NCBI GenBank assembly: GCA_026134085.1
Contig: JAOQIN010000015.1
Span: forward strand, 1 to 38,708
Reading direction: 5' to 3'
From: Candidatus Methanoxibalbensis ujae
GTDB taxonomy: Archaea > Halobacteriota > Syntropharchaeia > Alkanophagales > Methanospirareceae
DNA length: 38,708 bases
Part shown: positions 1-38,708 of the stretch, piece by piece
Layout: each line of letters starts with the position of its first letter
How positions within the stretch are numbered: position 1 is the stretch's first letter
The notes under the pieces: generated by a model
Databases searched by the model: none
Seen by the model: the letters and a program-made list of their open reading frames with translations, nothing else
Told to the model about the DNA's origin: nothing
Position numbers and translations under genes: made by a program

Positions 1-239
1 ATGGGAAGGGATAAGAGTTAAGCTTGTTTCTCCTAGAAACACATCTAAGACATGCCATCTCTGCGCAAGGTTTGAGAACCGATGCAACTTTCTTTTGCGA
101 ACATTGCCAACACACCTACAACGCAGATTTCAATCTGCGAACATTGGCATTAGGGCGACGCTCCCTGATGCCAGAGGGTGCGTAAACCACCCCGTAGGTC
201 TTATGACCTATAACCCCGCGAAAGCTGGGAGTAGTTTAC
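1..239 (+). mobile_element. tnpB: IS200/IS605-family remnant: frameshifted TnpB C-terminus plus right end/omegaRNA scaffold (truncated by window start)
   Basis: Three successive frames read WEGIRVKLVSPRNTSKTCHLC / FFCEHCQHTYNADFN / SANIG, matching the TnpB zinc ribbon and RuvC-III (NADxNAAxNI). Hairpins follow and the element ends ...GGGAGTAGTTTAC at 239. Confidence 0.85.
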
Positions 240-316
240 ATGAATTACTTTGTTCATTCAATTCAACAGCAGCGACGCTCCTGTTGTGATGGAGAGCGCA
301 GTCCGCGGGCCGTTGG

Positions 317-2020
317 CTACCTCATCTGCCGCAGTCGCCTCAATATGCCGCGGACATACTCATCGTGTTCGAGGTCAACAGTGTCAAACTCCATCAGTTT
401 TGATATCACCTCATTTTCAACTTCACGAAGACCTTTCTCATCTACGGCTTCCATGCGCATGATTATGACGGGCGATGTGTTTGAGCGTCGTATTAAAGCC
501 CATCCATTTGCATGAAGAAACTCAATTTTAACGCCGTCTATGTCATTTCCAGCGTCATCCGTTCTTCGTCTGTATTTTTCCGGATGCTTCGCTGCGAGCT
601 CTCTGAAATATGATTCAACGATATCGCAAACGCGGTTCTTCTCAGCATCGTTCACAACGGGCACGCGAAGCTCGGGAGTGTTCACATATCTGAAGAAATC
701 GGAGAGGAGCTCATCAACGATTTCGTATCCGCCTCTCCATTCGGCATTCTCTCTTCTCCGCATTCGCCTCAGCTCACGTGACACAAGCAGCAACAGCTCG
801 GAAAATGCGAAAACAGCGTCGTCTGCGCGGTTGTTCTTTTTGAAATACACATGACCTGACATTTCACCGCCTGCAATCGCGTCCAATTCAGCCATCTTCG
901 CCTTTATGAAAGAGAAGCCAGTCTTCCACTCAACGGGCACGCCGCCGTTCTCCAGAATGATCTCACGGATGGCATCTGAACACTTCGTGTCAAACACTAT
1001 CTTTGCGTCGGGATGCTCGCTCAAGATGTGCTTGCAGAGCAACGCCAGTATCTGCTCACCGATAATCATCCTTCCGCTCGGCGAGACAGCACCCGCTCGG
1101 TCGCCGTCTGCATCTGAAGCGAGTCCTATATGGGCTCCTCTCCTCCTCACTTCAGCGCGCAGATCATCCAGAAATCGGGGGATTGTGGGGTCGGGGAGGT
1201 GATGTGGGAAATTTCCATCAGGTTCGCAGTAAAGACAGAAGACATCCGCACCCAAATCTCGAAATATTGGCGGTGCAATTATTCCAGTTGTGCCGTTTCC
1301 AGCATCGTAAACCACCTTCAACGCTGCGAGAGGCAGGCGCTCATCCTCAGGAAGACGCTCAACAATCTCATTCGCCGCTCCGATCGCATCGCTCAACGAT
1401 ATTTCGCCAGCAAGCGACTTCAAAGCGAGCTCCTCCCACTTTGAACGCAGCACGACATTCGCAACAATCATGTCGTGATATTTTTTGAAGACCTCATCCG
1501 AAACATCCGCCTTCTCACCCTCTCTCGCAGCACGAGGAAGCGCTCCTCTGCCCGTCCTCAAAAAGGATTCCTCAATACGCTTTGCGTGGCGAAACATCTC
1601 TTTAATGTGCGTTTCTGTTGTGCTCTCACTTCCGACGCACAGCTTGAAGCCGTTCCATTCCTTCTCAAGATGACTGCCTGTCACCTCAACACCGCCGTCT
1701 GCGTTGAAAAGCCAGGTCGCAAAATACATGAGAGGCGTTGAACTCACTTTATCTGATGGAGCAATGTCAACGACACGGACTCCTCGCTGAATCAAAGCAT
1801 TTTCAAACGCAGATTTTATGCGCGGCGAACTCAAACGAACATCCTTACCAACAACAATAACCATATCTTCAGGCTCTTTTCCCCGATATTTCCGCAACAT
1901 CTCAACAAAAGCATGCGCGGTGATCTCGCAAAATTCATCGCTAAGCTGAAAATCTGGATGATTTTCATCCGCAATACCACGAATGTCATTCGCTCTGTAT
2001 GTGCTTTCGTCTATTATCAT
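317..2020 (-). CDS. Phosphomannomutase/phosphoglucomutase
   Basis: YRANDIRG N-terminus, TGSH catalytic Ser loop, DADGDR metal loop, GEMSGH sugar loop. ATG at 2020 follows GGAGG (ORF track extends to 2068). Confidence 0.93.
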   Translation of the reverse strand: MIIDESTYRANDIRGIADENHPDFQLSDEFCEITAHAFVEMLRKYRGKEPEDMVIVVGKDVRLSSPRIKSAFENALIQRGVRVVDIAPSDKVSSTPLMYFATWLFNADGGVEVTGSHLEKEWNGFKLCVGSESTTETHIKEMFRHAKRIEESFLRTGRGALPRAAREGEKADVSDEVFKKYHDMIVANVVLRSKWEELALKSLAGEISLSDAIGAANEIVERLPEDERLPLAALKVVYDAGNGTTGIIAPPIFRDLGADVFCLYCEPDGNFPHHLPDPTIPRFLDDLRAEVRRRGAHIGLASDADGDRAGAVSPSGRMIIGEQILALLCKHILSEHPDAKIVFDTKCSDAIREIILENGGVPVEWKTGFSFIKAKMAELDAIAGGEMSGHVYFKKNNRADDAVFAFSELLLLVSRELRRMRRRENAEWRGGYEIVDELLSDFFRYVNTPELRVPVVNDAEKNRVCDIVESYFRELAAKHPEKYRRRTDDAGNDIDGVKIEFLHANGWALIRRSNTSPVIIMRMEAVDEKGLREVENEVISKLMEFDTVDLEHDEYVRGILRRLRQMR

Positions 2021-2218
2021 GGATCCTCCACCTTTTCCCTCCTTCTCATGGGCTCCCTCCTCGCTCAACAGGAACTCAACATATCATCAGCACGGTATTC
2101 CAAATTACTTTGCGTCGGCTAATTCCTTTCAGCAGGTTTCGGACGGGAACTTCCTGATGCACGAAGCAGAGGGGCTCAAAAACCTGATGCAATTGTCAGC
2201 ACAAGCAAGTTGCTCAGC

Positions 2219-3685
2219 TCAGAGACGGTCATGACTGGAGCGGTGGTTTTGATTTTGAACACCACCTACGAGTATTTTCACGCGTATATGAGGCGAATAT
2301 TCAGCCACAGTCACTTCCTGACCGTCTTTTCCGCAGAATCCTATTGATTTTCCCCTGTCATTTCCGATGGCATCTATATTTTTGAGAGTGTCAAGCGTCT
2401 TTCCCGAGAGTGAAACATTTCTCAAGCGCTTTGTGAGCTCTCCATTTTCTATGAGAAAAGCCTCTTCAGCGCTGAACTGAAACTCGCCTTTAACTGTGTC
2501 AACCTCGCCTCCACGCATTCCTTTCGCATATATTCCGAGCTTTATATCTTCAATCATCTCCTCAAACCTCCAGTCCCTCGGCTCCACGACTATGTTGCTC
2601 ATTCTGACAATGGGCATATCACCATAATCAGATGCGCGTGCGTTTCCTGTTGTGGATGTGTTCATTCTGAATGCTGTCTCACGGGAATGAAGGAAGCTGA
2701 CGAGCATTCCGTTGCGAATTATGTCATTTCTTCTCGCTCTGACACCTTCATCATCGTATCTGTAGAAGCCGAATGAGCGTTCTATCGTTGGATCGTCGGC
2801 GACTGTGAGCGATTCAACAGCTATCTGCTCGTTCAACTTTCCTCTCAATATTGATTCCCCGCGGAGCACATGATCCGCCTCGGCGGCATGTCCGAGAGCT
2901 TCATGCATGAATACGCCTGAGAGACGATTATCCATGATGACGGTCATGAACCCGGCAGGCGGCATCTCAGCATAAATCGCACGCACGGCTTTCTCAGCCG
3001 CTCTCACGGCGATGGCATCAGGATCTTCCTCATCTATCAACTCAAATCCAGCCACTGCGCCTGTGTTTTCGCGACCCTCATGCATGACGCCGCCCTTCAA
3101 CGCAAACGCACGCACACGAAAGAAAACGGAGGGCATCTCAGAAATTATGCAGCTACCCTCGGTGTTCGCATATATCTTGCGCTCGTATCCGTCCATATAC
3201 AGGACGGAGACGCTCTTTACAAGCGGAGAATGCTCCTTCGCAGTCTCATATGCCGATTTCACAATATCCTTCTTCTCGCTGACATCAACATCCTCAGGCT
3301 CCTTGCGTGGTTTCAAAATGAAATGTTCATTCACAATCTCCGCAGATGCAACTCCATCCGCAATCACATCATCCACACCACGCACACGCACACGCATGCA
3401 TCGGAGTGCATTGCATATGCTGAGTGCATCCCTCACACAATCTTTCAATCTTGAAATGTCATTTGATGTTGCAAATCCCCATACGCCCTCCCGCAATACA
3501 CGAACACTGAAACCCATGTCCATGCCGAACGATATTTCTCTGAATGTCCCGTCTCTGAAATCAATGACAGATGTGCAGCTCGCCTCAAATCGTATATCAG
3601 CAAAATCAACATCAGACAGCACAGTCAGTGCCCTCCTCATCTCGTCAATTATCGCGGACTCTTCCATCTCCTTCACATCATCCAT
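2219..3685 (-). CDS. tldD: TldD/PmbA family metalloprotease (TldD-like)
   Basis: HEALGHAAEAD (HExxGH), YDDEG, GNARA, PIVRMSN and C-terminal CGKDGQ motifs. Confidence 0.92.
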   Translation of the reverse strand: MDDVKEMEESAIIDEMRRALTVLSDVDFADIRFEASCTSVIDFRDGTFREISFGMDMGFSVRVLREGVWGFATSNDISRLKDCVRDALSICNALRCMRVRVRGVDDVIADGVASAEIVNEHFILKPRKEPEDVDVSEKKDIVKSAYETAKEHSPLVKSVSVLYMDGYERKIYANTEGSCIISEMPSVFFRVRAFALKGGVMHEGRENTGAVAGFELIDEEDPDAIAVRAAEKAVRAIYAEMPPAGFMTVIMDNRLSGVFMHEALGHAAEADHVLRGESILRGKLNEQIAVESLTVADDPTIERSFGFYRYDDEGVRARRNDIIRNGMLVSFLHSRETAFRMNTSTTGNARASDYGDMPIVRMSNIVVEPRDWRFEEMIEDIKLGIYAKGMRGGEVDTVKGEFQFSAEEAFLIENGELTKRLRNVSLSGKTLDTLKNIDAIGNDRGKSIGFCGKDGQEVTVAEYSPHIRVKILVGGVQNQNHRSSHDRL

Positions 3686-3741
3686 CAATATATTTATAAA
3701 GTAAAAGAGAAGAGAAGGAAGTGATAAAAGAGCGCGAAGGA

Positions 3742-3815
3742 GGGGCCGTAGCTCAGACTGGGAGAGCGCTCGGCTGAAGACCGAGTTGTCCCGAGTTCAA
3801 ATCTCGGCGGCCCCA
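3742..3815 (+). tRNA. tRNA-Phe(GAA)
   Basis: GGGGCCG/CGGCCCC acceptor stem, CTCGG-CT-GAA-GA-CCGAG anticodon arm, GTTCAAAT T-loop. TTTATAAA box upstream at ~3693-3700; no encoded CCA. Confidence 0.97.
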
Positions 3816-3955
3816 TGACATGTGAGAGCCGATGGCCGGATCTCATATTCTTTTGTTCTCCATTTCTTATTTGTTCAGTAATTGCTTTCTCGTTTTTGAT
3901 TTTTGTGTCCTCCACCTGCGTCCTCCACCTGCGTTTCGGCTGTGCGTTCAAAATG

Positions 3956-4273
3956 TCAAAATGTTACAATTCTGTCACACTCCTTTACCAGCTCATATAA
4001 ATCCCTCATTGTTGATAACGGACACATTTCCAGTTCAGATTGACGAATTTTCAAACAAGTGCCGCATGCAAGTATTTCGCCTCCACTGTCAACGAACTTC
4101 TGCATTTGTTCTGTTATCCTGAACCTATCTGTGTCCAGAGACTCGCACTCCACACCCCTGGCAAGTAAGAATATTTTCACCTCATCACCCTCGCTCAATG
4201 CAAAATTTCCAAACCGGAAGGCGTTCCATACCGTCTCCGAATCATCTGAATAGATAATGATGCCTATTTTCAT
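3956..4273 (-). CDS. DsrE/DsrF-like family protein
   Basis: WNAFRFGNFAL, KIFLLARGVE, ILACGTCLKIR, CPLSTMRDLY motifs. ATG at 4273 follows a G-rich SD. Confidence 0.88.
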   Translation of the reverse strand: MKIGIIIYSDDSETVWNAFRFGNFALSEGDEVKIFLLARGVECESLDTDRFRITEQMQKFVDSGGEILACGTCLKIRQSELEMCPLSTMRDLYELVKECDRIVTF

Positions 4274-4407
4274 TTTACCCCCTCTCCAGCATCTTACTGC
4301 TTGGGTCAAGCTACCTTTTTTTTATTTTTTTATATTAAAAAAACTCCCTCCATGACTGAGAGCTTCATCGCTGAGATACCTGCTTCTGAAAAGACAGAAA
4401 TTGCAAC

Positions 4408-4505
4408 GTGACCTCTTCCCATCAGCATCCTCAGGAGGTTCCCATTTCATCCACAGAGCTTACCTGAAGCCTTCCATAGGCTCAGAAGGTGGATCCCATC
4501 CCCCC
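4408..4505 (-). mobile_element. Orphan IS200/IS605-type right-end/omegaRNA remnant (GGTCAC-ending family)
   Basis: Minus strand ends GGGAAGAGGTCAC. 4425-4451 is 26/27 identical to 10664-10690, with further shared blocks GAGCTTAC, CATAGGC, GAAGG. Confidence 0.6.
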
Positions 4506-4595
4506 TCAATAATAAGACCCGCCTCCTGCCGTGCCTTTAATTATCCTCCAGAGCCAAGGTGAAAAGAAGTTGTATTGAAGGCGCGGTGAGTGGTT

Positions 4596-5096
4596 ATGAA
4601 GATAGGAGTGATTTCGGACACACATGACCGTCTGGATGCGATTGAGAGGGCTGTTGAGGTTTTCAATAATGAGCGGGTGGATGTTGTGATCCATGCAGGC
4701 GATTTCGTATCCCCCTTCACCGAAAAACCGTTCAGAGCGCTGAATGCAAAATTTTACGGAATATTCGGCAACAATGACGGCGATAAACTGCTGCTGAAAG
4801 AAAAATACAGGAGAGTTGGCGTGATAGAGGAAGATCCCCTTGAACTTGAAATACAATCTGTGAGTATCGCGGTCACACACAGGCCTAAAATCGTGAATGC
4901 ACTCTCTCATATCTACGATATCGTGATATTCGGTCACACCCATATGCCAGAAATCAGGACAGGTGAGAGAAAAACAGGCTCAGGCGCAGAAACACTCGTG
5001 ATAAACCCGGGTGAGTGCTGCGGTTACCTGTCAGGTCGCCGGACAGTCGCAATAATTGACATTGATTCATTCTCCGCAGATATACTTGAAATCTGA
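4596..5096 (+). CDS. Metallophosphoesterase (YfcE/MJ0936 family)
   Basis: ISDTH, HAGD, GNND, GHTH, INPGE calcineurin-like motifs. Confidence 0.93.
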   Translation: MKIGVISDTHDRLDAIERAVEVFNNERVDVVIHAGDFVSPFTEKPFRALNAKFYGIFGNNDGDKLLLKEKYRRVGVIEEDPLELEIQSVSIAVTHRPKIVNALSHIYDIVIFGHTHMPEIRTGERKTGSGAETLVINPGECCGYLSGRRTVAIIDIDSFSADILEI

Positions 5097-5278
5097 TTTT
5101 GGACTTGTGACGCCACACAGCAACAACAGCAGCATCCACAAATTTCAACTGAGGCTACTGATTCAACCCATCTCTCCACCTCTCCACATCCCATTGCATA
5201 GAGGGGCATGCGACAGGAAAAATGCGACAAATAAAGAAAATCATAAAGAAAAAAGAGAGAAAAATTAAAATTGGTTAA

Positions 5279-5752
5279 TCATAATGTTACTCTCTTCCCG
5301 CTCAATATCAACGAATTCGTCGGCAAATGCTTGAGATATACTTCGTAAGTATTGCCGGGAGCCAGAGCGGGACCACCAGCGGTAGTATTGATACTGAGGT
5401 CAGAACATGTTAGACCAGTCGTTGTTTCTGCATAAACATAAAAAGCATCTCCGACCTTGAAGGTAGCACTGACATTTGCGTATGTAGGATTTTTTCCAGC
5501 CTTGCACACAGCAATTTGCCACTCATCCTCCATGAGTGTGTCCCCGCTTGAGTGCACAAGTTTGAAGCAGGAGTTATTCACAACTTGAAAAGTTATCGAC
5601 ACAGAAGGTGGCGTGGCTGTTGGCGGCGTGAACCCTCCGAGCATAGCCATGACGACAGCTGCTATGACGATTGTAGCGGCGACCATGAGGATGACACCTA
5701 TGACAGGAGACACTCCCTTTTTACCTCTCTTCTGCATGTGTCTCTCTCTCAT
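5279..5752 (-). CDS. Archaeal type IV pilin (class III signal peptide, Pilin_N/DUF1628)
   Basis: KKG|VSPVIGVILMVAATIVIAAVV cleavage motif and hydrophobic helix; downstream HSSGD motif typical of archaeal pilins. Confidence 0.92.
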   Translation of the reverse strand: MRERHMQKRGKKGVSPVIGVILMVAATIVIAAVVMAMLGGFTPPTATPPSVSITFQVVNNSCFKLVHSSGDTLMEDEWQIAVCKAGKNPTYANVSATFKVGDAFYVYAETTTGLTCSDLSINTTAGGPALAPGNTYEVYLKHLPTNSLILSGKRVTL

Positions 5753-5962
5753 TTTCTTTTCACATCACCTCCTTTCATGAGGATTGAGAGAGTATGCCAA
5801 AAACAATTTCGTGCTGTTCAATTTATTTGAGCGATATTTGCAGGAAAAAATTAAATAATTCGAAATAAAAATTTTTTAAGATGGGAGGATAATGTAGATT
5901 TATGGAAAGATAATGTTGTAATATGTGAGTGATTGATGGAGGATGAGTTGAAATATGAATGA

Positions 5963-6688
5963 GTGATGTGTGGGGGGATGATTGTGGGCATTGGATATGA
6001 AGTTGAGAGTCTGCTGCGTGTGTGTGTGGGAGGAGTTCTGCTTATTATTGCGGCGATAATGGATATGCGTGAGCGGGAGATATCAGATGTTGTGTGGCTG
6101 ATCATGGTGATTGCATCAGGTGTGTTTCTTCTTACTGACATAATTCTGAACGAGTTTTCGCCGCCGCACATGCTTCTCTCGCTTGGATTTGGTGTTGTAA
6201 TGGGTGCTGTGCTGTATTTTCTGAGATTTGGAGGTGCGGACATAAAGGCTTTGCTCGGGATTGCGCTGCTTTATCCGAGATATCCTGTTTTTGGAGAATT
6301 TCCGCTTTTTGGAGTTCCTCCGGTTGAGGTATTTGTGATGAGCGTTCTGACGAACACTGTCATATCAGGGCTATCTGCGCCTCTGTGGCTTTTTGTGAAG
6401 AATGCGCTGCGTCGTAACTTCTCACCTCTCATGTTCATGGGCATTAAAGTTCCTGCTGATTCTCTCCGTCATCATCGTCATTTCAGACTTATGCATTCTT
6501 TTGATGGCTCATATGTGTGCGGTGGAGTTGAAGTTACTGAGGATGATATCAGGAAAATAGAGAATCTTCATCGTGATGGTATTATTGAAGAAGTGTGGAT
6601 AACGCCCGAACTTCCATTCATCGTTTTCATCGCATTCGGATTCTTCACAGCATTCATCTTGGGCGATATAATTGTCATACTGTTTTGA
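5963..6688 (+). CDS. Prepilin/preflagellin peptidase (A24, PibD/FlaK-like)
   Basis: Multi-TM protein with two catalytic Asp motifs (AIMDMRERE, GGADIK) and C-terminal VWITPELPFIVFI. Confidence 0.9.
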   Translation: MMCGGMIVGIGYEVESLLRVCVGGVLLIIAAIMDMREREISDVVWLIMVIASGVFLLTDIILNEFSPPHMLLSLGFGVVMGAVLYFLRFGGADIKALLGIALLYPRYPVFGEFPLFGVPPVEVFVMSVLTNTVISGLSAPLWLFVKNALRRNFSPLMFMGIKVPADSLRHHRHFRLMHSFDGSYVCGGVEVTEDDIRKIENLHRDGIIEEVWITPELPFIVFIAFGFFTAFILGDIIVILF

Positions 6689-6876
6689 GCGAGGCATCAT
6701 CATTTTTTGCTATAATATAAAAATGAAATAAACAAAAAAACACAAAAAAACATAAAAAAAAGCAAAAGAAAAAGAGCAGAAACCGCATGCCACCGCGCAG
6801 CATGCAGCCACTCACAAGCTCACACAGCCACTCACAATGTTCAATGGAAACTGAAGCTTGAGGTGAGTGTGAGAGC

Positions 6877-8127
6877 TCACTGCTCTGATGCTGATGCGAC
6901 CACTTCGCCTATCAGATATGTGCTTTTTGCCTCTTTCACACGGACATCGCAGAAAGATCCAAGAGGTATGTCATCCCTGAGAACAACTGTTCTGTAGGCG
7001 GGGTCTCGCGCAATCATTCCTCCTTTTCTTCCGGGTTCAGTGACAAGTGCCTCAAGGATTCTCCCCTCCAATGCCTTGTTCTGTTCATAAGCTATTTTGT
7101 GATACAGATCGGAGAACATGCGTGAGCGTCGCTTTTTCTCTCTCTCAAGCAGGTCATTCATACATGCCGCCTCAGTCCCGGGGCGAGGGGAGAATCGTGT
7201 GATATTCACTTTCTCAGCTCTAATGCGCCTGAGAAGGTCAACAGAACTCTCAAAATCCCTCTCAGTCTCAGTCGGATATCCTATGATAAAATCAGTGGAT
7301 ATCGTGCAATATTCAAATCTTGAACGAATAAAATCAACAATATGAATGAAATCACGAACTTTGTATCTTCTGTTCATATCTCTCAGAACTTTATCCGAGC
7401 CTGACTGGACAGGTATATGGAAGAATTTGAAAATTTTTTCTGATTCAAAGGAATCAATAATATCATCAAGATCATGAATCATCGTAAAAGGATTCATCAT
7501 TCCAACTCTTATCCTGAAATCTCCTTTTATTGAAGATAGCTTACGAAGAAGACCGTGCAATCTTTCTTCCAGACCATCCCATCCGTATGCACTGCAGTCC
7601 TGCGCTGTTATCCTTATTTCCTTTGCACCATCTCGCACCATCCTCTCAACAGTTCCGCATATTCTCTCAGGATCATAACTGTGAATTTCACCTCTCGCCC
7701 GCTTCACAATGCAGTATCTGCAGTTTCCAACGCAGCCCTGCGATATGGGGACTATCCCTATGACACCATCAAACGCAATTTCATAAACATCTCTGAGCAA
7801 ACGGGGCTCTATCATTATTGCGTTATCACCCAATACCTCTCTGACCCTCTCAGGCATCGCAGCCGGCATGCATCCCGCAACAATTATATCTCCAGAGCAC
7901 AATCCGCGAATGTATTTCAATCGTTTAATAACATTAAGCTCTGTTCTTTCAGTAACGATGCACGTGTTAATAATGAAAAAATCAGCATCTTTCTCATTTT
8001 TAACTATCTTGCATCCAATTTTTTCAACAATAGCTCTTATTTTCATACTGTCAGCTATGTTTGCAGTGCATCCAAATGTCTCAATATACACCTTCTTGTC
8101 CGGCTGTAATGACTCAATCCACTCCAT
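6877..8127 (-). CDS. mtaB: tRNA t6A37 methylthiotransferase (archaeal MtaB/e-MtaB; UPF0004 + radical SAM + TRAM)
   Basis: ETFGCTAN, INTC, VAGC (UPF0004), GCVGNCRYC radical SAM motif, RIRVGMMNP, HIPVQSGS, C-terminal TRAM. Confidence 0.9.
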   Translation of the reverse strand: MEWIESLQPDKKVYIETFGCTANIADSMKIRAIVEKIGCKIVKNEKDADFFIINTCIVTERTELNVIKRLKYIRGLCSGDIIVAGCMPAAMPERVREVLGDNAIMIEPRLLRDVYEIAFDGVIGIVPISQGCVGNCRYCIVKRARGEIHSYDPERICGTVERMVRDGAKEIRITAQDCSAYGWDGLEERLHGLLRKLSSIKGDFRIRVGMMNPFTMIHDLDDIIDSFESEKIFKFFHIPVQSGSDKVLRDMNRRYKVRDFIHIVDFIRSRFEYCTISTDFIIGYPTETERDFESSVDLLRRIRAEKVNITRFSPRPGTEAACMNDLLEREKKRRSRMFSDLYHKIAYEQNKALEGRILEALVTEPGRKGGMIARDPAYRTVVLRDDIPLGSFCDVRVKEAKSTYLIGEVVASASEQ

Positions 8128-8250
8128 TCTCTGTAATTATTCTGTATATGCTTATTATAATAAAAAAAAGTTGGCATCGCTGTGACAGGCTGAGCAATGA
8201 GCATCTGATAGGGCTCCGGGATGAGTCCGACCCCTCTCATGAAGTGCAAC

Positions 8251-8292
8251 GCGCTCTAATCTCTGCGCTCTAATCTCTGCGCTCTAATCTCT
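8251..8292. repeat. 14-bp tandem repeat x3 (GCGCTCTAATCTCT) spanning the AIM24 stop codon
   Basis: Three perfect copies read directly. Confidence 0.9.
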
Positions 8293-9256
8293 GAAGAGAG
8301 TGCCGATGTTGAAGGAAGTGCCGGAAGTGCCTGAGGAACCACTGCCGCTGCCTGCGCCTGAAGGCATGAATGGTCTGAGAGCGGCTGCGAGGTTAGCAAG
8401 TGTCATTGACTGGAGAAGCACACGACCGGGGCCTCGCAAGGTTGTGAGGAATATGCCCTCTCCGCCGAAAAGCATGCTCTTCACATTTCCTGCGAGTGCG
8501 ATGTCATACCCAACGGATGCGTCAAAGCCGACAACACTGCCCGTGTCAACCTTCACGACCTCACCAGATGCGAGTTCCATCTCAATGAAATCGCCGCAGG
8601 CGTGAATGAATGCTGTGCCCGTGCCGCTCAATCGCTCAGGAATGAAGCCCTCTCCGCCGAAGATGCCTGCACGCAACTTCTTCGTGAAAGCGATATCCAG
8701 GTCAACGCCCTCTTGAGCGCAGAGGAATGCGTCCTTCTGTGCGATGAAATCCTCGCCTTTCAACTCTATCGCCTTTATTCTTCCGGGAGCATTCCCTGCA
8801 AAAGCGACAAAGCCCTCCCCGAAACGGGGCGTGAATTCCGTCAGGAAGAAAGTCTCTCCTGCGAGCTTACGCTTCAATCCTTTGAGAAAACCCCCTCTCG
8901 CCCTCGCATTTATCTTATCACCCCGCTGGAGACCCCTTTGAGGTCGGGGAGGAAAGTGGTAATTTTTAAATACTCAAAATTTCACCTACTTATAGCGTCC
9001 GGAGGTTCCGGGCGATGAAAGCGTGAAGCTGGCACGCATCGGGGCGACGCTCCGAGGTGTGGGGCTGCGTAAACCAGCCCTTGCCCGACGACCAGCAGGA
9101 TGAAGGCATAAAGCCCCGTGAGGAGGGGCAGTTTACTTCCATGTTCTCGCTCATGTAAACCATCGCTCCCGCCTCTCCATACACCATCTCGCCCGCTGAA
9201 AGACGCACTACCACCATCTGCAAGTTGTCTCCAACAATTTCATATCTCATTCCCAT
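8284..9256 (-). pseudogene. AIM24/TIGR00266 family gene interrupted by a 223-bp insertion
   Basis: The 5' part (YEIVGDNLQ..EAGAMVYMSENME, 9256-9137) and 3' part (INARARGGFLKGLKRKLAGETFF..FGGEG..GPGRVLLQS, 8913-8284) rejoin in frame when 8914-9136 is removed. Confidence 0.92.
8914..9136 (+). mobile_element. Non-autonomous IS200/IS605 mini-element (left-end hairpin, TATA box, omegaRNA scaffold)
   Basis: Inserted 3' of TTTAT with no target duplication. CCCCG..GACC..GGTCGGGG left hairpin, TTTTTAAATA at 8963-8972. Shares GGGCGACGCTCC, a CGTAAAC-loop hairpin and terminal AGTTTAC with the tnpB end at 150-239. Confidence 0.88.
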
Positions 9257-9305
9257 ACCTCCTCTTTCTCCTGTACCTCCCCTTCCACTCCTTTATCCAT
9301 TCCAT

Positions 9306-9520
9306 GTGACCTCCTCCAATGTGGCATCGGTGAGGGGAGCGGCGATGGGAGGTTCCTCAGCCGCCTCATGACCTGACGCCATTGGATGTCCCATCTCCAC
9401 CCAACAGAAGAGTGAGCTCACACCGTCCACACCGTCTTTCTGCGACGGGTCGTCCGGCGATAAAACCAGCTCTCTCAGCCTTGCGGGTTGCGAAAGAACT
9501 CAAGTGCGAGCATCTGTTAT
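9306..9520 (-). mobile_element. Probable orphan IS200/IS605 right-end/omegaRNA remnant (GGTCAC-ending family)
   Basis: Minus strand ends GATGCC..GGAGGAGGTCAC and contains GGAACCTCC as in the 4408 and 10641 copies. GC-rich non-coding stretch; far boundary approximate. Confidence 0.45.
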
Positions 9521-9611
9521 TTCTCTAAAATATTATTCTTAATAAATTTTAATTTTTATTTTTCCAACCAGTCTTCCCTCTCGTCACGCTTTCGCATGTT
9601 GCGAAGGGAAC

Positions 9612-10661
9612 ATGGAATGCAAACTTGTCAGGCAGGGATTTGAACCGGGAAGCTGTCAGGTATTTGATTTCAGCACTGGCAGAAGCGGTAAGGCATGTGA
9701 GGTTACGCTGCGGTACAGAGCCGGAGTTCCATACCGGTTGATAGACTCAATTATCCTGTCAAGACCCGAGCATTACCTCTCCATCTACCAGTCGGGCTGC
9801 AACTTTGAGTGTAAGAAATGCCATTCGTGGCGCTTCACACAGAATGCCGTGGGTGAATGGATGTGCCCTGAGGATATAGCAGGAGCAGTGGAGAGGTACA
9901 TGAGCATGGAAATAACATTTGTGAGACGAGAACACGCCACTAGCTGGCATGCACACGAGCTCTGCAAATCGTGTGGCAGTTGCGTCCTGCGCGGTGTGAG
10001 GAGCGAGAACTGTCCCGGTGTGCTCAGTCGCGATAAGATCGTGCTGAGTGAACAGGGCTGGGGACCTGCCCGCAACATAGTCGCTTTCACTGGTGGCGAC
10101 CTGCTCTGTCAGCCCGACTTCTATGTGAGGTCAGCGGAATTGATTAAGGAGCGGAACGAGCGCGTATGGATTCTGATGGAAACCAACGGCTACGGGCTCA
10201 CGCCTGACAACCTTGATCTGTATCAGCAGGCGGGCATAGACTCCTTCTGGCTTGATATCAAAGCGTTTGATGATGAGGTGCACCGGAGGCTTACCGGCGT
10301 ATCAAACAGACGCATCTTGAAACTGCCGGCAGAGCTGAAGGACAGGGGATTCGTTCTTGAAGTCTCATCTTTATTTATTCCCGGATGGGTTGAGACCTCG
10401 CAGATAGCCAGTATCGCCCGCACCATCGCGTCCGTAGATGCTGATATCCCCTTCACCATACTCGCCTTCTTCCCTGAATACAGGATGCGAGATGTCCCGG
10501 TGCCAAATTTGAGGGAGATGATAGAGGCGTATAACGCGGCAAGAGATGCGGGACTGCGAAGAGTAAAGCTCGGGAATCTTCATCTCTTTGTGCATACACG
10601 TGCAGAATACGAGCTGTTGAGGGAACAAATAGGAGGGCATGTGACCTTCTCCCCTCACTGA
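9612..10661 (+). CDS. Radical SAM protein (PFL-activase-like) with extra Cys cluster
   Basis: GCNFECKKC motif, CKSCGSC..C insert, FTGGD, ETNG, LDIKA, FFPEYRM. Confidence 0.88.
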   Translation: MECKLVRQGFEPGSCQVFDFSTGRSGKACEVTLRYRAGVPYRLIDSIILSRPEHYLSIYQSGCNFECKKCHSWRFTQNAVGEWMCPEDIAGAVERYMSMEITFVRREHATSWHAHELCKSCGSCVLRGVRSENCPGVLSRDKIVLSEQGWGPARNIVAFTGGDLLCQPDFYVRSAELIKERNERVWILMETNGYGLTPDNLDLYQQAGIDSFWLDIKAFDDEVHRRLTGVSNRRILKLPAELKDRGFVLEVSSLFIPGWVETSQIASIARTIASVDADIPFTILAFFPEYRMRDVPVPNLREMIEAYNAARDAGLRRVKLGNLHLFVHTRAEYELLREQIGGHVTFSPH

Positions 10662-10770
10662 AGGCATCCACAGGAGGTTCCCATTTCATCTGAGCTTACG
10701 CTCTTTCAACCTTCCGGGCATAGGCCCCGGTCGAAGGCTTCACTTCGGGTCAGCCCCAGGAGGCAGAGCG
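10641..10770 (-). mobile_element. Orphan IS200/IS605 right-end/omegaRNA remnant (GGTCAC-ending family)
   Basis: Minus strand reads GGGGCTGACCC..CCTTCGACCGGGGCCTATGCCCGGAAGG..GATGAAATGGGAACCTCC..GGGGAGAAGGTCAC; homologous to 4408-4505. Confidence 0.62.
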
Positions 10771-10798
10771 AGCAATAACATCTCCGGAATCTATCGGC

Positions 10799-11275
10799 TT
10801 AAAGGCTCGCGCCAAGCATGCTTCTGAATCTCGCATACATGAAGACAAGTGCCTGCGCAAGTGACAAACCAACAATATCAGCAATCAGATCTGCATAACT
10901 CGGCGTGCGGAATGGCACAAATGCCTGATGTATCTCATCTGTGATGCCGTAAATTGTTCCGAAAATCACTGCAAGCACTGCTGCATATCTCGTCATCACG
11001 GGATTCCTCGCATTCTTCAGTGTGAAATGCAGAAGAAAACCGAAGACCATATACAAAATCAAATGTGCAAACTTATCGGGATATCTGTATGGTAAATACA
11101 GAGGACAGACAAGAAATTCAACCCCTATTTCTTCAAACAGCTTTATCAACTCTCGCAGAACACCTCTTAAAAACCCAACATCTGATGGACATGGTGGAGA
11201 AGAAAGTGACGACAGGTAGAAAATAAACAGAGCATACATGCATGTCGATATCAGAAACGCGTGAAATTTGCTCAT
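10799..11275 (-). CDS. VanZ-like family membrane protein
   Basis: IFYLSS, DKFAHLILY, YGITDEIHQAFVPFRTPSYADLIAD. Likely ATG at 11275 (ORF track extends to 11386). Confidence 0.9.
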   Translation of the reverse strand: MSKFHAFLISTCMYALFIFYLSSLSSPPCPSDVGFLRGVLRELIKLFEEIGVEFLVCPLYLPYRYPDKFAHLILYMVFGFLLHFTLKNARNPVMTRYAAVLAVIFGTIYGITDEIHQAFVPFRTPSYADLIADIVGLSLAQALVFMYARFRSMLGASL

Positions 11276-11481
11276 TCCCCTCACTGATGAAAATATGAAA
11301 TTCGCAACTGATAAAATCCTCCTGTGACTGATGTAAGAGTCCTGCCCGTCATCCTTAAGAAATTTTATTTGCTTTATGCCGATCACCTCTTCACCGATTC
11401 CGGTGCTCGTAAACGCTATGGCAATAAAAACCTATGGAAATAAAAACAATAAAAAGGGAAATAAAAAATAAGTGGGAAATC

Positions 11482-12315
11482 CTATCCCTGCCGCTTTCTG
11501 CGATATATGAAGAAGAGACACAGTATCATGCCCGCCGGTATTGCGATTGTGTGGAATTCAGGAATCTCGCTGTATTCAAAATCCTCTATGGTGAGCACAT
11601 CGTTTGTGCAGCTCACTGTCGCCTGAATGTCTGCAGTGCCGTTTCCAGTCACTCCAAGTGCGCTTTTTGGCACTTTCATTTCTATCACATAGTTTGACCA
11701 TCCATTATCCCCGCTCCAGTCCTGATACAATTCGTACACAACATCAGCATGTCCTGTGCGTGTGCCGCTGACCATGTTGCTGAACTCCGCACAATTCTGG
11801 GCTACTTCCGGGTTGAGCCTCTCCCAGTCGGGCATGTAGAACACATCTCCTATTGTGCCGTTGACTGTTCGTGAGTCGTTTGTCAGTTTTATGCCATATT
11901 CATATCCGTATTCGCCTGAGCCGTCGTCATTGTCCATGTTCAGCGCGAGATCGCCAGCGATGAGATGATGCGAGCCGTCATAATTATAGTAATCATATCC
12001 ATCAGGAGGCATTGAGAGAATGACAGCGAAATAGAGATATGAATCGTTTATATCTGCCACATACAGCGCCTCAACATCGCATTGCTCTATGCCCGGGTTA
12101 TGAATGGATCCCGTGGATGTCGGACCGGAGGGCCAATTGTCATATACATAGTAGGCAGGCGGGTCTGCGATCCAGTCTCCGGATGAAGGATTGACACCCC
12201 AGTCATCAAGATCGCCATCAATTGTATATGCGGCTGCTGCTGCTGCAGACATTGCAATCATGATCAGAACAGCAAGCGACAGGGTGAAAGATTTTCTCCA
12301 GATCCTCTCATTCAT
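11482..12315 (-). CDS. Secreted PEF-CTERM sorting-domain surface protein
   Basis: Signal peptide, IDGDLDDW motif, acidic body, C-terminal IPEF + TM helix + RRKR. Confidence 0.9.
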   Translation of the reverse strand: MNERIWRKSFTLSLAVLIMIAMSAAAAAAYTIDGDLDDWGVNPSSGDWIADPPAYYVYDNWPSGPTSTGSIHNPGIEQCDVEALYVADINDSYLYFAVILSMPPDGYDYYNYDGSHHLIAGDLALNMDNDDGSGEYGYEYGIKLTNDSRTVNGTIGDVFYMPDWERLNPEVAQNCAEFSNMVSGTRTGHADVVYELYQDWSGDNGWSNYVIEMKVPKSALGVTGNGTADIQATVSCTNDVLTIEDFEYSEIPEFHTIAIPAGMILCLFFIYRRKRQG

Positions 12316-12693
12316 GTCTGATTCTTCACCTCCTGATTTCTTATTCTCCCCGCACTTTATAAATTGATAAGTTTCTTAAACATATGTTTGAAACATATAC
12401 AGCATATTTCCAATCCGATTTTAATATTTAAACTCAAATAGCAGTTATTTTTACCCTTAGTAAGGAAAATTAATATGAATTTTTAGTATATATGAATGTC
12501 CGATAACTTCATAGAACAAAAACGATGAAAAATATTTGATGAACAGCGGGCGGCAGTGAGGCGTGCAGCAGGGGTATGAGAGAGGAAAAAGAAAAAGGGA
12601 AAAGGTGGGAAGAAGGGGAAAAGGCAAAGTGCGAAGCGAAGAAGTGAAAAAGAGAAAAAGAGAAAAAGCAAAAAAAAAAGGAGAGAGGAGAAC

Positions 12694-13281
12694 TTATGCT
12701 TGACGCCTGCGGCGATTGAAGAAGAACAGCAGCCCGAGAATCGCAGCAGCTGGAATAGCGATTGTTGAAAACTCAGGTATGGCTGTCGCGTATACTGTGG
12801 AGCTAGCGCTATCCCATGTGCTACCATAAATATAGCCGTCCTCAACTTTGAACTGATATTTCGTGTCTGTTGAGGTGCCGACATGCTTCACACTGAGCGT
12901 GAGTGTGGCAGAGTTTGCGCCTCCATCCCACCAGTTCCATGTCTCGTTGTTATTCAACCATCCTGATGAGTTTGCTCCATGATAGAATTTGAACTGCAAA
13001 TCATTCAGCGTTCCACTACCATATACAATGCCTGAGACCCACGCTTTTATGGTGTGGTTGTTCGATGTGCCACTATTCTGTATATCCGTTATGGACACAG
13101 TATAATTGACAACTTCGCCAGGCGTCATGTTTTGATTGTCTGGCTGAACATTCATGTTCTCCGGATCGGGCTCTGCAGATGCTGTGCATATTATCATCAT
13201 CGTTATGATAGCCGCCACAAGCGCCGCAACTGTTTTCATCTTCTTCGCATTCATCATTGTACTACTTGATGCCATCTCCAT
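12694..13281 (-). CDS. Secreted PEF-CTERM sorting-domain surface protein
   Basis: Signal peptide (..TASA|E), many N-x-S/T sequons, C-terminal IPEFSTIAIP + TM + RRRR. Confidence 0.9.
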   Translation of the reverse strand: MEMASSSTMMNAKKMKTVAALVAAIITMMIICTASAEPDPENMNVQPDNQNMTPGEVVNYTVSITDIQNSGTSNNHTIKAWVSGIVYGSGTLNDLQFKFYHGANSSGWLNNNETWNWWDGGANSATLTLSVKHVGTSTDTKYQFKVEDGYIYGSTWDSASSTVYATAIPEFSTIAIPAAAILGLLFFFNRRRRQA

Positions 13282-13447
13282 ATAAATAATTGCGTATCAC
13301 AAACATATGCCGGTAATAAAAATAACAAAATAATTATGATATATTCATAAAGAATGAGAGCGGAAACAGCGAGAGAGCAGTAAGCATTGCTGTTGCCAGA
13401 AGATGAATGTTGTGCTTGAGGCCGTGCTCGGCTGATGCCGCCTCCAT

Positions 13448-14653
13448 TCAGCTTTTATGACATGTTCTGGCACAGATTCCAGCTTGGAATGCGTGGTAGA
13501 ACGAAAAGCCCTCAGCCATTTTCTGCTCTGTTTTTGCATCAAATGAGACATCTTTTGTGAAGATCGCGTTTGGCGATTTTCTTCCCACCACAATTGCGTT
13601 GCCTTTATGAAGTTTCACGCGCACTGTGCCGCTCACTCTCTCCTGTGTTTTGTCTATGAAAGCGTTCAGCGCTTCATAAAGGGGCTCAATTGTGAGACCT
13701 TTGTATACGAGTTCGCTCCAAACGGCGTCAGCAATGCTCTTGAACTGGATCTCGGCTCTTGTAAGGACGAGCCTCTCAAGGTCTGCGTGTGCGTTCAGCA
13801 GGATTGTGGCTGCCGGATGCTCGTATATTTCCCGTGATTTGAACCCGAGAACCCTGTCCTCAACGATATCAGTGCGACCTATGCCGTGCTTTCCGCCTGT
13901 TTTGTTCAGACTGAGTATGAGGGATACGCCGTCCATGCGATTGCCGTCGAGCGATACGGGAATTCCCCGCTCAAAATGTATCTCAATGATCTCATCCTCA
14001 GGCGCCTCGGCAGGTGAGACAGTCCATTGAAATATCTCCTCGGGCGGTTGAAATGCGGGGTCTTCAAGCTCAGCACCCTCAATGCTCCTGCTCCATAGGT
14101 TCTCATCTATGCTCCAGCGATGCTCCTTCTCAACATGAATTCCGTGCTCCTCAGCATATTCACGCTCCTCCTCTCTTGTGAGGTTGAGCTCACGAATGGG
14201 CGCGACGATTTCAAAGCGAGATGTGCGGAACACCGCGTCAAATCTCAACTGATCGTTTCCCTTTCCCGTGCAACCGTGAGCAACAGCATCCGCACCCTCA
14301 TATGCGGCCACCTCAAGCACTTTCATCGCGATCACCGGTCTCGCAAGCGCAGTTCCCAGCACATAGCCCTCGTAGCTCGCATTCGCCTTAACTGCTCTGA
14401 ATATCATTTCAACGAATTCATCCTTGGCATCCACGACAACATGCCTGTCCGAGAGTGATGATGCCCGCTTTTTCGCACGCTCTATGTCAGCAGGAGGCTG
14501 ACCGACATCCACAGTGACAGCGATCACCTCTTCAAATCCATATTTCTCACGCAGCAGAGGAATGCAGACAGATGTGTCCAGTCCTCCCGAATACGCAAGA
14601 ACAACTTTCCTGCCACGCCTTTTCGTGTCAGCAGTCATTTTCACATCACGCAT
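13448..14653 (-). CDS. argG: Argininosuccinate synthase
   Basis: LAYSGGLDTS, HGCTGKGNDQLRF, SIDENLW, KSREIYE. Confidence 0.97.
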   Translation of the reverse strand: MRDVKMTADTKRRGRKVVLAYSGGLDTSVCIPLLREKYGFEEVIAVTVDVGQPPADIERAKKRASSLSDRHVVVDAKDEFVEMIFRAVKANASYEGYVLGTALARPVIAMKVLEVAAYEGADAVAHGCTGKGNDQLRFDAVFRTSRFEIVAPIRELNLTREEEREYAEEHGIHVEKEHRWSIDENLWSRSIEGAELEDPAFQPPEEIFQWTVSPAEAPEDEIIEIHFERGIPVSLDGNRMDGVSLILSLNKTGGKHGIGRTDIVEDRVLGFKSREIYEHPAATILLNAHADLERLVLTRAEIQFKSIADAVWSELVYKGLTIEPLYEALNAFIDKTQERVSGTVRVKLHKGNAIVVGRKSPNAIFTKDVSFDAKTEQKMAEGFSFYHAFQAGICARTCHKS

Positions 14654-14672
14654 CCCCGCTCCCGACAGACAT

Positions 14673-15230
14673 TCATCTCGCGCGCTTGTATTTCACAATT
14701 CTCATTCCCTCAGCGAAGAACTCACCGCTTATATGTGCGAGTATCTCAGCGCGCTCAACATTTAGCACGCCATCCCAGAGCTCATCCCTCACTTCAGCGT
14801 GGAGAACCCTCCCCACAATCCACACATGATCTCCCAGCTCCGTGCTTTTTTCCATTTTGCATTCTATCCACGCCTTCGCCTCTTTTATGCGAGGAGGCCT
14901 GACTGTTTTCGCAGCAACCTCTGTGAGAGAGGCATGCTTCAACTCGTTCTCCTCATATGGAAAATCATGTTCAAGTATGTGCATCTTTTCTCCCATGTCC
15001 CTGCCGACCACATTCGCGACGAACTCCCCATTTGCTTTGATGTTTCTCCATGTGTCATGCTCGGGACTGCATGAGAAGCCGAAAAGAGGAGGATCAAAGC
15101 TTATCGGTGAGGAGAAGCTGAAGGGTGCTGCATTCGGTATGCCTCGCTCTGACACTGTCGTTATGACCACCACAGGACGGACAAGAAACTTCGGAAACAT
15201 ATTCGCCTCTATTTCCATCTCATACCTCAT
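14673..15230 (-). CDS. Flavin reductase-like (FMN-binding split barrel) protein
   Basis: PVVVITT..NAAPFS, DTWRNI..GEFVAN, IECK, LGDH. Start at 15230 or 15218. Confidence 0.9.
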   Translation of the reverse strand: MRYEMEIEANMFPKFLVRPVVVITTVSERGIPNAAPFSFSSPISFDPPLFGFSCSPEHDTWRNIKANGEFVANVVGRDMGEKMHILEHDFPYEENELKHASLTEVAAKTVRPPRIKEAKAWIECKMEKSTELGDHVWIVGRVLHAEVRDELWDGVLNVERAEILAHISGEFFAEGMRIVKYKRAR

Positions 15231-15389
15231 ACGATTCAGATATAAAAAAAGATGCGCATTGCTTCCTCGCACGGCTGACATAAAAAATCACAATCTGCTG
15301 TAAGAAGCTATAATTCCAGACTCCATGAATGACCGCAGCAAATGCAAAATTGAGATGCTGTCGGGAAGAGGGGCATGGGCAGAAAGCAG

Positions 15390-15464
15390 GGGCCCGTGGC
15401 TCAGCATGGACAGAGCACCGGCCTTCTAAGCCGGGGATCGCGGGTTCAAGTCCCGCCGGGTCCG
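15390..15464 (+). tRNA. tRNA-Arg(TCT), copy 1
   Basis: GGGCCCG/CGGGTCC acceptor stem, CCGGC-CT-TCT-AA-GCCGG anticodon arm, GTTCAAGT T-loop. Confidence 0.96.
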
Positions 15465-15594
15465 CTCATTCTCAAGCAAGCGATGACCTTGCGCTTTGAC
15501 AGGCGACATGCCAGAGTATATGAACCGAAAATTTGATTAAAATAAATTAAAATAGATATAAATATTAGGTCAGCGGGGGCAATGTATGCGTTGA

Positions 15595-15863
15595 CTGGAG
15601 ATGTACTGTGGCTTTTTCCGTGTCAGAGGATAAGCATATTTCAACCAGAACAGTTCAGACAGTCTTTGAGCAAGCAATTAAAAAGGATGCAACGGTTCAT
15701 CTAAGGCATTCATTCGCAACCCATTTACTCAGAGGAGTTTATCTGAGATGCATTCAGGAGATGTCTGGACATAAGCATTTGGATGGAGATTTATACTCAT
15801 GTTGCGATGAAAGATTTGAGAAGGATAAGAAGTCCGCTAGATATACTTGGGGGTGATGTGTAA
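15595..15863 (+). pseudogene. Tyrosine recombinase C-terminal remnant (IntI/XerD-like, SPLD tail)
   Basis: Across frameshifts: WLFP / HISTRTVQTVF..IKKDATVH-LRHSFATHLL..IQEMSGH / MEIYTHVAMKDLRRIRSPLDIL* (stop 15861-15863). Confidence 0.9.
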
Positions 15864-15873
15864 GAATGATTGG

Positions 15874-15960
15874 GAAGTTCGTGTATACTGCCAAAATTGG
15901 AGATAACACGAAGTTCGTATATCCTTCCAAAACCGGACAAAAGGCGAATTTCGTATATAC
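15874..15960 (+). repeat. Three 15-bp direct repeats at exact 36-bp period (putative attI-like recombinase binding array)
   Basis: GAAGTTCGTGTATAC (15874), GAAGTTCGTATATCC (15910), GAATTTCGTATATAC (15946). Confidence 0.85.
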
Positions 15961-16002
15961 TATATACGCCATTTCGGCTGTGCTTAATAAAGGTGAGGAA
16001 TT

Positions 16003-16638
16003 ATGAATAGCATTGAAATCTTTGAAAGGTATGCTCAAGAATATGATGAGTGGTTTGATGCAAATAGATTTGCCTATGAGTCCGAAGTTCAGGCTTTAAA
16101 GAAGTTCGTTCCAAAAAATAGTAAGGGTTTGGAGGTTGGAGTGGGTACAGGAAGATTTGCAGTTCCTCTTGGTATTGGGGTTGGGGTGGAGCCTGCAAAA
16201 GCAATGGCAGATATAGCACGGAAACGTGGAATAGAGGTTTATGAAGCAAAGGCAGAAAAACTTCCTTTTGATGATTCTTCTTTTGACTTTGTATTAATAG
16301 TTGTAACAATATGTTTTGTGCAAAACCCCATGCAAGCACTCAGGGAAGCAAAAAGAGTTCTTAAACCGGGAGGATATATCATTATAGGTATGATTGACAG
16401 GGAGAGTTTTCTTGGCAAACTGTATGAATCAAAGAAGAAAGAGAGTAAATTCTATAGGCATGCCAACTTTTATTCTACCAGACAGGTTTTGGATTGGCTT
16501 AAAAAATTGGAGTTTGAATATATCAAAACCTGTCAGACAATCTTCAAAGATCCCAAAAAAATAACGGGTATTGAACCTGTTAAAGAAGGTTATGGTGAAG
16601 GAGGTTTTGTTGTAATTTCCGCACAGAAGCAGGCATAA
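16003..16638 (+). CDS. Class I SAM-dependent methyltransferase (cassette 1)
   Basis: LEVGVGTGRF motif I, AEKLPFDDSSFD, EAKRVLKPGG; GGTGAGG SD. Confidence 0.93.
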   Translation: MNSIEIFERYAQEYDEWFDANRFAYESEVQALKKFVPKNSKGLEVGVGTGRFAVPLGIGVGVEPAKAMADIARKRGIEVYEAKAEKLPFDDSSFDFVLIVVTICFVQNPMQALREAKRVLKPGGYIIIGMIDRESFLGKLYESKKKESKFYRHANFYSTRQVLDWLKKLEFEYIKTCQTIFKDPKKITGIEPVKEGYGEGGFVVISAQKQA

Positions 16639-16641
16639 ACA

Positions 16642-16943
16642 TGAAAATGGGGATTGTAGTCTATTCAAACTACTCGGCAGTATGGAACGCATTTCGGTTT
16701 GCAAATTTTACATTGGAAGAGAGCGACAAAATAAAGGTAAAGGTGTAGAATGCGCTGGACATGGATAGATTTAAGGTGACAGAGCAGATGCAGACGTTGG
16801 TTGATAATGGAGGAGATATTTTTGCTTGCGGCAACTGTCTCAAAATCAGGCAATCCGAAGGTTCGGAAGTGTGCCCGTTGTCAACGATGAAAGATCTGTA
16901 TGAGATTGTGAAGGAGAGTGATAAAGTTATAAAGTTATTCTGA
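16642..16943 (+). pseudogene. DsrE family pseudogene (cassette 1), paralogue of 3956-4273
   Basis: MKMGIVVYSN..VWNAFRFANF..KV / KGVEC / LDMDRFKVTEQMQ..ACGNCLKIRQSE..CPLSTMKDLY; small deletions cause frameshifts. Confidence 0.88.
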
Positions 16944-16976
16944 CCGCACAGCCGAAACACGCTCACTTCGTTCGCT

Positions 16977-17059
16977 GCGTATAACAGCGGATAAAAGGTA
17001 AACCAAAGATTTCCCCAATTTGCTACATAAACTTCTTTTATCAGCAAACCGTTATATGC
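16977..17059 (+). other. attC-like recombination site 1
   Basis: GCGTATAAC-A-GCGGATAAAAG ... CTTTTATCAGC-AAACC-GTTATATGC: nested inverted repeats with AAC/GTT cores, just after the cassette's last stop codon. Confidence 0.75.
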
Positions 17060-17092
17060 AATTGTGGGATATACCAGCAGGAGGCTTAACGC

Positions 17093-17970
17093 ATGAGATG
17101 CATCTTAAACGTGAATGGACTGGAGCATGCTTTTCTAAGAGAGTTTGGATGCAATTGCAATGCAGTAAACCAAGAAAAGTAGCGAACACCTCCATTTGGT
17201 AGTATTGGATGAAGACTATCCCTTTCATATCTTGTTTGATGTGGGAATGCACGTCGTAGATAGCCTTTGCGATATCCCATACTTCAAATCACATGCTAGG
17301 TATAAATGTGTAAAACCTGGAAAAGGTATTTGGACCGAAACAACAAGCCTTGGGAACCTATTAAGACGTGGTGCCGGAGTGGAACAGCAGAGTGGCTTCA
17401 AATAAACCATTATGAGTGGAATAAGTTTTTAAAACCTCACATTTCAAGTGAATTCAAGCCGCCGGGTAGCTTGTTCCATTAATATTGAATTCTTAATATA
17501 GAATTCTCAGATGTTGAAGTTGTACCGGTCGCAGTGTCTCATTACAGTGCAGATATCAAACCAAGAAATCCTAAAGAATATTTACCATGTTCGGCCTCAT
17601 TCATAATCAAAAGAATAAGAAAGCTGTGCCGGGATATTGATAACAGCTATGGGATATTGATAACAGAAATGACTGGATTGTAAAACCCAAAGACGAGCAA
17701 AAAGAAGCAGTTGATTTGATGTCTAATGCGGATTACCTATTTATTGAATGTAATACATGGCGAGTTGAAGGAGTAGGTCACACCACTTTCTTAAAAGCTG
17801 AGGAGTATATTAAGGCGCTTAGACCAAAGCAGACATTTTTAGTTCATCTGAGTGGCCATGAGGATAGACCACAGGTTATGACAGGGATGATAAAACATGG
17901 GAAAAAGAAGCAGAAAAGGTTCTTAAAAGAGAGAAATTTATATACCGGTTCAAGTGCCAGAAAGTGCCAG
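17093..17970 (+). pseudogene. MBL-fold metallo-hydrolase (PhnP/PqqB-like) pseudogene (cassette 2)
   Basis: GGAGG SD, then fragments FGCNC / C..RKVANTSI / HILFDVG..VVDSL / VPVAVSHY / ADYLFIECN..GHTT..ALRPKQTFLVHLSGHE. Confidence 0.75.
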
Positions 17971-17978
17971 AAACAACA

Positions 17979-18062
17979 GCAGATAACAGAGCGTATCTGG
18001 CTTCTGCTACCGCCTCCGCCCAAATTCCCCCTTCGGGGCAGATACGCTCAGAACATTAGGCG
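17979..18062 (+). other. attC-like recombination site 2
   Basis: GCAGATAAC-A-GAGCGTATCTG ... CAGATACGCTC-AGAAC-ATTAGGCG. Perfect 11-bp arms, internal CCCC-TTC-GGGG hairpin, core G mutated to A. Confidence 0.75.
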
Positions 18063-18092
18063 AAATTACAGCCGTAAGAGGAGGATGGGAAT

Positions 18093-18668
18093 ATGAGAAT
18101 AACAGCTATCAACGGAAGTCCCCGAAAAGATGGGAGAATAAGCAAAATAGTTGATGAGATTATCAAAGGAGCGGAGGAGAACGGCCACGAATGTGAGATG
18201 ATTTATTTGGTGGATTTAAACATTGAGGATTGCACAGGCTGTATGTCGTGCCAGGAGAAAGGAGCATGTGTGTTTCGGGATGATATTGAGAAGATAGAGG
18301 AAGCGATCAAAAGATCTGATTTGATTATATGGGCAAGTCCAACACACTGGGCAAATGTATCGGGTTTGATGTTAAGGGTATTTGAGCGATTGTTTGGTTT
18401 TCTTATCAAAGAGCAACCGAAAGGGACTCCACTCAAGCGGAATGCAAAAGACAAGAAAGCAATTCTTGTAACTGCCTGCAGCACGGCAGGACCGTTCAAC
18501 TGGATTTATAATCAATCCCGCTCCTGTATTAGCCGAATGCGTGAGATGTGCAAATGGAGCGGACAGGAAATAGTTGGCACATTTGTATTGCCCGGCACAT
18601 TAACGATGAAAGATATACCAGAAAAATATCTCAAAAAAGCAAGAGAGATTGGGAGGAGAATTAAATAA
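18093..18668 (+). CDS. Flavodoxin family / iron-sulfur flavoprotein (cassette 3)
   Basis: INGSPRKDG, CTGCMSC..C, ASPTHW motifs; GGAGG SD. Confidence 0.92.
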   Translation: MRITAINGSPRKDGRISKIVDEIIKGAEENGHECEMIYLVDLNIEDCTGCMSCQEKGACVFRDDIEKIEEAIKRSDLIIWASPTHWANVSGLMLRVFERLFGFLIKEQPKGTPLKRNAKDKKAILVTACSTAGPFNWIYNQSRSCISRMREMCKWSGQEIVGTFVLPGTLTMKDIPEKYLKKAREIGRRIK

Positions 18669-18672
18669 AGAA

Positions 18673-18751
18673 TCGCCCAACAGAGCCGGCTCCGTGCCTT
18701 CGGCACCATGCTCAAATCCTGCTTCGCAGGACTTCAGATGCCCGCCAGCCG
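18673..18751 (+). other. Degenerate attC-like site 3 (array ends at the predicted crossover G)
   Basis: TCGCCCAAC (RYYYAAC) a few nt after the stop, internal hairpins GTGCC-TTC-GGCAC and TCCTGC-TTC-GCAGGA, right arm ACTTCAGATGCCCGC-CAGCC-G. Confidence 0.6.
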
Positions 18752-18839
18752 CGAAAATATTGATGGAGCATGGGCGTCAGTTGGGGTATCTCTCATTTTT
18801 ATGACAAACGATAAGAATCGTCCTCTTCCTCTGCATCGG

Positions 18840-19350
18840 TTATGAGGTGCCAAACTTTTTCTTACATTCTGAAACAATATCCTTCATCCTTTTTAGGCAT
18901 TCTTCACAAATAGTTATCACATCAACATCCGGAAAATCATCAAAATACCAACGTTGGACATTCACATCAGATTTTGCTGGTGTTTGTGGGCGCTCTTTTT
19001 CTTCTTCCATCAAACTATATCGCTCCTCAGTTCCATTTGCATGAGCATGATGTATTATTATATTAGGAACTACACCTATTGATGAAGTAGCGTTTACATT
19101 CACATGTAGATAAATAAGTTTTTGATGAACAGTTATATTTCGTTTCTCTTTTAGGAGTTTTCATTTTTCATATTTTTTTATTTCAATTTGTTTCTCGCAA
19201 TACCCTCCCCAAATCCTGAAATCTCATTATTCTTTTCGCATAATGAAGGTCACACTTCGGAACGCAGTCAGAAATGCGCTGAGATTATATCTAAAAGCCT
19301 CTCTATCCATTACATGCTCGGAGCGTTCAGGGAAATACCTACCGATATAG
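18840..19350 (-). pseudogene. Hypothetical protein remnant with HEPN-like RxxxxH motif
   Basis: Fragments AFRYNLSAFLTAFRSVTFIMRKE and KLLKEKRNITVHQK; the latter is in frame with ORF 18840-19103. Confidence 0.45.
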
Positions 19351-19749
19351 TATTATTCATCGCAGTTGTTGTTCTACTTCCTCAATTTTCTGCTCTGCTT
19401 CATCTAAAATCTCGTTGAGAGCCGAGATGGAACCCTTCACATTTTAGTCTTCCCCTCAAATCCCTCATAATGATGGAGTTCATCCACACTGCATAATTCT
19501 TCTGCCCTCTGTAAATCTATATCGTCATTACATATCGCCTGATATGCATCTTCACGCCCTTTTGAAAGGGCTCCTCCATCTGCTTATGTATTTTCTTTAT
19601 AGCTTCCACTCGCAGCTCCTCTATCGCCATTTTTTTTAAAATGTGAAAAAAGTAATAAAGATTATTTTTAATTAAAATATTAAAATTGAAATTGGAAAAT
19701 ACTTTTGAATTATCAGTCGGTTGTTAATATCATTTGATAAGATGATGAG

Positions 19750-20400
19750 ATGATGAACGGGAAAGTAAGAAAGACAAGACCTACTATGTTTGCTATCTTT
19801 ATAATCGGCTTGATAGTATCCACAATTGCATGGACGCCAACTGGGGAGGATTTAAATTTCCCTTTACAGATGAGAGAATATATGGAATGGCTGTTGAGAG
19901 TGGGTGAGCATATAGTCTCCGCTTTGGAGGATGCTATGAAGAGATGGCTGGGCGGATATTGAATATGATTATGTTTCGGAGACGCTTGATAAAATAAACC
20001 AGTATGAAGTATCACCAGAATTACAGCTGCTCAAGGAGATCAGCTCTCCTCCCAGCAAAAAATACAAGTTCCATAAGAAAGGGGCAGAATATGGGAGAAA
20101 GGCATATACTATCTTGAAATTGGAGAAAGGGATAAATCAATAGTCTACCTCAATTTAGCAACTGGTTATCTCAATCAGTTGGCCTATTATATCAATGATT
20201 CCACTGAACATATGCAAAATCGCATGGATATGCCTGTCCCAACACCTGCTCCCATATCCACATCAGAGTCGGCGCCTGCCCCTACACAAATGACAACTCC
20301 AAGTCTTCTGGGAAGTCGTCAACTTCATCAATTGGTTTTTAAGCAGTGTTTGTAATATGTATTTTGCTTGTGATCGCTCACTTCATAGAACGGGAGATTG
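19750..20400 (+). pseudogene. Decayed secreted surface protein with Pro/Thr linker and PGF-CTERM-like tail
   Basis: N-terminal signal-like segment, PVPTPAPISTSESAPAPT linker, then IGF*AVFVICILLVIAHF (GFE to GF-stop). Confidence 0.5.
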
Positions 20401-20515
20401 ATGAACAGGAGATACCAACTGCCTTATTTCTTCTCACCTTCTTCTGCTGAATCTTCAGCCATACCTTATTTGTAGAAGTTCCTTTATCTTAAAGGGGGAT
20501 GAAAAGAAACAGAAA

Positions 20516-20590
20516 GGGCCCGTGGCTCAGCATGGACAGAGCACCGGCCTTCTAAGCCGGGGATCGCGGGTTCAAGTCCCGCCGGGTCCG
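20516..20590 (+). tRNA. tRNA-Arg(TCT), copy 2 (identical to copy 1)
   Basis: 75/75 match to 15390-15464; TTTATCTTAAA box about 25-33 nt upstream. Confidence 0.96.
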
Positions 20591-20631
20591 TAAGTCATCC
20601 ATAATTGTTTATGATAGTCAATGCATAAACA

Positions 20632-21120
20632 ATGATCATGCATGAACTTGCGAGGAAGCATTTTGAGAAGATATTGTCAGAACTGAGATGCGTAGGAGCG
20701 TGGGAGGAATGCGCATATTATCCGTGTCATCAGGAGCACCAGGACTGCACATGGTGTTTCTGCCCTTTTTATCCGTGTGAGGATGAATGTACAGGCGGAA
20801 AATGGAAAACAACATCACAGGGCACACGCATATGGGATTGTTCGCATTGCATATGGATACATCGCAGTGATGTTGCAGCAAAATTGATGGAACTCCTCAT
20901 AAGATTCGGCATCACCAGCGTTGATGACCTTGAGCGAGAATTGCAGAAGAGAGATGAAATGCGAGCAGCAATGAGCGATGAAGAAAGCATGACAGAAGAA
21001 AAAAATAAAAATGAAAATAAAAAGGAAAATAAAAATAAGAAGAAAGAAGGAGAGAACAAATGCAATCTTCTTCTCATATTTGAAATTCTGAAAGAGGAGA
21101 TGCCGCCCAACACAGATTAA
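20632..21120 (+). CDS. Cysteine-rich small domain (zf-like) protein
   Basis: CAYYPCH..DCTWCFCPFYPC..GGKW..WDCSHCIWIH; Lys/Glu/Asn low-complexity insert near the C-terminus. Confidence 0.85.
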   Translation: MIMHELARKHFEKILSELRCVGAWEECAYYPCHQEHQDCTWCFCPFYPCEDECTGGKWKTTSQGTRIWDCSHCIWIHRSDVAAKLMELLIRFGITSVDDLERELQKRDEMRAAMSDEESMTEEKNKNENKKENKNKKKEGENKCNLLLIFEILKEEMPPNTD

Positions 21121-22567
21121 CAGAGTCTCTAACTCCATCGGCGCTAACTCCATCGGCGGGAAGTTCCAATGAGAGCCATAGATGTTTCTTCTTTTCATAT
21201 CCCCGGCTAAAAGAGCATTCGGGAAATGGTATGCCCTACAAAGTGCCCGGTTATCGGGATGGATGAAAAACCAAAACCAAAACAATTAATACAAATACAA
21301 AGCGGTAAAGCCAATATCTGTTCAGAGGCTGGGAAAAGAGTGGTGGAGGTAACGGAAAGGAAAAAGAGGATTTTTCACATTAGGAGATCTGGTAGACCTG
21401 GAATATTGAAATGTTGAGGATTGTCCTGGACCTCAAGAAATCACTTTACTGAACTTAAAGAGGCTGAAAAAGTTCTCAAATCTATACTCAAAGCTGGCTC
21501 AATGTCGCTGAAATCGAAATTAATATCATGGACTCTGCACTGGAAGAAGAATGAAAAATATGGAATATAAAACAAAATGCTGAGGAAAAGTTATTAGGTA
21601 TTAATATTAAGTATTGTTAACTCAATCAAACCGACATAACACTAGCGGTGGCGGCAGGCTCTTCCGATAGGGATAGTTCATATCACATTATCCTCAGATC
21701 TTGGACTCCAAACACCCTTGCCAATTTCACTTTCTTCAGCTTTTTTCTCTTTTCTCCACTCCTCCTCTCTCAAACTGCTCAAACTGGAACTGCACGACCT
21801 CTTAAGGCATGAGTGTGAGCTGACAGTCTCCTGTCTGATGACTTCTTTTCTTTGAGCCTCGCTGTTTCCTCTCCCTCTACGCCTCTCATCGGAGATGGAT
21901 GATAAGATGCTATTTCTTACTTGTTTGTATAGTTTATACCGATTTCAGCTGTTGAGAGGTAGATAGTGACCTGACCACAACAGTTGGATATGGCCGCCTC
22001 ATCTCGCGAACAATTTTCAATCTATATTGGCCTTTTGTGATGGCGCCATCCATCCCTCCCCGCGCCTGCGATTGTCGAATTGGTTTTCTCATGCACTCAC
22101 CATGCTCTTCTCTGTCTTCACCGCCACTTCATTTTCTTTGCTATTCCCTTTGGAAGCTCAAGCATTACTGCGATTGAGGATACAACCGCCACGCCATCGA
22201 ACTTTGAGCCCTGATCCGAACCCAGCACCATCCTGTGTTGCATTCCCCGCACGGTCGACCACCACGATATCGCCTTTCCCCAATCCACATTCTTGCCTTT
22301 CGGCATCCTCGGCCTTCCATCAACACGGGAACTCTCGGGCATTAAAGGTGCCCCTCGCCCAGAGCTCAGTCCTGGAGATAAAGTCATGCGCCAGCCCGGA
22401 CATGGTGCTTGTAGCCTCAAGGCGTAGTCCGCACGCACACGCACGCATCGTGCTGGTCAGCCTGACGTGGCCGTCCTGGCATTCAGTCAGGCTCCTCATC
22501 AGTCAGGCTCCTCATCAGTCAGACTTCTCAATTCATCAATTCATCTCTTCATCGAGAAGCTGACCTT

Positions 22568-22834
22568 TCATCCGCCGAAAACCTGAGGAAACACAGATAT
22601 CTCATCACCGTCCTCCAACTTTGTGAGCAGCCCATCATGCTTCCCGTTTTTCAGCACAATAACATAATCCCGCAATTTCGTTGCGTCCTCAAATATTTTG
22701 AGGCGGGCATCTTCAGATTGAAAGAGCATAAGCAATACCTCTCTCAATGTCGCATCCTCCCTGACATCAAGCTCAACTGCGGACTTCCCCACAATATCCC
22801 TGAAAGAGGCGAACAGTTTCACTTTCACTTTCAT
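22568..22834 (-). CDS. MoaD/SAMP ubiquitin-like small archaeal modifier
   Basis: VKVKLFASFRD, VLKNG, LEDGDEISVFP, C-terminal GG. Confidence 0.92.
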   Translation of the reverse strand: MKVKVKLFASFRDIVGKSAVELDVREDATLREVLLMLFQSEDARLKIFEDATKLRDYVIVLKNGKHDGLLTKLEDGDEISVFPQVFGG

Positions 22835-22900
22835 CGCATTCGCTCGCTTTTTATTTCGCCAACTTCCGCTGCCAGCAGCACAGCCGGAGAGAGCCGCATG

Positions 22901-23281
22901 TCACTCCAGCAGTTTTGCGTTTACCACGCCATCCTGTCCCGGTTTGCTTGTCACGATCGCATTTCCGATTTCCGTCTCAATTATAGCACCTTTCGTGACG
23001 ATGTTTCTGCGCTTGAAGAAAGGATTTGCTGCATTATCCAGAACACTTAATATCCTCACCCTGCGTGTGATTCCACTTCTCGGGTCGGACACATTTGCGA
23101 AATTGCATTCTAACAGCTTTACTTTCGTGTTTCCTCCCCTGCATCTCACAATTTTTTGCTTTATCTGATCGCCGATCATGGTATTGGCGGGCTCTCTCCC
23201 CATCTCAAACTTCCGTTTCTTGCGATATCTGTGATATCTCCCACCAGAGGGCTTCCTTCTTGAGCGACCCTGCCATCGCAT
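22901..23281 (-). CDS. rps8e: 30S ribosomal protein eS8
   Basis: [48 protein letters not shown]. Confidence 0.97.
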
Positions 23282-23295
23282 CCCTCAATCACCTC

Positions 23296-23523
23296 TCAGG
23301 GACCTTCAAAACCGCATTTATCACACCTATACACATTTCCGAGCCTTCTGCACTTCACACAGCGCGCAATCTCATTCTCAAGGCAGTTGGGACACGGAAA
23401 CACAGTGAAACCCGTGCCCAACAACCTCGCACCGCATGATGTGCAGTATTCCACGGTTCTCAACACTTGCGCAGCCGGCGGCGCAGCTTTCTCCTCAGCG
23501 GTCATGTCCTCCTCAGCCATCAT
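23296..23523 (-). CDS. HVO_2753/DUF1610 family double zinc-ribbon protein
   Basis: [33 protein letters not shown] 23523 follows GGAGGTG. Confidence 0.9.
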
Positions 23524-24090
23524 GTTCCACCTCCCCACTCATCTCTTATTTTTCCCCCTGATCACAGCCACACAGAAGCGTTGCTCATCTCGCATTCTGC
23601 CTTTAACTCTTCTCTTCGTTTTATTTTTTTATCTTCCTGTCGCCTGCAAAACCCTTCCTGTGTGGAGGAGTAGGAGGAGCAGGGGAAGGTGGGGAATAGT
23701 CGACAATTGAAGAAAATCTTCAAACCTACTTGGCTTCTCCTCAATTACTGCAAGATTGCATATCCTCCGGTTTATGGGCAGTAAAATCAGGTTGGGCCTC
23801 CTGATAAAAATCTTTATCAGCTTTTCCTAATTATGAAAAATTGTTTAACATAGGTTATAAAGCTTACGGTTTTCCAAGCTTACGATTTTAAGCCTTCTGT
23901 GAAGTCCACAGGCAGGTTGCCCGGGCTTTTTTGCAGTCTCACGCCCCTCTTCACAATCTCAGGGAGACATCGCTGCATGCGACCTCAGATGCGAGCGGGA
24001 GAGAGTGGATTGATGAATTTGACGGTGAAAGCATAAGATGAGACAGACAGGGAGGCATAAAACGGAAAAAAGCGAAAAAGGGGAGGAATT

Positions 24091-25554
24091 TTATTGCTTG
24101 CCGATATACAGCCACGGAGCCACATCCTCACATATAATGCCCTCATGCTCGGGATTGAGCAATGAGACATACCATGAAGCCGAAGCATTTATTGTGTTCG
24201 CTGACGGGACTGACGGGACCTTCCATGTGAATGAGAATGTTTTATCGTAAAGAGGTGGCAGGGTTATATCCCTCTCCCTATAAAAGAATTTGCCGATATC
24301 TGTCTCAAGACATCTTGTGAAAACGCATTTCCATGTGCAGTTGGTCGGATTCACAAGTGTGAGGTTTATGAGCATCTCATCGCCCGCTGCATATACATAT
24401 TTGTCAACGGAGACAGCAACCGCAGGTTTATATCCGACGCCATAGATGAATGCGGATGAATTGTCATACACCGGTGATGCGACTGTGTCCCAGAGGAGAG
24501 TGCCATTCATCTCCACATAATTTGTGTCCTCGCCCGCTCTGAAAACATGAGCATCATATTCTATCATCAGCTCATCCCTCGGGGACAGTGAGATGTTCTT
24601 CAGATCCCACAGGTATTTGTTCGTGCCAATTTTGACAGGCTCCCAGCGCCATTTTTTCACTTTTCCTATCGATATTATTGAGACAGTGGCATTGTTGTTG
24701 TAATCCAGGCCGTCAGACAGAACATCCACCACAGATATATTGCGTAGAACACCGATGTCGTTGTTGCGTATGACAGTTCTGAACTTCATGTTTGTGCATA
24801 TTGGCACTTTAACACGCGGCACCCATTCTCCAGTCTCAGGGTCCTTCACATATTTCTCTATTTCAACATTGTGCCTGGGCGATACCACGATGTCCGTTTT
24901 CACCTCTTTCACATAGTAATTAACACTGATGCCATTCGCGCTGCTCAGTGAAATGAAGTCGCCAGCGCTGAGATAGCCATCTCCATTGTCTTTCCAATCT
25001 CTCAGATGATATGAGACGCAGAAATTTGGATATACTTCATGCCAGTATGTGCAAACAGGCTTCTTCAACGCCTCATCTATCTCGTCATAACCGCCGGTGA
25101 ACTCAATATACATTGATCTCATAACTGCTGTCAGAGCTGTTGTATCTGTTGATGATACCTTTGATATCGGAATCAGCGTTGGTATCGGAATTGGCGTTGG
25201 TATCAGAGTTGGTGCCGGTATTCTGATGGCAAGTAATGTGATTGTGACATTGTCAACATGATACCATCTCGGCCTCTCCTCGTTCTTGATATTTTCAAGC
25301 TTTATGCAGTCGCATGGACTGAGAACTTCATCTCCATTGTCCCTCCAATCAACCACATGATACTTATTACAGTAGTCGGGATATAACTCGTGCCAGTATG
25401 TGCTCACAGGTTTCAAGTATATCTCGGAAGAGTTAAGCAGATGCAGATACTTCTGCTCGTGCTGCGCGCAGGCACCATCACCCGCTGCCGCCGCGGATGC
25501 GAGCGGAGCGATCACAACTGCAACGAGAAATGCTGCCATAACGGCTCCTCTCAT
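24091..25554 (-). CDS. Secreted protein with two WHExYP..DWxDNGD repeats and a DUF11-like Ig domain
   Basis: Signal peptide, duplicated ~65-aa module, Pro/Thr linker, VEIEKYV..NISVVDVLSDGLDY. ATG 25554 follows GGAGGTGA. Confidence 0.8.
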   Translation of the reverse strand: MRGAVMAAFLVAVVIAPLASAAAAGDGACAQHEQKYLHLLNSSEIYLKPVSTYWHELYPDYCNKYHVVDWRDNGDEVLSPCDCIKLENIKNEERPRWYHVDNVTITLLAIRIPAPTLIPTPIPIPTLIPISKVSSTDTTALTAVMRSMYIEFTGGYDEIDEALKKPVCTYWHEVYPNFCVSYHLRDWKDNGDGYLSAGDFISLSSANGISVNYYVKEVKTDIVVSPRHNVEIEKYVKDPETGEWVPRVKVPICTNMKFRTVIRNNDIGVLRNISVVDVLSDGLDYNNNATVSIISIGKVKKWRWEPVKIGTNKYLWDLKNISLSPRDELMIEYDAHVFRAGEDTNYVEMNGTLLWDTVASPVYDNSSAFIYGVGYKPAVAVSVDKYVYAAGDEMLINLTLVNPTNCTWKCVFTRCLETDIGKFFYRERDITLPPLYDKTFSFTWKVPSVPSANTINASASWYVSLLNPEHEGIICEDVAPWLYIGKQ

Positions 25555-26059
25555 TTTATCACCTCCCCCCACACCTTTCACACATTTCTCTCTTTCCCCT
25601 CATTTTTCTCACACCTCTCCGCTCGTGACTGCGTCCTCAAAATATAAAAATATTTTGTTCAGTTTTATTCATCTTTCATCCGACCTCATCCACTCCCATA
25701 ATGCGCTTTTTCATCACTTCAGAATTTATTGCGAAACATGTAACAGCCTGTGCGGTGATGGGCATGGGCGAGGCTGCTCCGCAACTTACCGCCAGTTTTC
25801 CTCCGCTTTCTCTTCAGATGGAGCATGTCAGTGGAGATCCCGGCAGACACTGAGCCAGCCGCGTCGCTGCGGGCTCGCATTATGATGAGAGCGTCTGCGA
25901 GGCAGCGGAAGCTTTTATTTATGTTTCAATAATAAGGATGGAAAGCTCTCTAAGTGCTGCCTGCTTGAGAGCGAATGAATAAGGCGGGTGGACACGGCGA
26001 ATGATATATCAGGGAAAAGGATATATGGAAGGGATGTATCAGAGGAAGAGGTGAGATAG

Positions 26060-27331
26060 ATGGCGGAGAAAGAGCATATGAATCTGGCAATAATAGGGCA
26101 TATAGATCATGGAAAGTCCACGCTGATAGGCAGGTTACTTGTTGAGACCGGTGCAATAGACCCCCACATCATTGAGGAATATCGCAAGAAAGCGGAGGAG
26201 CTTGGAAAAGTGACATTTGAGTATGCGTGGGTCATGGACACACTGAGGGATGAGAGGGAGAGAGGTATAACGATAGATGTTGCGCATCGGAAGTTTGAGA
26301 CGGATAAGTATTACTACACGATAGTGGACTGTCCGGGTCACAGAGATTTCGTGAAGAACATGATCACAGGCACATCGCAGGCAGACGCTGCTGTTCTTGT
26401 GGTTGATGCGAAGGACGGCATAATGGAGCAGACGAGGGAGCATGTGGCACTCGCGAAGACACTCGGTGTGAATCAGCTCATAGTTGCCATAAACAAGATG
26501 GACCGCGTCGGATATGACCAGAAGCGCTACGAAGAGCTTAAGGCTGAGTTATTGAAGATGTTGAAGACATTCGGATACAGGGAGGAGAATCTCATTTTTA
26601 TACCAGTTTCAGCGTATGAGGGGGATAATGTGACCAAGAAATCGGAGAAGATGCCATGGTACGATGGTCCAACATTCTACGAGGCGCTTGACATGATGAA
26701 AGTGCCTGAGAAGCCTGTTGATCTTCCTCTCAGAATACCTGTGCAGGATGTGTATTCAATAACAGGCGTCGGAACAGTTCCTGTTGGAAGAGTTGAGACC
26801 GGTGTGCTGAAGAAGGGGGACAAGGTCATATTCAATCCTCCGCAGAAGGTCGGAGAGGTGAAGTCCATTGAAATGCATCATGAGGAAATACCTCAGGCCA
26901 TACCGGGCGATAACATCGGCTGGAATGTCAGAGGAATATCAAAGAAGGAGATTCGTAGAGGAGATGTCTGCGGACATCTTGACAATCCGCCCACAATTGC
27001 GGAGGAATTCACAGCGCAGATAGTTGTGCTTCAGCATCCGACCGCGATAACCGTCGGATACACGCCCGTGTTCCACTGTCACACCGCTCAGGTGGCATGC
27101 AGGTTTGAGGAGATTCTCAAGAAAATAAATCCGAGAACGGGAGAGGTGATTGAGGAGAATCCAGATTATATAAAGACGGGAGATTCCGCAATCATAAGGG
27201 TGAAACCCACAAGACCGATGGTGATTGAGCGTGTGAAAGACTTCCCGCCACTGGGAAGGTTCGCAATACGGGACATGGGCACTACAATTGCCGCGGGTGT
27301 TGTCATGGAGGTGAAGGCGAAAGCCGCATGA
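26060..27331 (+). CDS. tuf: Translation elongation factor EF-1alpha
   Basis: [40 protein letters not shown]. Confidence 0.99.
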
Positions 27332-27416
27332 TTGCAGCTGCGAGGAATGAGCAGCTATGAAGAATGAAACAGGCATCATCGGCATCGGGAGGGAGGGGAG
27401 GAGGTGATCATGAGAA

Positions 27417-27728
27417 ATGACTCAAAAAGCGCGCATAAGGTTGGTGAGCACAAATCACAAGAAGCTTGATGAGCTCTGCGCACACATCAGGAAAATAGCT
27501 GAGACGACCGGAGTGAGGATGTCGGGGCCCATTCCCCTCCCCACGAAGAGACTTGTTGTGCCGTGCCGGAAGAGTCCCGACGGAGAGGGGTCTGAGACAT
27601 GGGACCACTGGGAAATGCGCATACATAAAAGACTCATAGACATGGATGCAGATGAGCGCGCACTGCGACAGATAATGCGCATACCAATACCCAAAGAAGT
27701 GCACATTGAGATCGTGCTTAAAGGATAA
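27417..27728 (+). CDS. rpsJ: 30S ribosomal protein uS10
   Basis: [27 protein letters not shown]. Confidence 0.98.
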
Positions 27729-27758
27729 AATATAAATAAATGCTGCGAGAGAGGAGGA

Positions 27759-27974
27759 TTGGAGATGAAGGCAATAGACGCTGTGATTGAGGAAAAGAAG
27801 AAGGAGATCGCATCTCTCATAAAGGAAATAGACAGCATGGTCATTGAGCTGCGTAACACAAATGATGAGGACAGGAGGAAGGAGCTGCTTGAGCGGATAC
27901 ATGAGAGGGAGATGAAACTGCGCTCAGTTAGGCAAGCCGTAGGAAAACTGCTCGCCCTCACTCATACGCTGTGA
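27759..27974 (+). CDS. Small coiled-coil hypothetical protein
   Basis: GGAGG SD, charged heptad pattern, co-oriented after rpsJ. Confidence 0.7.
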   Translation: MEMKAIDAVIEEKKKEIASLIKEIDSMVIELRNTNDEDRRKELLERIHEREMKLRSVRQAVGKLLALTHTL

Positions 27975-28479
27975 GAGATGCCCTGCTCATTTTTTCATTT
28001 TATTTGCCAACCAATGACGCTCGCCTGACTGCTGTAGATCATGCTGCTGTTGATCATGCAAACCAGAAGAAAGTGCGTGTTTGACACACGCATGCGTCAT
28101 GTTTTCTAAAACCTCAGCAGATTGAAGTTGATTTTGTAATTTGTATGATGTTATAATTTGTGATTGATTTTTATCATAATTAAACAATCATGGGTTCCCC
28201 TATTATAATCGGCGCCCACCAATGTATAAAGGAGGATTTTCCATTAAAAATGATTAAAAATATGAATTTGAGAGCATAAGACCATGTCACAGACAGATTG
28301 AACAGTGATAATAACCTCCATTTTTTTGCTATGGGAGCACGGGGAGCACGAGGGGGAGGAGATCCAATCCCTGTCTAAAAAGGAAAAATAAGTGGCAGTT
28401 TGAGGGAGTATATATTATAGCAAATGGCAGCGGGCATACGCTTCGGGAAGAAGTATGCCACCATGGCCTGCGATAGGGG

Positions 28480-30030
28480 ATGATTGGGATGGGATGCAGT
28501 AGCGATATGGAAGTGAACAGGAGTATTGATGAGATAAACGAGAAGATAAGGGATGGTGATGTTCATGTTGTCACTGCGGACAGGATGAGCGAGATTGTGA
28601 AGGAGGTTGGTGCGGTGAAAGCTGCCCGTGAGGTTGATGTTGTCACGACTGGCACATTTGGTGCGATGTGCTCATCAGGCGTGTTTCTGAACTTCGGTCA
28701 TTCGGATCCTCCCATAAAGATGCATCGTGTGTGGCTGAACGGTGTTGAAGCATACACTGGTCTTGCTGCGGTTGACGCATACATAGGCGCTGCGCAGCCA
28801 TCTGAGGATCGCGGCATTGAATACGGTGGAGGGCATGTGATAGAGGACCTTGTCTCCGGCAAGACTGTTGAGCTGCGTGCTGTTGGATTCGGAACTGACT
28901 GTTATCCGAGGAACGAAATAGAGACAATGATATCGCTTGAGGACCTGAACACAGCGAAAATGGTCAATCCCCGCAACGCATATCAGCGATACAACGCAGC
29001 CACGAATTCCTCTGACAGAACGCTGTACACATACATGGGAACTCTCCTCCCGGAGATGCGAAACGCAACATTCTGCGGTTCAGGCGCACTCTCCCCCCTT
29101 TTCAACGATCCTGATTTTGAGACAATAGGCATAGGCACGCGCATATTTCTGTGTGGTGCAACAGGCTATATCATAGGGGAGGGCACACAGCATCTCCCCT
29201 CCGAAAACATGGCGACACTGATGGTGTGCGGAGACCTGAAAGATATGCAGTGCAAATTCATGCGTGCAGCCTCATTCTATAACTACGGATGCACACTTTA
29301 CATAGGCATAGGCATACCCATACCGATTCTCAATGAGAGAATGGCTGCAAAAACAGGAATTTCTGATGAGGATATCATGACATATGTCGTTGATTACGGC
29401 GTCCCACGCAGGGACAGACCACTTGTTGCAAGGGTTTCATATGCTGAATTGAAATCAGGCAGCATTGAGATAGGGGGAAAAGATGTGAGAACTTCCCCCC
29501 TGTCAAGCTTCTACATGGCAAAAAAAGTGGCTGAGGAGTTAAAAAAGAGGATAGAAGGAGGAGAGTTCTTCCTGACTGCTCCTGTTGAGAATCTGCGCAG
29601 AGATTCTGTGGTGAAGCCAATGAGGCAGCCAGCTGAATATCCGCTCGTCAAAGATATCATGCGCAGAAAATTCGCAACAATAGGCGCAGATGCCTCAATT
29701 GAGGATGCCGCAGAACTCATAATGAAAACGCAGACAACACACATACCTGTCGTGAGCGCTGACGGAAAACTGCGCGGCATAGTGACAGCATGGGACATCG
29801 CAAAAGCAGTCGCAATGAAACATCATAAACTCTCAGATATAATGACAAAAAAGGTCATAACAGCAGCAGTGGAAGAGCCTGTTGATGTTGTTGTGAGGAA
29901 AATTGAGCACTTTAACATCTCAGCACTCCCTGTTGTTGATTCCGCGAACAAAGTTGTTGGTGTTATAACGAGTGATGATATAAGCAAACTTTTGAAGAAT
30001 GGTTGGAAATGGCGCATAAAAAGGATATAA
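28480..30030 (+). CDS. Homocysteine biosynthesis protein (DUF39, aspartate-semialdehyde sulfurtransferase) with C-terminal CBS pair
   Basis: VDVVTTGTFGAMCSSG, NPRNAYQ, LYTYMG, two CBS domains. True start may be ~28507. Confidence 0.9.
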   Translation: MIGMGCSSDMEVNRSIDEINEKIRDGDVHVVTADRMSEIVKEVGAVKAAREVDVVTTGTFGAMCSSGVFLNFGHSDPPIKMHRVWLNGVEAYTGLAAVDAYIGAAQPSEDRGIEYGGGHVIEDLVSGKTVELRAVGFGTDCYPRNEIETMISLEDLNTAKMVNPRNAYQRYNAATNSSDRTLYTYMGTLLPEMRNATFCGSGALSPLFNDPDFETIGIGTRIFLCGATGYIIGEGTQHLPSENMATLMVCGDLKDMQCKFMRAASFYNYGCTLYIGIGIPIPILNERMAAKTGISDEDIMTYVVDYGVPRRDRPLVARVSYAELKSGSIEIGGKDVRTSPLSSFYMAKKVAEELKKRIEGGEFFLTAPVENLRRDSVVKPMRQPAEYPLVKDIMRRKFATIGADASIEDAAELIMKTQTTHIPVVSADGKLRGIVTAWDIAKAVAMKHHKLSDIMTKKVITAAVEEPVDVVVRKIEHFNISALPVVDSANKVVGVITSDDISKLLKNGWKWRIKRI

Positions 30031-31091
30031 GGGAGCTCAAAGTTGAACTGCTTTGCAGAGGTGCTAGGATAGCAAAAAACAATGTAAATGCACCTCGCAG
30101 AAAAGCGGGAGCGGGTCCAGCTGCCGGTGGTGCGTTCATATTCGGTGGCACTGTTGCGAATGTTCCCACGATGAGCTGGTTTGTCAGCCGTTCACCTTTT
30201 ATTGTTGAGGAGGCATGTGGAAAATACTTCCTCACAACCTCATCCGGGCACAGTATAGAGGTGAAGTTTCCAGATCCGAAATTTTATGATATGCGGACGG
30301 CTGATGGCATCCCCTACAAAAAGATCGCTCTGCTTCATGGCGTGAACTGCCTCGCGACAACCACAATACAGACATGCGTCTATTGGCACACACACAAGAG
30401 ATGCAAATTTTGTGCAATTGAGATCTCGCTTCAAGAAAACACGACGATAGCCAAGAAAAAGCCAGAAGATGTGGCTGAAGTGGCTATTGCTGCAATGAAA
30501 TTGAATGGTGTGAGGCATGTCACACTGACAACAGGAACTACAGCTACATCTGATAAGGGCATTTATCATCTGTCAGCCGTTGCAAATGCTATAAAAAACG
30601 CCACCAATCTACCTATTCATGCTCAATTTGAGCCACCAAAGGATCTGAATATAATAGGGAAGCTCTATGATGCTGTTGACACGGTCGGAATACATGTTGA
30701 GAGCTTTGATCGTGATGTGCTCAGCGATGTTGCTCCATGCAAGGCTGAGATGTTTGAGCATATTATTGATGCGTGGAGGTATTCAGTTGATATGTTTGGA
30801 GAGAATCAGGTGAGCAGTTATGTGATCGTAGGGCTGGGTGAGAGCGACAAATCAGTCATAGAAGGAAGCAAATTCCTCGCTGAAATGGGTGTTTATCCTT
30901 ATGTTGTTCCTCTTCGTCCCATTCCCGGATCTCAGATGGAACATGAAATGCCTCCAAATCCTGAAAGAATGAAGCGATTATATGCTGAAATCGCTGAAAT
31001 ACTGCATGAAACCGGGATGAGCTGGCGTAAGTGCAGGGCTGGCTGCGTTAAATGCAGGGCATGCTCCGCTCTTCCTGATTTCGAGCGCTGA
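30003..31091 (+). CDS. MSMEG_0568-family radical SAM protein
   Basis: RRKAGAGP, IALLHGVNCLATT, CX8CX2C (CVYWHTHKRCKFC), HAQFEPP, YPYVVPLRPI, AGCVKCRACS. Confidence 0.85.
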   Translation: MEMAHKKDIRELKVELLCRGARIAKNNVNAPRRKAGAGPAAGGAFIFGGTVANVPTMSWFVSRSPFIVEEACGKYFLTTSSGHSIEVKFPDPKFYDMRTADGIPYKKIALLHGVNCLATTTIQTCVYWHTHKRCKFCAIEISLQENTTIAKKKPEDVAEVAIAAMKLNGVRHVTLTTGTTATSDKGIYHLSAVANAIKNATNLPIHAQFEPPKDLNIIGKLYDAVDTVGIHVESFDRDVLSDVAPCKAEMFEHIIDAWRYSVDMFGENQVSSYVIVGLGESDKSVIEGSKFLAEMGVYPYVVPLRPIPGSQMEHEMPPNPERMKRLYAEIAEILHETGMSWRKCRAGCVKCRACSALPDFER

Positions 31092-31256
31092 TCACAGATG
31101 CACTCACACATTACATATTTCAATTTCATATTTCAGAATGTCTCCGCAGTGCCAGAATGTCTCCGCAGTGCACCACATGCTCCCGTCAGGTGGTGGCTGA
31201 CGGCTGAGAGCAGGCTGCTGAACCTGGCACTTATGAGAAACAGCAAAGCCTCAAGA

Positions 31257-32000
31257 TCAGAGGGTAAGCAGATAATAAACTTCCTTTTTTGCGTTGCTCC
31301 GCAATCTCGAAATAACTTTCAGGCCCGCAATCTCAAATTCGCTCATAACTCTCTTTTCCGCACTTGCAATTCCTTTGTGGACAAATAGAACTTTACCTTT
31401 GTGCTTCAATTTTGGCAGGAATCTGCGAAGTGCGGTGATTGATGATGCGAAATCAAGTGTCAAATCATTTAGGATAACATCTACTGCATCTTCCTCTATT
31501 TTCCTCAGGTCAAACTTGAAAACATCATCAATAAACACCCTTACATTGTTCCTCTCAGCCTCAATTCTCCTCAGAATTCTCTCAAACTCGCGACTGTATT
31601 CAATCCCATAAACTTTTCTCGCCTTTTCACTTGCATAAATCAGGAATCCTCCGGCGCTGCTTCCCAGATCCACGACAATATCTCTTTTTATCAGATCAAA
31701 ACGCTCATCTATCTCCTTCAACTTCCAATATCCCCTGGGAACATCAACAGGCAGACACTCGCTCATTTCGTTTGCAGCGGGAAACTCATGATGCAACTCA
31801 CAACCCGACTCATAATGAAACTGATCATATGAAATCTCTATTTTCGCATTCAAAGGCACTTTTTTCGCAGGTTTCACACATTTTTCTCCACATACAGTGA
31901 CAAATCCCCTTTTTATAGCTTCTTTCGCCCGCTGTCTTGACGAAAACAATCTTTTTTTCACGAGAAGAACATCCAAGCGCTCTTTATTGTCCGATTTCAT
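31257..32000 (-). CDS. S4-domain + FtsJ-like RNA methyltransferase (TlyA-like)
   Basis: RLDVLLV..SRQRAKEAI..G.V S4 domain; PRGYWKL, DLGSSAGGF. Confidence 0.88.
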   Translation of the reverse strand: MKSDNKERLDVLLVKKRLFSSRQRAKEAIKRGFVTVCGEKCVKPAKKVPLNAKIEISYDQFHYESGCELHHEFPAANEMSECLPVDVPRGYWKLKEIDERFDLIKRDIVVDLGSSAGGFLIYASEKARKVYGIEYSREFERILRRIEAERNNVRVFIDDVFKFDLRKIEEDAVDVILNDLTLDFASSITALRRFLPKLKHKGKVLFVHKGIASAEKRVMSEFEIAGLKVISRLRSNAKKEVYYLLTL

Positions 32001-32152
32001 TTTTTTCTTTTTTATTTTTTGTTTTTTTTTTGTTTTTGTTTTGTTTTATGTTTTGTTTTATTTAAAGACGGAAAAGAGCTTTTATTAGTATCTCATATTA
32101 CTTTATATTTTTTATTTATTATGTATTTTATCTTTTCAGCTCTTTTCAGCCG

Positions 32153-33298
32153 TCAAATTTCAACGCCGAGAAAAAGCCCATCTTTTGTTCTTTTCACTTC
32201 AAAATTCACGAAATCGCCTGTTTTCTTTTCTGTTATCACTGAGACGACACGATTTCTCACCACACACAGCATTTCATTTTGCGTGCGTCCTTCCGCTATG
32301 ATTCTCGCCTTTAATCTCTCACCCTTTTTGATGGGAGAGGGTATTCTCGGACGACGCTCAATGCCGAAATCCTCGCGATGCAGCACCAGTTTCACACCGT
32401 ATTCCTTCTCAAGCGCCTGCAATCGTCTGTAAAAATCGTCAAATGTCTGATATCGCTTTATTTTCGGTTTTCTTCCTGTCTTGTATTTTATGAACTTCTG
32501 AATGCCGAGCGGTGGAAATCTCTTTCCGGCGCCTATGTCAAGTGCAAAATCTATGATGCGGGGGATGTCTTCGTCATTTATTCCGGGAAGCCATACAGGT
32601 GCGATGAGCAGGTCAATCGTGGTGTTTTTCGCTATCATCTCAGCAACACGCAGCACATGCTTCAGCGGATATCTGGCACCGTGAATGAAATCAGCACGCC
32701 GCTCGTCAAGTGTGTTCAGAGATAGATTTATCCTCGTCACATATTTTTCAAGGATCTCAAGCTTTCGCTCGTTTATAAATATGCCGTTTGTCTGTATTGA
32801 AACAACAGAAGCACTGTTCTTTATTCTCTCAAGCAGTTCTTCCATATACGGATATATCAGCGGCTCTCCCTGACAGTCTATGTGCGCCTCAACACCTTCT
32901 CCTTTAAAGGAACTCACATGATCAAATACCTCAGCGAGATATTCGGGCTCAACGATGTAATCCGTTCGCCGAGTTCTGCTCGCTCTCCCCTCATCAACGC
33001 TGCAGAATATGCAGTTCAGATTGCAGCCCGTCACCGGGCGCACCTGAATCAAGTTCGTGCCTCTGTCAATTACGCCAAATGCCGGATGTCCAAGAAGCGG
33101 TATTCCGCTCTCCTTTGTTATGAATATAAGAGGACGTTGTGTGAAATGATTGAGTGTTTTATCTGATTTGAATGATATTATATGCTCTTTTGTGTATTTT
33201 TTAGCAAGTTTTTCATATCTCTTTTTTGATATTCTGACCTCTATGAAGTTTCTCAGCAGAAATACTTTGTCCTGCTCGTCCTCGTATTCGGAGATCAT
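32153..33298 (-). CDS. Uncharacterised archaeal radical SAM protein with C-terminal TRAM-like region
   Basis: GVIDRGTNLIQVRPVTGCNLNCIFCSVDEG, GEP, QTNG. Confidence 0.88.
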   Translation of the reverse strand: MISEYEDEQDKVFLLRNFIEVRISKKRYEKLAKKYTKEHIISFKSDKTLNHFTQRPLIFITKESGIPLLGHPAFGVIDRGTNLIQVRPVTGCNLNCIFCSVDEGRASRTRRTDYIVEPEYLAEVFDHVSSFKGEGVEAHIDCQGEPLIYPYMEELLERIKNSASVVSIQTNGIFINERKLEILEKYVTRINLSLNTLDERRADFIHGARYPLKHVLRVAEMIAKNTTIDLLIAPVWLPGINDEDIPRIIDFALDIGAGKRFPPLGIQKFIKYKTGRKPKIKRYQTFDDFYRRLQALEKEYGVKLVLHREDFGIERRPRIPSPIKKGERLKARIIAEGRTQNEMLCVVRNRVVSVITEKKTGDFVNFEVKRTKDGLFLGVEI

Positions 33299-33339
33299 TT
33301 ATCAGAGCAGAGAACTGATGGGACAACGACAGGAAGGAG

Positions 33340-33470
33340 GAGGGCATAGCAGCGATCCCTGCTTCCCGAGCGCTCCCGCAGCTCAGTACAACAGGGAACG
33401 CGGGCGGGCTTAACTTCCGGGTTCGGGATGGGTCCGGGTGTTTCCCCGCCGCTATGGCCGCTATGCCCTC
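33340..33470 (-). rRNA. rrf: 5S rRNA (standalone)
   Basis: Minus strand GGCATAGCGGCCATAGCGGCGGGGAAACACCCGGACCCATCCCGAACCCGGAAGTTAAGCCCGCC..GTACTG..CGCTGCTATGCC. TTTATATA box ~33491-33500; ends approximate. Confidence 0.96.
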
Positions 33471-33533
33471 TGTTGTTCCTTTCGCTCTCTTTATATATAA
33501 AATGAGATGAGAAGAATGAGAAGAATGAGTGTG

Positions 33534-34703
33534 TCACTGAGGAGTTCCGGACAACATGTTGCGTATGAGCTCAATCGTGTTCTCACGGTTCACCTCTCTC
33601 GGATTTCTCGCCAGATATCCTTTCTCAGCGAGCACTGCATCTGCTATCTCAGGTATATCATCCTCAGACACTCCTATTGAGCCCAGGTTTTCGGGCAGTT
33701 CAAGTCTCTCAATCATCTGCTGCACATGTGCTATCGCTTTCTTCGCAGCATCTTCATCTGAGAGCGATGAGACATCCTCCCCCATCTCCATAGCAGCCCT
33801 CTTCATCTTCGCCGCCACATCCGGCACTGAAATATTGAATGCAATCACATACGGTATTGTCAGAGCTGCTGAGATGCCATGTGGCTGTGAATATCGTGTG
33901 CCGATTGTGTGAGCGATCGCATGACCTATGACAACGCCTGCATTACCGAATGCAGCACCTGCCAGAAACGCAGCAATTGACATTTCCAGGCGAGCATCAA
34001 TGTTTTCTCCGTGAGCAAACACCTCCTCTATGTTTGCTGCAATTTTTTGAATGGCTTCATAGGCAAACGCATCAGTAAGCGCATTCGCTCCTTTTGACAT
34101 CAACGCCTCAATCGCATGGCTCAGCGCATCCATTCCCGTGGATGCTGTGACACGAGGCGGCATTGTCGCCGTGAGAGTTGGGTCGAGAATGGCGATATCC
34201 GCGATGTTGAAAGGGGATGCGATGGCTTTCTTCTTTCCGGCTGCCACAATGAGCGCAAACGGCGTGGCCTCCGCACCCGTCCCGGCAGTCGTTGGCACAA
34301 GAATTTTCTTTGCGGATGGATTCGCTATTTTGTTCGCACCCAAGAAATCGCTCGCTCTCTGATCGGGGTTCGTCGTCGCCGCCGCCGCCACCTTCGCCAT
34401 GTCAAGCACGCTCCCACCTCCCAAACCCACAACGACATCACATCGCTCCTCACGAGCAAACGCAGCAACATCCTCAGCAAGCTCCAGAGTCGGCTCGGGC
34501 GATACTCCGTCAAACACACGCATCTCAATCCCAGCAGATCTGAGCGCATCTTCGGCAATCTCAAGAAAACCCTGCCTGACAATCGTGTCATCTGTCACAA
34601 TTAGCACACTCCGAGCACCAAACGCACTCGCTTCCTCTCCCAACCTCTCACGCATGACATCCTTCCCAAATATGACACGCACAGGCACCTGAACCGCAGG
34701 CAT
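33534..34703 (-). CDS. Iron-containing alcohol dehydrogenase
   Basis: GLGGGSVLDMAK, PTTAGTGAE, GMDALSHAIE, GHAIAH, HG. Confidence 0.95.
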   Translation of the reverse strand: MPAVQVPVRVIFGKDVMRERLGEEASAFGARSVLIVTDDTIVRQGFLEIAEDALRSAGIEMRVFDGVSPEPTLELAEDVAAFAREERCDVVVGLGGGSVLDMAKVAAAATTNPDQRASDFLGANKIANPSAKKILVPTTAGTGAEATPFALIVAAGKKKAIASPFNIADIAILDPTLTATMPPRVTASTGMDALSHAIEALMSKGANALTDAFAYEAIQKIAANIEEVFAHGENIDARLEMSIAAFLAGAAFGNAGVVIGHAIAHTIGTRYSQPHGISAALTIPYVIAFNISVPDVAAKMKRAAMEMGEDVSSLSDEDAAKKAIAHVQQMIERLELPENLGSIGVSEDDIPEIADAVLAEKGYLARNPREVNRENTIELIRNMLSGTPQ

Positions 34704-34851
34704 TTTGCATCACATGATGATTGCACCCGCTGCTATTTCTTTGTTCATATTCAAGCTCACACTCTCATGCGCTCTCAAGCTCACACTCTCTCATTGCCCG
34801 GATCCCTCAGTGGCAGATGCCGCGTCCGAATGTGCAATGTGCGGTGCACTA

Positions 34852-36414
34852 TCATGATCGGTGCTCTGCACTGTGCTGCATGAGCAGCAGGCGATTCACA
34901 GCATTTATGAACGCCTCAACAGATGCGAGGACGATATCCTCCCTCACCCCTCTCGCGGTGACGATTTTTCCCGCGTGCTCAACGCCCACGATTACCTCCG
35001 CGAGTGCGTCTGAGCCACCTGTTATGGCTTCTATCCTGAAGTCCTTCAATCGCACATCTCCACCGAGCTCATCGCTTATTGCATCCTGTATGGCTTTTAT
35101 CGCTGCATCAACAGGACCCACACCTATGCGTGAGAGTTTTTTGTCTTTACCGCGCACCTCAACACGAAGCGATGCGGTTGGTAGCGTGTTGTTGCCAGTC
35201 ATCACAGCGAGCTCTTTCAGCTTCACCGCCTGTTCCCCGCCTGAGATTTCTGTTAAAATCTCCGCGATTGAGAAGAGATCATCATCTGTGACGAGTTTCC
35301 CGCTTGCACCGAGCTTCTTAACGCGACTTAGAATCTCCTCAAGCTGCTCCTTCGTCGGATGAATGCCGAATTCAGTGAGCTTCTGCTCTATTGAGTGACG
35401 ACCCGTGTGCTTTCCGAGCACGATCCTCCTGCGATGACCGACCATTTCGGGAGTCATTATGCCCGGTTCAAATGTGTCACTCCTCTCCAATACGCCGTGT
35501 GCGTGTATTCCACTCTCATGTGAGAACGCGTTCTCGCCGACTATTGGCTTGTTGGCCGGAATATGTATGCCTGTGAAGCGCTCAACGAGCTTTGCAGTCT
35601 CAAACAGCAGTTCTGTCTTTATGCCCGTCCTGAACCTGTAAATTGATACGAGACTCATGACAGTTTCTGAGAGATCCGCATTTCCAGCACGCTCGCCTAT
35701 TCCGTTCACAGTCACCTGAACCTGCGATACACCCGCTTTCACCGCAGCGAGTGAGTTGGCAACAGCCAAGCCAAAATCATTGTGACAGTGGACGCTCAGA
35801 GGGACCTTCACAGAATCGTGAACCGCAGATACAAGTTTGAACATTGAGAAAGGCTCTGAGATTCCCACAGTGTCTGGAATGTTCAGTATATCAGCACCGG
35901 CTTCCTCAGCAACACGAAAAACATCAATCAAAAATTCAAGTTCAGTGCGTGTCGCATCCATTGCGGAGAACATGCACTGGCATCCGTGCTCTTTGACATA
36001 TCGCACCATCTCATATGTCACATCCTTTACCTGCTCATCGCTCATCTTTGTTGTGTATTTACGCTGAATTTCTGAGGTTGATACAAATATATGAACAATA
36101 TCAACACCACATTCAATGCATGCATCTATGTCATCCGTCAGAACTCGCGCAAGACCGCATACCTTTGCGTTCAACCCGGATTTGCATATGTTCCTCACAA
36201 TATCCTTCTCCTCAGGTGCGCTTACAGGAAATCCCGCCTCTATGACATCCACGCCGAGCCTGTCAAGCTGCAGTGCTATCCGCATTTTCTGCTCATTCGT
36301 GAACGATATTCCGGGTGTCTGCTCACCGTCCCTCAGCGTCGTGTCAAATATCTCTATGTATCTGCTCCCCCCGGCGGCATCCGACGCTGTTTGAGCGTAA
36401 GTGTTGAATGACAT
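34852..36414 (-). CDS. leuA: 2-isopropylmalate synthase / citramalate synthase family
   Basis: DTTLRDGEQ, HCHNDFG, GIGERAGN, HESGIH, C-terminal regulatory domain (GVGPVDA). LeuA versus CimA not resolved. Confidence 0.85.
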   Translation of the reverse strand: MSFNTYAQTASDAAGGSRYIEIFDTTLRDGEQTPGISFTNEQKMRIALQLDRLGVDVIEAGFPVSAPEEKDIVRNICKSGLNAKVCGLARVLTDDIDACIECGVDIVHIFVSTSEIQRKYTTKMSDEQVKDVTYEMVRYVKEHGCQCMFSAMDATRTELEFLIDVFRVAEEAGADILNIPDTVGISEPFSMFKLVSAVHDSVKVPLSVHCHNDFGLAVANSLAAVKAGVSQVQVTVNGIGERAGNADLSETVMSLVSIYRFRTGIKTELLFETAKLVERFTGIHIPANKPIVGENAFSHESGIHAHGVLERSDTFEPGIMTPEMVGHRRRIVLGKHTGRHSIEQKLTEFGIHPTKEQLEEILSRVKKLGASGKLVTDDDLFSIAEILTEISGGEQAVKLKELAVMTGNNTLPTASLRVEVRGKDKKLSRIGVGPVDAAIKAIQDAISDELGGDVRLKDFRIEAITGGSDALAEVIVGVEHAGKIVTARGVREDIVLASVEAFINAVNRLLLMQHSAEHRS

Positions 36415-36694
36415 CCTGATGCATATAATTTCTATTTATTTAAAACCACATGCGTAAGGCATGGTATCCTCAATGCAGATGTCAGAGATTTCCCGGCACT
36501 ATGACGGGCGTGATGGTTGAGAGGTGAGCGTTTTTGAGGTTTCCATATTATTCACCTATCTCTCCATTCAGGGCAAATGCCATGCTATGCTATGCTATGC
36601 TCAGCGATTGCTTCACTTTTCCTCAGAATGGAACAAATCCGGAACCCCTTTCAAAGAAGTGATTTCAAAGATGGAAATGGATCTGTAAGCGGAA

Positions 36695-37969
36695 ATGTAT
36701 CTGACGAAGGATGAGGAGCGTGCATATGACGGTGAATACGGCTGGACATTGCAGAAAGCGATGCAGATACTGGTTACAATAGGCGATCTGAACAATGCTG
36801 AAAGGCTGATAGAAATAGAGAGTGCGCATGTATCAGGCGCATCCTACAAGACAATAGGCGACGCATACGAATTCATCGCCCGTCTTGATGGCAGGGTTGC
36901 CGTGCGAACGACATTGAACCCCATAGGCATGGACACTGAACGATGGCGGGAGATGGGCATTTCAGAGGATTTTGCACGCAAACAGCTCTCTGTTCTCGCC
37001 GCATATAAGAGTCTCGGCATATCTGCCGAGTGCACATGCATTCCATATGAATTATCACAGCCCAAGGGGCACATCGCATGGTCGGAGAGCTCAGCCGTCA
37101 TTTTCGCAAATTCTGTCATAGGCGCAAGAACAAATATGGAGGGCGCACCATCAGCACTTGCAGCTGCGCTTGTCGGAAAGACGCCGTTATACGGGTTGCA
37201 CATCTCGGAAAACAGAGCAGCAACTGTGAAATTTCGTGTTAACGCGGAAATCTCAGATGCTGATTTCGGAGCTTTTGGAATGTTGATCGGTGAGATAACA
37301 CGCGACAGAATCCCTCTCATCGAACTCAGATCACAACCGAGCGTTTCTGAGCTTAAGCAGCTCTCCGCTGGAATTGGCGCGACAGGTGCTGTCGGCATGT
37401 TTCATGTGAAGGGTATCACGCCTGAAGCAGAACTGAACAAAGACATTGAGGAGGTTATAGACATTGAAAGCAGCGATATCATGTGTTATGATGCATGCTG
37501 TGAGCCTGATGTCATCGCAATAGGCTGCCCTCACTGCGGCATATCCGAACTCAAACAACTGTACGAAATGCTTCGCCGCGAACAGGCTCATGCTCATCGT
37601 GATAGAGTGAGATGTGATTTCTTCGTGTTCACAGCAAGGTCGCTTATCAGGAGCAGCTCAGATCCAGCAACTCCTCACAGAAACACATCCTCACAGATGA
37701 CAGGCAGTAATGGAGGAATAAACAATGAAACAGAGAGAATTGTTGAGAAAATTGAAAGATTCGGAGTGAAAGTGTTCTGTGATACATGTTTTGTTGTCTC
37801 GCCTGCATTTGAAAGATTTTCATGCGTCATGACAAATTCGGGAAAATTGCTGAGATATGCTCCTCTGATGCGTGATCGCAATGGAAAAGATCGCAATAGA
37901 AAAGGGGCTGAAGTTATTCTAAAAAGCACTGAAGAATGTGTGAGATATGCATTTCACTCGCATCTGTGA
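36695..37969 (+). CDS. Aconitase X catalytic subunit (probable phosphomevalonate dehydratase large subunit)
   Basis: SAHVSGASYKTIG, CTCIPY, AWSESSA, GCPH, DTC, TNSGK. Confidence 0.9.
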   Translation: MYLTKDEERAYDGEYGWTLQKAMQILVTIGDLNNAERLIEIESAHVSGASYKTIGDAYEFIARLDGRVAVRTTLNPIGMDTERWREMGISEDFARKQLSVLAAYKSLGISAECTCIPYELSQPKGHIAWSESSAVIFANSVIGARTNMEGAPSALAAALVGKTPLYGLHISENRAATVKFRVNAEISDADFGAFGMLIGEITRDRIPLIELRSQPSVSELKQLSAGIGATGAVGMFHVKGITPEAELNKDIEEVIDIESSDIMCYDACCEPDVIAIGCPHCGISELKQLYEMLRREQAHAHRDRVRCDFFVFTARSLIRSSSDPATPHRNTSSQMTGSNGGINNETERIVEKIERFGVKVFCDTCFVVSPAFERFSCVMTNSGKLLRYAPLMRDRNGKDRNRKGAEVILKSTEECVRYAFHSHL

Positions 37970-38276
37970 ATGTTGCTGCGACTTTCTGCTCAGCGCCCGG
38001 CATAGCGCCCAGCAATCGCAACAAATACGCTGTGGACATCGCAATGGTGGCAGCTTCCGATGGGGAGGAGTCAATCAGAGGGAGATTGAGAAAAGCCTGA
38101 AGAAAGGGTTTTAGAAGCTGCTGGATACTCATCTGTGCCCACATGAATCTGTGCTCACCGTGACAAACAGATTGCAGGAAAAAGATCATGCACAGGAATT
38201 GGTGGTTTTGAAGGCGAGAATATCGTAAGCGCTGATATGCAAAAATATTATTATATATAATCAATCGCTAAGAAGT

Positions 38277-38510
38277 GTGAAAATGAAAATATTTGAGAAG
38301 TTGTCCGGAAAAGGGGAAGAATCTCGAGAAGATGGGACAAAAGTTGGAAAAGAAAGCCAAGATGAAGAACGAGCGTCTATCTCTCAGAGCGCCTATTTCT
38401 CACTGAGAAAGACAATATGGGAACAAGACAAGATGCTGAGGACAAGGCACTTGTTGGGTGTCAAGAAACAAAACATGGGCCGCAAGAATGATCAGGAACC
38501 AGAAAAATGA
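38277..38510 (+). CDS. Small hypothetical protein
   Basis: ORF downstream of a TTATATATAA box (~38250); no recognisable motif. Confidence 0.45.
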   Translation: MKMKIFEKLSGKGEESREDGTKVGKESQDEERASISQSAYFSLRKTIWEQDKMLRTRHLLGVKKQNMGRKNDQEPEK

Positions 38511-38523
38511 ACGGTTTCCAAAT

Positions 38524-38708
38524 GTGACCTCCTCCCACCATTAAAATGGAGGGCATCAGACGGATTGGGTTGGGGAGTGTGCGTTGCGCTCCCTTTTGGG
38601 ACACAACAGCCACTGCCATGAGCAATGGCTCGTTTGTTCTCGGCTCCGTTCTCATCTTAATGGTAGTCACAATTCTTGAGATGAGGACTCCCTGAGAATG
38701 CAGTTTTC
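38524..38708 (-). mobile_element. IS200/IS605-type right end/omegaRNA (GGTCAC-ending family), truncated by window end
   Basis: Minus strand: stacked hairpins (CTCATCT..AGATGAG; GCCATTGC..GCAGTGGC; GGGAG..CTCCC), then GATGCCCTCCATTTTAATGGTGGGAGGAGGTCAC. Confidence 0.65.

Follow-up and report, generated by a model that had tools for sequence, protein, structure and literature searches.

On the evidence of its sequence, the 223-bp insertion that splits an AIM24-family gene in the window (the whole 38,708-nt stretch of DNA that was analysed) is a PATE (palindrome-associated transposable element), a member of a family of 176-246-bp protein-free IS200/IS605 derivatives. The best explanation of its origin is descent from a tnpB-only (IS1341-type) insertion sequence, here named ISX. 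We put a probability of about 0.68 on the reading that it is a non-autonomous IS200/IS605 element in which the captured tnpB promoter of ISX drives an omegaRNA for use by a TnpB supplied in trans. This copy is old and probably stuck, and as regards the window itself the result is mainly a well-documented ordinary mobile element that killed a dispensable gene.

Insertion site and reading frame of the AIM24-family gene

The insertion occupies window positions 8914-9136, running from CTTATC... to ...GTTTAC, and its boundaries are unambiguous both by direct reading and by comparison with G009, the closest relative found, whose AIM24-family protein is 94% identical. The corresponding site of G009 is empty (GCATTCAT|TTCCATG); the two flanks abut there (L022 2115|2116) with no base gained or lost, and there is no target duplication at the element. 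The original prediction of a precise insertion without duplication, with these boundaries, is therefore confirmed. Once the 223 bp are ignored, the two pieces of the gene on the minus strand lie in the same frame, as had also been predicted for removal of the element, and they match positions 1-36 (N-part) and 39-205 (C-part) of the Pfam AIM24 profile. The junction codon at this locus is ATA, which lies inside the gene. Homologues of AIM24 were found in 20 of 31 related genomes and were missing from the other 11, which indicates that the gene is dispensable. The empty TTCAT allele is also present on contigs of public runs. Vent communities thus contain both forms of the gene, occupied and empty, side by side.

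The features of the locus and of the related window end are as follows.

1..239, plus strand: right end of ISX, a tnpB-bearing sister element truncated where the contig stops; it holds a frameshifted tnpB remnant and ends in GGGAGTAGTTTAC
8284..8913, minus strand: AIM24-family gene, C-terminal 209 codons and stop, starting INARARGG...
8909..8913, plus strand: pentamer TTTAT at the target/TAM position; the family norm, and the empty allele in relatives, is TTCAT
8914..9136, plus strand: 223-bp protein-free IS200/IS605-type element (PATE, subfamily A); the flanks are contiguous in G009
8914..8926, plus strand: left-end terminus CTTATCACCCCGC, which resembles the 16S rRNA 3' end
8931..8949, plus strand: left-end subterminal hairpin, CCCC (8933-8936) with GGGG (8946-8949), or alternatively GACC/GGTC
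8950..8972, plus strand: purine-rich stretch and TATA box (TTTAAATA, 8965-8972), predicted archaeal promoter
8994..9136, plus strand: predicted omegaRNA scaffold, covariance-model match of 134 bits
8997..9013, plus strand: 5' hairpin specific to the mini-elements, where covariation is strongest (double changes at 4 of 7 pairs)
9039..9055, plus strand: middle hairpin; pair 9041-9053 is G-C here and A-U in L195
9069..9074, plus strand: GUAAAC, a predicted pairing partner of the terminal GUUUAC; no variation among copies
9113..9129, plus strand: right-end hairpin GCCCC-GTGAGGA-GGGGC, 3 of 5 pairs covarying across copies
9131..9136, plus strand: right-end terminus GTTTAC, common to the tnpB-bearing parent elements
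9137..9156, plus strand: right flank, predicted guide of a read-through omegaRNA (presumed guide length)
9137..9256, minus strand: AIM24-family gene, N-terminal 40 codons, ending ...MSENME

Anatomy of the element

The 223 bp contain no gene of their own, and the only ORFs are read-ins from the flanks. Together with its ends, its target and its hairpins, this bears out the assignment as a protein-free IS200/IS605 derivative. The complement of the left-end terminus is Shine-Dalgarno-like and faces outward, since the terminus itself resembles the 16S rRNA 3' end. The TATA-box region reads TTTTTAAATA at 8963-8972. The right flank at 9137-9156 is identical to the intact gene of G009, where it adjoins TTCAT.

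The predicted left-end hairpin can be read in the sequence, and its stem matches the right-end stem (CCCC/GGGG here; CCACCC/GGGTGG in the G009 copies), but as single-sequence DNA folds the two end hairpins are no better than shuffled DNA (z 0.13 and -0.01). The left-end hairpin was thus taken from the match of its stem to the right-end stem, and the right-end hairpin from its covarying pairs.

Neither end of the element, CTTATCACC... or ...GGCAGTTTAC, is an inverted copy of the other. Identity as a MITE was rejected on the absence of terminal inverted repeats and of a target duplication.

Family members, distribution and target motif

The exact 223-bp sequence is present once in this genome (G000) and is the only subfamily-A copy there. 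Siblings of 176-204 bp in the same genome share the RNA core and the GTTTAC end (C12:6299-6502, C67:19330-19505, and C62:5900 to the contig end), further matching fragments lie at the starts of C76 and C63, and G009 carries two PATEs. A search of metagenomes with a pattern of two conserved blocks, which was taken from PATEs and would miss diverged parents, gave 36 loci, and the covariance model R1 matches all 36. Every one of the 31 loci with enough upstream sequence has the same layout with no tnpB before the RNA; the other five are cut by contig ends. The layout consists of a pentamer ending in CAT, a hairpin-bearing left end, a TATA box, an RNA region of ~145 nt, a right-end hairpin and the terminus (T)AGTTTAC. 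In the window copy the R1 match stops exactly with the element, at 9136, and it stops at the final base in all other copies too.

Subfamily A was found at three sites, the window, L194 and L192. For the family as a whole 29 junction rows were compiled, in which two sites occur twice and two rows have a common left flank, giving 26-28 distinct junctions, that is, copies at many different sites. The pentamer at the left junction is TTCAT in 23 of the 29 rows, CTCAT in two, ATCAT in two, TACAT in one and TTTAT in one, the last being the window copy. A pentamer ending in CAT thus occurs in 28 of 29 rows, and the window copy is the only one with TAT. The TAM of ISDra2, for comparison, is presumably TTGAT. 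All element-bearing run contigs at this locus also carry TTTAT, with no difference at 8911. Most simply, the element entered at TTCAT and the C later became T; alternatively, it may have entered a variant allele. The original prediction had taken TTTAT for the family motif and had called for a genome-wide count of copies and a test for TTTAT at their left junctions; sibling copies do exist, but none shares the TTTAT junction, and the family motif is TTCAT.

The distribution of the family among sampled genomes is narrow. R1 finds the RNA in 2 of 66 genomes of the family and 2 of 79 of the class, and BLAST of the element gives matches in 2 of the 66. When R1 was run over 80 of at least 111 stretches matching a 16-mer, the best match (14.5 bits, E 0.12) was at chance level. 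An ISX lies beside metagenome PATEs at 1 of 38 loci.

The probable ISX parent and the origin of the promoter

On contig L175 a PATE and a full-length ISX of ~1.3 kb lie 750 bp apart. This ISX has a single 407-codon tnpB and no tnpA. The first 28 bases of its left end are identical to those of the PATE, and a second stretch of identity covers the TATA box (TTAAATAT) and runs to the end of the tnpB ATG; the right-end hairpin and the TAGTTTAC terminus are also common to both. The ISX copies at L175 and at the contig ends of G000 have the PATE-like left-end layout, the TTCAT target and the GTTTAC terminus. The RNA region of the PATE starts at the position of the parent's tnpB ATG, and the promoter that had been described as the element's own is therefore the parent tnpB promoter fused to the RNA.

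The TATA box itself, proposed earlier as the promoter motif of the element, is conserved at a fixed distance: in 24 of 29 copies TTTAAATA, with one mismatch at most, precedes the 5' hairpin loop by 31-44 nt, and in 22 of these by 34-39 nt. From the usual archaeal spacing between TATA box and start, transcription is predicted to begin at ~8994-8996. An archaeal TATA-type promoter is the right model for this host, as its genome (86 contigs, 89% complete) encodes both marker proteins looked for, a TATA-binding protein and a methyl-coenzyme M reductase alpha subunit. The runs containing the locus are vent or marine-sediment metagenomes, or are coded, and no RNA run is among those listed for 8700-9350.

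Structure, covariation and homology of the RNA region

The 147 nt from 8990 fold with a minimum free energy of -64.3 kcal/mol (z -3.1). Covariation was assessed on the 43-row model alignment with the RNAalifold structure. Paired cells amount to 96.7%, versus 24-45% with the partners slid; 59 cells show double changes, versus 13.2 in shuffles, at eight pairs with double changes; and none of 500 shuffles reached the covariation score. The counts are tilted in favour of the model, to which the alignment had been fitted, and the structure came from the same sequences. The pairings GUAAAC/GUUUAC (9069-9074 with 9131-9136) and UGCC/GGCA never vary and are therefore unproven.

The RNA region had been described as homologous to the 3' end of tnpB, and this is borne out to a modest degree. 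R1 matches the 3' ends of ISX weakly, with 23 bits (E 2.4e-4) at L175 and 17.8 and 10 bits in this genome, the 10-bit match being that at window 1-239 (E 0.018 in a 3-kb search). The element and the tnpB 3' end at 1-239 share the blocks GGGCGACGCTCC, GCGTAAACCA and AGTTTAC. Comparison of the PATE and ISX RNAs shows that the 3' two-thirds are homologous, and that the 5' third, which is coding in ISX, is replaced by a PATE-specific hairpin. The diagnostic RNA motif of PATEs occurs only in protein-free elements (0 of 36 beside tnpB), as found with a pattern that was itself derived from PATEs. Since the PATE RNA differs from that of ISX in its 5' half, which could not be aligned, and its motif is confined to protein-free elements, its recognition by ISX TnpB is an assumption of our model.

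At the Rfam gathering threshold, nothing besides 5S rRNA and tRNAs was found in the window. The best weaker matches were Transposase-2 RNA (11.8 bits, E 6.9) and snoU82P (9.5 bits, E 4.9). A box C/D sRNA, considered for the two invariant GATGA motifs, is unsupported, these Rfam matches being at chance level.

Supply of TnpB and TnpA

The Pfam TnpB zinc-ribbon domain was found at 16 places in this genome. Six ISX right ends (GGGAGTAGTTTAC) lie at contig ends (C3, C25, C46, C16, C24 and window 1-239), and four N-terminal halves, 74-75% identical to the L175 TnpB and all preceded by TTCAT, lie at other contig ends. As its halves sit at contig ends, ISX is evidently multicopy and breaks the assembly; no whole copy is assembled in this genome. 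Frameshifts disrupt the window and C3 copies, and the frame stays open across the C-terminal motifs in the C25 and C46 copies. ISX TnpB matches solved TnpB/Cas12f chains, and its GVDLG, SLEDL and ADFNAS motifs, which we take to hold the three catalytic carboxylates (D, E and D), align to the same motifs of a Cas12f chain. Among 401 genomes sampled from the phylum, this is the only one in which close homologues of ISX TnpB (E <= 1e-50) were found.

No intact Y1 TnpA (PF01797) was found in this genome: there are three matches at two loci, all truncated or stop-containing, the best of them a 75-codon stump. Matches to Y1 TnpA are present in 35 of 66 genomes of the family; G009 has none. The search for intact tnpA and tnpB that had been proposed thus succeeded in part: a cognate-type ISX tnpB with the same ends and target is present in several copies, but neither an intact TnpA nor a whole ISX was recovered in this genome. 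The 79%-complete assembly of G009 has no ISX-type tnpB, its best match being 42% identical. That G009 keeps two PATEs with no detectable ISX-type tnpB or TnpA is a point against the view that ISX acts in trans.

History of this copy

Two further haplotypes carry the insertion: L168 has the same insertion in a strain ~2% diverged from the window, and L195 has it at the same site in a strain 6-7% diverged. Between the window and L168 there are 53 differences in 2592 nt, none of which falls in 8866-9275; the next largest gap is 204 nt. For this one pair of haplotypes, the probability of such a difference-free gap is ~0.006 and that of an untouched element ~0.008. A run contig of the L168 haplotype has one difference inside the element. 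The difference-free tract would fit a recent event, of the kind expected from homing, in which the occupied allele was converted or transferred, and in this single pair such an event is possible.

Against L195, the element (9 of 149 positions) and the gene flank (8 of 116) are changed alike. The paired positions 9041 and 9053 changed together in L195, from G-C to A-U, after the insertion. In the L168 haplotype the C-part of the AIM24-family gene has a 2-nt deletion that shifts the frame. We conclude that the insertion is an old one in a dispensable, decaying gene, and that pairing of the RNA stem was maintained. Because the insertion is common to diverged haplotypes, one of them frameshifted, the gene looks lost and not switched.

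An excised allele of this copy would read GCATTTAT|TTCCATG, in the TTTAT form. It was not seen in the contigs of four DNA runs, contigs being assemblies that drop rare variants. The only joint across the element, and all loose junction ends, carry TTCAT, and the left arm of the joint contig has 5 other letters in 83. As TTCAT comes with these other differences, the empty-allele contigs represent a related strain and not excision. The search for the excised allele that had been proposed thus yielded only TTCAT empty forms.

Proposed mechanism and alternative readings

In the reading that we favour, the element entered the AIM24-family gene directly after the five-base target, without duplication. 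The promoter of the parent tnpB, now directly before an RNA of ~143 nt whose sequence is conserved and whose pairs covary over dozens of independent insertions, is predicted to fire at ~8994-8996, and the 3' end of the resulting omegaRNA would read into the flank (TTCCATGTTCTCGCTC...) as its guide. In G009-type strains the intact gene carries, beside TTCAT, a sequence that the predicted guide TTCCATGTTCTCGCTC... matches perfectly. ISX TnpB would bind the omegaRNA in trans and cut gene copies that lack the element, and repair from an occupied copy would restore it, by homing or by retention. To move elsewhere, the element would depend on a Y1 TnpA, of which no intact copy was found in this assembly. 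With TTTAT in place of TTCAT, the window copy may be neither excised nor cut.

A wider form of this reading, which we put forward tentatively and as a whole, takes PATEs for a long-lived, RNA-only selfish lineage. Such a lineage would have its own omegaRNA variant, with an extra covarying 5' hairpin and the captured tnpB promoter, and would borrow ISX TnpB to home from one chromosome or strain to another. On this view the perfectly identical 411 bp surrounding the window copy would be a conversion tract left by such homing. Its insertions would also tend to land harmlessly on start codons. As TTCAT complements ATGAA and the left-end terminus mimics the 16S 3' end, an insertion there could bring a new ribosome-binding site to the start codon, and most insertions would for that reason be harmless.

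Another possibility is that the element is an immobilised fossil, a once-working PATE that is now inert, persists merely for want of anything to remove it, and whose RNA, if made, does nothing. This would agree with the TTTAT in place of the family's TTCAT, the failure to find an intact TnpA in the genome, the single subfamily-A copy there, the sharing of the insertion by the ~2% and 6-7% diverged haplotypes, and the 2-nt deletion in the C-part of the gene in one of them. We nevertheless consider it unlikely, since in the 6-7% diverged copy both partners of a stem pair changed with pairing preserved, in the ~2% diverged haplotype neither the element nor the sequence close by shows any change (P ~0.006-0.008), and promoter and RNA are intact in the window copy. 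The element could also serve another purpose, either as a regulatory small RNA or as a portable 5' region that keeps a neighbouring gene expressed after insertion at its start codon, by means of the outward Shine-Dalgarno sequence and perhaps a two-way TATA box. The likeness of the left-end terminus to the 16S 3' end points in this direction, as does the persistence of PATEs in G009 with no detectable ISX tnpB; moreover, 9 of the 26-28 distinct junctions fall exactly on a start-like ATG, versus 8.5% of ATGAA sites (p ~4e-4, n = 28). However, such enrichment can arise when selection removes insertions inside genes, and the ATA junction codon inside the AIM24-family gene means that no such service could be rendered at this locus. 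The RNA, for its part, is homologous to the 3' end of a tnpB element and stops exactly at the right-end boundary, as omegaRNAs do. A role of this kind is accordingly improbable in our view.

The original prediction went on to suggest a reversible switch, by which excision and re-entry within the population would turn the AIM24-family gene on and off. Excision of IS200/IS605 elements is scarless (PMC10055086), and removal of the 223 bp does restore the reading frame. The evidence from this locus runs the other way: the insertion is old and shared by diverged haplotypes, every empty-allele contig or loose end has TTCAT with other differences typical of a related strain and none has TTTAT, no intact TnpA was found, and the gene, missing from 11 of 31 related genomes, is dispensable and in one haplotype frameshifted. 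No excised allele was seen, the suggestion is not borne out, and we regard a switch as very improbable.

If the PATE reading is followed, the family offers a natural archaeal example of the modular IS200/IS605 system, in which the parent supplies TnpB and the more numerous PATEs supply only a promoter and a guide RNA. Should the RNA be made and used, the locus could serve to test TnpB-driven retention in trans in archaea, and would show the effect of a one-base target change on excision and cutting. The compact 407-aa TnpB, the TTCAT motif and the two natural scaffold variants may interest engineers of small nucleases.

Comparison with known systems

We found no open-access literature on this PATE family or on PATEs of ANME-1. 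Meers et al. (2023, PMC10055086) have already described protein-free omegaRNA elements that depend on TnpB supplied in trans. According to the portions of that study cited here, TnpA excises IS200/IS605 elements scarlessly, TnpB with its omegaRNA cuts the TAM-flanked donor joint, and recombination restores the element; PATEs 'often encode omegaRNAs' and need TnpB in trans from other elements. The PATE-like elements of Geobacillus stearothermophilus resemble the present family in having no protein gene, in sharing their ends with tnpB-bearing elements, and in the logic of homing, where TAM and flank form the target at the empty donor joint (PMC10055086). Unlike them, the present elements have an archaeal host and an archaeal TATA box from a leaderless-type tnpB promoter, and form a diverged RNA lineage with its own 5' hairpin, present only in protein-free elements among those sampled; no TnpA partner was found. 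A PATE with IStron ends was shown in a 2023 preprint (10.1101/2023.11.20.567912, in the part cited).

PATEs were in fact defined in an archaeon, Haloquadratum walsbyi, in 2011 (Dyall-Smith et al. 2011, PMC3119063). As described in the sections cited, those elements are, like ours, archaeal and without transposase, terminal inverted repeats or target duplication; they have near-terminal palindromes related to IS605-type (IS1341-type) elements, outnumber their parents, arose in some cases by core deletion, and are mobile though the IS200-type transposases are mostly pseudogenes. That work predates the omegaRNA and in the same sections describes no guide RNA or promoter; the haloarchaeal hosts and sequences are unrelated.

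ISX resembles the archaeal IS1341-type elements in being tnpB-only. In those elements a non-coding 3' RNA (sotRNA/omegaRNA) is expressed that overlaps the coding end of tnpB, according to the passages cited (PMC4615843; PMC12558985); the PATE has lost this gene, and its RNA is fused to a promoter. The TnpB of ISX is a sequence relative of ISDra2 TnpB, for which structures with the omegaRNA are available (PDB 8exa, 8h1j), with E 4.8e-8 and ~30% identity or less. The expected arrangement of a scaffold followed by a flank-derived guide is the same as in ISDra2; the TAM (TTCAT) is different, the scaffold is unrelated, and the PATE RNA belongs to no Rfam family. Similarity to MITEs extends to the short, non-coding, multicopy form and the dependence on proteins in trans, but PATEs have neither terminal inverted repeats nor the target duplication usual in MITEs. 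The fusion of promoter to RNA, the RNA lineage confined to PATEs and the pattern of start codons and ribosome-binding sites go beyond what the descriptions cited here contain.

Junctions at start codons

PATEs, the protein-free IS200/IS605-type relatives of the 223-bp element at window 8914-9136, usually target TTCAT. When their empty sites were rebuilt, a start-like ATG was found exactly at the junction in 9 of the 26-28 distinct PATE junctions, a start-like ATG being defined in the rebuilt site as one with at least 50 codons downstream and no more than 15 open codons upstream. As background, just 8.5% of the 8495 ATGAA sites in the Candidatus Methanoxibalbensis ujae genome satisfy the same definition; the junctions are enriched at start-like ATGs relative to genomic ATGAA sites (binomial p ~4e-4, n = 28). 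Survivorship by itself could account for part of this enrichment. The left-end/start-codon pattern is noted for the left junctions of loci L181, L175, L178, L201, L191, L194, L196, L185 and L197.

The PATE left-end terminus, AATCACCACCGC (CTTATCACCCCGC in the window copy, 8914-8926), is similar to the 3′ end of the 16S rRNA of the Candidatus Methanoxibalbensis ujae genome, GGATCACCTCCT. Its complement, GGTGGTGATT, is therefore SD-like and lies immediately 5′ of the ATG complementary to the TTCAT target.

Conserved motifs in the PATE RNA

Alignment of the predicted RNAs revealed two GATGA motifs (window 9014-9018 and 9099-9103) that are kept in nearly all of the aligned PATE RNAs; they may form a kink-turn or bind protein. 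Against Rfam, the only box C/D match was at chance level.

Related elements and remnants in the genome

ISX, the multicopy tnpB-only parent element with PATE-like ends, interrupts the genome assembly at a minimum of 10 contig ends. Its ends and other related sequences (contigs numbered C) are as follows.

Window 1-239 and contig ends C3, C25, C46, C16 and C24: ISX right ends
Contig ends C1, C9, C22 and C67: ISX left ends
C5:8500-9900 (L018): IS605-like element of a family other than ISX, with an intact 387-codon tnpB
C56:37130-37230: solo remnant resembling a left end, carrying a partial tandem duplication and lacking a downstream tnpB
C8:1-140: sibling-type left end, running off a contig end

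The window and C3 copies of ISX have in common a frameshifting deletion between the two CxxC motifs. In the C5 element the Y1 tnpA is cut to 75 codons, with the HUH motif kept and the C-terminal part gone.

Two metagenome PATE pairs, L184/L189 and L174/L172, have one flank in common and the other different, which could mean either that element copies have recombined or that the assemblies are chimeric. Elsewhere in the window, two tRNA matches of equal score (15390-15464 and 20516-20590), about 5 kb apart, may mark a duplicated segment.

Haplotypes of the AIM24 locus

A 2-nt deletion at window 8815-8816, in the C-terminal part of the AIM24-family gene, is present in the haplotype of L168, a diverged strain with the same insertion, and in one contig from the public sequencing run X5. 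The deletion is a frameshift, and the gene is therefore decaying there. The window and L168 haplotypes differ at 53 positions in 2592 nt overall; window 8866-9275 forms a 411-nt tract free of differences with the element at its centre, possibly a trace of gene conversion or homing.
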